Assembly (NCBI GenBank): GCA_010093605.1
Contig: MU004193.1
Span: forward strand, 1,692,579 to 1,756,578
Length of the DNA stretch: 64,000 nucleotides
Reading direction: 5' to 3'
From: Lophium mytilinum
Taxonomy: Eukaryota
This document shows positions 1 through 64,000 of this stretch, piece by piece; within the stretch, counting starts at the first letter, position 1; each line of letters begins with the position of its first letter. A program made the translations under genes and the position numbers. The notes beneath the pieces were generated by a model. It was not told the origin of the DNA and did not search any database. It saw only the letters and a list, made by a program, of their open reading frames with translations.

Positions 1-1164
1 GCATCGGTAAGGCAACTTCTCGTGCTCTTGCGAAGCTAGGATGTAGCATCGCCGTGCACTACCATTCAGCGGAAGATGCCGCCAAAGAACTGGTTGCCGA
101 GCTGAAGGGAATGGGGGTTCGATCGGAGTTCTTTCAGGCAGACTTGAGCGTTTATGATGAGGTGAGTGATGTTTGGCAGGGGCCGTAATAAATTTTGATG
201 TCTGATACCTCCATTTTGCATACGTGTTTCCCCATGTTGTCATTGAGCATATTTCTATATCTCAATTGCCTCATTCTATGCCCCAAAACAATCCTCCCAA
301 CCTGTCTCATTGCACTTGCTCAATTCCCCTCCCCGCCCACTCCCCAGCCCCCACGTGTCCCAAAACCCCAGATCCTCATCTTATGCCTATCCCAGGTCCG
401 CAGCCTCCACGCCTCCGTCCTCTCCACAATGGGCGCACCGACCATCCTCTACAACAACGCCGGCTTGACCCTAAAACACGGCATCACCTCCATCGCCGAC
501 ATCTCTATCGAAGAGTTCGAGCACACCTGGCGCGCAAACACCGGTTCTGCGTTCCTCCTCACTCAACTCTGCATCCCGGCCATGGAAGCGGCGGGCTGGG
601 GACGCGTCATCTTTTGCTCCAGTGTGGCGGCGTTTACCGGGGGTGTTGTGGGGCCGCATTACGCGTGAGTGCTACCCTATTCGTATCTTGGGGGTTGGGG
701 GGAGGAGAAGGGAGGGACACGGGGTAGCGGAAGGGACGTAGGATAGGGGAAGGGAAAGGAGATGTGGCGGAAGAGCGAAAAATGGGGACGGTCGGGCTAA
801 TACGGGAACAGGAGTTCCAAATCCTCCCTCCACGGCCTGATCCATTGGCTTGCAGGCGCGTATGCCACAAAAGGCATTACGGTGAATGGGGTTGCGCCGG
901 CGCTGATTCAGGAGACGAAGATGCTGCCGGGTAGTGATGAGGAACTTGCGAAGAGTATGTCCTCTCCTTTCTTTCGCGCTTGGCCATTCTATGCTGTGGT
1001 GTGTTCGAAGTTGAATCTAGTTGAGAGTTGATTGAATTATAGAAATCCCAATCGGACGCCTCGGCACACCAGACGAGATCGCTGAAACTGTTCTTTGGTT
1101 GGTGAGGACGGGGTATGTGACGAATAAGGTTGTTGGGGTTGATGGGGGAATGTTTGCGCAGTAA
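1..1164 (+). CDS. Short-chain dehydrogenase/reductase (3-oxoacyl-ACP reductase-like), 5' end outside the window
   Basis: Spliced reading GIGKATSRALAKLG...NNAG...SSVAAFTGGVVGPHYASSK (YxxxK)...ITVNGVAP...PIGRLGTPDEIAE...VDGGMFAQ*. Introns at about 162-395, 665-812 and 955-1042. Confidence 0.9.
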
Positions 1165-1486
1165 GAGTGATGCGCTTCTGGGTGTAGGATTTCCGAAATA
1201 GTTCAATGGGATTCCCCTTATACATTTTAAATACTGTAGTTGTTGGCGCTGGGAAGTGTTGGGTCGGTGTAAGGATGGCTTCAATGGGTTGAAAATGAGC
1301 GGTGCAAATGGCGACAGACAAGAGTCCAATCCACAGTCGAGGTCAAAGGACATGCAATCTAACCCCAAAATTGAGATGTAGACAGCTAGAAACCGTAGAC
1401 CGAGCGCCAACCCCATGGAACTTGAAGCCTACATATCCGCTAGAACCCTCTCAATCCAATCAACTATCCCACATTCAACCCCTCAC

Positions 1487-2864
1487 TCACCTTTCCAACA
1501 ACCACCTCATCCCCTCCAGCATATCTCCCCAGAATTGCCGACTCCGCTGCATTGTCGGAAAGTTCGCATGAAACATGTGCCCGTACCCAGCATATAGATC
1601 AAGTTTCGTTTCCACGCCGCTTGCTAGCAGTTCTCGCTCGTAGAGCAGCGTCTCGTCGCGCAGGGGGTCGATGCCGCCGATTTGGATGTAAGCTTTGGCC
1701 ACACCGATATGGCCCGCGGGGTGGTTGAAGGGTTCCCATAGCCAGGAAGTGGGGTCGGGGTTGTAGGCAGCTGGCAGACATTAGATAGGGGTGAACGGAT
1801 TGGTTGGTGAATGGAGTGAGGGGGGATCGGAGTTGAGTGAATAATTGAGTGCACAGGATGTGATCAGCGAGTCGTATGTGAATGGCGGAAGGAGACGAGA
1901 GTCAGAAATCAAGTAATTGGCGAGCAACTAAGTGAACAGTGGGAAGTACTTGAGAAGCGGAAAAGCAGGCGAGAGAGAGGAAGCAGGAAGTATCCATTGG
2001 GATCGGAAAGGGATAACACCACGGTACACACCTAGTATTCCGTCTATCGCGTTCTTCTTCAGCACCGGATCGCTCTCCGCCCCCTCTCTACTCCAATACT
2101 CATCGCGATACTGCTCTGGTACCCCTGTAGGATGCAGCACCGCTGGAGCACATAGGTACTGTCCTGTGACTGGCGGCTCTAGCTTCGCGTCTCTTGCCAT
2201 GTGAGCCATGACTGCGGCGATGTTACCGCCCGCTGATGCGCCTTCGACAATTAGACCGAGGGATAGATTAGCGTTAAAAGATTGCGCGTGGGATATGGCC
2301 CATAGGAGGGCGTCCCACGAGTCCGTTATGGCGGTAGGAAAGGGGTGTTCGGGTGCGAGGCTGGGACACACGTCAATTTTGATGCCTGCGAGTGTTGCCT
2401 TCTGCCACGCTAAAGTCCTCGATAAATGGGAAGAACTTAGCGAAAGACGAGAAAAGGAAAGAATTATACCGGTATTCCACATTAATGCAAACAGCTCCTA
2501 GATCCCTAGTCCACATTCTACAATTCATCTCTTCGTCGGTCAAATCGCCCATGCTCCATCCCCCTTCATGATAGGCCAAGATCAGAGGACTTCCTCCTTC
2601 CCTCTTGTACTTTGGCTCATAAACCCTCACCGCGATTTTACTTCCATCTCTGACAGGCACTTGATGGTCCGTTTCTACAACCTGTTCCGGAATCGGGCCT
2701 GGAATCGGATACAAGTGGCGCAAGGCTTTAAGATGCTCCGCCCGAGAGGCGCGGAAGCTCAGGATGTCGGTGCCAGTGACGCTGATGGGGTTCGCGGCGA
2801 CGGCTGCGGTGCAGGTAGGTGAGATGGTGCCAGATGACTGTATGGCTTCCCTTGAAAGAGGCAT
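1487..2864 (-). CDS. Alpha/beta hydrolase fold-3 (hormone-sensitive-lipase family) esterase/lipase
   Basis: HEGGW oxyanion motif, VEYR(LAPEHPFP), nucleophile GASAGG, DPLRD acid and GYGHMF His, spread over ORFs 2373-2864, 1928-2482 and 1487-1702. Multi-exon. Confidence 0.9.
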
Positions 2865-5830
2865 GATGTATCCTGAGAACTTGGTGAGAAACGATAAAAT
2901 CGAGAGAGGTAAAGGTAAGCCGAAAGGGATAAGGGGAGATGAGATAGCTTTATCGTAGAAGAGCCGATGCCGACGTTGATTCTCATAGAAACTGATTAAA
3001 CAATGAGAAAATTAGTCATTACTGGACTTCCTGACACAGGTAGCTGTATATAGACATTAGGCAGATGTAGGACCAATTGAGGTAGTTGCTGATACTTGAA
3101 CTGGCTGCTGACGCTGATGACGTGCGGGGAATGCTGAAGGATGACGGTCGGAACTTGAATGATCTTTGGGAACTGCCGAGCTGCTAATAAAGAGTCGGTT
3201 TAGCGAAATAGATGCGTGAGATCGGTACAACGACGAGTTCATGTTCCATATAGACCATTTTTCGGCTCGTTCATTGCCTTCCAGCTACACTTCGTCCACG
3301 CTCATTCACTTTTGAAAACACGTGATTCTGACCGTAATTCGATCAAAAACATCGACAACGTCACTAAGACCCTAATCTGTAGAATTTATGTTTTCTACAA
3401 TTTGAGAGCTTTTATCAACGAGAAATGTACTCTGGCCTTGTGACATGTACTAAAGCCTGGTTATAAACTGTCATACTTACAAATGCTGCTAGATTAGCTG
3501 TTCTTGCCGCCTTTCTACCCCTTCGCAACGACGTTCGCTATCTGTCATCATCCTTCCTGATCTGTCAATAGAAGTTTGATGAATCGGAGACAAATGATGC
3601 TCTTGTCGTAGAGGAAAAGCCAGTACCCAATATACGAGTGCTCAAAGAAGAGATGAGACTCCAAGTTCGATCAAATGCATCTAGTCTAATAGAAACGCAG
3701 AATTGCCGGCACGGGGTACGTTTTGCCGTTGGCGCAACCACTTGGAATCCGCAAGGAAGCCAATGAAAGCAAAAAGGTCGACTTTCCTCCAATGAGTGGT
3801 TCTCATCTCACCGCTACTCAACATATACACTTGCCCCCCAAGGTATAGGCCACTCGGACAACCGCGATGGCATGCATGGCATCGGGCCTGATGCCGAATG
3901 CAAAAGAAAACGGGGCGAACGTATGCAAGCCCCTCATTTGGAGGGCTCGTGGACCCTGTCGCTTCTCGATTACATGGTTTATCTCGTTCGTGTCTGCAAT
4001 GCCGCGGAGAGAAGGGCTCTTGCGTGAGGTGACGCGACGGACGATGCCGATCTAGTTGTCCGGACAGTGTTGACGCGACGTGTTGGTGATGCTGGCGGCC
4101 CAATAAGGCTGAGGATGGTTGACCGGAGGAACCACGTCGTCGACGTGCTGGTAATCGGGACTCTTTCAGCTGCTTCAGCTGGTACCGGTGTCGTTTCAGA
4201 GCCTCTGTGGTACTATTCAGCCGTTGGAGCTGCGCGGTGTCTTCTGATACAATGCGTGGCTCCTGGTGGATCAGGCGCCAGTGTGATGACTCGACGTCTT
4301 TGTGCAACTGGAATGATAGGAGAAAGCACTTATGACAACAACCATACGTTGACTCGATCTTTCATTCTCGATCTTTCATTATTTCGAAAAGTCTCTGAAT
4401 ACTTCGAGGTCCAGCTCCAATGGCGTGCTGATGAATAGTACTGTACCCTGTCCTGACCAGATTCAGCATCGCAGGGACTATGCCAGTTGCCACAGCACGA
4501 TCCTACAGAGGCACCTCAGCGTGCTACATAGTACGAACGACTCGCGCGGTGGAGTCCGGCACGTTGGGCGCGAATGAAGCCAGCGGACAGTCTCACGTTG
4601 AAGAGGCTTAGGGATGTGGAGTTTGTCGCGTATCGAAGCCGCTTTGGGCGTGCATTTGAGTGAAGCAACCTAACGAAGCCTGAAGAAGTATCACAGGAGC
4701 TTGGGTGCAGCACAACGTGTACAAGAGGTTGCCGATCTTTGAGCATCCAGCTTGCGGATCCGAGGCGCCGTAGTCCTGGCGGCCTAACTAGCCGCGAAGG
4801 CGAGCGGCGACGAGGTGTCGGTGTCCAAGAAATGCGAATAAGCCCGGTGCTTCTAGTGACTTTCGAAATGCAGGGCCATCCATGGCTGCGGGCCTAGCAG
4901 CCCAACGGTGCTCGGAGGGGCAGAGGGGCAAAGCGGCGCCATGGTGAAGTCTTTTGCATACAGTGTGTAAATTCAAGGGGAAGCTGGCGGCGAAGATGAG
5001 GATGGAAGCCCAACGTCGTTATGTAAGTGGGCGAGGAGGATGCTGGAAATAAGGTGAATAGAATGCTCGCGAAAGCGTCCTGGGGTTGTGGGCACAGTGG
5101 GGTCCCTCTGGCTGTCGAGGCCTGTCAAATGGTGGCCTCCATCATCCATCAGCATCGGCGCAGGGTCTAGGGAGAAAGGGCTTGGCAGCAGCCGTGACGT
5201 CTGTCACTCCATGACCACTGGCAGCCCGCCAAAAAGTGGCCGATCCAACCTCGATTCATGTCGGGCACACACGACACCCCTATCCTCCCTCTCTACACCA
5301 GCCAGAAAGCCTCCGAGCACCTCCATATCGTCTCCAGCCCCCCCGTTTTAGGACTCCCGAGTGCTGCGAGCCCGTGTTCCCCCACATCCTCGACTCGCAT
5401 CGTCGCCTGTAGCCTCCCACCTGCATCGCCCGCCCTCCACCGCCGAAGAAGCCTGGGATAATCCTGTTTCGGGTGCATCGTTCACGCTCTCTGCCCGACG
5501 GCGCCCTGCTCTGCTGCGTGCTCGGCCCAGCTGCCGCCTTCGCCGTTTGGGCTGTCGGTATCCTCTGCTCCGCCGGCTAGCTACAACTGAGGCCTTCGCC
5601 GAGTCCCTCTCCCCACCGCAAGGGCAGCCTGGAGCCAGCGCAGACGGATATTGCAGCAGTACGAGGGATCCTCCGGCCAGCTCACCTGGCGCCCGTCTCT
5701 ATCGCCTCTAACCCGGAATGTACGTCGATGTCAGCCATTCTTTCTGTCCGCGCCTCAAAAAACGCATTTCTATCTCGTTTGTTCCTTCGTTTCTGCCTTT
5801 GAAGCCTTTCTCCCTGCTAACATCCTCGCC

Positions 5831-8800
5831 ATGGACAGTGTTCTCATTCCTTCGGTCAGCTCTGGCAAGCAAGGGCGTAACTACTCGTACAGCTACACCC
5901 CGCCGCACATCCCACGACGTCATTCGGTGGTCGCGGGCACTCCAAGGGCCCCGCCAACTACTGAACCTCCGACTTCTCCCAAAACACCAAAGACACCACG
6001 CCCGCCGCTTACGGCCATCACCACATCTCCCGCTGTTCTGGTCAACGTTCAAACTGCAGCCATGTCGGGACACTACCGTCCTGCCTCGCCTCGACGGCTC
6101 GTGGCTCCTGGACGAGCGTCCACTGGAACTTTCGGCGAACCAACTCACGGCAGCTACGATCCATACTACCCTGCGAGGACGCGAGATCTCGACTCACCGC
6201 GGACCAGTGGCGAGAGGATTGTCGTTCCTGTTACCCACACCTCACATCACTATGCCCCTAGCTCCTCATCCTCCAGATCTTCAACAAAGTACGACCCAGC
6301 AAAGTACGACCCTTACTCGGGACGACCACGACGCAACACCCTCACCGATCCTGAAAGCCGCGCCCCCCGACCCTCCTCGAGTTCCCTGACACCAGCCATG
6401 TCCATCAGGACCCATGGCAACGTCATTCATTCAGAGCAACCACGACCCTCGAGTCCTCTGGCCCGTTCTTGGGACAGCCGCGGAGAGACCTATATTACCC
6501 CGCCAGCCTCTTCTCAACCTCGACGTGAGCACAAGAGAATTTACAGCGTGGATGACAGCCACACCGCGAAGCTCATCGCAGAGCAGCGAGAAATAGTTGA
6601 TCCCCGACGGCGGGATAATGCAAACATCGGATACAAGTCTACTACTACGAGTGGCGGACGAAGCTATCATCACAACAAACCCCTAGTCCGGAGCAGTGAG
6701 CCGGTAGCCCGCAACAGCGAGGTCAACGATGATGCTTTCTCTTACACAGACCCGGCGTCCATGTACCGGGATACGGAGCCTACCTGGAGACGACGCCGTG
6801 GAAGCCAGGAGCGGGCACCTCGGCCAACCAGTCTCATCATGGATAGCACTGCTCCACGGACATCACTACGTGAGCTAGGCCCACCTCCGTCTTCTACTCG
6901 GGCTTTCGACAAGATCAACAGCGGCATTGGAAGGTCTGGAAGCCTAAGAGATCCTGTTCCAGTCGCTTCTCATGATCGATCATCCTCCCACGACCGATCC
7001 GGCGGGTACCGCGAGATCGATCCATACGCTACCCCCGCTCGCTCATCGTCTACTCGATATGCACCTGCAAAGGTACACCAAGACGGCTACGATGGAGTTG
7101 AGGACCGTCGTGAGCGTGGACGCCATCTCGGTGGCGGGAGGTATGAGGATCCAGATGTTGCAACCAGGGGTTTTGGAATTCGGTCTGGTGGCGAACCGTA
7201 CCAGGCACGTGAACCCAGCCTTGATCGCGAACCCATTTGGGACGCTCGAGAGCAGCCTGGCCGAAGGGTTGAAGAATACCCCCCTGGTCCTTATTATGCT
7301 GACGAAGATGTTCGTCGTTCACAGGAGCTCCGTCGTTCTGACGCCCGGCTACCAGATCCACGAATCTCTGATGTTCGGATACCTGATCCGCGAATCTCAG
7401 ATACCCGTATTGCTGACCCACGAGTCCCCGATCCTCGCATCGCCGACCCACGAGTTTCGGACCCACGTCCTGCTGATCCACGTCTCACTGACCCACGTCT
7501 CACTGACCCACGCCTCACTGACCCACGCCTCACTGACCCACGCCTCACTGACCCACGCCTCACTGACCCACGTCTCGCGGACCCACGAATTCCTGACCCT
7601 CGATCTTCTGATTCTCGCATTCCGGACCCTCGGATTACTCGGGAACGTGATGCTATCCCATACCGAGAATCTGAGCGTGAAAAGGACCTCAGCCGTTCCG
7701 ATCGTGACAGAGGTGTAGATCGAGACAGAGAGAGGGAGCGGGAGCGGGATCGGGATCGAGAACGGGACCGAGAACGGGACCGAGAACGGGAGCGCCCACG
7801 GGACCGAGACCGCGACAGGGACCGTGATTCAGACCGCGAGCGAGAACGCGAGAGAGACCGCGAACGAGAGCGACGTAAAGATCGCGATCCCGATCACGAC
7901 CGACGTGATCGAGATGTTGGCCTAGCTTCGGCAGCCGTCGCCGGTGCTGCTGCTACATATGGTGCTGGCGAGGTACTCAAAAATCGTGATCGCGACTCTG
8001 ACCGAGAACGCGAGAGACGCAAGGAACGCGACCGCGACGGCGATCGTGATCGTCGGGACAAAGAACCCGAAGATCGACCTCGAGCTCCGGCCACCGCTCC
8101 GCCCAACTCGGCTCCCTTTGCTGCTCCTGAAGCTGACCGAAAGCCACGAGAGCGGCGGTACGAAGAAGAGGAGGAACGAAGTCGCCATCATCGCCGACAG
8201 TTCTCCTCGGATGAGCGGACCGAAGCAGAGCGCGAACGTCCTCGACATTACGTCGAAAAGGAGCCCGAGACCTTGAAACTAGGAAACCGTGACAAACCAA
8301 CCCTGGAAACCGTTCTAGACCCGGAAGAGGACTATCGCCGTCGCGTGGCTCAAGAACTTGAGCGCAGCAAGAAAACCACACGGGATCGTGACTCCAGCGA
8401 CTCTGATCGCGAGAGGGAACGCCGTCGGAGGAGAGACCGAGATCAAGACCGACCGAGAGATGAGCGTGACCGTGTGCCAACCGAAGATCCCGTTGACTCG
8501 CGTGGACCACCGCCTCCTAAGTCAAGGGAGGTGGACTCCCATCCACGCCAGAACGAACGTTCCAACAGTGTACTTGATACCGGCCTTACTCAAGAGCCTG
8601 ATTCTCTTGCCGTAGCGGATTCCGATGGCCCTACCGACCGCGAAGGCAACCGTGTTCGCATCGTGTCGCCGCCGAAAGAGGATCCTGCACCCATCAAGGG
8701 TATCTTGCGCAAGCCGACAGAGAAGTTCCCATGGCATCCCGATCCAATCCGTGAAGGCGTTGCGCCCCTGAAGACTGGCAAGACCAAGGATATTCCACCA

Positions 8801-9206
8801 GACGCGCGCTGGACGAAGATTGATCGGCGCCTTGTGAACCCGGAGGCTCTTGAAGAGGCGAAAGAGCGATTTGAAGAGCGCCAGGATTGTGTAATTGTTT
8901 TGCGGGTTTTGACGAAAGAGGACATCCAAAAGCTTGCGGATCGTACTAAGCAGATTCGGGAAAAGCGAGAAGGTTAGTTGAGACCACGATTTGACCGTGT
9001 ACAGCATTAAGAGCATGTTTGTTAACTTGATAGCTCATGCAGACTCCGATGAGTATGACCACGACCGCCACGACCGTCATGAGCACGATGATAAAAAGCA
9101 TGGCCATCGCAGCAAGGACGAGGGTAGGAGCAGGCACAAGTACTCCGACGACTCTGAATCCGACGACGAGCCGAGAAAGCCTCGGATGATTGAGGGGCAG
9201 CATTAA
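5831..9206 (+). CDS. Large low-complexity R/D/E-rich protein with a conserved fungal C-terminal domain (DUF8035-like)
   Basis: 1108-aa ORF. The C-terminal block KGILRKPTEKFP...IPPDARWTKIDRRLVNPEALEEAKERFEER..CVIVLRVLTKEDIQKLADRT is recognisable as conserved in ascomycetes. Intron 8973-9033 joins the last exon, which ends at 9206. Start is uncertain (ATG 5831 or about 6062). Confidence 0.8.
7340..7639 (+). repeat. Coding 15-bp tandem repeat, 20 units of D-P-R-x-x
   Basis: DARLP DPRIS DVRIP ... (DPRLT)x6 ... DPRIT; near-identical GACCCACGYCTCACT core units at 7475-7564. Confidence 0.95.
7700..8060 (+). repeat. RE/RD dipeptide low-complexity tract (coding)
   Basis: RDRDRGVDRDRERERERDRDRERDRERDRERER... 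in translation. Confidence 0.9.
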
Positions 9207-9879
9207 TGGATGTTGGGTAGCTGAATTGAGCGACGAGCGATTGCATGAATATCGAAGCGAGTGCGTTGGATGACTGCGTTTGAGCGAGGAGCGGAGTCAC
9301 TACAAGTGTAGGACAGTACTACTTCGTACAACAGCGAAAATCTTTGTTCTGGAAGTGGATTAGTGGCATGCTTTGAATGTTTGGCGTAGCAATGCCGTTT
9401 CTACTAATGATACTCACGAAATAAATTAGGGATTTACTAGCCGCTTTTCATCTCAACGTCCATCCTTAATTGCACGTCATTCCACGCTCTACCCCCTCAA
9501 CCTGGAGTACCTTGCAGAAGTCTGGGGCCACCTCTTTCGTACGCGCGATGAATACTCCATGATCCCTTTCAAGACTTTGAAAGCTGAGTGCCCATTTTCT
9601 CCAACCAATTCAAAACGCTTGTTGCGCCTCCCCCTCGCCTAGATGGAGCCGTGTCGCATTCCTTCATTACTCCTCTCTACGGTGTCTGTGGTAGGAGGGC
9701 CTTTAAGACAATCAGCCTCCGCTTTAAGCGGTGAACCTGCCGTGACTACGCGTGAGGTATTGGAGAACTGTTAAAATCAATTCGAAATGGTAGACGAAGG
9801 TGTGAGAAGGCTCGCGAAGTTGCTCGTCCGGAAACTATAGCTTCATACTAGTCAAACCCCCTCATTGTACTATTTTGCA

Positions 9880-11184
9880 CTATTTAGCTCGTTGGAATGG
9901 AACCCATCTAGGAAGAGAAAAGTAATCTCCCTTATATACACCAGCATGAATATCCGCTTCTAGCTTCTTCGCCTCATCCGTGTTCTTGAGCGTTCTTTCG
10001 AGCTTTGCACCGATTTCTTTGTTCTTCCGCAACATCTCCAAGAACTCATCTGGACGAGTTTGATCAATCACCAACTCGCTCTGCCTCATATGAAAATGAT
10101 GGAGTCCCTGGGATACTTTCTCCAGCCGCCTCGTGACCTCGCCGACGTGTCTCTGGCACGGGCCGACGAAAGTCCTGACCCTAATCAACTCTTCCTCGAT
10201 ACTCCGGATGTGCTGCTCTCTCTGGGCGAGGCCCTCCACACCCAGCCTGGACCAGCTCCCGCTCTTCAAACTTTTCTCGGCGTCCTCCTCGAATTGCCTC
10301 TTAACCCGCGTCTCTTCTCTGCTAACGATCTCCTGGATCTGCTTCAGAGAGCTTTCCATATCCCGCAACTGCGAGCGCATCGACCCCGCCGCCTGATCGG
10401 CCAGTGTGCCTAAATCTTTCGTCGACTTCCCAACAATGCCCCGCAGCGTCTCCGCACTCGACTTCCCTCCTCCTGCTTCCAATTCGCTCGACATCCGAGT
10501 ATACAGAAACGTGTTCTCGTCCAGCACGTTCCGAAGCACCTGCGGCAACTTGGCTTCAAACTTCCCCAACGCCGCACCCACCGCTTTCGCGTCCTTTATA
10601 AATTTGTTGAAGAGGCCGACCGCTTCCTGCCTGAAAGGCGCGGCGGAGGAGTGCTGCACGAGGCCGCGTACGGCGTCGACGTCGGTTCTTGTGTACGCGA
10701 TGGCGTGGCTCATGGAGCGCGTGGCGTCGAGAACGCGCTCATGTAGGGCGTGAGGAGTTAAGCGCACGCTGTGGGGGATGTAGCCGCCGAATCTCTCGCG
10801 GGCGGGGACGGGAGCGAGGAGGAGGGCGCGGGTGAGGTTGCTTGCGGCGGCTATGCCGATGAGAGTGATGCCCGCTGTGAGTAAGACAGTGAGGTAGCGG
10901 AGGAGGCGGGTGGGGAGGGTGGCTGTGGTTGTTTTGGCTTCCGAATGGCTCCTGGCTTTATGTGGGAGGTTCTTGCAAGTACTGGTTTCGCTGGAGGATG
11001 TAGATGACTGCGAGTCTGAATAATAAAGCTCGTTCGTTGGCGAAGAACGGGTTTCCTGATCTCTGTCATGGAACCTCCTCCTTGTCGTGTTGTGCGTAGT
11101 GCTGCTGTTGGCGTCGGGCGCGGAGCTCCAGCGGTAGTCGTTCCAGGTCGCTGGGTCTTTTACACGAGATCGCTTTGAGGGCAT
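9880..11184 (-). CDS. Hypothetical single-TM coiled-coil protein
   Basis: Intronless ORF of about 434 aa: S/T-rich N-terminus, hydrophobic segment YLTVLLTAGITLIGIAAA, then a long helical heptad-rich region. Confidence 0.7.
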   Translation of the reverse strand: MPSKRSRVKDPATWNDYRWSSAPDANSSTTHNTTRRRFHDRDQETRSSPTNELYYSDSQSSTSSSETSTCKNLPHKARSHSEAKTTTATLPTRLLRYLTVLLTAGITLIGIAAASNLTRALLLAPVPARERFGGYIPHSVRLTPHALHERVLDATRSMSHAIAYTRTDVDAVRGLVQHSSAAPFRQEAVGLFNKFIKDAKAVGAALGKFEAKLPQVLRNVLDENTFLYTRMSSELEAGGGKSSAETLRGIVGKSTKDLGTLADQAAGSMRSQLRDMESSLKQIQEIVSREETRVKRQFEEDAEKSLKSGSWSRLGVEGLAQREQHIRSIEEELIRVRTFVGPCQRHVGEVTRRLEKVSQGLHHFHMRQSELVIDQTRPDEFLEMLRKNKEIGAKLERTLKNTDEAKKLEADIHAGVYKGDYFSLPRWVPFQRAK

Positions 11185-11878
11185 GGCGGGAGTAATTGGT
11201 TGGAGCAATAAGCAAGGGCCAGGCAAGGGGGGTCGAGTAGTAATGTTGACCGTGTTAATTTGGAGTGTTGGTATCCTGTAGACTAGTCGCCGATCTAAAT
11301 CCGACGAGTATAAAGATAGCCATCCGCGAACCCGTATGCGTAAAGCGGTTGGTGTTCTGGCCGTGGGAAGTCTTTGTCTTTGATCGATCTAGTCTTCCAC
11401 GGCACAAGACACACAAGGGAGATCGAGTCCGAAGAGCGTCGAGCGCCTTGCGAGATCCGAACAACAAAGAAAGGTATAACGAGACTGCATCTTGCAACTG
11501 TTTGGAAACTTCCGTGAGAACGAAAATACTGTGAAGGGGTAGCCTGCTGCACTTCAGCTGTTTGTTAGTTGCGGGCTCGATTGCATACTGCACCAGACTT
11601 CGAGTATGGGCGAGTCGGACGCGAGGTCCGCTCCGGCGGCACATTCAAATGCTATACAGAACGCGGACGAGGCATGTAATTGTGCGAGTGAGAGCACATG
11701 AGTCCTAGTTGTGTGTGTGAACACCCATAGTATTAGATATCACAGAAGTAATTGCTAGATCAAGGAAGTTAGGCGTTTCTAAGCGTCCAGGGAACTTGGA
11801 AGTAGTTGATTATGAGGGTTCTCAGGCGCCAAGCGACCAAGTAAAAGGATTCTCTAAGCAGCGCCAAAGAAAAGCGTT

Positions 11879-14291
11879 TCAAGATTCGGCTACATCGAAC
11901 TCCGAGTGCGGGCTGTGGAAAGGAGCTGGCATCGAGGCACTAGAAAGCAGCCTAAGTCCGAGTGATTGTGGATGACCACCCGGGCTGCTGAAGTCATCCC
12001 ATTCCTCGTCTTGTAGATGGAAGTTGGACCCGATGTTGGCAATGTCGTCGAGACTGTTAGCACTCTGAGCTGCTGGCAACGAGTCCGTGTCCACTTGTCC
12101 GACGAAGAGGCGTGGAATACTGGCTTGGTCGACGGGGAAGCCTGGGATCTCTGCATACCCTGGGGTATTACTCAGCTCGGCTAAGAGTACTCCGAGTGCC
12201 AAGCGAGTATGCTGAAGGCGTTGATATCGGTGCCCGCTAGGTTCACTGGCATGGATATTAAGAGAGTCGAAGATTCTGGGAATCAGTTCCCGTATTACCT
12301 GCTCAAGATTGGCATTTCGCTCATCCATAAGGAGGTGGGATTCATGTTCGTGGGATATTAGCAAATCGCGGTCTGTAGCCGCGGGATTTTGGGTCGCGAT
12401 ATTAACTCCATAGTCTGATCCGATTAGTTAGTAGAAAGATGTCATGGATAACGGAAGGTGGGATAGTACAAGGGCTGGGGATTACTGGGTCATCCGGATA
12501 AAGCAACATGTATAGCTGCTTCCACATTTTGGCTTGCTTTTCGCCACGTGACGTTCCGGCTCGAGGGCATCGGGCGGTTGCGAGTGCCTTGCGAAGGTAG
12601 AAGCGTTGAGAAAATAGACGTTGCATTGCCTGCATAAATAAACAATAGTATGGTCGGTCCGTTTCAGATGTGTACTGTGGGCGAATTAGTGAAGTCCTCG
12701 GATCAGATCTCACGATTGCTCATTGATTGATCCGGCCATCTAGCATTCCAATATGACTACCGTAGCTGACATAAGGTAAATCAATCATACTGGAAGCTGT
12801 TTGACTGATTGCTAGCTGCCATTCGTATATCATAAGCATTATTCATGAATAGGCGCTTTGAGACCTGAAACTGAAATCGGTTGAACATACGTGACTTCGG
12901 ACATATTACGAAACCCCTGAACAGAATAGAAACAATCATCTGCAGAATGCTTTTGTCTAGGGCAGGCAAACAACGGAGTCTCAGAGGCACCGGTGGCAGA
13001 TGGGGCGGGTGGGGGCGGGGGCGGTGTCTCCTCTGAAGGGTCGTCGTTGGCCTCTTTTGAGCATGACCCGCTCCCCGGAGATAATAGGCCGCTACGGGAT
13101 CCTCTGAACCCCCCAGGCGAAGAAGAGATGAAATTTGAGCCTGTCCTAGTAGATGAGGAGCTGGATGAGCTGGAGCCTTGAGGACATTGTTGGAATAGGT
13201 AGCTCGAGGGGCATATGCTTGAAAACCTCTTTCCGAAACGTGGCCCGCATAGAACAACAATCAGGCCAGGAACAGAATCAAGTTGGAAAAGGGGCCTCTC
13301 GGAGCTGTTGACGGGCAATATGGATGGTAAATGAACTCCTGGATGGGCTTGATGTATGGCTATTGCTTCAAGGAAACCAGTGGAATTGGAGATTACATAT
13401 CCCATCACGTGCAAAAATGGTGCTGATTTAGCTTGGAGAGATCCCGCTTTTCCTTGGGCCGTGGCAACTCCTCCGGTAAGTAGTAGCGAATCATCAGATA
13501 CGACTGTTTGTGTTGGCTCGATCATAGAAGGCGCATTTGGAGAAGGCGTAATTCGCGGAACCCGATCGATCTTCGGACTCTTTATTATAGTAGACACCGC
13601 TCTGTTAGAGCGGAGAAAAGCCTCTGAAATGGAAGTTATGCTGCTGCCATTACGAGCTAAGCGACCATTAGTCCTAGCGTTGCCATGATTCTACTTGCGC
13701 TGTTAGCTGATGGCCTTAGCCAGGAAGTAAACGGTGCAAGTCTTAAGGGCTATTTGATACCTCAAAGGCAGTTCTCAGTATGGGCTTGGGCTCGAACTCG
13801 CGTTGGAACGAGCCCCCCACAGTACAGCCAACAGGGGTCCATGGCTCCTCTTTTGGTGTTTCTGTCAGCCATCGCTCCATTATATCCATTGACCGCATCT
13901 GCTCCTTGGAGTCTGTCGACCTCGGGGATTGTTGTCTTGCAGGAAAAGGGTCCTAGGATCATGTCAATGAAACTCTTTCGAAAGAGCTTGATGGTCATAC
14001 TACTATTTCTCGACGGCGTACGCTGTCACCGCTTCGTTGAGCGACCATGGTTTTGGATGGGTTGTATTGCAGACGGCTAGTGAAAGCGGTGAGATTGGCT
14101 AATCGAAGTAACACTGTAGAGGCTGGTGAGGATGACACGACGAATCTGAAGTCTGTTGCGACTTCTGGCTGAATGATTGAGCCTATCAAATTTCTTTCTG
14201 GATAGTCGAGCTTGAGCACGGCATCGAGGACGTTAGCCACATATGGGGACGAGACTGCTTCCGGGCACTTTACCAATGACAGTACGAGCAC
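11879..14291 (-). pseudogene. Multi-exon C2H2-like zinc-finger protein gene with an apparent 1-bp frameshift (pseudogene or sequence error)
   Basis: FACPRQKH...C..GFRNMSEV|TTHLKRTDH..CRQC..F....F.RH, then in another frame ..CP..MWKQLYMLLYPDDPVIPSP|YY. Intron 12675-12890 has a canonical gtatgt..cag. The 5' end is uncertain. Confidence 0.6.
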
Positions 14292-15732
14292 GTGACTTAC
14301 AAAAATTTGATGTCACCATAGGGAATTTGGCCACGACTGGACGTATTCAAGCCGGCAAGAGCGGGGCATTATATGAAAAATAATATAAGGCTAGTAGCAT
14401 GAAGGGGAGCGATACAGAGATGGAGAGAAGCGCTCATACCGATGGTGAGGCGGCCGCGGCGCTGAGGCTGACAGTTCATAGTCCGGCAGACGATGCAGGA
14501 ACACAGAATAAAAGCATGCAGAGGAACCCAAAGGGCTGATCATCAGGATGGGGTAGCACTAGGCAGGGGGTCGCCTCAACGTGGAGAGAGGAGGACTGAC
14601 AGCGCACAGCCAGCCATCACGCGGAGCTCACTTGGGCGCAGAAATGCAGAGCGCATCTTGAAGATGAGCCGTAATGCCCGTGTTTCACCCCAATCCCCAC
14701 GAGGTAAGGTGGATGTACAGAAAAGGGAAGGCAGATGAAGTCCGAAGACAGTCTTGAAGACTTGAATAAAACGCGGATGACCTTGGAGAAGACAATTGTT
14801 GAAATCTACAGAACCCCACACGTAACCAGCCTCGTTATGTGCGAGATTGCAACGCGTCTGATGGAGGTCAATGGCAAGCGCGAGATACTATGGGTATGCG
14901 GCACAGCGACGACGATTAGCGGCTTCATGCATAGAATAGAGCCGCAATGGAAATGACTGTGAAGTGCCTATGAGCTGGATCATTCGTATTGAGCTGCAGT
15001 GTCGGTGATACACAGGTTTTCTGGTCCCAACTCCTACTGGGAATGGCCGGCACGACGTTGAAAGTGAGGCAGCCAATGACATGAACCTCGTGTGCTCAAT
15101 AGGGTAGCAGTGAAGACCACGCGCAGGGGCTGACGTCCAGGCCAACCTCGCGGGGCACGGTCGCCCATCATCTCGAGGGCAATGGTCTGGACGAAGGCGA
15201 AGTGACTGGTCAGACGCGCGTCTATCTGGTTGAAGGGACGTGTCGATCCGTTTGAGAGCATTTGGCGCGAGGGCTTATACGGGATAGCCATATTTGCTGC
15301 CAGCCTTGGGGGCGAAGCTGGGCGCAGAGACGTAGAGATGCAGAGATTGCAGAGATGCGGAGATGCAGAGGTATGACCCACGGGCCGCCCGCATTCACGT
15401 GATTAATGAACGCAAGTACTGCTCTACGTCCATCTTCTCAACGCCCGTCAAAGTGATCTTGAATGTATCTAAGAACGCTCTAGTGTTTGATATAAGGACA
15501 TACAAAATACCGAAGAATTGCTCATGCGTGTCGCGCACGTGATTTGTGACTGGTTCCGTCATCGAGCATCGTCCAGCTCTGAAACTACAGTGCGTGGATA
15601 CCCCGAGTACTAGTTCTAAGATTCAGAGCCGATTAGCTAATCAAAGAGTCGTTTTCGTACCCAGCCGTCTACAAACACGCTTCTAGAAAGCTCAATTGAC
15701 GCCGAAACCGCGAAACCTATCCACCGCAACAC

Positions 15733-16716
15733 CTAATAACCCGCCGCATTGAGCTCTTTCTCCGTGTAGTCCCACAGCACATCCACTAGTTTCTCATCCT
15801 GCGCGTAAGCAGATCCTGCATTCTCTTGCGCGGTCGGGACGTAGTAGGCCCCCGTCTTAGCATCCTTACTCGTCGCAGCAAACAACTGCGTCAGAGCCCC
15901 ATGCGCCACGTTCACGGCACTGAACTGAATAACAAACCACATGGGCCATACCAAAATCGGCCAAGACTGACCAGGCCCACGCACAAGTCCCGTGTCAACG
16001 GCTCCTGGATGCACAGAGACGCACCTAATGGCAGGATACCGGGCAGCAAGCGCTTTGGTGTAGAGAATGTTGGCGAGCTTTGATTGACCGTATCGAACAA
16101 AGGTCGCGGTGCTAGCCATGTCTGTCTTGCATTGGTCGAGCACAAGGCCGCCTTTCGGAGCCCACCCATGGCCCTTGGAACTAAGATTCACGATGCGGAC
16201 GTCCGCATTTGCACCCTGCTCTTTCGCAGTCTTCTGGAGCGTTGGGAGTAGCAGCCGTGTGAGAAGTGCATGGCCCATATGATTAGTTCCGAATTGGATC
16301 TCGTAGCCATCTTTCGTTAGACCTGCCGGTGTGGCCATGATGCCTGCGTTGTTTAGGAGGATGTCGAGACGTCCAGTAGACTGTGTAACGGCATCTGCGG
16401 CCTTCTTGACTGATGCAAGGGAGCCTAAATCAAGCTCTAGGAATGTGATCGTAGCGTTGGGGACCTTTTCCTTAATTGCTGCGATGGCGGTATTGGCTTT
16501 GGCTTCTGTGCGGGCAGCTAGATAGATCTTAGAAGGGTTATGCTTCGCCAATTGCAGAATGCTTTCGGCGCCCAATCCTGAGTTTCCTATGCGGGGGTTA
16601 GGAGGCTGTACGTGGAACATGCAAGAGGGTTTCTTGCCTCCAGTGACCAGAATTACTTTGCCTGAAAGGTCAGGAATGTCTTCTGCTTTGAAAGCAGTTG
16701 CGCCGAAGCCAAACAT
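15733..16716 (-). CDS. Short-chain dehydrogenase/reductase (retinol-dehydrogenase/WWOX-like)
   Basis: IPDLSGKVILVTG|GNSGLG, LDLGSLASV, LLNNAG, QFGTNHMGH, YGQSK (YxxxK), SVHPG. One in-frame intron, 16587-16637. Confidence 0.95.
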   Translation of the reverse strand: MFGFGATAFKAEDIPDLSGKVILVTGGKKPSCMFHVQPPNPRIGNSGLGAESILQLAKHNPSKIYLAARTEAKANTAIAAIKEKVPNATITFLELDLGSLASVKKAADAVTQSTGRLDILLNNAGIMATPAGLTKDGYEIQFGTNHMGHALLTRLLLPTLQKTAKEQGANADVRIVNLSSKGHGWAPKGGLVLDQCKTDMASTATFVRYGQSKLANILYTKALAARYPAIRCVSVHPGAVDTGLVRGPGQSWPILVWPMWFVIQFSAVNVAHGALTQLFAATSKDAKTGAYYVPTAQENAGSAYAQDEKLVDVLWDYTEKELNAAGY

Positions 16717-19108
16717 CTTGACGACTGGAATATTGCTTCCAGTGGACCTCAGAGGCGATCGTAGTTGTAAATGTGGACAATGATGCTTTACGCCGCCGAA
16801 ATCCTGAAGCTGCAGAAGAGTTGAGATGGTGGTATGACAGAAACATATATCGACAAATTACAACACCAGGTCGAAAAGAAGTAAAGAAAAGATCGCGGAC
16901 GAAACCGGACGCGGCGATAAAGCTTTCCAGGAACGCCCAGATAGCATAGTAATGGCCAATGAGCGGCAATTGACGCCACTTTCCAATTCCAGATTTCGTA
17001 CGTGACATCATGGATAAAGTCCTGTCAGGAGAATTGTAGTCAAATGATCTGCAAGGACGGGTCTCGGCCATGCAGCTATCCGAGAAGGCTTCGGCGTTCT
17101 CATTGGCGAGAAGTCAGCCATGAACCCTCTGGATCCTCTCCCCTAGATTCCCCACCTCGCAATGTTTGTTACCTTGAACAATCTCGAAAATTCGACATCG
17201 CGATCGAAGATTGCACCTAATGGCTTTAGAAGAAACAACTCCTACCCGCGGACCTTCTATTTATGATTAGTCTAGGGACGATGACGACATATTCTGTGCT
17301 TTGGCTTGCGCTTAATACTAGGCCGAGGGTTCATCAGAATTGAAATCGAAGAATCAGCAGTAGAGCCTCATGACTGAAGTCCTCGTGCTGACTACATCGC
17401 CTGCAACTCTTCTTGTCAAGGTGCACGTTGCTACTTGTGCAAGTTCCTAAAACTTAGAACTCCTTGGGTTCCATGTTTCGTTCTGGACTCGTCCAAGACC
17501 CGAATGTCGGCTGCGACTACCGTGGCATTGTTGGAAAGGCTAGCTCCCGAGCTACGAGCAGATGTAACAAGGCCGACAGGATTCATCGAGTCGTCCACGA
17601 GAGCTCGTATCTCAAAGTCGAAGGCGGCCTGGTATGGAAGCTCTCCGTCCAGTCGACGCACCCGTACGCAACAACTTACGGTATACCCATTGTCCCAGCT
17701 ACAACGCGTATCTACATATAAATGTTTTGTTGCAGGTAGCCCGTATGAGCTGTCACCGAAACTGTGGAGAGAATTCAAACCGTCGTCTACGCTAGGCTAG
17801 TTCCATCCGGATGTTGGTACAATCTGCAAAACTCGCCGAATCTAAAGCTTTCTATACATGCTCATCTTACAGCATAGAGTCTGTCAGAGCTATTATTCTG
17901 GCGCCGAACATGGCTTGAAATAGGCAGGAATCTGTATGGCAAAAGGACGCATCAAAGAGGAGGCTGTTGAGCCAACAAAAACGTTTCCAACGAGCTGCAG
18001 CCAAACGATGAACCCGGTCAGTATCAATCAAAGTCATATTCGTGAGGGAAACCTACAAGGAAGAGAGGATGAAGGACAATGAGACTATAAGTAACAAATG
18101 CCCCTAAGGCAAAGTCTTCCAGACAAAGAGCGAGAGGGAATAGGCAATAAGGAAACCTACGGTAGACCTCTTCAATAGATGAGGGCAAGGTGGCACAAAA
18201 TCAGATTACGACCCTTGGTTGACTTTGCAGAATTGGAAAATGGAAATTTTAAAGAGCAGAAGAACGGGTAAACCATGACAAATGGGACTTTGGATTTGGT
18301 GTTCTCGTGTTTCGGGCTTCGGGTTTGGTGACAGACTGGACGCCGACGGCACCATACAGAACGTTGGAAGCCTGATCGTGGGGCCGAGGTATTATGGACG
18401 TTTGGGAAAATCCCTGCGCTCTCTCCAACCCTGCTCTGCTGATAGAAAACTAGGCCTCCTATCTCGGGGTTTACCCGCCTGTTGCTTCTTCACAGATATG
18501 GAACCACTCAGACAACGCAAAGGAAAGGAACCGACCAATGCGAAGTCGATCTGGTGTGAGCACAACAGGGTCGTGCTAGACTTACCTAGCTGTACCATAA
18601 GCAATACTCACGCCTGTGCAGTCTCCCCTCCTGTACGGGCTGGACAAGGCTCAATTACACTGTAAATCCCTTGTTCCAGCATTGACCTGCGGCGCCCGTA
18701 CAGGGGGTATGGCGACTGTAGAGCTACGCCTTCTCTTGGCCTATGCGTGCTAAGTTCGACATTGATGCTGGGCTGTGCTGCGCGATATCTATTAACGGCC
18801 ATTGGTTACCGGGGTGTAGCTACATACAACCCTGTGACGGATATAAGGAACCATGGGAATCCTCCTCGCAATTAGAATACACTACTCCTCCTTCCGGTGA
18901 AGTAGAAGCTGCGCCATGTAAGCACAAGCTCCTGCGACGTTCGACGACAGTGGAGGCCTAACCCCTAAGTCGAACGCTATGAACTGCCTATCATGCGCAA
19001 ATCTTTGGGGGCCACAGATACCTGTAGTTGAAATAGAGCCCAGCGCCACATCCTACTCCATCTTTCTGCCTAATCGTCTTTCGCTTTTGACCTCTTTGTC
19101 CTAACTCA

Positions 19109-19893
19109 ATGGCGAATTCTAGTGTCTGCTTTTTCCCCAACTCAAATACCGACGGAGGCGACATCAACCCCATATTTGTGCCTTGCGATCCAGCAGCGTC
19201 CGTAAGCGCCTGCTGTGCTGTTGGAGAATCATGTACTGGAAGCGGACTTTGCTACAGTAGTTCTGGCGGCATCTATCGCGGGGCATGTACTGACAAGACT
19301 TGGAAAGACGCTTCTTGCCCACATCTTTGCAATGAAGACAATACGGGCAGAAACTCGGGTATGTGTACTTTGCTATTTGGAGTCCCTGCGAGCTACTAGA
19401 CTGCGTCACGTAGAATCTGACATTACGCTTGGATCTAGGCTCGCAGGATGGTTTCCAGTTCCTTATAAATTGCGAAGGCAATACATTTGTCTGCGGGGAT
19501 AGGACTGAATGCGACAACTCGACCTTCACCTTCCCGCACAACGTTGGCCCGATTATGCAGGTCAACATCACGGGAAACTTCAATCAAAGCCAACTCATCA
19601 GCTCAATACCGTCGTCATCTCCATCGAACTCATCATCGGGAGACTCCGTCGCGCATCGTTGCAGTTCACATTCTACGACGACCGTTGGAGTTGCACTAGG
19701 AGTCGCGCTTGGGGTCTTGTTGCTCTCAGCGATTGCGTGGGGGCTGTGGGAGCGGCGAGGCAGGACTCGCCTTTTAAGAGGGAACGTTGGCGCTGGAGCA
19801 GGTTTTGCGACTGGACACGAGTACGTCTACAAACAAACTCCATTGGCTGAGGTCGGGGATCAAAGACCGGTGTTGGAGATGCCGGGGAGGTGA
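19109..19893 (+). CDS. Cys-rich ectodomain plus single-TM membrane protein (Mid2-like sensor type)
   Basis: CFFPN..PCD...ACCAVGESC..SGLC...YRGACTDKTW...CPHLC; intron 19359-19438; Ser-rich stalk; TM GVALGVALGVLLLSAIAWGLW followed by RRGR. Confidence 0.85.
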
Positions 19894-20715
19894 ATTTGGT
19901 CACTGGTCCGATGTCAAGGGTGGTGAAGCTGACTGGGATGATGTGTTGTAGTATCCCGATGAACTCAAACCACCACGATCGCAAGTAATCAGGGGTAAAT
20001 ATGTGCCTGAGGCATAGTGAAATGTTGAGCGACGGGCTTGACAGAACGTGTGGAACGATAGTTGGTCTCTGTAGGCCCAGGAGTTATCTTTAGAGGCGAA
20101 CGGTTTTCCTATCTTCAATACTTAAATCGAAGTCTCAAGACACTACTGTGCTTTCCTCTGTAACTATCAGGACTTCTCCGAGTGCGAGTAGCTAACAAAA
20201 TAAGTTTTTGCACTTCTGAGCATCCCAGGTTGACTGATGGGCCGAATTGAATCGAAAGAGCACCGATAAACACCTGCTGAAATACTCCTACTCACTAACC
20301 ACTCGGTGGAGATAGCCCACTTTAATAATCGAGTTGTCGAAGATGCGCCTCGACTCATATTTGGTACTGCGCTTTGCTTTTCTCTGTCTTATCGGTTACC
20401 TTAACTTCTTCTTGCCCAGAGTGAAGGTCAAGACCGGGAATAATGATAAGTGCTGTGAAGGATGACTGGGATTTCTTCCTGGGATTCCATCTGCGCAACC
20501 ATCTATTGGCAACTCCGATACTGAAATCTGTTAGACCGAAGATGAGGAAGGAAGATTAGATGATATTGAGATGATCTATCTACGATTGCCGAATTGAATA
20601 TGGCGTAAGCCTGTAGCTAAGTGCTCTACGCATAGAGCGGACGGTCGGTTGGTCACTGTTAATCAGAAAGAAAGACAACAACGTCCAAAAATCTGACTAG
20701 GAGAGTGATAGCCAT

Positions 20716-22254
20716 CTAGCTGTTGGAGAAGGGCAAGATGGCGTCAAAGACAGTAGGCTTCACCTTATCCAACTCCTGCACTGCTTCAATTTCGTCATCC
20801 ATGCTCCCCAGAAATCTCTCCAGGTCCCACTTTGGTTGCCATCCAAGTCGGTACGCATTTATGGGGACAAGTTCTCCACTGGATCAGCTATTAGATATAT
20901 ACGCTAACTTGAATGGCAGAAGGAGCTTACGTAGCGGTGCACATAGCCCGGATGTATAGAAGCGGAAATCCTAGCTCCTCCGCTGCCATCTCGTCGCTGG
21001 GCCATATTTGGGCTTTGGGCTCCAGTACGAGCCCACGCGCATGCAGACCCTCGGCGAGAAGTTCCATAACATCCCACCAAGGTGCTCTATGGGCCATTGG
21101 GAAGTAATAACCGTTCTCTCCGTTCGGGACTGGCTCTTTATGCAAGATCTTCTCCACAAGTAGAGCATAGAGTGCTGTCAAGTCTGATATGTGCACTGCG
21201 GGTGGGCTCTATCACAGCGTTAGTAAGTATGTAAACGGATGACAACGTGCCCCTGATTGAGCCGAGGCCTCATGATGCCGCAGTAATTCAGTGCAGAGGA
21301 CTTTTTCTTCTAAAGAGTGAAGTGAACAAATCAACTCACGCTATCCTTATCGAATTTGTAGACGAGCTTGAGCTTAATGCTGGTCCTGATATACGCTGGT
21401 ATACTTACGGACAGCTTCCGCCACTCGCCACGGCCTCTCCCGTCTTTCATATAGTAAGCCCGGGTTCAACCATTGGTAGGCTCCTCGTGAAAGGTTTTCT
21501 GTTATTATAGGAGTACTCACAGACGGTTGGCACAACGACATTGAGACTCGTAACACCATGCGCTTTGGCTTGTTCGATAACCAAAATGTTCGTCTGGTCA
21601 CTGATTAGAAAAAGCATTCTCGCGATAGAACGACACGGCAAGCTAGAACGTGTTACCTCGCGAACAGGGTGAGAATCCCCGATCTGCTTCTCCATCTCAA
21701 ATATTTGATCGGTATCTTTAACTTCCCCGTGCGTCCAACCACCCTCTGTGGCAAACAGGGCAGTTACCGACGACTATAGAAGGTTAGAGAACTATCAGTG
21801 ATAGATGCTAGATGAACTCACATGGATGAAGACCACCTCCTCTCCACTGGCTTTGCGACGTTGATCAAGAGCTTTGATAAGGTGAGATACGATACGCGAT
21901 TCTATCGCGCTTGCTGTGTGAACAACGACGTCAACTAGGACAATGTGAGTTGCCTGGTCTGATGCGTCGGCTATACCAACGTACTCTCGTTCCGAAGCAC
22001 CGCTTCATTTACAGCCGCTTCGTTTCGGAGATCGACTTGAATCACATTGACGCCCAACTTTGACAAGGCTTGAACTTGGTCTTCCGACCGAACTGCGGCG
22101 CTGATATTTTCCGCCTTGATAAGCCCGTTTGTACGAGATATGAAGTCGGCAAGAACCGAGCCTCCGCTGTGATTGTATTAGCTCGGGGTAGTTACAAAGA
22201 TGGAGGTTCGTACATATAGCCTGCGGCACCGGTGATGAGGATGTTTTGGCCCAT
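20716..22254 (-). CDS. NAD(P)-binding Rossmann protein (NAD-dependent epimerase/dehydratase-like extended SDR)
   Basis: N-terminus MGQNILITGAAGY(IGGSV), later VHISDLTALY...GENGYYF and LGWQPKW...EIEAVQELDK; multiple short introns. Confidence 0.85.
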
Positions 22255-22560
22255 GACGGTTTTTCGGAAAGAAACTTCGGAAATTTGTAGCTATCGCCCA
22301 AGAGCACGCGGGGCTACTTATAGTCGAAAGCAATAGTGTCTGTAGTGTTGGTCTCTTCCCTTGACAAGGCTCCCTTTCGGGCATGCATAGAATAGCTAGC
22401 CAATCAGATTCCCGAGATTAATGGTGGGTAGCGCTTCGTACCCTGGCCGGAATCCCGCGCGAATCCGTCGCTAGCGTGTGCATCAGCTTTTGTTGCCTCG
22501 AGCATCATTTTACTACTATGACACTGCGACCTCTGTCTACTCTGGGCGCTGACTTGAAAT

Positions 22561-25040
22561 ATGGAATCCCGCGGAGAGAATGCTGAAAAACGTTCAATGG
22601 GCGGCCAGGCGATCACCCGTCGCTCTGTGGGTTGATAAGTGATACTCTTCGTCATTGATATGAGCTAATCATTGGTGGTACAGTGTGATCAGTGTCGTGC
22701 ACGAAAGGTAAAGCTCTTCTATTTCGCGCCTATGGGCCGTCGGAGAGAGGAAGTAAGAGGTTAATAGACTGTGTTCAAGTAGACCGGCTGTGACAGAGGT
22801 TCACCTTGTTTGAATTGCATCTCCGCAAGACTGGATTGTACCCACAGCGCGGTCGCGTCCAAAGCAACAAGTCCGAAGCAGAGGGTGCTGATATCAGCAC
22901 AATAGTGAGTAACTCTCAGATATCTTGCATAGTTTTTTCCATGCTGCGGAGGGCTCACATTGTCTTGATCATTCAGCGAACAGAAAATCGACGGCATTGC
23001 GAGGGACATCGACGGTATCAAACTTCTTCTGCAGCAGCTGAACGTCACTCCAGATGAAGCCAATCCCGAAGACGGCTCTACAGGGCATCTCAACGAAGCT
23101 GGTGCGATAAAGGCGCTGATCGGACACCGGCCTGTCTCCGCGTCGGCCGGCGAATCTTTGTGGGGCCATTCAACTCACATTATCGACTTTGTCAAAGCTG
23201 TAGTGGAAGATAGAGGCTTAGGAGATGTCGGACCGGAAGCTAGTGATGTGCTTTCATCGCTAAGAAATCTTATACAGGCTCTAGAAGACCCCGCTGCCGT
23301 CCGTGACCTGTCTTCACCAGAGGTCGACGTCGCAAAATACCAGGCCAAGCCTCCCATGCCCCCATTAGAGGCTGTCGTGGCGGTACTACGGTGGGTTAAG
23401 GGTCGGTTTTCCACTCAGAAATAATGTCACAAATTACCTGACACGAATATCAGATCAGGAGGGGCATACTATAATTGCCTGGATCTCTCGAATACTTCCT
23501 CTTCAGAAGTTTGCCGAAATTTGTCGTAGTGTGTACTTCGCTGTTGACGATTTCCACGAAGTGGACCTCATCCTCGCCAATGGGTACTTGTACTACATTT
23601 TTTCCGAGCATGTTATCTTATCTGGAGTTCAAGACTACAGGAAATACTCTCGACTCTGTCAGGAGAATTTCCACAGCGCTCTTACCCGGCTCCCACTTCT
23701 CCTACCAACATCCATGGAGGTCATTGCGACATTAACGCTTGCAGTACGTATGCCATATTAGGACGAGGGCTGGAGATCTCTCGCTCATCCTCATAGTAGG
23801 CTTTCAACGCCATTGAAAATTCCAAAGCCCCAATGGCCTGGACTTTCATTTCAGCTGCCGCAGATCTTTGTCAGACGCTAGGATATCATCGCCATCAACC
23901 CCGAAGAGAAACTGACCAGGCTCTACGAGCTTCGCAGGAAAATCTCTTTTGGACAGTCTACAGAATTGAGAAAGGACTTTCGCTTCGACTTGGCCGACCA
24001 TCCAACATTCACGACCCTGAAGTTACTTTATCAATGAAGCTAGATGAACCGCGGCATACTAAAGTTGCAAGAATTCAGGGGAAAGCTTATGAACAACTTT
24101 ACAGCCCAGCGGGACTATCCCGACCAGCTGATGAACGCGGTCTTTTGGCTCAAGCGCTGGCAGAAGAGTTGCGAGAAAAGATGAAAGAAACACATGACGA
24201 GGTCTTGGTATGTGGTCAGTTCCTTTGTAACCTTCATATTTCACTGATAAACGATGGAAGGGTGTAATGAACCAACCCAACGAGTGTGAAATGGATCCAA
24301 TGCAAGTCGTTTGGATGCAGTGCGACTTGGTATGTCAAACCTCGATACTAGCTCTGATCCTCAGGGCCAGTCCCGCAGCTCGAGACTCCCCGAGCAGCGC
24401 TTCAGACGACTGTGTTGCTGTCGCTCGCGAAGCTCTGGACATACACGAGCAATGTATGATGTGTGTACGTGGCTGCAAAAACGACCCGCTCATGGAAACA
24501 AAATATCTCAACTGGTGAGTTAATCGTTGCTTTCAGTGGTTTCCTCCTAAGGGGCCAAAATTGGGAATCGTCCCCTGGAATGTGCTTTATTACCGCAAGT
24601 CATCAGGTTTCAAACTAATTGTAGCGAACAGGGCTATTTTGTACGTTGCTTTCGTTCCGTTCAGTATCCTGTTTACCCGTGCGGTCCAGCTTTCGGATGT
24701 CGCCGACTTAGCCCGTTTGAATCGATTCGCGGCGTCTTTAAAGCCTGAGGCAGCTTCTTCGGAGTCGACCACGCACCCATATCGACTGTATAAGCTCCTC
24801 TGCCAAGCTATAGAGCTCTACTTTGGTTCAAAGGGTTTTTCTTCGCCCGTGAACCCGACCTTAGCGAACAATCTGATGGACCCTATGGACGAGTTTGACT
24901 TCGCGGACTATGGGATAGAGATAGGGGCAACGACAGCCGGAGGTTTAGAGGCTGGCGCTCCTCAACCTTCTGGATTAGGTGATTGGTTTTACGGTAATCA
25001 GCAGATCATGAACTTGTTAGATGAGGACTTCATGTTTTAA
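22561..25040 (+). CDS. Zn(II)2Cys6 fungal transcription factor with Fungal_trans domain
   Basis: Spliced binuclear cluster CDQCRARK|TGCDRGSPCLNCISARLDC; middle homology region AWTFISAAADLCQTLGYH...LFWTVYRIEKGLSLRLGRPS; acidic C-terminus. Confidence 0.9.
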
Positions 25041-25298
25041 GTTTCTGCGATGAACGGTTACCTTTTTTAGATACTTGACCGTTCCTATTCAGAGAGATTC
25101 ATGGCCCCGAATGACTTGGGAGGCTTGACCCTAGGTAATCATAAGTAGTGACGCCATGCTTGGCTCAACTTACTTTCCTGTTAAATGCAGCATGAACCAT
25201 TCTATTGCTTCTTTCTAGTTGATGTATCTGGTCAACTTTTTTCGGGTTACAGATATGTCGACTCTATTCACCGAGCCAACCTACTTCCTCTTCGTCAT

Positions 25299-26645
25299 TT
25301 ACTCCACGCCATTTCCTGCTTGCAGCCTCTCTTCACTCGTCCCGAAAAAGTCCGGAACGCCCAATCCTCCAGCCACGTCCTCAAAGCCAGTATCTTCCTT
25401 CACCATCTTCGCGACTGCCTTTGCAGCTGTAAGAATCAATGCCATGCCACCGCCGTTGAAGCCGGCTAGCATCCATTGATTCTTCACTCCTGGCACTCTT
25501 CCAACATGCGGCCACCCATCCGGCGTTCTGCCCATGATACCAACCCATACCTTGTCTACCTCCGCACCGCTTTCTTCCCAACCGCGAAAGTTCCGCTGCA
25601 TGTAGCCTTCCCAATGCTGTTCCACCTGTGGACGAAATGGCGTGGCGTCGTCGAAATTGTTGAACCATGACGGACGATCAGAGCTGAAGAGCCATGCTCC
25701 ACCTCCAACAACAATGCTGCCGTCCGGCCGTGGATTGAGATAGTCAGTCCCCTTCTCTGGGCCGAAGTCGATGTTATAAGTGTTTGAAAGATGCGGATGA
25801 ATTGGTTCTTTAGGGACAATATGCGATGCCATGCCACGAACCGGAGTGATGATGTCGTGGAATTGCGGAATGAGCCCCGCCGTGTAAGCGTTGGTTGCAA
25901 ACACGACCTTCTGGGCCTTGATTGTACCGCGTGAGGTATGAATGAGACTGCTTCCATCCTCGGAGGATGTTACTGAGGTCGCGGGGGTGGTTGTCTGAAA
26001 ATTCAAGGACTGGGAATGTTGGGCAAGAAGCCGCGCAAGGAGCTGCGAGACGAACTTGTAGGGCCAGAAGGAGCATGCCGGACCAGTGAAAGCGGCTTTT
26101 GCACCCTTAATGGAAGTGATTTGACCCGCAAATCTTTCGTCAATATAATCGGCCGTCTTCGTCCACACGTTTCCCGCCTTCGAGCTTTCGTCATAGACCC
26201 GCTTTAGACGTTTGGACTCATCGCGATCGAGCTGAATGTCAAAGGTTCGACGAAGCTCAAATTCGCAGTCCAAGTTTTCTTCCTCTACGATTTGCTTCAG
26301 GCTATCCATAATACCATGTACATAAGATGCCATGTCATCCACGGTCGAGCTGCCTGACCCTGGCTTGAAGCCCGCGAATGTTGGCACTTTTACTTTGCAA
26401 TGCCCGCCGTTACGCGCCGTGGCACCTGAACACAAGTCTCGTGCTTCCAGAATGACGACGTTTGGGGGGTGATTATTGCTGTGAAGAAGATGGTACGCTG
26501 TGGTGATTCCAGCCATGCCTGATCCGATTATGACAACGTCGCATGTCGCAGGGAGATCTGGAGTAGAACGGAATTTGGCTAATCTATGGGGCTCGCTGAG
26601 CCAGTATGACTTGGTCGGGTTCGGGACAGGAAGAATCTGGGCCAT
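25299..26645 (-). CDS. FAD-dependent oxidoreductase (DAO family)
   Basis: Intronless; VVIIGSGMAG dinucleotide-binding motif, LEAR..CSGATARNGG, ATNAY, WVGIMG.TPDG.PHVG, GFNGGGM. Confidence 0.93.
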   Translation of the reverse strand: MAQILPVPNPTKSYWLSEPHRLAKFRSTPDLPATCDVVIIGSGMAGITTAYHLLHSNNHPPNVVILEARDLCSGATARNGGHCKVKVPTFAGFKPGSGSSTVDDMASYVHGIMDSLKQIVEEENLDCEFELRRTFDIQLDRDESKRLKRVYDESSKAGNVWTKTADYIDERFAGQITSIKGAKAAFTGPACSFWPYKFVSQLLARLLAQHSQSLNFQTTTPATSVTSSEDGSSLIHTSRGTIKAQKVVFATNAYTAGLIPQFHDIITPVRGMASHIVPKEPIHPHLSNTYNIDFGPEKGTDYLNPRPDGSIVVGGGAWLFSSDRPSWFNNFDDATPFRPQVEQHWEGYMQRNFRGWEESGAEVDKVWVGIMGRTPDGWPHVGRVPGVKNQWMLAGFNGGGMALILTAAKAVAKMVKEDTGFEDVAGGLGVPDFFGTSEERLQAGNGVE

Positions 26646-27986
26646 CGCATTGGTATAGACTTTTGACAAGAGGAGAACAATAGATTTAGCTGGCTCAGGG
26701 TAGTTCGATGCCTACATATATACTTCTGAAGAACCTAGGCGTGCATCTATAGGGTATAGCATATCGGTGCTCGGAATAGATGACGTATGTAAGTCCGAAG
26801 TTTACTCACAATCCTATCGCTTTGCCGTTGATATACAGCCCTGAAGACTACTCCCTTGTAAGGCAAAATATGCCGTTAATTTTCCGGCTCAAACTATACA
26901 CATCTAACCTGGATCGAGGAGGTCCGTTATAACGTTTTGTAGGATATGCTAGAAGCATAGAGGACCCCAAAACTCCTCAAAGCACGGGAGGTATCTATCG
27001 CTGCCACACCACCGTCGGAGCAGGGCTTCACGTCTCCATCCTCGTCTTCCCTGTTCCAGTACATGGACCCCCCTTATAGCAACATCGTGCTCGACGAGGT
27101 AGTCGACGTGTTTTGATACGCGGCCGGGAGGCGGGTGACGTCGTCAATGCGGAAATGGCTTGAGCAGAATGTACTCGGCACGAGGGAACCGATGAATGCG
27201 ACCTAGTGATCACAGTGAGTGTCGTATGCTGTTCGTATTCGAGAGGAGCGCTCTCCCATCCGGTGCGCTGTTCCAATTTGCATCTGGAAAACGGGGTATT
27301 GCTGGGAGGCAGGGAAAAGACTCGAGGTCGGCGGGGAAGGCTGAGGTCAGTGGTGTGAAATGCCCGTATCGCCGTTCAGAGAACGAGCAGGAGTTACAGT
27401 GAATATGCGTACTCCTCCGGATTTGCTGATGATTGATAAGATGCGGTCGTTCAATAGTGTCGTGGGCGGCCCTGGCGGGTGTAAAGAAAGGTCGGAGTCG
27501 GAGCTGGAAGACCGGAGATCTCCGCGAGTAGCTCTACCAACCCCCTGATATTAAATCGGTTCTGTCCTTCATCACTACCCTATTTACTTGAAGCGCTTAC
27601 CGCTTCGTTGCCTCTGTAATCACCTCTTAGGACTATGATGACAAGAGTGGATTGGCTAGAGCTCGCTCCGTATTCTAGTCTAATAAGTTCCTCATGATGA
27701 CATCCTTATGGCTGTTGTATCGATCAATAAATCACAGAAGCAATGCATGGGTACCAGTTTCGATGACTGTAGCGTTATATTTCTCACAGGTATCTAACAT
27801 GTACAAAAGTAGTCAAGAGTCGAGCTCATACCATCCCGTTGCGCATCAACTGCCTTCGACATTCGTTGATCCTGTAACTTGAACGAAGAGAGCGTTGCTG
27901 TGTCGCTATATGATATGCACGCTCCATGAATCCCTTAATTGTAGCTTCTCACCAATATCCCAACTCTTTCCCAGCTCGTCTTGTGC

Positions 27987-28760
27987 CTATCCGAAGCTTC
28001 GCTCATCGATGAAAAGAGCACCGAAGTGTGCCAGTTCCGATTCAGCATGATTTGCTGTCTGGACTAAGACCCAGTCTGATTCCACGAGCGGCCAGGTGCC
28101 CGGCCCAGAGGCGGGTGACATACGCGGCGGCGTCTGCCAATCCTCATTTTCATCTACGACACACTCCATCGAGTCATTTCCCACTTGGTACAGACTTTGT
28201 TGATGTGGCCTGAACGAGGTTTCAGGAATGAGGTGTTTCGGCTCACAACTGAGTTCGGAGGGGGCCTGTGAAATTTGGTGCCGAAGGCGCTTTCCAGCGT
28301 GTTGAAGATTGTAAGGACCTGACTTGGGTTTGTCGGAAGGACAAGTTGATGCACGGCGCAGGAACCTGTGCTGGTGGTTCAAGGGGTCCCATGGGATCTC
28401 GTGGCTACGTGACACTGTTGTGAAAGGAGGCAGATGCTGTGCCTTTGTATCGGAAGGGCGGTGATGCTGGCTAGCAAGAACAGTTTGACAGAGTTGGAAG
28501 CCTGCCTCTGATTGGCGACCATGTGCAATATCAGAGTGATGATGACCGTTTTTTGAGGGAGGCGTCATGTCGACGCGGTGGAGGTTCTCGTCCGTCAATG
28601 CCGGAGAGGCAGTATTGGGGGTGGTGTTACGGAAGGGAGTCATGTTAAGCAACGCACTGAATATAGCGAATGAGCTCATAGGCATAGAAAGGTAAATATT
28701 TGTTGGAGGGAGCATGATGGAAGGAGCATTTGGATAGTGAGCAAAGCTGGCTTTATACAA
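27987..28760 (-). CDS. Hypothetical protein (no recognisable domain)
   Basis: 257-codon ORF, P/S-rich, with no motif recognised; oriented divergently from the Clr5-TPR gene. Confidence 0.3.
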   Translation of the reverse strand: MYKASFAHYPNAPSIMLPPTNIYLSMPMSSFAIFSALLNMTPFRNTTPNTASPALTDENLHRVDMTPPSKNGHHHSDIAHGRQSEAGFQLCQTVLASQHHRPSDTKAQHLPPFTTVSRSHEIPWDPLNHQHRFLRRASTCPSDKPKSGPYNLQHAGKRLRHQISQAPSELSCEPKHLIPETSFRPHQQSLYQVGNDSMECVVDENEDWQTPPRMSPASGPGTWPLVESDWVLVQTANHAESELAHFGALFIDERSFG

Positions 28761-29486
28761 TCTATATGTATGGGGTCAGAATCACTGCAATAACTTGCAG
28801 CACTACCCGCAATGTAGGCAACCGCACATGACGGATGTTCAGTAGCATTGAAATTCGATAAAGTGGAAGATGGTACATTCTCAAGCCTCACTATCTGCGT
28901 ACATGGTGGTTTTGGGTGTGTGGGAGCGAGGTAGTGGTACTGTTCGAGCAACTCGCAGGGTTAGTTTTGTGCATCTGGTACCTGAAAAGCAGCAAGGCGT
29001 ATCTCGCAGATGGGCCGCCTTCTCCGTCATTCTCAAATGTGCTAAGGGCCAGATGGAGAAGTGTGCTTTTGGAGTTGCCACGAGCCGACGGGCAGGACGG
29101 GGCTGAGCGTATGGGTAAGGAAAGTGGTAGGCAAAAGGTGGCTGCCACTTTCTTGACGAAGTGTAATTTTGGCCCTCCCTCGTGATGCCATGCAGGGCCA
29201 AAACCACATTCTTGGCGCACAAAAGAGCACATCCGGTTAGTCAGAACCCCAACCGCCTGTACGCCTCCCGAGCTACTTCAGATGTTGCCCTATCGCACTG
29301 CGACCTGCACCTCCGTTGGCTGCACAATGCTGCAGCCGCAGGTAGCGTCTGGGGGCCTCTCGGGGCCTACGTATCATGCCTCCCGGCACCACATATACAG
29401 ATAAAATCCAGCCTGGGCTTCAAAACACTGCTGTTGCTTACCAGTTCCCACACGCTATAGTATCAGCTTCGATTCCGACCGTTAAG

Positions 29487-31731
29487 ATGGCACAGCAGCA
29501 GCGAGCGCGCCAGCATTCGGCCGAGCAGTGGGAGTCCAAAAGGGAGACCATCAAGGACCTTTACATCGGCCGGAATATGACGGTTGCTCAGGTTTGTGAG
29601 ACTATGTCTAGTGATTTCGCCTTCGTTATCAAGTATACAACCCTCTCCCGTGTTCCCATCCCCAAATCTAACTTCTATCTTCAGCAATCGTCAGCTAGAA
29701 CGGCAGCTTAAGGCATGGCGCCTGCGAAAGAACATCCCCTCAACCGTTTCAAAAGCGATTGCCAAGGCTGTGAAGGATCGCAAACGTAGAGGCAAAGGCA
29801 CGAGCGCTGCGGAGGTAGCAGGTATCCAATTGAATCAAACCAAGTTCCAGCGTCTCGTGAAGAGGTACGGGTCTAAAAAAGCTATCCAAAACGAAGGACA
29901 GGGAGCCAGCGAGCTTTCTCCAGCGCCCACAGGTCCAACGGTTCGAGGGTAAATAACCCCCTATGAATGGCTTCCTTTCATCTCTTTCACTACCAAGGCT
30001 AAAACCGCATGCAGGGAATGTGCTGTGCCATTGGACTGGTCGATCAAGTCGCCAGCCCCAACTCCTTACAGTGTTACTCTTGGCGGGACAGCCAGCAACA
30101 GTCATACCGTAGAACCGTCGTTTAGCGTCACGCTTCGAACATCTTCCAGCCGCCATTCGCTTGAGAGAACTCCACCACAAACGTGGGTCGAGTCACTCGC
30201 CGGTGTTCCTGCGGCTGTACCATTGTCGGCGCCGTCTCCTCTCATGCCACCATTGAGCGAACCTCGAAGCTTCCCGCTACAATCACGTTTCCTTTCGAGA
30301 CAATTATCATTCCCTCCAAGGCGACCTGGTCCTCCTTCTCATCATCAATCGCGAAACATTTGGAGCGAACTACCAGACTTGACAGCCGCTGGTGCTGATG
30401 AACTCGAAGCTGCAGGTTATGTACCCAATCGTTTTCAGGACAATATCCTTCATAAGACCCACGACGGTTTGCCCGAACTCTTAGAGTCAGACATGAGGCT
30501 GTCACAGCCATTCGACGACTGGGCGGTTTTCAACCTCAGCTCCGGCATGTGGACCAACTCTAGCGACTTTGTTACTTATGTCTCTGCCTGTGTGCCTATG
30601 CCTGCCAGCTCACATGCAATACCTAAAGGCATGTTGGAAGAGTTCCGACTATCTGCTGAGCTCCAAGGATGTCTGCACGTAGTAACCTTGACAAAATTGA
30701 GCGGACTGCTCTATGAACTTATCAGCTGGTGCTCAAATGACTCGGTTCAACCTGTCATCAATCTCATCACCATTACAGCCAATCTAAGTACCAATCTGGT
30801 CTTCGACGAGTCTACTCAAGCATTACAGGCAGAAGTCTTCACCACCTACGGAATCATTCTGATTGACCAACTTGATCGAGACGAGGAGGCAGTATCACGG
30901 CTGAGCAACGTCATCGGGAAGAGCGAACGCATCCTGGGCCATGAGCATCGTCAAACCCTTGTCGCAAAGAGAGGCTTGTCGAAGGCTTTGTACAAGCAAG
31001 GCAAACTCGATGCAGCCGCTTCATTAGCCGAGCATACACTCTCAGCAAGCATTCGCACTGTCGGTGAAGAACACTGCGACTCGACATGGAACATGGCTGC
31101 TCTCGCCCGAATATACCAGGCCCAAAAGCTACCGACAAAAGTTGTCAAGCTACGCAAACGAGCGTATACTGCGTGCAATAGAAGACTAGGCCCCAGCCAC
31201 CCTAACACACAGTATGCACTATTCACTTTGGGTAGAGCTGTTCTCGCGCTCGGCAACCTCGAAGAGGCTGAAGCCTTGGTCTCGTTGAGTGTAACGCAGC
31301 GAACTCAATTCCTTGGCGAAACGCATCACGAAACATTGGTCGCCAAATTCTGGCTTGCCCGCATTCTCTTCGATTTGCATCGAGACTTCGAAGCCGAAAA
31401 GCTTGCGAAACAGGTTTTAGAGGCACAGGCAAGACAAACCAGCATGGCTAAGAGTGACTTCCTCGGCTTTACGCTTAGATTTGCCTCTGTTCTTGAAAGA
31501 CAGGGTCGCATCATGGAGGCTGCCGTTTTGATGAAGCCCATCATCCCAGAACTGAGCAAACTCATGCAAGATAGTGGTTGGAACGTTTTCATAACTACCG
31601 AATGGGAAAATCTGATGGCGGTGAGGGCTTCCGCGAATCAAACCCTCTCTCAAAGATCTACCGTGGATCAGCTGCAAGACGCATTTCCGGCAAGCTTCTT
31701 GGTTGGAGACCATTCGACATCAAAATCTTGA
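29487..31731 (+). CDS. Clr5-domain plus kinesin-light-chain-type TPR protein
   Basis: N-terminus SAEQWESKRETIKDLYI...VCETM...RQLERQLKAWRLRKN (Clr5 signature); introns 29633-29684 and about 29949-30014; 42-aa repeats LGHEH/VGEEH/LGPSH/LGETH. Confidence 0.85.
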
Positions 31732-31743
31732 CGACTATGAAGG

Positions 31744-33094
31744 TTACAGTCGGGACTTCTTCTGATCTGCAAAGGACTGAATGTCCGCCGTTACCATCTC
31801 GTCCACTAAGTCCTGAATGATCATAAGCACAGACGGATGAAGTGGCTGCGGGGATCTCACATTGAAAGAACATCGAGCACTCCACCCTAGAAGCCGTTGC
31901 GCCTTTGATGCGTCCCCACAGAGCGAGCGCAGTTGGAGAGGCCTTGAAGCCGACAACACCGGGTCAATCTGCACGAGCACCTTTCCGATCTCGTCTACTC
32001 CGCATTCCATTTCCCCCTCGAATTTCCACCTAGAAAAGGGTCAGAGTGTGCCTAAAGAGAAGCAACAGTATCCCGCTTACTCGATATTTTTCCCGGTGCA
32101 ATAGAAAGCACGTTCGACAAAATCTCGAATTTTGTATGAGTTTCCCGTGGCAAATACATAGTCCGACGGCTCTGGTTGCTGCAGCGCTCGCCACATTGCC
32201 TCGACATAATCACGCGCATGGCCCCAGTCACGGGTGGAATCTAGGTCTGCCAGTGTGAGTTTGGTGTCCTCGCCATGATATATCGCGGCCACGGCTCGAG
32301 ATATTCTTTTAGAAACAAACCCTCGTCCTGGATGACTAGTTAGCTGGGTTTCAGCTTGAAGTGCGAAAGCTTATAGCTAATCAGGTCCGAGCCTAGAGAC
32401 AGCTTACCTCTTCGAGGGGACTCATGATTGAAGCTTATTCCCGAGATAGCGTATAATCCGTATGCGTTTCTCGCATTGATGACCGACCAATGCGCTGCAG
32501 CTTTCGCTACAGCATAGGGGGACACAGGCGCCAGAGGTGTCAGTTCATTCTGGCTGGCTGTGTCCGAGTTTCCAAACATTTCCGACGACGACGCTTGATA
32601 CAGCCTGACATTGGTGAGGGCACTGGCTTTGATTACTGCGAGGAGATTTACAACCCCAAGAGCGTTCACCGTGGTCGTGAGCTCAGGATTCTGGAATGAT
32701 CGAGTAACGTGTGACTGGGCAGCAAGGTTGTATATTTCCGAAGGTTTAGTCTTTCGAAATAATCTTGCTAGGCTAGCGGCGTCAGTGATATCCCCTTGGT
32801 GCAGTTCAAATTTGAGGCCTATTTTCCGGGCTAATGAGCCATCAGCATAGCCCATCCAAGGAGAGGTTGAACCTGGAGCTACCTTTCACGAACAGTCGCT
32901 CTAGGAATACTTCATTCTCACTCGACCTCGTTGCTCTTCGAATGAGGCCATGCACTGCATATCCCTTCTGCACGAGTAACTCAGCAAGGTAAGTGCCATC
33001 CTGCCCAGTAATACCTGATGAACGCGTAAGTGTCATTCGCCGTCCACTTGGAGGTACACAAACCCAATATCAAAGCTGTTTTTGCGCGTGTCAT
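31744..33094 (-). CDS. gmd: GDP-mannose 4,6-dehydratase
   Basis: [87 protein letters not shown]...LGW; five spliceosomal introns. Confidence 0.95.
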
Positions 33095-33342
33095 GCCGTT
33101 GCTCACTGGAAATTCTAACGAACTCTCAATTGCCGTAAATTGGGGATTCTTGAAAGCAAGTGGCTAAACTAGACGACGGGCCCTTCTCAGATATTAATAG
33201 CGGAATCTAACGCAGCTTGTGCATCCAGCACTTGGCATGCACGGCGCGAGCATGATTAGTCCTGAGCTCTTGTCATGTAGCGCCCATCCTATAAGCCTGA
33301 TTTCGCTGATAAATATCTTCGCCCGGGACCTCACCATCAACA

Positions 33343-34571
33343 ATGGGCAACGAGAGCGATGAAGCAGACCATCTTAAAGTATCCACTCCAATTCAAATCT
33401 AAGAGTCCGCAGAAATAGCTAATCCAGATATGTTACAGAACTCCACACTCCCGTTTACAGACCCTAAATGCGATGCTCAGATGCCTACCACAACGCATGG
33501 TGGTGTTTCCGTCAAAAAACGTTCACTATCACACAGACCTTGGTGGCCAGGACCGCCACCCCTAAGGTCGGATCCGAAATACAGGAGTAAGACCAGCCGC
33601 CTCGTTCCAGTACCATCATGCACCTACCAGATACCTATACTGCCGTTCAGATTCTGTACCGACTACTTCAAACAAAGCTGTGCCCAATATCGCGGCCAAA
33701 GTTTCCGGACCGAATCAGTCACGCGCCCTGACCTCAGTACTGTGTTTTTGTTCCACGCTACCGCTGAAGGAGCTAGCAATGAAGTGGCTCAATCATTCTC
33801 TGCATGCGGCCCAAGCCTCGCATACTCCAGGTCCAACGGTTATTTCTCCCGCGAGCCCGCTGTTTACTATACAACATCTTTGGAATTTGCTCTATGTTGG
33901 ATTCTGTTCACTCGTCATGGCCGGTGGGATCTAGACGTCGAATTTGCGGACCTTCAACCCCGTGGACTGATATACGTGTCTCGAGTCGATGTTTGCATGC
34001 TAGCAAAGACTTTCCGTACCAGACCTATCGATCCGCCAAATACGACCTCTGATGAGCAAGCTCTGCAAGATGTAAGCCGCATTTCTCAGACCCCTGTTTC
34101 ATCGATTCTTGTTCTTGGCCGTATCCCTGTACCGACCGGTGAGCGGCACACTGGAACAAGGATGCTCTATGGTCATCTGACCTAGGCTGCCTTAGATTGT
34201 CACATTCTAAAGAACTTGCAGTGGTGTACGGTAAATATGGAAGCCGGTGAAGGTACAGACCAGCCAAATAGAATACCGCCCCCTGGCTGTGGAGAGGCCG
34301 ACTGGTCACTACTAGCGTCCCGAATTCCATGGGTATGTTTAAATCTCCCCTACTGAAAGATTGGGCCGAAGGCTGATCAACCTAACTGGCAACTCTTGAG
34401 AGTCTCATGCTACCAAACGAATATCTCAAGGAGTTCAGGAATTACATGGATCCCACGAAAGTTTGGCTATTTGCGGCTTGTGACGAAGCGACGTGTCATG
34501 AGATAGCCAGCCGTGGCGTTGAGGTGCGCCTATTTACTGAAGATCTTCAAGATACGAACTCTCATGGCTGA
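33343..34571 (+). CDS. Hypothetical protein with a possible ADP-ribosyltransferase-like fold
   Basis: Spliced model with introns 33379-33438 and 34072-34221, and an uncertain third from 34333; motifs FLFHATA and GYFSREPAVYYTTSLEFA. The 3' end is uncertain. Confidence 0.55.
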
Positions 34572-34999
34572 CACTGCAGCGCTAACCAGATACTGCACAT
34601 GAGAGGGGACAGTGAACACGGCTGCCTTGAGAGAAGCAAGTTGTGATTGGTCACATCCGTGACACCAACGTCGCTGCACTGGGAGGGATTAGGCTAGCAA
34701 CATTCCTGCATGCCGCCGAATAATGCTAGAGACAAACGGATCTAGCAGGACGACGTGGCATTGTTTTTGTGGCTTTACAGTGCAGTTTTCGCTTACCAGC
34801 AGGCTTAGCTGCTCATTAGGGCAGTTCTTAAGAGACGCATACTTGGCATCACTTACCCCTCACGGTGTTGAGGCTCAAATGCGCCTCAAATGAGCTCAGA
34901 AAGCAATCGCGGCATGGCTTTCGACGTTCAACTACGTAGAAGCACACCAAAAGGCAAGGCTGGAGCCACCCCAAGTTATAGTAGAATTACTTCGCACCA

Positions 35000-36181
35000 A
35001 TGGAGCTCTCCGGCGCACTCTCGAGTTATGCACAAGAAGAACTGACTCCTTCTATCGGGACAAAATTTGCTGGGGTCCAGCTTACAGAGATACTGAAAGA
35101 CGCTGCGCAGCTGAGGGATCTTGCGATAACAGGCTAGTTTTGAGTAGCGGAGAATATGAAATGAAAGTCACTGATTGAGCAAGCAGTGTCTCGTCGAGGT
35201 GTTGTTTTCTTTAACAACCAAGAACTCACGGTTGCGGACCACAAATCAATTGCCCAGGCTCTCGGATCCGCAGTAGGGAAGCCTCAGGACTCTCATCTCC
35301 ACCGCCATGTGCTGCTCAATGGGTCCGGTGTGACTCTTCAGGACATAGCAGAGGCTGTCGACGACGAGGTCTCGGTCGTCTCGTCAACCGACCGAATCCG
35401 AGTGATGCGAAATCGCGAACATACCAAGTCCTTGATTCCCGGTAGCCACGGATGGCATTCCGACACCTTTTGGGAGAAGATACCCTCCGACTACACTGTT
35501 CTCCATATGCTGGATGTTCCAGAAATTGGCGGTGACACCCTGTGGGCCTCCGGATATGCGGTATATGAAAAGCTCTCCCCGCAATGGCAGCGAATGCTCG
35601 ACGGCACTACAGCACTCTGCGCGACTAAAGACTACGACCATCTCCGTCAACTCATGCGCTACGACTTTGGAGGCGGTGGCCGTGGCTCACCAGAGAACAG
35701 TGGTACTAAGCTTGAAGCCATCCAGCCAGTCATCCGTACCAACCCAGTTACGGGCTGGAAATCTGTCTTTGCGGCCGCACACGCCATTGAGCATGGCTAC
35801 ATCATTGAACTCACCCCCTACGAGAATAACGTAGTGAAAGAGTATCTCCTCAAACTGATCACGCACAACGCAGACCTCCAAGTCCGGCATAGATGGACCA
35901 AGAACGATGTTGCGATTTGGGATAACCGATCCGTCTTCCATCGGGTTAATTTTGACTTCGAGGGATACAGGCGGGCGCATCGCGTTGTCTCGATTGGAGA
36001 GAAGCCGTTTTTCAGCCCTAATTCTTTGTCTAGAAGCGATGGGTTGGCAAGACGGAGAGCGTATGAACTGGAGCAGACTACTAAGAATGCGACACACACA
36101 GAGCAAAAATCGGACGATAGTTCTAAAAGGAAGGTTGAAACCAATGTCATCCAGCTTCCAGTTCAGCGTGCGAGGCTATAA
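35000..36181 (+). CDS. TauD/TfdA family 2-oxoglutarate/Fe(II) dioxygenase
   Basis: LTPSIGTKF.GVQL...LRDLAIT|VSRRGVVFF..Q, WHSD (HxD), GGDTLWASGY, PVIRTNPVTG, WDNRSVFH, R..HRV; intron 35133-35186. A further 5' exon is possible. Confidence 0.92.
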
Positions 36182-36569
36182 ATTGCTTTCGAACGATTGG
36201 ACGCAGGGCGGCTGTATTATAATACTCTATCAGAGCGTAGAAAGTAGGGTTTCGCAAATAATACTGCCACCTAGTTCGGTACCATAATTTTCTGCCTTGC
36301 ATGAGCACAGTCGGACTTCTTGCGGCAACGTTATGGCAGCATGACCACCGGACTGTCGGGCTAAGGCTACCGGTGAACCAGCCAACGCAATCTGGCGCTA
36401 TTTATGCATGCACGAATGATGGACTAGGGTACGAGGCACCAGAGACTTGCAACATATAGAAGTGCAAAGTCCTCTACTGCTCCTGTATCCAGTGAGAATT
36501 GGCAGTTTGCTCCGCCGGGCCGTCTAGATTCGAGACTCGATCCACACAAGATACGATATCTGTACTAGG

Positions 36570-38091
36570 ATGACATCTGCACTGCGTTTCCTCGACTCCA
36601 CGGGCCAAGCAACGGAGAAGTCGGACACGAGCAAGATTCAGCCATGGCGTGTATTATGGCCCCCAAAAGAAGGCTCACCTCTACATTTATGGATGAAGTC
36701 AAACTGCCCTGAAGCTCTCTTCTATCAATTTGATCCAGCATGCCCGTTCGATCGCCCGTGGAAACAATGGGCCAAATTTCCGCTGGCCAACGTGCTCTCG
36801 TGTGCGCCGCCAACTCCTTCCAAATCCAACGAAGAAGAGCAACCTGTACCTATTGGCAATGCTATGGAAATCGAATCCCGTGAGTCTACTTGGATAGCCA
36901 TGTCTAGAGCTAACGTGATCTGCAAGAATCTACCAGCGCTATGAAAGCCAGCATAGTCCCAAAGACTGCCAATGAAAAGCTAGACACCCACTGGGATGCT
37001 CTAGAGCTCCCCCAAACCCTAGCGTGTCTCTATCATCTGGCCCCTTTACCTGTGTACCAGCACGAAAAGCCGTTCGTTAGCCGTCTACCATACTCCGACC
37101 CCACACGCGACCTAGTCACAACAAACATCGCTACCCGCGCCTACGATAACATCAGCATATGTGACGTTAGTGGCGTGGAAGATGCTTTTCGTATTGAAGA
37201 ATGTGGATTTCAGTACGTTCGGTCTACTGTCCCCTCCGATATAGGGACCTGGGATGAGAAGGGCGTGCGAGATGTGTATTTGCCACATATGGAAGCGTGG
37301 CTGAAGGATCGGTTCCAGTGCAGGATGGTTCGAATATATACGTACAACGTGAGTATTGCGGATCTTCAAAATTCTCCGCCGGGCAACCTTATAGCTGAAA
37401 ATCGCAGTTCCATTCCAACGATCGAGCGCGTACGCCCACGGAGCCGTGGATGCAGCCGTTCATGCGGACACATTGTGGTAAGGCTTCCCCGTTTTCGTAC
37501 ATTCGTTCTCTACAAAGCTAAGGCGAGAACACTAATCTTACGCGTCTTGTAGACGCTACCCGCAGCTCCGGCTTCAGTCGCTTGGCTCTTCACATTCCAG
37601 ATGAGCTTGCAAGTAGCACAGAAACGCAGGAACGAGTACGTCTCATTGGGTACGTCCATCTGTAAAGCTGCCTTGATTACTTCACTCTAATAGGCTGTTT
37701 CAATATTCCATAGCGTGTGGCGTCCTCTAACTGGCCCCGAGCAAGACTACCCTCTGGCAGTCTGTGATACTCGCACAGTCTCCGAGTCAGATCTCGTGCC
37801 TGCCGATATTGTCTTCCCGCACTACTGCGATGAGCGGTATGAGCTGCTATACAGCCCGGCTCAGAGGTGGTTCTACAAACGACGCATGCAGGTAGACGAG
37901 GTGATATTGTTGAAACATTTTGATAGCAATGCTGATGAAGCGACTTGTGAGTATCTACGGAAAGCGCAAGGGGTGAAGAACGATGCTTACAAGTTCTAGT
38001 CTCTCCTCATACCGCGTTTCTGGACCGTGACGTGGGTTCGGAAAGTGTGACTCGAGCTAGCATAGAGTTGAAGGCGATTCTTATAGGATGA
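36570..38091 (+). CDS. asaB/CmcJ/NvfI-family oxygenase (often annotated methyltransferase-like)
   Basis: YQHEKPF..TNI..ISICDV...F.IEECGFQY, RTHC|D (HxD), VWRPL.GP..DYPLAVCD, Y.PAQRWFY...M..DEV.LLK.FDS, PHTAF, RASIELK; five introns. Confidence 0.88.
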
Positions 38092-38447
38092 TTTCAAAAA
38101 TTTCGTCTCTATGTACGGCATCGGACTTATCAAATGAATGAAGGCGAAAATATGATTCGAAGTTGGGATGCCATCGCTTCAAGTTGTATCTAATGAATAG
38201 CACCTGATGCGGGGTTTGACCACTTGCGGGAAAGGTGACCAGAACACTCAGGAGCACCTAAAGACGGTAATTCAGCATAACAAGTAGCCTGCCTATCACA
38301 AGGAGAAAGATGCTCATAAACATTCCGGTTATGAGTTAGCCTAAAAGAGGTTGTTCCTTGGGGGGGTTGCTCCAGCATTCAATAGTCTACGTTTTCACAT
38401 CCGAGCCCTCTCCATGATGGAGCAGGCAGAACTCTCCACATGCTGGC

Positions 38448-39233
38448 CTAAGGCCCAATAATAACATACCACAGCATGCCCAACGCATTCCCTAAGAGTG
38501 TAAATACAGTGCGCGGCTTTGGGTTATCAAGGATTACATCCGGAAACCTCTCTTCAACAAAGACGGCCTCCAGGAGCTCCTTCGACAGCGTCCCACCAGT
38601 CTGCGCCGTGTTCATCACGCCCACCGCCTGCAACAGCCTCACAAACCACAAATTCAGCGGCAGCCGGGGCGCGCCAGCTGCTCTGCTTTCTTTGTTCCGC
38701 CTGATAAACGTCTTGGCCAAGGTTCGCCGCGTTACGGGGCCGCCGTTGGCATCATCGAGCATGGCTCGGAACATGTCTGGCTGGAACGTGTAGTTGTCGC
38801 CCTGGTGGAAATCGAGGCGGGTGAAGGACGAGTCGTGCTCGATGACGTTGTGGCGGCGCGTGTCCACCAGATCGAAAGTCCCGTCCTTACCGCATAGGGG
38901 CGGGAGACTGTGGGTGAGGGCAGCGGCGGCGGTTTTATCCATGTGCAAAACGGTCATGAGGGCGTGTTGGACTTGGGGAAGCGTAATGTTCTTGCCATCG
39001 CGCGGGCTAGATGTAAGTTAGCATGTGCAGCTTCGTGATCGAGGCAGAGGGTGTAACTACAGATATCCTTGGTTTGCAAGTGCATTTAGGCCGGGGCATG
39101 GTCCTCGATCAGCGATGTCGCCGCGAATGTAGGTATGCTCGTCGTTGTCTTGGGAGTCAATGCTCTTTTGCGTGTTTTGCTTGAAATTGGAAGTGAAAAA
39201 ACTCTTCACGATATTCGTTACGCTCAAGTACAT
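38448..39233 (-). CDS. Heme-thiolate peroxidase / unspecific peroxygenase (chloroperoxidase family, short type)
   Basis: RGPCPGLNALANQGYL|PRDG (PCP proximal Cys), IEHDSSFTR.D, F.EERFP; intron 39007-39060; no evident signal peptide; hydrophobic C-terminus. Confidence 0.93.
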
Positions 39234-39895
39234 GGTGGGCTGGTACTTTGGTAGTTTTGCCAGAGAGCAAATTCCGAATGATGAGATGAATGAAGCTTTA
39301 GCTAAAAGTACGAGTACAGGTCGGATGCGCAGGAGATAGTGATTGGAAGAAGCTCATGACTTCATATCTCTTAACAGCTACGCGCTGCATGGAATCTACG
39401 GCGGTATTCAGAAGAGGCTGAAACACCAAAATTAGCCTGGGTTCGTCGTCTTGCATGAGACCAGTGATGAGGCAGAACATCCCTCCCATTCTGTACGCAT
39501 GACTGCAAGTCAGCCCAGTTGTTACACCAAATGAGAATTGGAGCGTCCGGACTGGACACAGTCAGCAGAGCTGAAGGGCTGAAAGCGCCCACCTATCAGC
39601 CTTGGGCGTACAATTAAGCCCGTAAGCAGCGCCATATGCACCTTTTATTGTCGATGTCTGATACGTTGAATGAATCCAGTGGAACGTAAGTCTATTCGAC
39701 TCGATTGATAGGCCGATGAACTCTGCACCTAGTTTGAGGAGGTGTGAGATTTCACCGAGGGCTTGAAACAGCAGCTGAAAGAACTGGACGGAGGGAGTCT
39801 CAACGCAGCCAACCGTCTTATACCTAGCCTCATTGCGCTTTCGAATAACCATTTGTCCCGAGAAAGTTCCCCGAAACTTCAACCAAGCTTTCGTC

Positions 39896-41893
39896 ATGGA
39901 AGCCCCATCGCCCAGCTTTCAAGCCAGCCTCATCCAGCGCGTACTTATCGCTACCTTCCATTTTGTCAATAGATTTATCCCCTGGTATAAACTTCCCAGT
40001 TACATCGGGGCCATCAATCTCGACGCCCTGCGCATTGAGCTCCGCGCGAATAACCTACACGATGGGTACGCCTCAAGCGCCGCTCAGGGCAATCGAATCG
40101 ACGAGCCCCTGACGAACAAGCGATTTGTAAACGCGCGTAACTCAGATGGTAAATTCAATTCGATTGAGTTGCCTCGGATGGGCTGTTCGGGCGTTCGATT
40201 TGGCCGCAACTTTTCGAGGGTAAACACGCCGAAGCCGACTGATGAACAATTGTGGAATCCGAACCCGCGTATGTTGAGTGAGCAGTTCATGACCAGGAAA
40301 TCGGGAACTTTCATCCCTGCTACAACTTTGAATTTGCTTGCGGCAGCCTGGATCCAATTTCAAGTCCACGACTGGGTGAATCATGAAACTGTGCGTTGAC
40401 TTCCGCGTCTTTATTCCATATCAAGCTTGCTGATCCCTCGTAACCTGCAGAACGACCAAACCTACGATATTCCCCTGCCTCCTGGAGACAAATGGCCGCA
40501 TGGCCATATGAAGCTGCCGCACACCAAGCCTGACAGTACGCTCCACCCATCCGATGTCAAGTGCCCTGGATACAAGAACACCAACACGGGATGGTGGGAT
40601 GGTTCGCAGATTTACGGATCCAGCGAGCCAGCCACGCAAATACTGCGAACTACGCACGCCGACGGCAAGCTATTGGTCACAAAAGAGGGCAGGGAGTCAT
40701 TCTTGCCTCGCGATGCTGCGGGAAACGTAATGACCGGGTTCAACGACAACTGGTGGATAGGTATGGAGATGCTGCATACGCTATTTGGGTGGGAGCATAA
40801 TGCGATCTGCGATATGCTGCGCGGTTCGTATCCAGATATGCCGGGGTAAGGTTTTATTTGCCGCAGAAGAGACGCATCATCTAACTGTGAGTTTAGGGAT
40901 GCAATCTTTGACAAAGCCCGCCTCGTCAACTGCGCGCTCATGGCGAAAATACACACTGTAGAATGGACGCCTGCAATATTAGCACATCCTACCCTACAAG
41001 TTGGTATGAATGCAAACTGGTGGGGCCTTGTTGGCGAGAAATTGACAAAGCTCTTGGGACGAATCTCTAAGACGAGCGAAGTTATCAGCGGGATTCCTGG
41101 CTCCGGGGTCGACCAGTTCGGAGTGCCATACTCCCTTACAGAGGAGTTCGTGTCAGTATACAGAATGCACGCCCTCGTGCCCAACAACATTGCGTTCTTC
41201 AGCGCCACGAACGGCGAGCACAAGTCAACCATTCCCGTTGAGAAAACGCTGTTCACAGAGTCGCAGGCCCCGCTCGACGATGGATTATCGTTTGCAGACA
41301 CGTTCTACTCCTTTGGCATCAATTACCCTGGGGCTATTACGAACTTCAACTATCCCGACTTCCTACGCAACTTGACCAAACCAGATAGTCAGCACCTGGA
41401 CATGGGCACCGTTGACCTCATTCGTGACCGTGAGCGCGGCGTGCCACGATACAACGAGTTCCGGCGCTTGCTGCGGATGTCGGCACCGAAGACCTTTGTA
41501 GAGTTGACTGGTGGAAATACTGCGCTCGCACAACAGCTCTCCGACGCGTACGATGGCAACGTTGAGCTCGTGGACATGCTGATCGGGTCCCATAGCGAAC
41601 CACTCATCAAGGGGTTCGGCTTTAGCGAGACCGCGTTCCGGATTTTCATTCTGATGGCAAGTAGGCGGCTGAAGAGCGATCGCTTCATTGCCGGGCAATG
41701 GAATGCAGAGACGTACACCAAGGAGGGGTTACACTGGGTACAGTATAACGGGATGAAAGATGTGCTCGGCAGGCACTTTCCAGAGTTAAAGGAGGTGTTG
41801 AAGAGGAGTAAGAATGTGTTTGCGCCGTGGGATAAGTTGGCCGAGTCGTCGAAATACGGCGGCGTAGAAACGAACGCGCCGACGGAAAAGTGA
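39896..41893 (+). CDS. Peroxidase-cyclooxygenase superfamily heme enzyme, alpha-dioxygenase-like
   Basis: AAAWIQFQVHDW (distal His), WWDGSQIYGS, KIHTVEWTPAIL, EEFVSVYRMH (Tyr and proximal His), RDRERGVPRYNEFRR, SETAFRIFILMASRRLKSDRF; introns 40391-40450 and 40846-40896; no P450 fusion. Confidence 0.92.
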
Positions 41894-42243
41894 TGACTGG
41901 GGAAACGGAATTTTAACTGTGTATCTACAAATCTCTTTCCTAGTCCTAGTGGTATCAGTCTACTTCTAGTACCTGTATAGAATATCCTTTCAGCGTAGTT
42001 CGCGGTATGGAGTGGGCAGCCATTGAAACCTAGCCGTATTCCACGCGGAGTAGACCCATCGCGTAGGCATCCGTTTACTAGTCCATCTGCTTTCTCTGAG
42101 ATGGACAGCCCCACGTGCAGCATGACCGTTTTGAGGCTATTGGGTGATAATATTTTGTATGACCTAGACACAAACATCAAAGTAATTCTAGCCGAGGCTA
42201 GCGAGGGCGTCAGCTTTGCGATCAGCAGGGAGAAATGGGTAAT

Positions 42244-42588
42244 TTAGCGACCAGAAAGCACGTAGTCGTTCTGGTCGGGATGCGCGCTCAGCTGTGCTTC
42301 TGCTTGATTGATGAGGATTGGGATGGTGTCGTTGATACAGAGGCGGAGAAAGTAGAAGTGGAGATCTCCGCCAAAGTTGCAACACCACGTCTCCATCATC
42401 GTGAACTCTTCACTCTCCGGCTCCCGCCTTAGCTCCAGTCTTCGCGTTATCTTTTTGTCATCGATCAATACAGTCGTCTCCCATGTGACTTCTCCACATA
42501 CAGCGCACTTGGCATCATGGATGCTGCAATCTCTGGAAGTGACTCTCCTGCAAATGTCATTAATCAACTGTCTCCGGGCCGCTGGCAT
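42244..42588 (-). CDS. Small hypothetical protein
   Basis: 114-aa ATG ORF with CxxC (CAVC) and WCC; no family recognised. Confidence 0.3.
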   Translation of the reverse strand: MPAARRQLINDICRRVTSRDCSIHDAKCAVCGEVTWETTVLIDDKKITRRLELRREPESEEFTMMETWCCNFGGDLHFYFLRLCINDTIPILINQAEAQLSAHPDQNDYVLSGR

Positions 42589-42784
42589 TATTCAAAGCCG
42601 TGCACCCTGGCTTATTTGAAGAAGCCTTAGTCAATGGGAGCCCTTCAGATTCTGGGATTTTGAAGTCTAACCTGCGGTCTATCGCACTTCACGCCTTTCT
42701 AACCAAAACGGTTCACCCTTCCCTGGTGTCTCTACTTACGATTGAGCCCACTGGCCCCCTCGTGTCGTCCGCGATTGACCCAAC

Positions 42785-43858
42785 ATGTCCGCACTTGTGC
42801 GCGCAGTAGGCCAGTCAGGCCGCCGTTATGTTGTTGAGCGCATTCTCCAGGAAAAGCCCATGTTCCTTGAGCTTGGCTGCGTCTATCTTGCTACGTGAGT
42901 ACGCACACCTCTTCAGCAACGAGCCGAAGGCGCTGACTATCACTTTTTAGATCCGGCAATCAAAAGTACATCTTGAAAAGTGTCCAGCCGAAATCGTTCC
43001 GGTATTTCCGGAATATGTTCGACGATATCCGGAACTCTCCCTACTCTCCCTATGTCCGTATCGCCGACGATTCTATCCCCAACAAATCCATGTTCGCGTA
43101 CAAGTTCTTTAAGGGTCACCTCCTGGGTTTCGTGCAGAAAGACGTCCCGCTATCCGTGACAAAGCGCATACTGCGCGACGCCCTGCGTGGGATCGCCGCG
43201 ATGCACGACAAAGGCATCGTTCATACCGACATCAAGGCGAACAACATCATGGCAGAATGGAATGAGAAAGACGGCGAAGTAGTAGTTGAACAGGTACAGT
43301 TGGCCGATATCGAGGCTGCTGCCTATGTGCCCGATAACTCTGTTCTCAGAGGAGAGCAACTCGGAAATATCATGTGGCGGAGTCCAGAGGCGCATGCGTC
43401 CGGCGAAGTACACAAACCATCAGATATATTTTCTTTTCGCATTGTGGTGAGTCTCGTTCCGTCTCCCTTTCCATCCTGTAACCCTGATTCACTAATAAAT
43501 TACCTGCTAGTGCATTTACGCCCTCATCAAGCGAGTAATCTTTGCTGTCGGCGACGAGGAACTCCATGCGGGAGAGGAAAAATCAGCCAATGTTCTTGAA
43601 CGCCAAATATCATATTTCTCTGACCCCGAAGGGTTCGCGGGTCTGCTCCAGCATCTCGGTGAAGGCTTGTGGGTTCAGATATTCACTGTAATAGCCGATG
43701 GATTCAACGAAGAGTATCCTCGCATGCCGTTCGCGCAGTAGCCAGAAATTGAGCCAGAAGCCAGGGACGTCATTGGACGAATGATGAACATGGACCCAAA
43801 ACGGCGATTGACAGCTCATGAGGCACTGGCGCACCCGTGGTTTGCAGACGTTGCTTGA
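42785..43858 (+). CDS. Protein kinase (fungal-specific Ser/Thr kinase-like family)
   Basis: GQSGRRY..ERILQ...VYLA|..KYILK, ILRDALRGIAAMHDKGIVHTDIKANN, LADIEAA, WRSPEA, MMNMDPKRRLTAHEALAHPWF; two introns. Confidence 0.88.
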
Positions 43859-44611
43859 AGGGCTAGGACAGAACGTGGTCGTCTATCAAAATTATTTTAG
43901 CAAGACAGGGTGTCTGAAGGATGTGTATAAAGACCGGTAAACAATGTAGGGCAGAGCCTCTGACTCGCATACTCTTCTGACCAACTTCAGTCATGTCGCT
44001 TTCCATCCAGCTCACTACAATTTCTCTGGCATTGGCAGTACTAGGCCATAAGTGTGGGCACATATGTGCTAATGCTGGGTGCCGCTTTTGGAAGCCAGAT
44101 TCCCACCGTTAGGGCGGTTTCGTTGACATAAAGCCATTCATTCAAGCCAAATCAGAGTACGCTGCGCATGCTTTGACATTGCGTCAAGGCACGGGAAACT
44201 CATAGCGGTACCCCTAGCTGTAGCAAATGGTATAGATAGACTTATGGGCCGTCACTTTACGCGTCACGAAACACGATTCTCGTGCGCGCCGCAGTTTGAT
44301 GATCGATCGGGTAAAAAAAATGCTTGTGTGCACATTGGGGTGCTGTACTACTTACAACGCCATTATCCATGCAATCGAATTGAATTTGTTATATCCTTGA
44401 GTGAATAGAGTTAGCTTCAAATATTAGTTTAACCGTTATAAGCTCTCGATGTTGCATAATCCTAGCACTTGGAAGCCTTAAACAGCATAGCCCCGCTGCA
44501 GCCCAAGACGCATGAACATACACATAACACTCTACGGATCTCGAAGCGCCGTCTTTCGCGATAAACTCATGATTACAAGATACGGCAAAGTCCTGTGCGA
44601 CAAAGCCGAGC

Positions 44612-45808
44612 ATGAAGCTTTCACAATCCGCATATCGGGACAACCCATATACAATATCATTACCTGAGCCGCCGGATGTCAAAGTATCTGTGGCAAATTT
44701 AGATTTAGAACACCTAGGAGCATTCAAGACGATCTTATCCAAAGTACTCTCTACGAATGTGGCGAAAGAAACTTACGCACAGATTATTGAGGGTCTCCCA
44801 ACTCGGAGAGTCTTCTACGAATATTCCAATATTCGCGACCGTGCAGACATCAACGCTCACGAGCATCTCAGCCCAAAGTCATCTGCCACTCTAACAGCTT
44901 TTGGAGAGAGATTCAACTTCGATATCTTACGTTTTGACGCAAAGGTTCGCCGAGATAACAACCTGTAAAAGAACACCAGGCTAACGTAGACATGCAGACT
45001 ACACAAGCGTATCAAAACACCATCGTCGGCTCAAAGGATTTCAGACTTCATCTACTGGAAATGATTGCAGTTGCATGTCACAACATCGCAGTGCTTATCT
45101 ACAAACAAATAAAGGGCAACGAGATCCCAACCGAGCGGATTTGGTACCACCCGGCCCCTATTATATCATCACTCCCACCCCGTCCCGACGGCCGGCCTGA
45201 CGAACCCATCACATTCCCACCGCGACTAGTCCTTCCGACAGACTTTTACCATCAATTCTACCAAGAAATGGAGCAGTATCCAGAAGGTATGGCTGATGTT
45301 GTGGGCTACTGGGCTGAGCTACGGATTTTCGGTGGCGTGGTGGTGTTTGATAGGGGAGAAAGCGGAGACGAGGTTTGTGATGCACCCGCAGGCATATCGG
45401 CTCACGGAAAAACTGACGTCCACCCTCGCACAGTGTAACGAAGCGTTCATACACCCTGGAAAGCGGCGCATGATCTACCAGCTCCACGATCACCAGATCG
45501 ATCAATTCGTCAATTTTGAAACAGCCAAAGGGGATGAAGAATCCGACCACGTTGTAAGCTTCAATTCCGTCGGGACAGATGAAGCTGCAAGGGACGAAAA
45601 GACGCTAGGGTCTCCTCTACCTTTTCGTAATGAGCGGTACCATAGAAGGGTAGACGAGTGGGATGCTTTGAATCAACACATTTTTAGGAATAGGTACGAG
45701 AGAAAGTGGGCAACTAGGGCGCCGCTGGCATATAGGCGGATGGGCGGTGATGAGCCTGAGATTGAGGACATGATGGTGCGGCACCAGACAACTGGGAAAT
45801 TTGAGTGA
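44612..45808 (+). CDS. Conserved fungal hypothetical protein (paralog A)
   Basis: ETYAQIIEGLP, LLEMIAVACH.IA, YPEGMADVVGYWAELRIFGGVVVFDRG, DE..AL..HIFR; introns 44945-44997 and about 45373-45432. Confidence 0.85.
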
Positions 45809-46835
45809 CATCTGCTGAGGGAAGAAACTCTCGGCGGAGAACACTTGTAGCCGCGCAGTATATGCATGATTTGGAGCAATGCTAGCACGACAGATAAACG
45901 ATGTGACTTCAGTGAATGTTCTAGATTCGACTCTCTGCAATGATTGTACAAGTGAGGTAGCCACCGACTCTCCAAGACCCGAGTGCAATGCTTGCGCGGT
46001 AATCAGATCTGCCTCCGCTCTAACCCTCGCTGAACCAGGTCTTGTGGCCCTGTGCGGTGTTAGTGTTTGTCCCGGCATCTGAAATAACTCCACTGGCGCA
46101 AGGGCGAGCTTACCAGAACGGTGCGGCCCATCATGTACATGCTCCCAGCAAAGCCAGTCCAGAGCATCGCGTAGTACGGGTACATGATGAACGGGCTGCG
46201 GGGTGTCTACAAAGCCAATTAGCCTCCGTGTTGAGATCTGACCTCATTTTCTCATGTCATATTGTGGCACGATCGCCTTCTGTTGTCCTTCCGACGGTTG
46301 TACGCTCCTCCGTAAGGGCGTCGAGATCGTGAACGTGAAGATTGTGAGAACGCACCTTCCACCATTGTCGAACACCATCGTGCTTCTGGAAAAGGGCTTG
46401 GTATTCCGGAACCCGGTTCTTGCGGTAGACGAAGCTGTGAAGAGAGCTGTGTTAGCCGTGGTTGCGAAAGAGCGGCAGCTCGGATGAGCAGAAGTCCATT
46501 GGGCCGCAGTGTCGGCGTGAAGTTGACGCACTGAGGGGTTTGGATACGTACCCAGCCATGGTGAGAGTGGAGAGTGTGTGCTTGACGAAGCAGTCGGTGT
46601 CGGGGCGCAATGGGAGGTTGTGGTTTGGGTTGCAGAGCTGTGGTAAGGTTGAGGTCGTTCGATCACGGCGGAAAGAGCCGGTTGGAGCTAGCTGATTTGG
46701 AGCTAGCCGCCGTTCCCGAAAATGGCAGACGCGATTCTGCAGAAGCTCAATCCAATTCCTCACCCGCTTTCGCTGCTCACTTTCGCCTGATGCAATGTCG
46801 GACGGCTTCAACTTAGGCTCGCCGCCGCAGAGTCG

Positions 46836-49712
46836 ATGCCACCGGCCCTCGACCGGCTTCTCGCCAGCCCGTCTGCGTTGCGCGTCTTGAAAGCTCTCGT
46901 CGAGAATCCAAGTCTGCCCGCGGGATACTTCACGCCGACCGAATGCTGTCTGCGGATAGCTTCGAGGACGAGGAATCGCTCTAGCCATGCGGCGACAAAA
47001 GCATTGGAACATGGGAGTGAAGAGAGAAGGGCCGCAGAAGACTGTAAAGGGCAGAGTTCACCGTTCCAGCAAACCAAACTTTCAGCGTCGAAGAAAGAGC
47101 CAAGGCATACTACAGCAATTGGGAAGACGGACAGCGTTATTGGGGATGCGGGCTCATGCACTGTACGGATTCGACAATATAAGTTATCAGGCACGAAGGA
47201 GAAAGCAAGAGACGGAAGTGCATCTTGGGCGAAGAAATCTGTTCAGACAGTCGCGAACCCGCGGAAAGTCCGAACTCCAGGTTGCCGATATATAAAGCCG
47301 GTGGAGGGATGGAAAGCTACTGCTGTAGCTAGTATTGAGAATGTCAGCGCCTCATGGGCAGAATTCGACCGGCAGTCAGACGTTTCGCATCCTCTCCCAA
47401 CCGAATCCCTCACCGAGGACCTTGAGAGCTCAGACCAGGATGTTACGGATGCCGATAAGGGAACGAAGGTTGGATCTAGTGCCACCTTGTCAACAAGACC
47501 GCGCCGAATTCAGCTCAAAGTTGATACCCCGGAATACCGCTTGGACTTTGATTACTGGGTACAGTTGTTACAATTCCAGGAGAGGGCTCGCGGGCTTGAA
47601 GGGGTACGGGAGATTTGGAACGGGATGAGAGCGCGGGAGATCGATCTCCCCACAACAGGGTCCACTGCCCCCGTGCTTTGGGAAACTTTCGTCAAAGACT
47701 TCGACATTGTCGAAGAAGTAATTACCTACGCCTCAGGTTTGAAAATGAGAACCGGGTTAGAGTACGCGGGACTGTATGCAAGCTGCGTTGGGCACTGGCT
47801 TCCGCTTAAAGCTGTGGCGGCCTACAAATTCCACAAATCCTTGGTGGAGAAATTGGCTCCAAAGAAACGATCACTATGTGATGTCCTCCCCCGTTTAGCC
47901 AAAACTGCGAGGACGGGCCATTTCGACATACTCAGAAAGATCTATCTGGAAAACAGTGAACGAGACATCTACGATACATTCATCCCGACGTTGTATCAGA
48001 GAGACAAAACACGAGCCCAAGAATGGCACAATTTTTTGGTTGTGCACAAAGATCTCCCTTCTAGGTCCCTAGCTGGCAGTCCAATGGTTGAAGAACTTTC
48101 TGTTTATCGGAGCATATCTCTTCAGCAGACTCCGGCACGGAATCGAAGTCGAGACGAGCTTGTGATGCCTCCTGACAGTATCATTGACAGATTTTCACCA
48201 GACCGTCTGAGAGGCGCACAATCCCAAAAACCGGTATTCAACCGTGAGATCATGAGCAGGCTTCTCGGAGAATCCCACCACGTGAAGCCGAAGAAAGAGT
48301 TTGACGATTCATTCTGTGCGCGTCTCTTCGCTACCAGGGCGTTTTCTCCTGCTTCCGTCATAAAAGGGCTTGGCATGTTTGGTATCGAGGCAATTGGTCC
48401 ACTCGCTCTGAGAGAAATGGGTCTCCGGACACATCCGTTGAATGAGATGCCCCTAAGATTCAAAGAGCTCAAAGAAGCTGGTGTTACGATTGGCAGATCA
48501 GTCTTCTCTAAGGCCGTTGAAAAATTTACCGCTCAGAATAGATTAGACTTGGTTCGCGAGCTGCTAGAAAGCGATCAGCACCCGGACGTCCTTGAAGATA
48601 CCAAACTCCAAGAAGAGCTCCTGTTCTTCTTCATCTCGAAAGAGGACTGGAAACAAGTCCACCGCACCCTAGCCATCCTCACCATATTCCACGCGAACCC
48701 TAATGCCGAGTCATGGAATCTAATGCTGCGGGCTCATAGTAAAAACACCAGCGGCAGCGGGGTGGACCGCATTCTCAAAGACATGCATGCCAATGGGGTG
48801 GAAGTATCGCATCTATCTCTGAACCATCTGCACGCTAACATCCTCCGCCGGCGGAACCCATCTAAACGCCCTGTCTATCGCTACGGAGACCGCTTCGACG
48901 ATCTACGCTTCATCGCTAGAATCTGGCTCCGCATCCTGCAAAACGGCGGCCGTATAGAGCCATGGAGATGGCGCGAAATACTCCGCCGTTTCGGCATGAC
49001 GGGCCGTATCAGAGAGCTCCGGCGTCTTGTTCTTTGGCTCGCTGCTTGGTACTCTCCGCGCAAAGCCAACCAAACACTATCGGCATTTTCTTTACCTACA
49101 GCATCGGCGAGAGCACCTTATTTTGTACCTCTTAGCGTTCCCCCTTCGCACGCGACCCATCCGTACCAGAAACTCTTCCCCTCATCTTTCCAAGAGGCCC
49201 TGATAGAATGGGGCTTCAAGAGCGGGCTGGCGCACAACCCCAAGCGCGAGCGCACGATCTCACTTCGCAAAGGCATGCACCTACCGGCGAAGGTCAAACC
49301 TATCCGATGGACGGATGGGCTCGAGATCCTCGTTGAGCTCCGTGAACAAGGGGTCTTTGTTACGGACAGCACGGTCAAGAAAGCGATACAAACGCGAATC
49401 GTGATCTTGTATGGGCCGAATGTGTCGAATCGGAAGGAGAACCGGGTGGCGAGGAAAAACAATCCATGGATGTGGCAAGATATGATTAGAAGGGCGGAGG
49501 AGGTATGGGGAAAAAGGCTGTTTCAGTGGCCCGGAAGAGAGGAAGAGGAGAGCGAAGGTGGCGAAAGGTCCCAACAGATTGGGAAGAAGGTTGAAATAAT
49601 AAAGAAGAACCGGGAGAAGACCAAGCGTAATGATGGATCGTTCGGAAGCGAGTGGGTGTTGGAAAGCCAGCGGAGGGGCATGGAAGAACTGAGAGCCCTC
49701 TTGAGAAAATAG
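46836..49712 (+). CDS. Pentatricopeptide-repeat-like protein, probably mitochondrial
   Basis: Intronless 958-aa ORF; the N-terminus MPPALDRLLASPSALRVL resembles that of a conserved ascomycete PPR family; helical repeats such as ESWNLMLRAH...ILKDMHANGV. Confidence 0.75.
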   Translation: MPPALDRLLASPSALRVLKALVENPSLPAGYFTPTECCLRIASRTRNRSSHAATKALEHGSEERRAAEDCKGQSSPFQQTKLSASKKEPRHTTAIGKTDSVIGDAGSCTVRIRQYKLSGTKEKARDGSASWAKKSVQTVANPRKVRTPGCRYIKPVEGWKATAVASIENVSASWAEFDRQSDVSHPLPTESLTEDLESSDQDVTDADKGTKVGSSATLSTRPRRIQLKVDTPEYRLDFDYWVQLLQFQERARGLEGVREIWNGMRAREIDLPTTGSTAPVLWETFVKDFDIVEEVITYASGLKMRTGLEYAGLYASCVGHWLPLKAVAAYKFHKSLVEKLAPKKRSLCDVLPRLAKTARTGHFDILRKIYLENSERDIYDTFIPTLYQRDKTRAQEWHNFLVVHKDLPSRSLAGSPMVEELSVYRSISLQQTPARNRSRDELVMPPDSIIDRFSPDRLRGAQSQKPVFNREIMSRLLGESHHVKPKKEFDDSFCARLFATRAFSPASVIKGLGMFGIEAIGPLALREMGLRTHPLNEMPLRFKELKEAGVTIGRSVFSKAVEKFTAQNRLDLVRELLESDQHPDVLEDTKLQEELLFFFISKEDWKQVHRTLAILTIFHANPNAESWNLMLRAHSKNTSGSGVDRILKDMHANGVEVSHLSLNHLHANILRRRNPSKRPVYRYGDRFDDLRFIARIWLRILQNGGRIEPWRWREILRRFGMTGRIRELRRLVLWLAAWYSPRKANQTLSAFSLPTASARAPYFVPLSVPPSHATHPYQKLFPSSFQEALIEWGFKSGLAHNPKRERTISLRKGMHLPAKVKPIRWTDGLEILVELREQGVFVTDSTVKKAIQTRIVILYGPNVSNRKENRVARKNNPWMWQDMIRRAEEVWGKRLFQWPGREEEESEGGERSQQIGKKVEIIKKNREKTKRNDGSFGSEWVLESQRRGMEELRALLRK

Positions 49713-50256
49713 ACATGTAAGCATAGTGTAACTCAGGTCCTGGAGAGTCGGTAGCTACCCTTACCTGTACACACATCGAAAAGAGTTTGAATCCAAAGCT
49801 TGCATTCACTTCACGGATAGAGTGAAAGACTAGCCTGTATCCACCATCCACAGCATCATCTTCGGAGAATAACCAATCGCCCGAAACTGATATGAGAGTT
49901 TCATGAGGTTTCCTATTTGCTAATTGAAACATTAGCTTTACATTAAATCTAAGTGCAACCATTACGCCTGTTTACCACCGCGATTCTCCACTGTCAAGAT
50001 TCGCCCGTGCAACGCTACAGTCTATGCAATTCTCAAACCCTCAGAGTGAACGACTTGTACATGCTACAGACCGCCTAATATGCCCCTAGCCGTTTTCCGG
50101 GGACCTGCTAGCGCTCCAATAACACAGCCCCACCTCAACCAGCAGATACTCATCTGCTTCCAAAACTCCCACTAGGTAATTCCTATGGGCCGCCGGTCAT
50201 ACTAGACTAACTCTCAAGGTGCATGATGCCTTAGGACCCTATGTGATACTTCAACA

Positions 50257-51421
50257 ATGTTTGCGGCACAGGAATCCAGCTCTTTTGACGAAACCCTCGC
50301 CATGTGGGTGGCCGACCCCCATGCTCCCAAGGTATCTGTAAATGATTTGGGACTTGAGCACCGAGCAGCGCTCACAGAATTTTTGATGAAGATCTTTTCC
50401 ACGGAAACCGCCCAAGAGACCTACGCGCAGATCATCGAGGGTCTACCTCTCCTCAGGGTTTTTGAAGAATGTCCTAATGTTACCAAGCGGGAAGATCTCA
50501 TTGCGCATGAACATCTAAGTTCGGATTCAATTACAATTTGGAAGAAGTTTGAGGACAACTTTAAAGTCGACATCTTACAGTTCGATGCTAAGGTTTGTGG
50601 CCTTTTCTGAGCCATCCTCAGCTTCTGACCAATACGTGCAGACTGTACAAGCATATCAAAACACCGTTATCGGCTCGAGAGAGTACAAACTACGCCTACT
50701 AGAAATGATCGCAGTGGCTTGCCACAGCATCGCAGCACTTCTATACAAAGAGGTGAAAGGCGACGCGATACCAACAGAGCGAAGCCTGTATCAACCGCCA
50801 CCCATTACATATCCACCCAGCTACGACGGCACAATAAGGAAACCCGTAGCTCGTCCGCCTTACCTAGTCCTTCCAACTGATTTCTATCACATGTCGTATC
50901 AAGCGATAGAGCAGTACCCTGACGGCATCGCAAACGTTGTCGGATACTGGGCCGAGCTGCGAATTTTTGGAGGCGTAGTGGTATTCGATAGAGGGGAGAG
51001 TGGGGAAGAGGTTCGTGACATCCCAATTCAACAGCACTAAGGAGAGCAACCCTCACTCCCTAGTATCTGTCCTAACTCTTCAAACACTTAGTGCAAAGAC
51101 GCATTTCTGCACCCGCAACCCCACCGGCGCATGATGCACCAGCTTCACGACCACCAGATCGACCAACTTGACAATTTTAAATCTGTCAAACGAGAAGGCT
51201 CCTTGGAAGGTGTAGAAACAATGTTACCACCTCTCCCGTTTCAGAACGAGCGCTATTCGAGACGATTAGACGAGTGGGAAGCCTTGGGCCAGCATATATT
51301 CAGGGACATGTACGAGCGGAGGTGGGATGCTCCTCCTCCTCAACGCTGTGTCAGGTCGGGCGAGGATGTTCCAGAGCTTCAGGATGCTGTGCAGAAATTG
51401 CGTAACGAAGGCCAATTATAA
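50257..51421 (+). CDS. Conserved fungal hypothetical protein (paralog B)
   Basis: Same motifs and intron positions as paralog A (FDAK| intron 50593-50641; GEE| intron about 51012-51091). Confidence 0.85.
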
Positions 51422-52618
51422 ATAGGCGTTGAGTCGTCGTTACGTGTTTCAGCTCACCTGGAGCGATTTGTCGAAGCTGCCTGTGTTTGATATGGTAAAC
51501 TGACGCCAATCCTCGTATAGATATTCTGCATGGTCTAGATACGGCCTTCTTGGGGTCCTGGTCAACGATGGAGCGAGCTCTACTATTACCGTTCGCTGCT
51601 ATATCATTCCCCGTCCAGATTTGCCCTTCACTTGCTACTTCGCAGGATCAACATGACTCTGCTTTGAGACTTTAAACCACTACGCCCAAGCCATCGTGCT
51701 CTTTCGCCTGCAGGGGCGCAGTCATGGCAGTGTCCATTCCTGGGACAGCCCATCGATGATTCTTTTAGTGACGAGTGCGACGGGAGATGCGACCCCATGG
51801 ACGAAAAGTGTTTTGTGGTGATATAGGCGCGATTGTAGCGAATTTGGGAAAGCGTGAGACGGCAGTGGTCAAGTTGAAGGTTGATGCGTTCTCGGGATGG
51901 GGGGACTGCGGAAGTGCTCAACCATGGCAACCTTATCAAGATGTATTGTTTTACCTCAGACGTGAAGGCGTCTCGTGAATAGACTGAGCAGTAATGAAAT
52001 TAAAGGCTTCACTACATGACTTGTTGCCGACAGAAGTGAAAGACGTCCGATTGAAAAGGAGATACTACGGCTTCCCTCTGAACTTCCGCCCTCATGTGCT
52101 CTTGAGTTACACATATTTAGGTAGCAAAGTAATTAGCCTTGAAGTTTAGAATGCGCTATTGCTATGTTGTCGCTGCATGCTGAGGACCTCTACAGCCGTG
52201 AAACAAGCAAATTGGGGCCAACGCGATTCTCAGCTTCTCTTCGCGGACTACTTCATTGGGCACAAAGACCTTCTTCGCAATGTTTGCGGTCTAACATGTT
52301 TGAGATGATCCAAACCGGGTGGTTGAAGATGGACGATGAGATGAACGCCGAATTAGGATTAGGGCGAATGAGTTCCCGCCGTTTCGTCACCACTGGGGCA
52401 TCTCCGCCGGCAAGCCGAGCGACTTTTGCTTGCCCAGGAGACTCCGCAACACCACAAATCAACCACCACAACCCTCCAAGCTCCCAACCTCCCTCTATTT
52501 GTGCCCTCTTGCGTGCTGTGTCAATGTCTCCACACAGAGGCAGCTGAGCACAAAACCCTCCAACAGCTAGATACCCCATCGATACGACTGCAGGGTTCCT
52601 CACATCCGCGCCGGAGCC

Positions 52619-55089
52619 ATGCGCGGCTCAACCATCGTCCTCAACAAGGCCTGGAACAGCCCTGGGAATGGAGCTCTCTTTTCCAAGATAATACAACGCC
52701 CAATTGCCCCAGCCCATGCCTCGCTGCCCTCCTTCCGCCAACACACGACGTCAACCGCGCTCGCAAACGCCCCGCGACGCCCACCTCTTCAACTCTCGCC
52801 GCGGATCCAGCCTACCTCAATTGCCGGTATTCCTAAATCGACGCTGCTTCCATCGCGGAGGGCATTCTCGATATCAAGAGCATTGGCTGAGGAGCAGCGG
52901 ACATCGCCGCCGGAGAAGCGCAAGCCCAAGTCCTACCGGGACGAGATAAAGGAAAAGGGCATAATCAACATCGAAGAGCATGATCACGAGGAGGAGGTAG
53001 GATTCGCGAAGTCAGAAAAGGCAACCCAGGCGCTGCAGGTCAACCTGAGCGCCAAGCTGAGCAAAGATGGATCAGGGCCGGGCAAACCGGGGAGCATGAG
53101 CGAGGTATGGCGGTTGATCAAGATTGCGCGGCCGGAGCTGGGGACGCTGGGATGGGCCTTTGTGTTCCTGCTCATTTCGTCGGGTGTGTCACTCTCGGTG
53201 CCGTTCTCGATTGGAAAGATTCTGGACATTGCGACCAAGGCAGAGGGATCGACCGACACGCTTTTTGGGCTGGATATGTCTACCTTCTACCTAGTCTTGG
53301 GAGGCGTACTGGCGACTGGAGCGGCGGCGAACTTTGGCCGCATCATCATTCTCAGGGTTGTGGGCGAGAGGATCGTGGCGAGATTGAGGTCGCAGCTGTA
53401 CAGGAAGACGTTTGTACAGAATGCGGAGTTCTTTGATGCGAACCGCGTTGGAGATTTGATCTCGAGATTGGGGTCGGATACTATCATCGTCGGCAAGAGC
53501 ATTACGCAGAACCTATCGGACGGCCTTCGGTCGGTTGTCAGTGGAGCTGCTGGATTCGCCATGATGGGATGGGTGAGCTTGCAGCTAACGGGCATTCTCG
53601 CTCTCGTTGGACCGCCGGTTGCAGTGGCTGCATTCATCTCAGGACGGATGCTTCGCAACATCAGTCGCAAGATCCAGAAGAACCTCGGATCCATGACGAA
53701 AGTCGCTGAAGAGAGATTGGGCAATGTTAGGACCAGTCAGGCATTTGCGGGAGAACAACAAGAAGTTAGTCGATACAACCGTCAGATCAGGAGAGTGTTC
53801 GACCTGGGCAAACGGGAGGCTCTGGTTGCCGCTACGTTCTATGGAAGCACTGGACTAATGGGCAACCTGACGGTCATCGCTGTTCTTTACGTCGGCGGCA
53901 GTATGGTCAAATCAGGAGCAATCACCATTGGAGAGCTATCATCTTTCTTGATGTACACAGCGTATGCTGGGTCCAGCATGGTCGGCCTCTCCGGCTTCTG
54001 GGGAGAGATGATGAAAGGAGTTGGAGCAGCGAGTCGACTTTTCGAGCTCCAGGACCGCAACCCAACCATATCACCGACTGTCGGGGAGCCCGTCAAATCT
54101 GCCCAAGGCCCGATCGAGTTCAAGAACGTGTCCTTCAGCTACCCTACCCGACCTGCTGTCACCATTTTCAGGGATCTCAATTTCACTATTCAGCCGGGTA
54201 CCAACGTCGCCATCGTCGCGCCCAGTGGAGCCGGAAAGTCTACAGTCGCCAGTCTGCTTCTTCGATTCTACATTCCCAACACTGGCCAGATCTTGATCGA
54301 CGGTCGGGACATCACGAAGCTGAACGCCAAACAGCTGCGGAGGAAGATCGGTTTCGTGGGTCAGGAGCCTGTACTCTTCTCTGGGACCATCGCGGAGAAC
54401 ATCGCATATGGTGTGCCGCACGCCACCCGCACTGAGATCGTCACTGCCGCCCGCAAGGCGAATTGCCAATTTATTGGTGATTTCGTAAGTGTCTCTCATT
54501 GGTATATTTCTTTATCACACTGACATGTTCTAGCCCGATGGACTTGAAACCCACGTCGGAGCCCGCGGCACCCAGCTTTCAGGCGGCCAGAAACAGCGCA
54601 TTGCCATCGCCCGCGCGCTGATCAAGCAACCCGACATCCTCATCCTCGACGAAGCAACCAGTATGCACCCTTCCTTTACTCACTTCGTCGCTCTACTAAC
54701 ACCTCATAGGTGCCCTCGACGCTGAGTCTGAGACCCTCGTCAATCAAGCCCTCGGCGTGCTCCTCCGCGAGCAAAACACGACCATTAGCATCGCACATCG
54801 TCTCTCCACGATCAAGCGCTCTGATCGTGTCATCGTCATTTCGGCTGACGGCGACGTCGCTGAGGAGGGCACGTACCGCGAGCTCGCGAATAACCCAGAC
54901 GGGGCGTTCACGAAGCTGATGGAGTGGCAGATTAGTGGGGGCGAAGGAGAAGATAGGGAACTGGTGGTCAAAGGGCCAAAGGTCAGCGAGGAGGAGGAGA
55001 TTGAGGCGGATTTGGAGCAAACTGATGAGGACGAGGCTGTAGAGGTGCCTAAGAGCCAGAAGGGAGGCAAAAGGGATGGAAAGCGGTAG
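52619..55089 (+). CDS. MDL1: Mitochondrial ABC half-transporter, ABCB10/MDL1 family
   Basis: R/S-rich presequence, TMD ([24 protein letters not shown]), Walker [11 protein letters not shown]-loop [36 protein letters not shown]; two introns near 54485-54709. Confidence 0.93.
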
Positions 55090-55547
55090 ACGAGGATTCC
55101 CCGGAGAGGCGGTGAAGCGCGACCCGTCTTATTTTCGTGGAGAAAGTAAAGTGCAGGGGCAGGGTATTGGAGGCTCAGCGGGATCAGATCAGCGCCGCCT
55201 GATGTGCGCGCCATGACCCGCATTTTTGGCAGGATATTTTCCCGTTGCCTCTTTCGTGATTGCATAGCTGGTGTTTCGGGCTCTGGAGATGGGGCGAGTT
55301 GGTGAGCGAAGGCGGGCTAGAGGTGTGTATATTAGGTCTCTACTCCCCCAGCGCATGGGATTAGTTTGTCGAATTGCCATCAGCAGTTTCGAAAATACGC
55401 ATAATCACCACTACCACTACTACCAATACTGCCGTTACTATCATCTGCATATCTGCACGCCATTCCAACCTCAAACTCAATTCATTTCACGTCTCGGTAT
55501 TACAAGGTCATCGCAACTCTAGAGCCCGCAGCATCTGAGAAGCCAAA

Positions 55548-55784
55548 ATGCCTACCACACAAACTTCCAGCCACCGCTTCGCACATCCCAACTTTGTCAA
55601 CGTCGAGACGTTCACGACATACAGACCACCAATCCATTCGACCCCGTTCCGGAAACCGGAGTGGGTGGACTTGAGTAAGACGATGGAGATCCCGGATCTG
55701 CACACGCCGGATGAAGAGCGGAAAGAGGAGGAGACGACGCAGAGGAAGGAGGGAGAGACGGTAGAGGGCGCGAAAGGGTCGTGA
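55548..55784 (+). CDS. Small hypothetical protein
   Basis: 78-aa ORF with a good start context (gccaaaATG) and an acidic/charged C-terminus. Confidence 0.35.
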   Translation: MPTTQTSSHRFAHPNFVNVETFTTYRPPIHSTPFRKPEWVDLSKTMEIPDLHTPDEERKEEETTQRKEGETVEGAKGS

Positions 55785-56572
55785 GTTCGGGAGACGCATG
55801 TTGAGGGATATGGGCTTAGATCGCGTACGCATATGGAGCTACTTCTGGTTCAGAACTGAAGCGAAGGGAATGGGCGTTTTCTGCTGGTATCTGCTTGATG
55901 TCTACTCGGGTATAGAGTATGGGACTAGCTAGAACTTTTGGGCTGGAAGATATCGGACTGGATTTGAAGTCCCTGGGGAGTAGGGAGGGATTCACGTCAG
56001 ATATGTCCTTCAACTGGTGGCTGTAAGAGCCTGGGACTTGAATGTATAATTATAAATGGGTTCTATACGCATCATGAAACGAGCGTGATGTTCATGCCAG
56101 CCAGGAGCTGGAGTTGGCTATTTGCGCATTTCTCGAGGTGTCTGTCAGAATATTAGAATACTCCACGATTTCCGTGCTGATCTGCAGTGTTAAAGGGTGT
56201 TTTAAAGTCCGATCGCCAAAATCTTCCTCGGGCTCCCAAGGGATGGCTTTCATTCTGATTCTCAGCCTTGCGCGCAAAGTTGACAGCTCGCACGGGCCTT
56301 TTGTATTGCGCCCTGAATTGACACCTCGCACGGACGGCTGGGGTTCGACCAATCATATAGCTCTGATCATCTATAAACAACTTCTCCTTTCGGCAACGCG
56401 TGGCGTGGTGGGTGGGGTGAACCAGTTGCTCGGGTGGACCGTGAGCTTACGCAATATTCAAGTCCTGGTGTTGGATGTTGTATATAAATGAAGGCATGCC
56501 CGCCATTCGTTGCTGCTGGAACATACGCTTTCGCAAGCACAAACCAGTCAATCTCTCCAAAAGAACGGAACG

Positions 56573-57307
56573 ATGGATCCAATTGTCTTCACACCACGCT
56601 TGAAGCTGACTCTGGTCACCAAGACGGAGCGAGGGAGTCTGGAGCTCGAATGGATGCACGATCTGCGTAGTGATGAAAAGGCTTCGGCCTGGAGGTAAAC
56701 ATTATCCCTTCCGTGTCTTCCGCGACTGACCTTTCCCAGCATATCCGGCTGTTCAAAGACCATCGAAGATACTGAACAAATCATGAAAGGCCTTCTACCC
56801 ACCGCCAAAGGAGAGCAAAAAGCATATAGAGTGGCCTATGCCGTACACGAGATCCTCGAGCCCACGAGTGGTGCCGACATAGAGCAAGCAAAGAAAGCGA
56901 CCAAGTTCATCGGCCTCGTGACTTTGAAATCGTTCCCCGTGGGTGGCCTCGTGTTGCCAGAAGAGTTCGTGCTCCCGGCGGCGGCAGCGACTACGATACT
57001 GACGGTCGAGCTGGCGTACTCGTTCTTACCCGCCGCATGGGGTAGAGGGTATGCGACGGAGTCGTTGCAGGCGTTGTTCGAGGCTGGTAAAAGGGGGCGG
57101 GCGTTTTGGGCACCTTTCGAGAAGGTTTATGTGCGGGTGATTGTGAATGAGGGGAATCCGGCGAGTCAGCGAGTAATGGAGAAGATGGAGAAGAGTGGGA
57201 TGAAGAAGAGGGGGGTTTATGAGTTGGATCATAAACCATTTTTTCTGGGTGGAGAGTGGGTGGAGCACAGTAGTTTGCATATTTTTGGGGTGCACTTGCT
57301 GGAATGA
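56573..57307 (+). CDS. GNAT acetyltransferase (RimJ/RimL-like)
   Basis: IVFTPRLKL, ELAYSFLPAAWGRGYATE (acetyl-CoA motif), NPASQRVMEK; intron 56695-56739; TATA box at 56481. Confidence 0.9.
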
Positions 57308-58477
57308 TGGGTGAGGTTTTGGTAGTGGCGAGTGACGGGGTGGGGTGGTGGTAATGACCAGGTTGTGTGATGCATAACTCTTGAGTGGAGATGTAGATGT
57401 CTGCGTGGGGGTTTGTTAAGCAAGTGCTAAGAATGTTTGGAAATATAGATTGCGATTGGATGTCATTAAATGCAACATTTGTTTCTCTATTCCTTTGTGC
57501 TTTGAAACGAGTAGAACGCGTGACGATGCACCCAGTAGCATCCAAACCTCAAAGATGAACCCAAGCGCCAAAGCTTTCTAAAGAGTGGAACTAGAAAGTC
57601 GGGAAATCCCGCCAGGACGGGAATTTCCAAGCAAGTCAATGGGATTCGCAAGACAAATTAGCGGAACCTAGTCCGCAACCCTACGGCTTGGTAAGGACAG
57701 GCGTGTGGCTGTTCCTGCATGTGACACGAAAAGTGGATGACAGATTATCGACGGAGAGGCTGATATATTGCTAGATGAGGACACGAAAGCTGAGTGGTGG
57801 CTGATGAATTATGTGATGATAGCCCAGTAAGATAATGCACTGTCCGGAAGTGAATGCTGTCATGGGCAATTGGGTCCGGATGACGAGAGAGGGGCAGCAC
57901 GACATTCGAACGACATTATTCCGGGTCGCTGCCCAGCCGAAGCAGAGGGACAGTTGGAAGGACGCAGAGGCTCGACCAGCTCCCCAGCTCCCCACTCCCC
58001 ATCGGTGTGGAAAGTCGGCGGAAATGCATTGGGCGTTATCAGCAGATACAGACAGGCGTTGGGACAGCAGCCGGCACCGTCAGCCGAGGAGCGCCAGAGA
58101 GGAGCGGTAAGACGCGGTTGCATTTCGTTGCGGGTGGTGAGAGAAGGGCCCGGAAGCGTCTTCGGCAGGCAAAAGCGTCCGGACGGCTGGCCTCCGCTGT
58201 CGGTCTGCTGGGTAGTGGTGGTTGGTCAGTTCTGAGCAATTGAATCATCGTGCGGGCTCCAACAAGACTGGCTCCAACCCCATATCAACCGGGAACCACC
58301 ACCTCGACATCATCTCCCGCCATCTGCCCTATTCCTACCCACCGACCTCCAATTCACCAGTTCGCATTCCCTCCCACCGTGTCGTTGCTTAGCCGGACCC
58401 GATTCACAGTCGCGCGGGGGGCGCCGACGTTGTTCTCGCTCTCGCCACCCTTGCGGCGCTGCAGCCATCGCGAATTC

Positions 58478-58510
58478 GATCTGATAAAAAGTAAGCCCAA
58501 AATCTGATAA
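58478..58510 (+). promoter_or_regulatory. Tandem ATCWGATAA boxes (SreA/Sre1 iron-repressor consensus)
   Basis: GATCTGATAA at 58478-58487 and AATCTGATAA at 58501-58510, about 220-250 bp upstream of the reductase ATG. Confidence 0.6.
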
Positions 58511-58728
58511 CAACTGCACTCAAAAACTCCCGTCGCACTTCTCCGCATCCCGCGGGGGGAGAATATTCTGCCCGCCAGATCAATGCAGCTTTTCCTCCCA
58601 CACCCTTCATTGACCCCTTAACAAGACGCCCTCGCTGACCATGGCGCTCCGTCCATCTAGCCTCGTTCTTTGTCGCCAGCACCTCCTTCTCCCGCACACT
58701 CTCCAAACTCCCACCCTTACAGCCCACC

Positions 58729-60724
58729 ATGGCCGCTGCCGACCCCCAGCATCACCATCGCCGCATTCCGTCCTCCTCGACCTCTCATCCTCATGATCCC
58801 ATACCATGCGAACCGAAGGAAATCCCGCAATTGGCCCTGTCGCCGTCCCAGCCCGACCACATCTCTCCGCGATCCTCCGGCGAGTCGGTCGAATGGTCCA
58901 GTGATGTTGACTCCGAGGCCCCATCGACCCCCAATACGGAGCCGCAGATGGACGAGCTGGTCGACCGCTTGGAAGACCTGCCTGTCGCGGCTGTGAACTT
59001 CGACAGCCAGTCTCGACCGCGACGAGCCTCCACTACCCTCATCTCAGAGAGCCCCGCAGATATCAGACGGCTGCTGGGCGATAGCGAGACAGCGACGAAG
59101 CTAATCAGCCAGTGCTGTGGCGGTGGATGCTGTTTGCTGAATACACTCATTCCCGATACGGCCGCTCCGGGCTACGACCCTGTAGTCATTCCCGACAATA
59201 AGGCCTTCCGGAGCCTGAACCTGCGCATTGGTCCTCTCGGCCTGGCTACCGAGCTTCAGAATGTCACGCCTCTACCGCCAGTCACACTCTCTTTTGAGCC
59301 GGTACCCGCTACCGAGGACAAACATGTTTCAGCCGTCCACACGCAGCCTCCGAGCTACGTCCAGCCACATCCTCCCTACAATGTCTATTCTGCTCCCATC
59401 CATCATGCACGCGAATTGACGAAGCCCGGCGCCGAGAAGCGGACGTTTCACTTTGACATCGATGTCACCGACTACCCAGACGAAGGAGGCGTCGATTTCA
59501 AGGTCGGAGGTGCCATCGGTATCTGTCCACCAAACGCACAGGAGATAGTGGACGAGCTATTCGACGTCCTCTGCATACCCAAGTTTGTGCGAGACAAGCC
59601 AGTTCTACTTAAGACTCAGAGTGGACGATGGCCTACCATTTGGGGAGCAGACGAGCCAAGAGAACTCGTTACAACACGTCGCGAACTTTTGACGTGGTGT
59701 GCGGACGTTCAAAGCCACCCACCCACGAAGAACATCCTCCGTCTCATGGCCGAGTACGCCGATGCCCCAAATGAGAAGAAGATCCTTCTCTATCTCACGT
59801 CCGCCCAAGGCCAGGCTACCTTCTGCGACCTCCGAACAACCTCCCACCTCACCGTCGCTCAGCTGCTTAGTGCTTTCCCATCCTCCAAGCCACCACTCGC
59901 AGCCCTGCTGTCTGTCCTCACCCAACTGATGCCACGCTTCTACTCCCTCTCCAACGATCCACATGTCTCGTCCGCTCGCCCTGGCCTCCCCGGCGGCCGT
60001 CGCCTTATCGAAATGGCCGTCACTGTTCACGAAACCCCTGACTGGCATACCCCGGGTACGCCGCGCACTGGCGTTGGTAGTGGATTCATGGAACGGACTG
60101 CCCATGCCTTCATTGCTGCTGAAAGCGAAGGCATCAATCCACGCGAAGTTCTCGACCTTCGCGTTCCCATGTTCCGCGGTCTTATGGCAAATCCACTCTC
60201 TCGCGAATTTGGTGGAGAAGGACCCATGATGTTGATTGGTGCCGGTGTCGGAATGGCGCCCTTCCGCGGCTTCATCCTCAACCGCCTCAAGAACGCCAAC
60301 TGCGCCAACAAAATCTGGCTAGTGCAAGGCGTTCGTGATTCTCTCCTCGACGAGATCTACTCCGGTGAGCTGGGCGACCATGAGGCAGAGATCAAGCATG
60401 TTGTTCAGAGTCGTAAGCCGCAGAAACACCATGGTGAGGCAAAGTACGTACAGGATGAGGTGCGCCAGCAGGCAGATATTGTCTGGTTCGTTATCAATGC
60501 TCTGGATGGTCGCATCTTTGTGTGCGGCAGTAGCAAAGGAATGGGCGAGGGCGTTGAGCAGGCACTGATAGATGTGGCTATGGATAAAGGTGGATTGGGA
60601 GAAAAGGAGGCAAAGGAATTTTGGGAGCAGAAGAAGGGGGATGGGCAGTATATTGCTGTAAGTTTCCCCCCCTATGAAACATCGAACCGTGCAAGTGCTA
60701 ACTTCGATATAGGAAACGTGGTAG
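58729..60724 (+). CDS. FAD/NADPH-binding oxidoreductase (cytochrome P450 reductase / methionine synthase reductase-like C-terminal module, no flavodoxin domain)
   Basis: PRFYSLS, GVGSGFM, MLIGAGVGMAPFRGF, KYVQD, IFVCGS..M; intron 60658-60712 gives a terminal ETW*; N-terminal CCGGGCC. Confidence 0.9.
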
Positions 60725-61847
60725 TTGCCCTTCGTTTTGAGCTCTCGGTCTAGTCCTGTATATATTCATTCTCGACCGAGACTTGTCTATATTCCGTTTC
60801 CCTTTTGCTTTCTTTTTTCTCTCCTTTCCTCTTCTACTCATTGGTCTTGATTTGCAATTTCAGCGTATCTTGAAAATCGGAATTGTACGATTTGCATTAG
60901 AAGTACAAAAACGGGCATACATCTTCAGTCAGAAAGGGTGCGATATACGGTCGCTCACGCACCGGTGCCAGAGGCTCTACATGCTTCAATTTTTTTCAAC
61001 TATTTCTTTCTCCATCTTTTCGGTCATGTCATAACTTAAAGCTCGCGCGTCTGACACGTTGAGCATGGTGTTGGGCGTATTTAACTTTCTCCCATCAAAG
61101 ATGGCAAAGCCGAAGCGGTTTTTGGTTGCATTTACGAGAAATGGGTTTTTGGAGAAAACAGACAGATGAACAACTTTTGAATTATCAAAACTTTTCTCTT
61201 GAGTAAACGTGGGTGCCCAAGAATTATCTACTTGCACCGTCACTAGCGAAACATTGTAGGCAAAACACACTGAACATAACGTGTAGCGCAGTATAATAGT
61301 ACCCAGGCAAGTCTGCCGACCCCGCTCGGGCAACCTGCTGCGTTGACGCGAACTCGAAGCTACTGAAAGCTGGGGTGAGGGGTGAAGTGGGGGGAGCTCG
61401 GTGGAGAGCTACTGACCACCAAATGAACGAAGCCTGACATCACTCTAAATCGGGCAATTTTGACGCGTGAGATCTTGTACTTTCTAAACACAACGTCGTG
61501 TCTTTAGACTCGTGTGTTCTTGTACCTCGAAAACATAAATCTGTGTTCCTAGACTCGTGTGAACGACCTCAAAGAAGCGTGTGGCTTGAAAGTCATTTGC
61601 ACGCTTGAATTGACGGGTGCCCGCATTGCCGCATGCAGTAATCCACCTGTTTAACATCGTAATCCAGACCTTTAGGCCCCCTCCACAGACGCTTCTCGTG
61701 GCCTACATACGTGATATAAACCCTTCGTCTCTTCCGACTCTTCTCTCCCACCCTCTCCAACTTCCCTCTCTCTTTCTTTCTTGAACTTCCTCTCCCGCTC
61801 TCACCTCCCGCCTATTCTACCTACACGCTCGCCTCGAACCCCCCACC

Positions 61848-62897
61848 ATGTCCCCTCATCCCCACCCCCCGCGTTTAGACCAAAAGGTGGCTCTCGTCAC
61901 CGGCTCCAGCAGCGGAATCGGTCGCGCCATCGCCATTGCCTACGCCTCACATGAGACGAAGCTAGTCGTCTGCGCGGATGTACGACCAGATGCGCACGGC
62001 ACGGCCTCTACACCAGAAGATAAAGAGACGACGCATGAGCTTATCAACAAGAGATATGGGGAGGGAAAGGCCGTGTTTGTGCGGTGCGATGTTAGTGAGG
62101 CGGACAGTTGGCAGACAGCAGTGGCGGAGGCTGTAGATAGGGGTGGGCGACTGGATGTGTGAGTATTCCCGGAACGAGTTTGGTCGTTTTCAACTCGGGG
62201 GAGCGTGAAGGTGATTTATGAGAGGGAGAGGGAGTTAACTGGATATACAGGCTTGTGAACAACGCGGGTGTTGGCGAACATAACTATCCGCGGCTGCATC
62301 TGATGGACGAAGCGATTTGGGATAAGACCATGGCGGTAAATGCAAAGGGGGTGTTTTTGGTTAGTCAAGCGTGCTTTCTCTACCTCCTGATCCCATGAAA
62401 ACTTGTTTCAGCTCGAATAAAGCACATTCCATAGCTCCCAGTCCTACAATCCCAGCCACTGACAGCTTCTCTCATCCCCATAGGGCTGCAAGTCCGCCCT
62501 AGCTCAGTTCATGAAGCAAGAACCACACCCCTCCGGCGACCGCGGCTGGATCGTCAACATCGCCTCCGTCTTTGGTATCAACGGCTTCAGTGGTGGCCAT
62601 GGGCCGTACTGTGCCTCTAAAGCCGCGTGCCTCAACCTCTCGAAATCGATCGCACTCGACTACGGCCCAGATAAGATCCACTGCAACGCCATCTGCCCTG
62701 GGTTTACGCAAAGTGCGATGACGGAGGCGACGTTTAAGGACGAGGCGGCGAATGCGGGGAGGTTAGCGGTGACACCGTGGGGGCGATGGGGAAGGCCGGA
62801 GGAGATTGCAGCGGCGGCTGTGTTTCTGGCGAGCGAGGACAGTAGCTTTATTACGGGTATCGGGTTGCCGATTGATGGGGGGTATTTGGCGATGTGA
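61848..62897 (+). CDS. Classical short-chain dehydrogenase/reductase
   Basis: VALVTGSSSGIG, CDVS, LVNNAG, IVNIAS, YCASK, NAICPG, TPWGRWG.PEEIA, IDGGY; two introns. Confidence 0.95.
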
Positions 62898-64000
62898 GAA
62901 GTTGGATAGGGAGGAATTTGAGGAGGAGAAGGGCAAGAATGATTGAATCAGATCATTTTGATATACGCCATACCCCTAGAGGGAGAGGGTTGGATATTAG
63001 GAGGGAATGAGACTACGATAATAGGGCACCTATCATAGTGCTACGTTTGGAAAGCTCGTTGCTGTGACTGACTTCATTGAGAGCTGAACAGGAGGGAATG
63101 AGGTAAGGGATACATGTGACCGCAATGGTGCCCTGTACTTTGCAAGGTTGCTACCATAGCTTCCTTGACTAGAATAAGAGATTGGTGATAGGCAATACGT
63201 GGCACTGTAAGAGCTTCCGAATTTCAAGGACTGGGACGGCGGCACAGCGGGAAGGACCCTCTAGAATATTTCTAAACAGGGGCTGGGTCTTCATTTGATA
63301 AGTCATAAAATCCGGGAAATGTGTTGCTTAGGTAGCCAGAAAGCTTGATTATACCTTACCATCACAACTCAACATGTAGCATTCCCGCACAGTTTACTAC
63401 AGAGAAAAGGCCAACACTCGTTTGTCTTACCCTAGCTGTAACGGGATAGTAACGTGACATGGAAGTTCCTAACATCTTGTAAGAATGAGACAGAAGTCAG
63501 CACCAGCCGCATATTCGGCCCTCGACGGCAGACGGCCCTTGCAGTTACATGATTCGCCGCCCACTAGAGCCGCAACGTGCCTTCGTGCTGTCACAGTAAG
63601 CCGTTTTCATAGCTGCTTTTGGTAGGCATCCGGTGCAGGCCCGGCGTCTGCGGCTTCGTGTTTCGAGTGTTTCGAAGCTCGTATTGGGGCTGGATTGAGC
63701 AAGGAGCTGGAGAGGTGGCGCCATCTCGTGAGAAAATTCGAGCCGCGAAGTTGAGTCCACTGTGCATTGAGGCTTTCTGAATTAGGGGCAATCGAGCTGC
63801 AGAATGGTCAAGCAAACTCCTTAACACGATACCCTCTCGTGCCCCGCTGCCCAGGCCGGGTGCAGATGGTGTTTGCATGGCGATTTGTGGGGAAGCCTGC
63901 TATTTTTACATGGCCTAGACAGGGGTGCTCAGCAGGGATACTCAGCAGGGATGCGGACGTGTTACCCTACCAACAACTGCGCCTCCTAGCGGGACAACGA

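What the first reader, a model, noticed from the sequence alone, without database searches (positions are those of the whole stretch)
38448..41893. Divergent alpha-dioxygenase-like plus heme-thiolate peroxygenase pair: candidate fungal two-enzyme oxylipin module
Seen: head-to-head genes about 660 bp apart. One has plant alpha-DOX-like motifs (QFQVHDW, EEFVSVYRMH, ASRRLKSDRF) and lacks the P450 domain of fungal Ppo/linoleate diol synthases. The other is a PCP/EHD heme-thiolate peroxygenase with no evident signal peptide and a hydrophobic C-terminal helix. Known: alpha-DOX makes 2-hydroperoxy fatty acids; in Arabidopsis, alpha-DOX1 works with the caleosin peroxygenase CLO3 to give 2-hydroxy fatty acids; heme-thiolate peroxygenases use peroxides as oxidant. 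Inference: a co-regulated intracellular module in which the peroxygenase consumes the DOX hydroperoxide, convergent on the plant system. A single CCGAGG (FarA-type site) at 39755-39760 is consistent but weak.
Basis: partly seen in the sequence, partly recalled or inferred. Interest (0 to 1): 0.75.

Follow-up and report, generated by a model that had tools for sequence, protein, structure and literature searches.

The report
Fungal alpha-dioxygenase with glutamate-less peroxygenase partner
Many unrelated sac fungi keep a plant-type fatty-acid alpha-dioxygenase gene next to a peroxygenase-family gene that has lost its usual hydrogen-peroxide-splitting residue, which suggests an undescribed two-enzyme route that makes a fatty-acid peroxide and then converts it.

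Summary
The genes are an intact 628-aa alpha-dioxygenase (alpha-DOX) homologue and a 243-aa heme-thiolate protein (HTP), head-to-head 662 bp apart. The DOX keeps the rice catalytic and carboxylate-binding residues and has no P450 domain.

The pair is conserved. It is head-to-head in 13 of 13 informative fungal metagenome loci, has consecutive gene identifiers in 22 genera of six ascomycete classes, and is absent from 103 bacterial DOX loci.

The HTP belongs to a separate clade in which the catalytic distal glutamate of peroxygenases is glutamine (181 of 218; Asn 15, Ile 14, Glu 2). It is therefore unlikely to be an ordinary H2O2-driven peroxygenase. Amide or non-polar residues at the distal site typify hydroperoxide-converting P450s. 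Best reading: the HTP is a self-sufficient converter of the DOX 2-hydroperoxide, standing in for the P450 domain of Ppo enzymes. The product is unknown and no activity was tested.

The FarA-type site looks like chance. Co-expression was not shown. Ten literature searches found no description of the pair. This scan earlier noted bacterial alpha-DOX partners, but not this fungal pair.

The parts
39896..41893 (+). Alpha-dioxygenase-like gene, 3 exons (39896-40390, 40451-40845, 40897-41893), 628 aa; H158, Y385, H388, H316, T321, R554 intact; no P450 domain
38448..39233 (-). Short heme-thiolate (PF01328) gene, 2 exons (39233-39061, 39006-38448), 243 aa; C46 ligand, E114-H115-D116-S118, Gln184 in place of the catalytic Glu; no signal-peptide-like N-terminus
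39234..39895 (.). Shared divergent spacer, 662 bp; 7 GCTGA/TCAGC pentamers and 2 AGCTGA hexamers, a motif enriched about tenfold in the related spacers
39755..39760 (+). CCGAGG (FarA-type hexamer); present but chance-level and not conserved
39007..39060 (-). HTP intron, spliced in a public contig

Best explanation
A two-gene fatty-acid alpha-oxygenation module inherited as a unit. Step 1 (inferred from full residue and fold conservation, not assayed): the alpha-DOX uses its Tyr385 radical to add O2 at C2 of a free fatty acid, giving a 2R-hydroperoxy fatty acid. Step 2 (inferred): the non-secreted HTP, whose catalytic Glu is an amide residue, takes that lipid hydroperoxide as its own substrate. 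It cleaves the O-O bond without H2O2 or a co-substrate, as the P450 companions of fungal Ppo enzymes, plant CYP74 and prostacyclin synthase do. Likely outcomes are intramolecular oxygen transfer (2-hydroxy-epoxy or 2,x-dihydroxy acids), or lyase/dehydrase chemistry (Cn-1 aldehyde plus CO2, or a 2-oxo acid). Shown: gene structures, residues, folds, linkage, co-divergence and the Glu-to-Gln change. Inferred: all chemistry and the coupling.
For: DOX: Foldseek TM 0.82 to rice alpha-DOX against at most 0.64 for other listed families. Of 13 rice substrate-channel residues (list from PMC8720084), 12 are identical and M325 is L330. H316, R554 and F547 are in 120 of 120 homologues, Y385 in 119 of 120.

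Linkage: HTP head-to-head in 13 of 13 fungal-type metagenome loci with at least 600 bp upstream (12 distinct; spacers 294-939 bp), in 0 of 23 bacterial-type loci and 0 of 80 named bacterial loci. Consecutive identifiers in 22 genera. Flanking genes are not shared: 0 hits from 234 flank segments in 8 loci. Distances of the two proteins co-vary over 23 pairs (rho 0.62; 0 of 5000 free and 0 of 5000 within-class permutations).

HTP: Q184 sits in the column that is Glu in 55 of the 70 rows from the wider search and invariant Glu in a 22-sequence control profile. The column is Q 181, N 15, I 14, E 2 of 218 clade members. The clade is monophyletic with Gln at its base. The Glu is the catalyst of H2O2 heterolysis (PMC9137552, PMC13394420, PMC13659817). 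LDS, EAS, plant AOS and PGIS carry a distal Asn, and TXS and 8S/9S-AOS a non-polar residue (PMC13049297).
Against: No activity is measured for either protein. In run X1 the HTP intron is spliced, but the only DOX contig is unspliced, so no spliced DOX mRNA and no co-expression were seen (contigs show presence, not absence). One of 10 DOX-adjacent metagenome HTPs covering the site has Glu (L010), and two nested clade members do too, so the amide is not obligatory. The review notes that distal Asn is dispensable in LDS and EAS, so the residue does not fix the chemistry. 2-Hydroperoxy acids decarboxylate spontaneously and characterised alpha-DOX work alone. Two other fungal DOX clades (Pleosporales; Xylariales/Endocarpon) and several main-clade genera have no partner identified. 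The HTP model is of moderate quality (pLDDT 68.9), and its pocket could not be inspected.
Confidence: 0.45

Rival explanations
1. Caleosin-like coupling: the HTP reduces the 2-hydroperoxide to a 2-hydroxy fatty acid and passes the oxygen to a separate co-substrate, as suggested for Arabidopsis alpha-DOX1 with CLO3.
For: The same linkage data. The plant pairing is described in PMC13247531. Occasional Glu reversions in the clade fit retained heterolysis.
Against: The HTP is unrelated to caleosins. The acid-base Glu needed for normal Compound I formation is absent in nearly all members. No co-substrate gene is conserved nearby.
Confidence: 0.22
2. The HTP is a non-catalytic or protective partner: it binds lipid or heme, sets the peroxide tone that starts the DOX tyrosyl radical, or removes hydroperoxide to stop self-inactivation. 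The DOX alone makes Cn-1 aldehydes.
For: Loss of the catalytic Glu, and Ile/Val at that site in one Sordariomycete subclade. Single alpha-DOX enzymes give aldehydes unaided.
Against: The Cys ligand, the EHD-S metal site and His115 are kept. Identity stays 67-80% across four classes, which points to a constrained active site.
Confidence: 0.15
3. The pair works together but on something other than a free straight-chain fatty acid (branched, hydroxylated, sphingolipid-derived or polyketide acids), or the HTP acts upstream of the DOX.
For: No fungal member has a measured substrate in the papers found. Cyanobacterial alpha-DOX already differ from plant enzymes in chain preference.
Against: The substrate channel matches the rice palmitate-binding set at 12 of 13 positions. 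No biosynthetic gene cluster travels with the pair.
Confidence: 0.11
4. The genes merely share a bidirectional promoter and answer to the same signal, with no shared metabolite.
For: A hexamer is enriched in the spacers. No co-expression or shared product is shown.
Against: A dedicated HTP clade found, wherever testable, beside this DOX in six classes, with co-varying distances, while other neighbours are lost. Other HTPs of the same genome keep the Glu.
Confidence: 0.07

Closest known systems
Plant and cyanobacterial fatty-acid alpha-dioxygenases (rice 4KVJ/4KVL, Arabidopsis 4HHR/4HHS, CalDOX, LepDOX, CsDOX)
   Same: Fold (TM 0.82), length, Tyr/His catalytic set, His-Thr-Arg carboxylate site.
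   Different: 34-35% identity to the plant enzymes against 57-59% to Saprospirales proteins. Ascomycete sequences were noted but not characterised in PMC8720084. Fixed genomic partner.
Fungal DOX-CYP fusions (Ppo; LDS, EAS, AOS)
   Same: A peroxidase-cyclooxygenase-family DOX coupled to a cysteine-ligated heme with an amide or non-polar distal residue.
   Different: The partner is a separate gene of the PF01328 fold, not a P450. The DOX is alpha-type; it matches this genome's other PF03098 loci only at 20-32% over short stretches.
Nostoc punctiforme 10S-DOX plus catalase-related hydroperoxide lyase
   Same: Separate-gene DOX with a peroxide-enzyme fold reused as a lipid hydroperoxide converter (PMC13049297).
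   Different: Different partner fold and oxygenation position; bacterial.
Short unspecific peroxygenases (MroUPO, CviUPO, HspUPO, DcaUPO) and chloroperoxidase
   Same: Fold (Z 10.6, rmsd 2.7, 118 aligned to DcaUPO), PCP, EHD-S, His charge stabiliser.
   Different: Catalytic Glu replaced by Gln, no signal-peptide-like N-terminus, a more hydrophobic last helix, and linkage to a DOX.
Arabidopsis alpha-DOX1 plus caleosin CLO3
   Same: Alpha-DOX with a hydroperoxide-using partner (PMC13247531).
   Different: Unrelated partner family; genomic linkage here; product unknown.

Membership tests
Fatty-acid alpha-dioxygenase | Alpha-DOX fold without a P450 domain | tested here: met
   TM 0.82 to 4KVL; only PF03098 on the exons
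Fatty-acid alpha-dioxygenase | Catalytic Tyr, distal and proximal His, stacking Phe pair | tested here: met
   Y385, H158, H388, F381, F547 = rice Y379, H157, H382, F375, F552
Fatty-acid alpha-dioxygenase | His/Thr/Arg site that holds the carboxylate and places C2 | tested here: met
   H316, T321, R554 = rice H311, T316, R559; 119-120 of 120 homologues
Fatty-acid alpha-dioxygenase | Forms 2R-hydroperoxy fatty acids | not testable with these tools
   Needs an enzyme assay
Fungal Ppo / DOX-CYP fusion | Fused C-terminal P450 domain | tested here: not met
   628 aa, stop at 41893, no P450 match
Heme-thiolate peroxidase superfamily (PF01328) | PCP ligand motif, E-H/G-D-x-S metal site, fold | tested here: met
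Short unspecific peroxygenase (UPO) | Distal Glu-His acid-base pair for H2O2 activation | tested here: not met
   His115 kept; the Glu position is Gln184 by MAFFT, HMM and hhalign alignments; no acidic residue in helix 175-192 of this protein
Short unspecific peroxygenase (UPO) | Secretion signal peptide | tested here: inconclusive
   Hydropathy only: 2 of 44 against 30 of 52 controls; points to absence, no SignalP run
Short unspecific peroxygenase (UPO) | H2O2-dependent oxygen transfer | not testable with these tools
   Needs an assay
Self-sufficient hydroperoxide isomerase/lyase (CYP74, LDS, EAS, PGIS type) | P450 fold | tested here: not met
   Fold is PF01328/UPO; the claim is 'works like', not membership
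Self-sufficient hydroperoxide isomerase/lyase (CYP74, LDS, EAS, PGIS type) | Thiolate heme with an amide or non-polar distal residue | tested here: met
   C46 plus Q/N/I at the distal position; by alignment, not by a solved structure
   0 of 12 related spacers; 23% chance in the window

The most novel reading that the evidence does not exclude
A whole clade of the peroxygenase superfamily has been converted into an intracellular, H2O2-independent lipid-hydroperoxide isomerase or lyase dedicated to a bacterially derived alpha-dioxygenase. This would be a third independent fold, after P450 and catalase, recruited as a DOX companion. It would make an unrecognised class of C2-oxygenated fungal oxylipins across six ascomycete classes and give a defined natural substrate to a UPO-family protein.
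Probability: 0.4. Interest if true: 0.88.

Novelty: new variant of a known kind. Interest (0 to 1): 0.78.

Why it matters
The natural role of UPO-family enzymes is open; they are studied mostly as secreted biocatalysts. Here one clade comes with a fixed partner that predicts its substrate, and with one residue (Q184) that predicts its chemistry, so two purified proteins and LC-MS can test it. It would add an alpha-oxygenation branch to fungal oxylipin biology, which the 2026 review describes through DOX-CYP fusions while assigning alpha-DOX to plants and cyanobacteria. It would also show the UPO fold converging on CYP74-type catalysis. Fungal alpha-DOX enzymes are candidates for fatty-aldehyde production.

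Tried and rejected
FarA site: rejected as chance.

Ppo/LDS identity: rejected.

Alternative register placing the Glu at R181, suggested by gapless pairwise alignments to MroUPO and MweUPO: rejected after the wider alignment, HMM and hhalign all gave Q184. This protein has no acidic residue in that helix in either register.

Larger cluster with the TauD gene or other neighbours: no hits in 8 related loci.

C-terminal transmembrane anchor: only 13 of 45 reach the hydropathy threshold, and the helix lies in the UPO-aligned range; left open.

Complex prediction DOX+HTP+heme: no verdict (score 0.00, alignments not used), counted neither way.

Run X2, a soil metatranscriptome with a small share, gave short diverged contigs on both genes; not used.

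HTP partners in bacterial loci: none. ESM Atlas gave only generic Peroxidase_2 clusters. The first IQ-TREE run on 95 rows did not finish; FastTree and a 29-row IQ-TREE were used. Plant sequences were not in the trees.

Literature searches found no paper on the pair or on a Gln-type HTP clade. The library lacks most subscription papers, and no supplements were read. The 2013 A. terreus DOX paper (PMC3630850) is not held. I recall, unverified, that it expressed several A. terreus DOX homologues; it may bear on ATEG_03580 (P0034), a member of this clade.

Full report
Gene models. The + strand gene has exons 39896-40390, 40451-40845 and 40897-41893 and encodes 628 aa. The - strand gene has exons 39233-39061 and 39006-38448 and encodes 243 aa. 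Both match annotated proteins with consecutive accessions, KAF2493084.1 and KAF2493083.1, named Lophium mytilinum. The start codons are 662 bp apart. Pfam gives An_peroxidase on the three DOX exons and Peroxidase_2 on both HTP exons. A search of the genome with exon 3 finds only this locus. Family searches find other PF03098 and PF01328 loci. The other PF03098 loci match this DOX only at 20-32% over short stretches; I did not check them for P450 domains.

The dioxygenase. The best solved relatives by sequence are Arabidopsis and rice alpha-DOX (E about 1e-111; next family 2e-15). The AlphaFold model (pLDDT 76.6, pTM 0.82) matches rice 4KVL with TM 0.82 and 35% identity; other listed families reach at most 0.64. 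I mapped the rice residue list of Kim et al. (PMC8720084, passages read) onto the alignments. H157, Y379, H382 and F375 are H158, Y385, H388 and F381. Of the 13 channel residues 12 are identical, including H311, T316 and R559 (H316, T321, R554); M325 is L330. Y385, H388, F381, H316, T321 and R554 are kept in 119-120 of the 120 homologues aligned, H158 in 118. That paper already notes ascomycete alpha-DOX sequences, uncharacterised. In a 29-row IQ-TREE (C20 PMSF) the 16 fungal sequences form one clade (99/99) whose nearest relatives are Saprospirales proteins (99/100), inside bacterial diversity. FastTree on 95 rows left three fungal clades and the Saprospirales unresolved. No plant rows were included, so bacterial origin is likely but not tested against plants.

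Linkage. The metagenome scan returned 42 loci. Nineteen are fungal-type, and six of those have under 100 bp upstream. The other 13 (12 distinct) all carry the HTP on the opposite strand, 294-939 bp away. None of the 23 bacterial-type loci and none of 80 named bacterial loci has it. Consecutive locus tags or accessions link the two proteins in 22 genera: Lophium, Mytilinidion, Venturia, Cladosporium, Baudoinia, Exophiala, Rhinocladiella, Fonsecaea, Cladophialophora, Ikaeria, Kuettlingeria, Heterodermia, Dactylellina, Orbilia, Cadophora, Drepanopeziza, Hirsutella, Ophiocordyceps, Thozetella, Diplogelasinospora, Fusarium and Apiospora. These span six classes (class assignment from my own knowledge). 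All 5 pairs chosen for the last look-up were consecutive. Exceptions: one Orbilia assembly has accessions 109 apart on contigs of equal length, and one Fusarium assembly has them two apart. Identifiers show adjacency, not orientation. Pairs could be scored only where both identifiers were visible. No partner was seen for Marasmius, Sordaria, Beauveria, Diplodia, Aspergillus terreus or the Pleosporales and Xylariales DOX clades; the searches were capped, so this is not absence.

Co-divergence. Over 23 pairs (seven matched by genus or contig length only), the distance matrices correlate at rho 0.62. None of 5000 free or 5000 within-class permutations reached this value (within-class mean 0.23). 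Kinship still contributes. More telling, the Lophium HTP groups with lichen, black-yeast and Orbiliomycete sequences rather than with Cladosporium or Hortaea, and so does its DOX. Window flanking genes gave 0 hits from 234 segments in 8 related loci: only the pair travels.

The partner is not a normal peroxygenase. The fold is that of short UPOs (Z 10.6, rmsd 2.7, 118 aligned to DcaUPO; model pLDDT 68.9). C46, E114, H115, D116 and S118 are kept. In short UPOs a distal Glu (Glu157 of MroUPO) pairs with that His to activate H2O2 (PMC9137552, PMC13394420, PMC13659817, PMC6417270; passages). Pairwise alignments were ambiguous by three residues. I therefore aligned 45 clade members with 70 representatives from the HMMER search; the 70 include two clade members. 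Q184 falls in the column that is Glu in 55 of those 70. A control profile of 22 Glu-type sequences, picked from that set, aligns its invariant Glu to Q184 by hhalign and by hmmsearch. Among 218 clade sequences the site is Q 181, N 15, I 14, E 2, other or gap 6. The clade has a long stem, support 99 and Gln in its basal rows. The Ile/Val group and the two Glu rows are nested. Of 10 DOX-adjacent metagenome copies covering the site, 9 have Gln and 1 has Glu. Two other HTPs of this genome keep the Glu. By hydropathy, 2 of 44 clade members against 30 of 52 Glu-type controls have a signal-like N-terminus.

Mechanism. Oliw's review (PMC13049297, passages) states that LDS, EAS, plant AOS and PGIS have a distal Asn, that TXS and 8S/9S-AOS have a non-polar residue, and that these enzymes cleave lipid peroxides self-sufficiently. 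It also states that the Asn can be dispensable. A thiolate heme with Gln, Asn or Ile at the distal site, fixed beside a hydroperoxide-forming DOX that lacks its own P450, fits this pattern. I infer that the HTP converts the 2R-hydroperoxide (0.45 as isomerase or lyase, 0.22 as a CLO3-like reductase/peroxygenase; plant pairing from PMC13247531, passages). The sequence cannot give the product. Protective or non-catalytic (0.15), other-substrate (0.11) and co-regulation-only (0.07) readings remain.

Regulation and expression. The FarA-type hexamer is one of 25 in the window and is absent from 12 of 12 related spacers. AGCTGA occurs in 12 of 13 spacers (shuffle maxima 8-10) and at 6.4 per kb against 0.62 per kb in the rest of those loci. 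Several loci are close kin and the control is largely coding, so this is a lead. In run X1 (RNA by guess) the HTP intron and neighbouring introns are spliced, but the DOX lies on one unspliced contig. Co-expression is not shown. The complex prediction gave no verdict.

Novelty. Ten searches found no description of the pair or of the Gln clade. I read passages of eight papers, including PMC4420034, which notes variability at the HTP distal side; the rest I saw only as listings. No supplements were read, and one relevant paper was not held. This scan's earlier notes describe bacterial alpha-DOX genes beside P450-like, DyP or catalase-like partners (unchecked) and nothing on this pair. The logic of a DOX plus a heme companion is known; the companion fold, its active-site change and the fungal alpha-DOX setting appear new. 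Verdict: new variant of a known kind, interest 0.78.

Noticed in passing
window 39234-39895 and spacers of L006-L037: AGCTGA (often in GTMAGC/GCTKAC-like contexts) is about tenfold enriched in the divergent spacers; candidate shared cis-element, factor unknown.
   Followed up: partly
P0014, P0017, P0035 (Marasmius): Basidiomycete DOX copies nest among ascomycete sequences next to Diplodia; two copies lie 22 accessions apart in one species. Possible transfer from an ascomycete; partner unknown.
   Followed up: partly
L004, L064-L073 (Saprospirales and other Bacteroidota): Nearest non-fungal relatives of the fungal alpha-DOX (57-59% identity), without an HTP neighbour; suggests bacterial origin of the fungal gene.
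   Followed up: partly
P0445, P0476, P0484, P0487, P0493: A second, separate HTP clade (support 98) has Asn at the catalytic Glu position; context unknown.
   Followed up: no
P0329, P0330, P0337, P0339, P0350, P0364, P0366, P0369: Sordariomycete subclade with Ile/Val at the distal site, still DOX-adjacent in Fusarium, Thozetella and Apiospora; may make a different product.
   Followed up: partly
window 42937-43860 (+): Protein-kinase-like gene with an in-frame TAG at 43739-43741, after which kinase-like sequence continues; probable pseudogene.
   Followed up: no
window 36.9-38.1 kb (+): Five-exon gene convergent with the HTP, spliced in run X1; no Pfam match on the two segments tested; not conserved beside the pair.
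   Followed up: no
window 35165-36181 (+): TauD/TfdA dioxygenase; not conserved beside the pair.
   Followed up: partly
window 39530-42325: The only X1 contig over the DOX is unspliced (both introns kept); pre-mRNA, antisense or DNA cannot be told apart. Both DOX introns are multiples of three with in-frame stops.
   Followed up: no
L009 HTP exon 1; P0550: An in-frame stop in one DOX-adjacent HTP and an 83-aa annotation in one Fusarium strain; possible broken copies or errors.
   Followed up: no
L095, L109, L123, L124, L015, L027, L028, L032: Bacterial alpha-DOX open frames of 826-1758 aa, suggesting fusions.
   Followed up: no
P0001 residues 278-279: Gly-Trp where the close Mytilinidion protein and the consensus have Ala-Leu; effect unknown.
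   Followed up: no

What the first reader, a model, noticed from the sequence alone, without database searches (positions are those of the whole stretch)
58478..60724. Two perfect SreA iron boxes upstream of a flavodoxin-less diflavin reductase carrying a CCGGGCC motif
Seen: RATCTGATAA twice, 23 bp apart (58478 and 58501). The downstream protein has only the FAD/NADPH module, and where the FMN domain would be it has a disordered N-terminus with CCGGGCC. Known: ATCWGATAA is the binding consensus of the GATA-type iron repressors SreA/Sre1. Inference: an iron-starvation-induced reductase whose Cys cluster binds Fe or an Fe-S cluster as electron acceptor or sensor, for example for reductive iron release from siderophores. 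This would be an uncharacterised component of fungal iron homeostasis.
Basis: partly seen in the sequence, partly recalled or inferred. Interest (0 to 1): 0.7.

Follow-up and report, generated by a model that had tools for sequence, protein, structure and literature searches.

The report
Iron-repressed FMN-less fungal reductase gene
A fungal gene for an NADPH/FAD reductase that has lost its flavodoxin part and carries an almost invariant four-cysteine motif sits behind two conserved binding sites for the iron repressor SreA, which marks it as an iron-starvation gene whose biochemical job is still unknown.

Summary
ATCTGATAA occurs only at 58479 and 58502 in the 64 kb window. The gene (Lophium mytilinum) encodes FAD_binding_1 plus NAD_binding_1, with no flavodoxin domain. 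CCGGGCC is residues 129-135.

The boxes are conserved. In 80 orthologous metagenome loci, exact ATCWGATAA is at 1.1/kb in the 1 kb upstream, against 0 in 155 kb of coding sequence and 0.012/kb downstream. Of 43 non-redundant loci, 32 carry a box.

A spliced contig shows a 170-nt 5'UTR intron. Box 1 ends 3 nt before its donor and box 2 lies inside it.

The iron link is already in print for the likely A. fumigatus orthologue, but it was never discussed. Afu4g10100 is one of the 49 SreA-regulon genes (PMC2610380, supplement). It also co-purifies with the glutaredoxin GrxD, most strongly without iron (PMC6762210, Table 1).

CCGGGCC is present in 351 of 352 full-length Pezizomycotina homologues. 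The function is unknown. An Fe-S or iron site replacing FMN is plausible but untested, and a siderophore-reductase role is speculation. The regulation is known. The protein is an uncharacterised variant of diflavin reductases.

The parts
58479..58487 (+). SreA-type box 1, ATCTGATAA (preceded by G at 58478). It lies in the transcribed leader and ends 3 nt before the 5'UTR intron donor.
   Evidence: It is the best-conserved island in the upstream alignment of 12 sequences.
58502..58510 (+). SreA-type box 2, ATCTGATAA (preceded by A at 58501). It lies inside the 5'UTR intron.
   Evidence: A second box is present in 12 of 43 non-redundant orthologous loci.
57900..58490 (+). Transcribed leader (5'UTR exon 1). 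Its 3' end at 58490 is shown. Its start (the TSS) is unknown.
   Evidence: The run X1 contig lies without a break on 57900-58490 and runs further upstream over the neighbouring GNAT gene, so it cannot place the TSS.
58491..58660 (+). 5'UTR intron of 170 nt: GTAAGC donor, GCTGAC branch-like site at 58633-58638, TAG acceptor. It holds box 2 and an upstream ATG.
   Evidence: GT..AG joint from 58490 to 58661 in the X1 contig. Sequence.
58641..58643 (+). Upstream ATG (context GACCATGG) inside the 5'UTR intron. If the intron were retained, a 51-codon uORF would overlap the main ATG out of frame.
   Evidence: Splicing removes it, and the spliced leader has no ATG in its last 268 nt.
58661..58728 (+). 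5'UTR exon 2.
58729..60657 (+). Coding exon 1, residues 1-643.
   Evidence: 100% identity to P0002.
59020..59034 (+). RRAST, residues 98-102 (R-x-R-R-A-S-T with R96). It fits a basophilic-kinase consensus and is at least 95% conserved in 38 Pezizomycotina sequences.
   Evidence: The kinase reading is inference from the recalled consensus RRxS / RxRxxS.
59113..59133 (+). CCGGGCC, residues 129-135: two vicinal Cys pairs three residues apart.
   Evidence: Invariant in A1. Present in 351 of 352 full-length homologues. Variants keep the CC-x3-CC core.
59377..60087 (+). FAD_binding_1 domain (residues 217-453), including R403-x-Y405-S406.
   Evidence: E 9.4e-46. Invariant columns.
60232..60558 (+). 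NAD_binding_1 domain (residues 502-610), including the G-x-G-x-APFRGF motif at 506-515.
   Evidence: E 8e-12..
60658..60712 (+). Intron of 55 nt (GTAAGT, TGCTAAC, TAG).
   Evidence: GT..AG joint in the X1 contig. Sequence.
60713..60724 (+). Last exon, E-T-W-stop. The C-terminal Trp is typical of the CPR family.
   Evidence: W646 is at least 90% conserved.

Best explanation
The gene encodes an NADPH-dependent FAD reductase found across Ascomycota. It descends from diflavin reductases but has lost the FMN (flavodoxin) domain. It is the orthologue of S. pombe SPAC1783.01/SPBC12C2.03c and, by the published orthology table, of A. fumigatus Afu4g10100.

Regulation. Transcription is shut off in iron-replete cells by the GATA repressor SreA. 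SreA binds the two ATCTGATAA boxes that straddle the exon-1/intron-1 junction of the 5' leader, so the enzyme is made during iron starvation.

Mechanism (inferred). NADPH reduces the FAD. In place of FMN, the one-electron relay is an iron or [2Fe-2S] site held by the two vicinal cysteine pairs (CC-x3-CC) on a flexible N-terminal arm. The site is loaded by, or shared with, the monothiol glutaredoxin GrxD. The electrons go to a ferric substrate in the cytosol.

How likely each step is:
- Shown here: the boxes, their conservation, the gene model, the domain make-up and the motif conservation.
- Shown in print for the A. fumigatus protein: SreA-dependent iron repression and co-purification with GrxD.
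- Inferred: SreA binding in this species (about 0.85); metal or Fe-S binding by the motif (about 0.4); a ferric or ferri-siderophore substrate (about 0.2).

The overall confidence is for the statement as a whole, mechanism included.
For: Boxes and their conservation
- The window holds only two ATCWGATAA sites. They are 23 bp apart, 250 and 227 bp before the ATG.
- In 80 orthologous loci, exact boxes number 61 in 55,085 bp of the 1 kb upstream. They number 18 in 83,859 bp at -1000 to -3000, 0 in 155,125 bp of gene and 2 in 163,340 bp downstream.
- 32 of 43 non-redundant loci with at least 700 bp of upstream sequence have at least one box, and 12 have two or more.
- 48 of 85 upstream WGATAA sites carry the ATC prefix, against 1 of 118 elsewhere. 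The sites are therefore the SreA-type extended motif and not generic GATA.
- Neighbouring genes differ between loci. The upstream intergenic region holds no recognisable or conserved ORF. The boxes therefore belong to this gene.

Published data on Afu4g10100
- 'FAD binding domain protein' falls to log2 -2.75 / -2.13 / -1.66 at 30 / 60 / 120 min after iron addition in wild type, but only to -0.79 / -0.50 / -0.42 in the sreA mutant. It sits in the same cluster as hapX, freB, mirC and amcA (PMC2610380, Table S1).
- Its upstream 2 kb holds 9 matrix hits to ATCWGATAA, 3 of them exact (Table S2).
- It co-purifies with GrxD-Venus at log2 7.62 (-Fe), 4.11 (+Fe) and 2.49 (high Fe), and not with GrxD lacking the Trx domain (PMC6762210, Table 1).
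- That table names SPAC1783.01 as its S. pombe orthologue. I find SPAC1783.01 (P0279) inside the family.

Protein
- The catalytic motifs are kept: R403-x-Y405-S406, G506-x-G508-x-APFRGF, C599-G600, the S561-R562...Y573-V-Q NADPH-type stretch and the C-terminal W646.
- No family member examined has a flavodoxin domain, whereas 21 of the 23 nearest outgroup representatives do. The family forms one clade with SH-aLRT 100.
- CCGGGCC is present in 120/120, 119/119 and 112/113 full-length homologues from three searches. Locus variants (CCGEGCC, CCGDGCC, CCGEDCC, CCGAAANCC) keep all four Cys.

Precedents
- In FhuF, a bacterial hydroxamate-siderophore reductase, two adjacent Cys bind different Fe atoms of a 2Fe-2S cluster (bioRxiv 10.1101/2023.07.04.547673, passages).
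Against: - There are no expression, binding or biochemical data for this species.
- 11 of 43 loci have no exact box within 1 kb. By nearest labelled clade, boxes are present in only 3 of 9 Eurotiomycete-like and 1 of 5 Lecanoromycete-like loci, and 8 of those loci have none within 3 kb.
- The boxes lie in the transcribed leader and its intron, not in a classical upstream promoter, and the TSS is unknown.
- CCAAT, the partner site for HapX/CBC, is not enriched upstream (1.82/kb against 2.25-2.31/kb).
- Orthology to Afu4g10100 is indirect. I never held its sequence.
- The authors of the GrxD pull-down themselves note post-lysis artefacts for other hits. The same trap enriched a metallothionein, so any Cys-rich protein might stick.
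- The Cys motif is absent from the S. pombe, Pneumocystis and Neolecta members, so the enzyme can work without it.
- No iron-related gene is a conserved neighbour.
- No structure model could be made, so the geometry of the motif relative to the FAD is unknown.
Confidence: 0.4

Rival explanations
1. The regulation is as above, but the four cysteines are an S-acylation (palmitoylation) site. The site tethers the soluble reductase to a membrane, taking over the role of the N-terminal membrane anchor of cytochrome P450 reductase, so that the FAD passes electrons directly to a membrane-bound acceptor.
For: The cysteines are clustered and flanked by hydrophobic residues (L-I-x-Q-CCGGGCC-L-L-x-T-L) within a disordered arm. 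That resembles known Cys-string acylation sites (recalled, not tested). The FAD/NADPH module is of the CPR type.
Against: In a whole clade the central residues become acidic (CCGEGCC, CCGDGCC). The A. fumigatus protein was recovered with cytosolic/nuclear GrxD. No membrane partner is suggested by conserved neighbours. No tool here tests acylation.
Confidence: 0.2
2. The regulation is as above, but the motif is a thiol/disulfide switch or a soft-metal (Cu/Zn) site similar to a metallothionein. In that case the GrxD co-purification reflects a mixed disulfide or non-specific capture of a Cys-rich protein, and no shared Fe-S cluster is involved.
For: The same GFP-trap enriched the metallothionein CmtA (log2 up to 13.79). 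Binding of Afu4g10100 needed the Trx domain of GrxD. The authors consider some hits to be post-lysis artefacts. CC pairs are typical of metallothioneins (recalled).
Against: Enrichment follows iron status (7.62, then 4.11, then 2.49) in the same way as HapX. FNR/CPR-type flavoproteins normally feed one-electron acceptors and do not reduce disulfides (established knowledge of the family). The gene is co-regulated with iron-uptake genes.
Confidence: 0.15
3. The two GATA boxes are not SreA sites. They are bound by another GATA factor, such as the nitrogen regulator AreA/NIT2, which prefers paired GATA elements. Alternatively they are conserved for a reason tied to the adjacent splice donor.
For: Two GATA cores within 30 bp fit the recalled NIT2 requirement. 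In the window and in 11 of 12 Dothideomycete-like loci, a donor-like hexamer lies within 25 nt of the proximal box.
Against: The conserved unit is the full ATCWGATAA: 48 of 85 upstream sites against 1 of 118 in control sequence carry the ATC prefix. The review PMC10500206 gives this as the SreA consensus. The A. fumigatus gene is SreA-dependent by microarray. In 0 of 15 more distant loci is a donor within 25 nt of a box, yet the boxes persist.
Confidence: 0.07
4. The protein is what many databases call it: methionine synthase reductase, or a sulfite reductase alpha-like flavoprotein.
For: Source names include 'methionine synthase reductase' and 'sulfite reductase alpha subunit-like flavoprotein'. 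The PDB match to human MTRR has E 3.6e-28 and covers residues 177-638.
Against: The FMN domain that MTRR and CysJ need to reach their partners is absent. The scores against the CysJ equivalog models are far below their cut-offs (92 bits against 668). The family is a separate long-stemmed clade. Ascomycetes use cobalamin-independent methionine synthase (recalled, not tested here). Iron/SreA control does not fit either role.
Confidence: 0.03

Closest known systems
Aspergillus fumigatus Afu4g10100, 'FAD binding domain protein' (SreA regulon member, GrxD co-purifying protein)
   Same: It carries the same product name as the Eurotiales family members (P0509, P0510). Its published S. pombe orthologue lies in the family. 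It is repressed by iron through SreA, and its upstream region is rich in ATCWGATAA.
   Different: Orthology is indirect because I did not hold its sequence. Its boxes lie at -527 to -1702, whereas here they lie at -227 and -250. It appears only in a table and in supplements and has never been studied functionally.
S. pombe SPAC1783.01 and SPBC12C2.03c ('methionine synthase reductase, predicted')
   Same: They are in the same clade (SH-aLRT 100), have the same two Pfam domains and lack a flavodoxin domain.
   Different: They are 40-46% identical to the window's protein. They lack CCGGGCC and the RRAST block. They arose by a duplication within the lineage. I found no paper on their function.
Diflavin reductases: cytochrome P450 reductase, methionine synthase reductase, Tah18/NDOR1
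   Same: The FAD/NADPH module is shared, with the R-x-Y-S and G-x-G-x-APFRGF motifs, the Cys-Gly pair and the C-terminal Trp.
   Different: The FMN/flavodoxin domain is missing. It is replaced by about 176 residues that match no family. 21 of the 23 nearest outgroup representatives keep the flavodoxin domain.
Tah18-Dre2 (NDOR1-anamorsin) electron chain of cytosolic Fe-S assembly
   Same: As a working analogy, an NADPH flavoprotein feeds a Cys-ligated cluster that sits on a disordered protein and is supplied by the monothiol glutaredoxin. Dre2 was also pulled down by GrxD.
   Different: Here both parts would be on one polypeptide. There is no CIAPIN1 domain and no FMN domain, and cluster binding is not shown.
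Bacterial ferric-siderophore reductases: FhuF (2Fe-2S, C-C-X10-C-X2-C) and the flavin SIP family (ViuB/YqjH)
   Same: All are iron-repressed. FhuF uses vicinal cysteines that ligate different Fe atoms. SIPs are flavoproteins of the FNR type (abstract listing).
   Different: There is no sequence relationship. The Cys spacing is CC-X3-CC and not C-C-X10-C-X2-C, and Pfam finds no SIP domain. A siderophore substrate is not shown for this fungal family.

Membership tests
Ascomycete FMN-less reductase family (Afu4g10100 / SPAC1783.01) | FAD_binding_1 plus NAD_binding_1, with no Flavodoxin_1 | tested here: met
   for the window's protein. for 6 further family members. All 120+120+120 listed homologues carry only PF00667 and PF00175.
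Ascomycete FMN-less reductase family (Afu4g10100 / SPAC1783.01) | Falls in one clade with the S. pombe, Neurospora and Eurotiales members, apart from flavodoxin-bearing relatives | tested here: met
   Quick ML tree of 35 rows. The family lies on one side of a branch with SH-aLRT 100 and stem length 1.84. The careful search did not finish.
Ascomycete FMN-less reductase family (Afu4g10100 / SPAC1783.01) | Direct sequence orthology to Afu4g10100 | not testable with these tools
   The A. fumigatus sequence was not among the listed hits. The link rests on the orthology column of PMC6762210 Table 1 and on the shared product name.
Diflavin reductase (CPR / MTRR / Tah18) | FAD/NADPH motifs: R-x-Y-S, G-x-G-x-APFRGF, Cys-Gly, C-terminal aromatic residue | tested here: met
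   R403, Y405, S406, G506, G508, A510-F515, C599, G600 and W646 are invariant or at least 90% conserved.
Diflavin reductase (CPR / MTRR / Tah18) | N-terminal FMN-binding flavodoxin domain | tested here: not met
   No PF00258 hit. Residues 1-216 match nothing even at E 10. The protein is therefore not a diflavin reductase and not MTRR.
SreA (GATA iron repressor) regulon | ATCWGATAA sites in the 5' region | tested here: met
   There are two exact sites. They are conserved in 32 of 43 non-redundant orthologous loci. The ATC prefix is specific to the upstream region.
SreA (GATA iron repressor) regulon | Iron repression that is lost in an sreA mutant | not testable with these tools
   This is shown only for Afu4g10100 (PMC2610380, Table S1). 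No run on record as RNA, and no iron series, was available for this species.
SreA (GATA iron repressor) regulon | Physical binding of SreA to the sites | not testable with these tools
   This needs ChIP or EMSA.
FhuF-type ferric-siderophore reductase | C-C-X10-C-X2-C 2Fe-2S motif | tested here: not met
   The motif here is CC-X3-CC.
Siderophore-interacting protein (SIP, ViuB/YqjH) | FAD_binding_9 / SIP domains | tested here: not met
   Only PF00667 and PF00175 were found.
Fe-S protein | A bound iron-sulfur cluster | not testable with these tools
   This needs purified protein. The structure and complex predictions could not be run.

The most novel reading that the evidence does not exclude
This family is the cytosolic NADPH:ferric-siderophore reductase of ascomycetes, acting on ferricrocin- or ferrichrome-type siderophores. 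[quoted passage not shown] In this reading, a minimal CC-x3-CC [2Fe-2S] or iron site on a flexible arm replaces the FMN domain as electron relay, and it hands the released Fe(II) directly to the glutaredoxin GrxD, the cell's iron sensor. The SreA boxes at the leader intron, together with an intron-borne upstream ATG, would add a second off-switch through intron retention.
Probability: 0.15. Interest if true: 0.85.

Novelty: new variant of a known kind. Interest (0 to 1): 0.6.

Why it matters
Fungi store and move iron on hydroxamate siderophores. Esterases explain iron release only for fusarinine-type siderophores and enterobactin. A reductive route is known in bacteria but, according to the 2023 review read here, not in fungi.

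This gene family has several properties that make it a concrete and cheap-to-test candidate for that gap, or for another unknown step between NADPH and the cytosolic iron pool:
- It is switched on with the siderophore genes.
- It is conserved across Ascomycota.
- It has a competent NADPH/FAD module.
- It carries a near-invariant four-cysteine motif.
- Its A. fumigatus member associates with the iron-sensing glutaredoxin.

If instead the motif is a lipid anchor or a thiol switch, the family is still an unstudied member of the core iron-starvation response. The placement of repressor sites at a 5'UTR intron boundary is also an unusual promoter layout that deserves a TSS map.

Tried and rejected
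Tools that gave nothing
- No whole genome is held for the window, so no genome-wide box census or search for sreA/grxD was possible.
- Complex prediction (two copies of residues 95-175 with 2Fe-2S) was never accepted because the queue was full. There is no result of any kind.
- The look-up of sequencing runs listed no RNA holder. Both listed runs are only guessed to be RNA. The X1 contig is spliced at two GT..AG sites, so I treat it as RNA-derived. It says nothing on expression level, on iron response or on the TSS.
- The search of earlier findings gave nothing.
- The protein atlas search on residues 90-216 gave only a 0.76 hit named 'FAD binding domain-containing protein', which is below the level that counts.

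Papers and supplements
- The HapX paper supplement could not be read. The mBio 2023 supplements (4 files, 4,738 characters) do not mention the gene. Those unread tables could still bear on HapX or SrbA control.
- Locus tags of six orthologues were found in 0 papers, and SPBC12C2.03c in 0 papers.

Analyses with a negative or unfinished result
- Pfam on 65 of the 137 flank ORFs computed from 36 loci found no conserved or iron-related neighbour.
- CCAAT is not enriched upstream.
- The intergenic ORFs have no Pfam hit and no conservation, so I rejected a divergent gene sharing the boxes.
- A Markov simulation of box pairs timed out and was replaced by a Poisson estimate.
- The careful tree search did not finish, so the quick tree is used.
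- The idea that the upstream ATG gives a mitochondrial presequence isoform is rejected. It is out of frame, no usable donor follows it, and it is spliced out.
Full report
WHAT IS THERE

GATCTGATAA starts at 58478 and AATCTGATAA at 58501, both on the + strand and 23 bp apart. Their ATCTGATAA cores are the only matches to ATCWGATAA on either strand of the 64 kb window. The count alone is unremarkable: shuffles give a mean of 0.89, and 23 of 100 reach two. Two sites within 23 bp are expected about 3e-4 times per window (Poisson estimate from that mean). Generic HGATAR is not enriched in the window (152 found, 157.5 expected).

The open frame downstream starts at ATG 58729 and runs to 60657. After a 55-nt intron it ends with E-T-W-stop at 60724. 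The 646-residue product is 100% identical to a protein that its source names as a hypothetical protein of Lophium mytilinum, a dothideomycete.

GENE MODEL AND POSITION OF THE BOXES

One contig of run X1 lies on the region with two GT..AG skips. One is the predicted coding intron, 60658-60712. The other is a 170-nt intron in the 5' leader, 58491-58660. The run's kind is only guessed to be RNA. Two canonical splice joints at predicted sites are best explained by spliced RNA.

Box 1 therefore lies in leader exon 1 and ends 3 nt before the splice donor. Box 2 lies inside the leader intron. The contig continues upstream across the neighbouring GNAT gene, so it cannot give the transcription start. 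The intron also holds an ATG in strong context (58641). It sits between the branch-like GCTGAC and the acceptor, and splicing removes it. The spliced leader has no upstream ATG in its last 268 nt.

The 1.2 kb between the GNAT gene and the boxes holds no ORF with a Pfam match and none conserved near orthologues. The boxes therefore do not serve a divergent gene.

ARE THE BOXES FUNCTIONAL?

I fetched 80 metagenome loci that encode orthologues of 56-82% identity. Counts of exact ATCWGATAA were as follows:
- 61 in 55,085 bp of the first kilobase upstream (1.1/kb);
- 18 in 83,859 bp further upstream;
- none in 155,125 bp of coding region;
- 2 in 163,340 bp downstream.

Of 52 loci with at least 700 bp upstream, 43 are non-redundant. 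Of these, 32 have at least one box within 1 kb and 12 have two or more.

The conserved unit is the extended motif. 48 of 85 upstream WGATAA sites are preceded by ATC, against 1 of 118 in gene plus downstream sequence. In an alignment of 12 upstream regions, box 1 is the best-conserved island.

Flanking genes differ from locus to locus (GH47, Cdc37, arginyl-tRNA synthetase, annexin, MOSC and others), and none is iron-related. This comes from 65 of the 137 flank ORFs computed.

Some results count against a universal rule. 11 of the 43 loci lack a box within 1 kb. By nearest labelled relative, boxes are present in 15 of 16 Dothideomycete-like loci, 7 of 7 in a P0124-like group and 6 of 6 Sordariomycete-like loci. 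They are present in only 3 of 9 Eurotiomycete-like and 1 of 5 Lecanoromycete-like loci. CCAAT is not enriched.

WHAT IS ALREADY IN PRINT

The review PMC10500206 (passages read) gives ATCWGATAA as the SreA consensus. The motif was derived in Schrettl et al. 2008 (PMC2610380; passages and supplement parts 1 and 19 read).

Table S1 of that paper lists Afu4g10100, 'FAD binding domain protein', in cluster 3 with hapX, freB, mirC and amcA. After iron is added to starved cells, its log2 ratio in wild type is -2.75, -2.13 and -1.66 at 30, 60 and 120 min. In the sreA mutant it is -0.79, -0.50 and -0.42. It is one of the 49 genes of the published SreA regulon.

Table S2 lists nine matrix hits to ATCWGATAA in its upstream 2 kb, three of them exact, between -527 and -1702. 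The count is cross-checked by the chromosome IV mean of 4.5 for two genes in Table S3. The main text never discusses the gene.

In Misslinger et al. 2019 (PMC6762210; section 11 read in full), the same protein co-purifies with Venus-tagged GrxD at log2 7.62 without iron, 4.11 with iron and 2.49 at high iron. It does not co-purify with GrxD lacking its thioredoxin domain. Its S. pombe orthologue is given as SPAC1783.01. Again it appears only in the table.

I did not hold the A. fumigatus sequence, so the link is indirect. SPAC1783.01 (P0279) is a member of the family found with the window's protein. Eurotiales members also carry the same product name.

The only other mention I found is lower protein abundance in conidia of a dicer mutant (PMC10275271, one passage). 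Searches for the gene names, six orthologue locus tags and 'siderophore reductase' found no functional study.

THE PROTEIN

Pfam finds FAD_binding_1 (residues 217-453) and NAD_binding_1 (502-610) and nothing else. The best solved relatives are cytochrome P450 reductases (E 1.4e-30) and human methionine synthase reductase (E 3.6e-28, aligned from residue 177).

The motifs that define the catalytic module are invariant or nearly so in a 47-sequence alignment. They are R403-x-Y405-S406, G506-x-G508-x-APFRGF, C599-G600, an S561-R562...Y573-V-Q stretch that aligns with the NADPH-type stretch of CPR (the role is recalled), and the C-terminal Trp.

All family members checked lack a flavodoxin domain. 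In contrast, 2 of 3 outgroup representatives and 19 of 20 have one. In a quick maximum-likelihood tree the family is one long-stemmed clade (SH-aLRT 100), and its internal order follows the ascomycete phylogeny: Taphrinomycotina, then early Saccharomycotina (Kockiozyma, Tortispora), then Pezizomycotina. It is therefore an old, vertically inherited, FMN-less offshoot of diflavin reductases. The database names 'methionine synthase reductase' and 'sulfite reductase alpha-like' do not fit.

THE N-TERMINAL ARM

Residues 1-216 match no Pfam family and no solved chain, even at E 10. Residues 1-128 are 55% P/S/T/E/D/Q. The arm is not featureless. In 38 Pezizomycotina sequences the conserved blocks are:
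- PIPxEP (residues 24-29);
- RxRRAST (96-102), which fits a basophilic-kinase site (my inference);
- CCGGGCC (129-135);
- PDNxAF (155-160);
- PPxxVQPHPPY (207-217).

CCGGGCC is present in 120 of 120, 119 of 119 and 112 of 113 homologues of at least 560 residues from three searches. It is also present in Kockiozyma.

Among the 80 loci, 62 have a recognisable anchor. Of these, 51 read CCGGGCC and 11 read variants. The variants include CCGEGCC, CCGDGCC, CCGEDCC and CCGAAANCC, and one reads CCGGGCF. The constrained core is two vicinal Cys pairs three residues apart. The S. pombe, Pneumocystis and Neolecta proteins lack the motif.

HOW IT MOST LIKELY WORKS

I take as well supported (about 0.85) that SreA represses this gene when iron is sufficient, through the two boxes, and that the enzyme is made in iron starvation.

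For the enzyme itself, NADPH to FAD is safe. The next step is inference. A CPR-type module without FMN needs another one-electron acceptor. The only strongly constrained element in the arm is the four-cysteine motif, and the A. fumigatus protein associates with the [2Fe-2S]-carrying glutaredoxin in a way that depends on iron status and on the Trx domain. I therefore favour (about 0.4) an iron or [2Fe-2S] site on the arm as the relay.

There are precedents. In FhuF, adjacent cysteines bind different Fe atoms of a 2Fe-2S cluster (bioRxiv 10.1101/2023.07.04.547673, passages). A paper that I saw only as a reference-list entry (Rossetto et al. 2024, cited in PMC13462969) reports, by its title, that short Cys-rich peptides of HapX and SreA bind 2Fe-2S.

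The final acceptor is unknown. A ferric substrate, perhaps an intracellular ferri-siderophore, would fit the co-regulation and the gap stated in the 2023 review. An old report of NAD(P)H:sideramine reductase activity in Neurospora extracts is recalled only and was not seen here.

RIVALS

- The cysteines may be S-acylated, with their hydrophobic flanks helping membrane contact.
- They may form a thiol switch or a soft-metal site, with the GrxD pull-down being an artefact. The same trap enriched a metallothionein, and the authors discuss post-lysis mixing.
- The boxes may serve another GATA factor. The ATC-prefix result and the sreA-mutant data argue against this.
- The database function, MTRR, fails the FMN-domain test.

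NOVELTY AND VERDICT

The regulatory part is a new instance of something already published. The protein is an uncharacterised variant of a known enzyme class with a striking motif.

Noticed in passing
window 58491-58660 (ATG at 58641); also L002, L005, L007, L011, L013, L014, L016, L019, L020: The 5'UTR intron keeps an ATG in strong context a few bases after the branch-like CTRAC. This holds in the window and in 10 of 10 Pleosporales/Lophium-like loci. The peptides often begin M-[AV]-R and contain LCR. If the intron were retained, the uORF would overlap the main start codon out of frame. This could be an intron-retention off-switch or could mark an internal TSS. It remains unexplained.
   Followed up: partly
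window 58479-58496 and Dothideomycete-like loci: In the window and in 11 of 12 Dothideomycete-like loci, a splice-donor-like hexamer lies within 25 nt of the proximal SreA box. This holds in 0 of 15 more distant loci. In this clade the repressor sites sit at the exon-1/intron-1 boundary of the leader.
   Followed up: partly
window 59020-59034 (residues 98-102): RxRRAST, which fits a PKA/AGC-kinase consensus, lies 28 residues before the Cys motif. It is at least 95% conserved in 38 Pezizomycotina sequences. This suggests phospho-regulation of the arm.
   Followed up: no
window 56492-57307 (+): A GNAT acetyltransferase gene (Acetyltransf_3, E 2.6e-12) lies directly upstream on the same strand. 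The spliced X1 contig runs over both genes. The GNAT gene is not a neighbour of the orthologues in other loci.
   Followed up: partly
window 52571-54523 (+): A half-size ABC transporter. Its closest solved relative is mitochondrial ABCB10 (E 2.6e-119). No SreA box lies near it.
   Followed up: partly
window 35165-36181 (+): A TauD-family dioxygenase (E 6.4e-42). In A. fumigatus a TauD gene (Afu1g17170) is in the SreA regulon. Here no ATCWGATAA lies near the gene.
   Followed up: no
window 39779-41893 (+): Two ORF pieces match animal haem peroxidase (E 6e-14 and 1.4e-55). This is probably a single intron-split fungal dioxygenase/peroxidase gene.
   Followed up: no
L041 / L043 (Paecilomyces-like orthologue): The exact boxes lie about 1.9-2.7 kb upstream of the match instead of within 1 kb. 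This recalls the distal sites of Afu4g10100 (-527 to -1702). Eurotiales may have a longer leader or a more distant control region.
   Followed up: no
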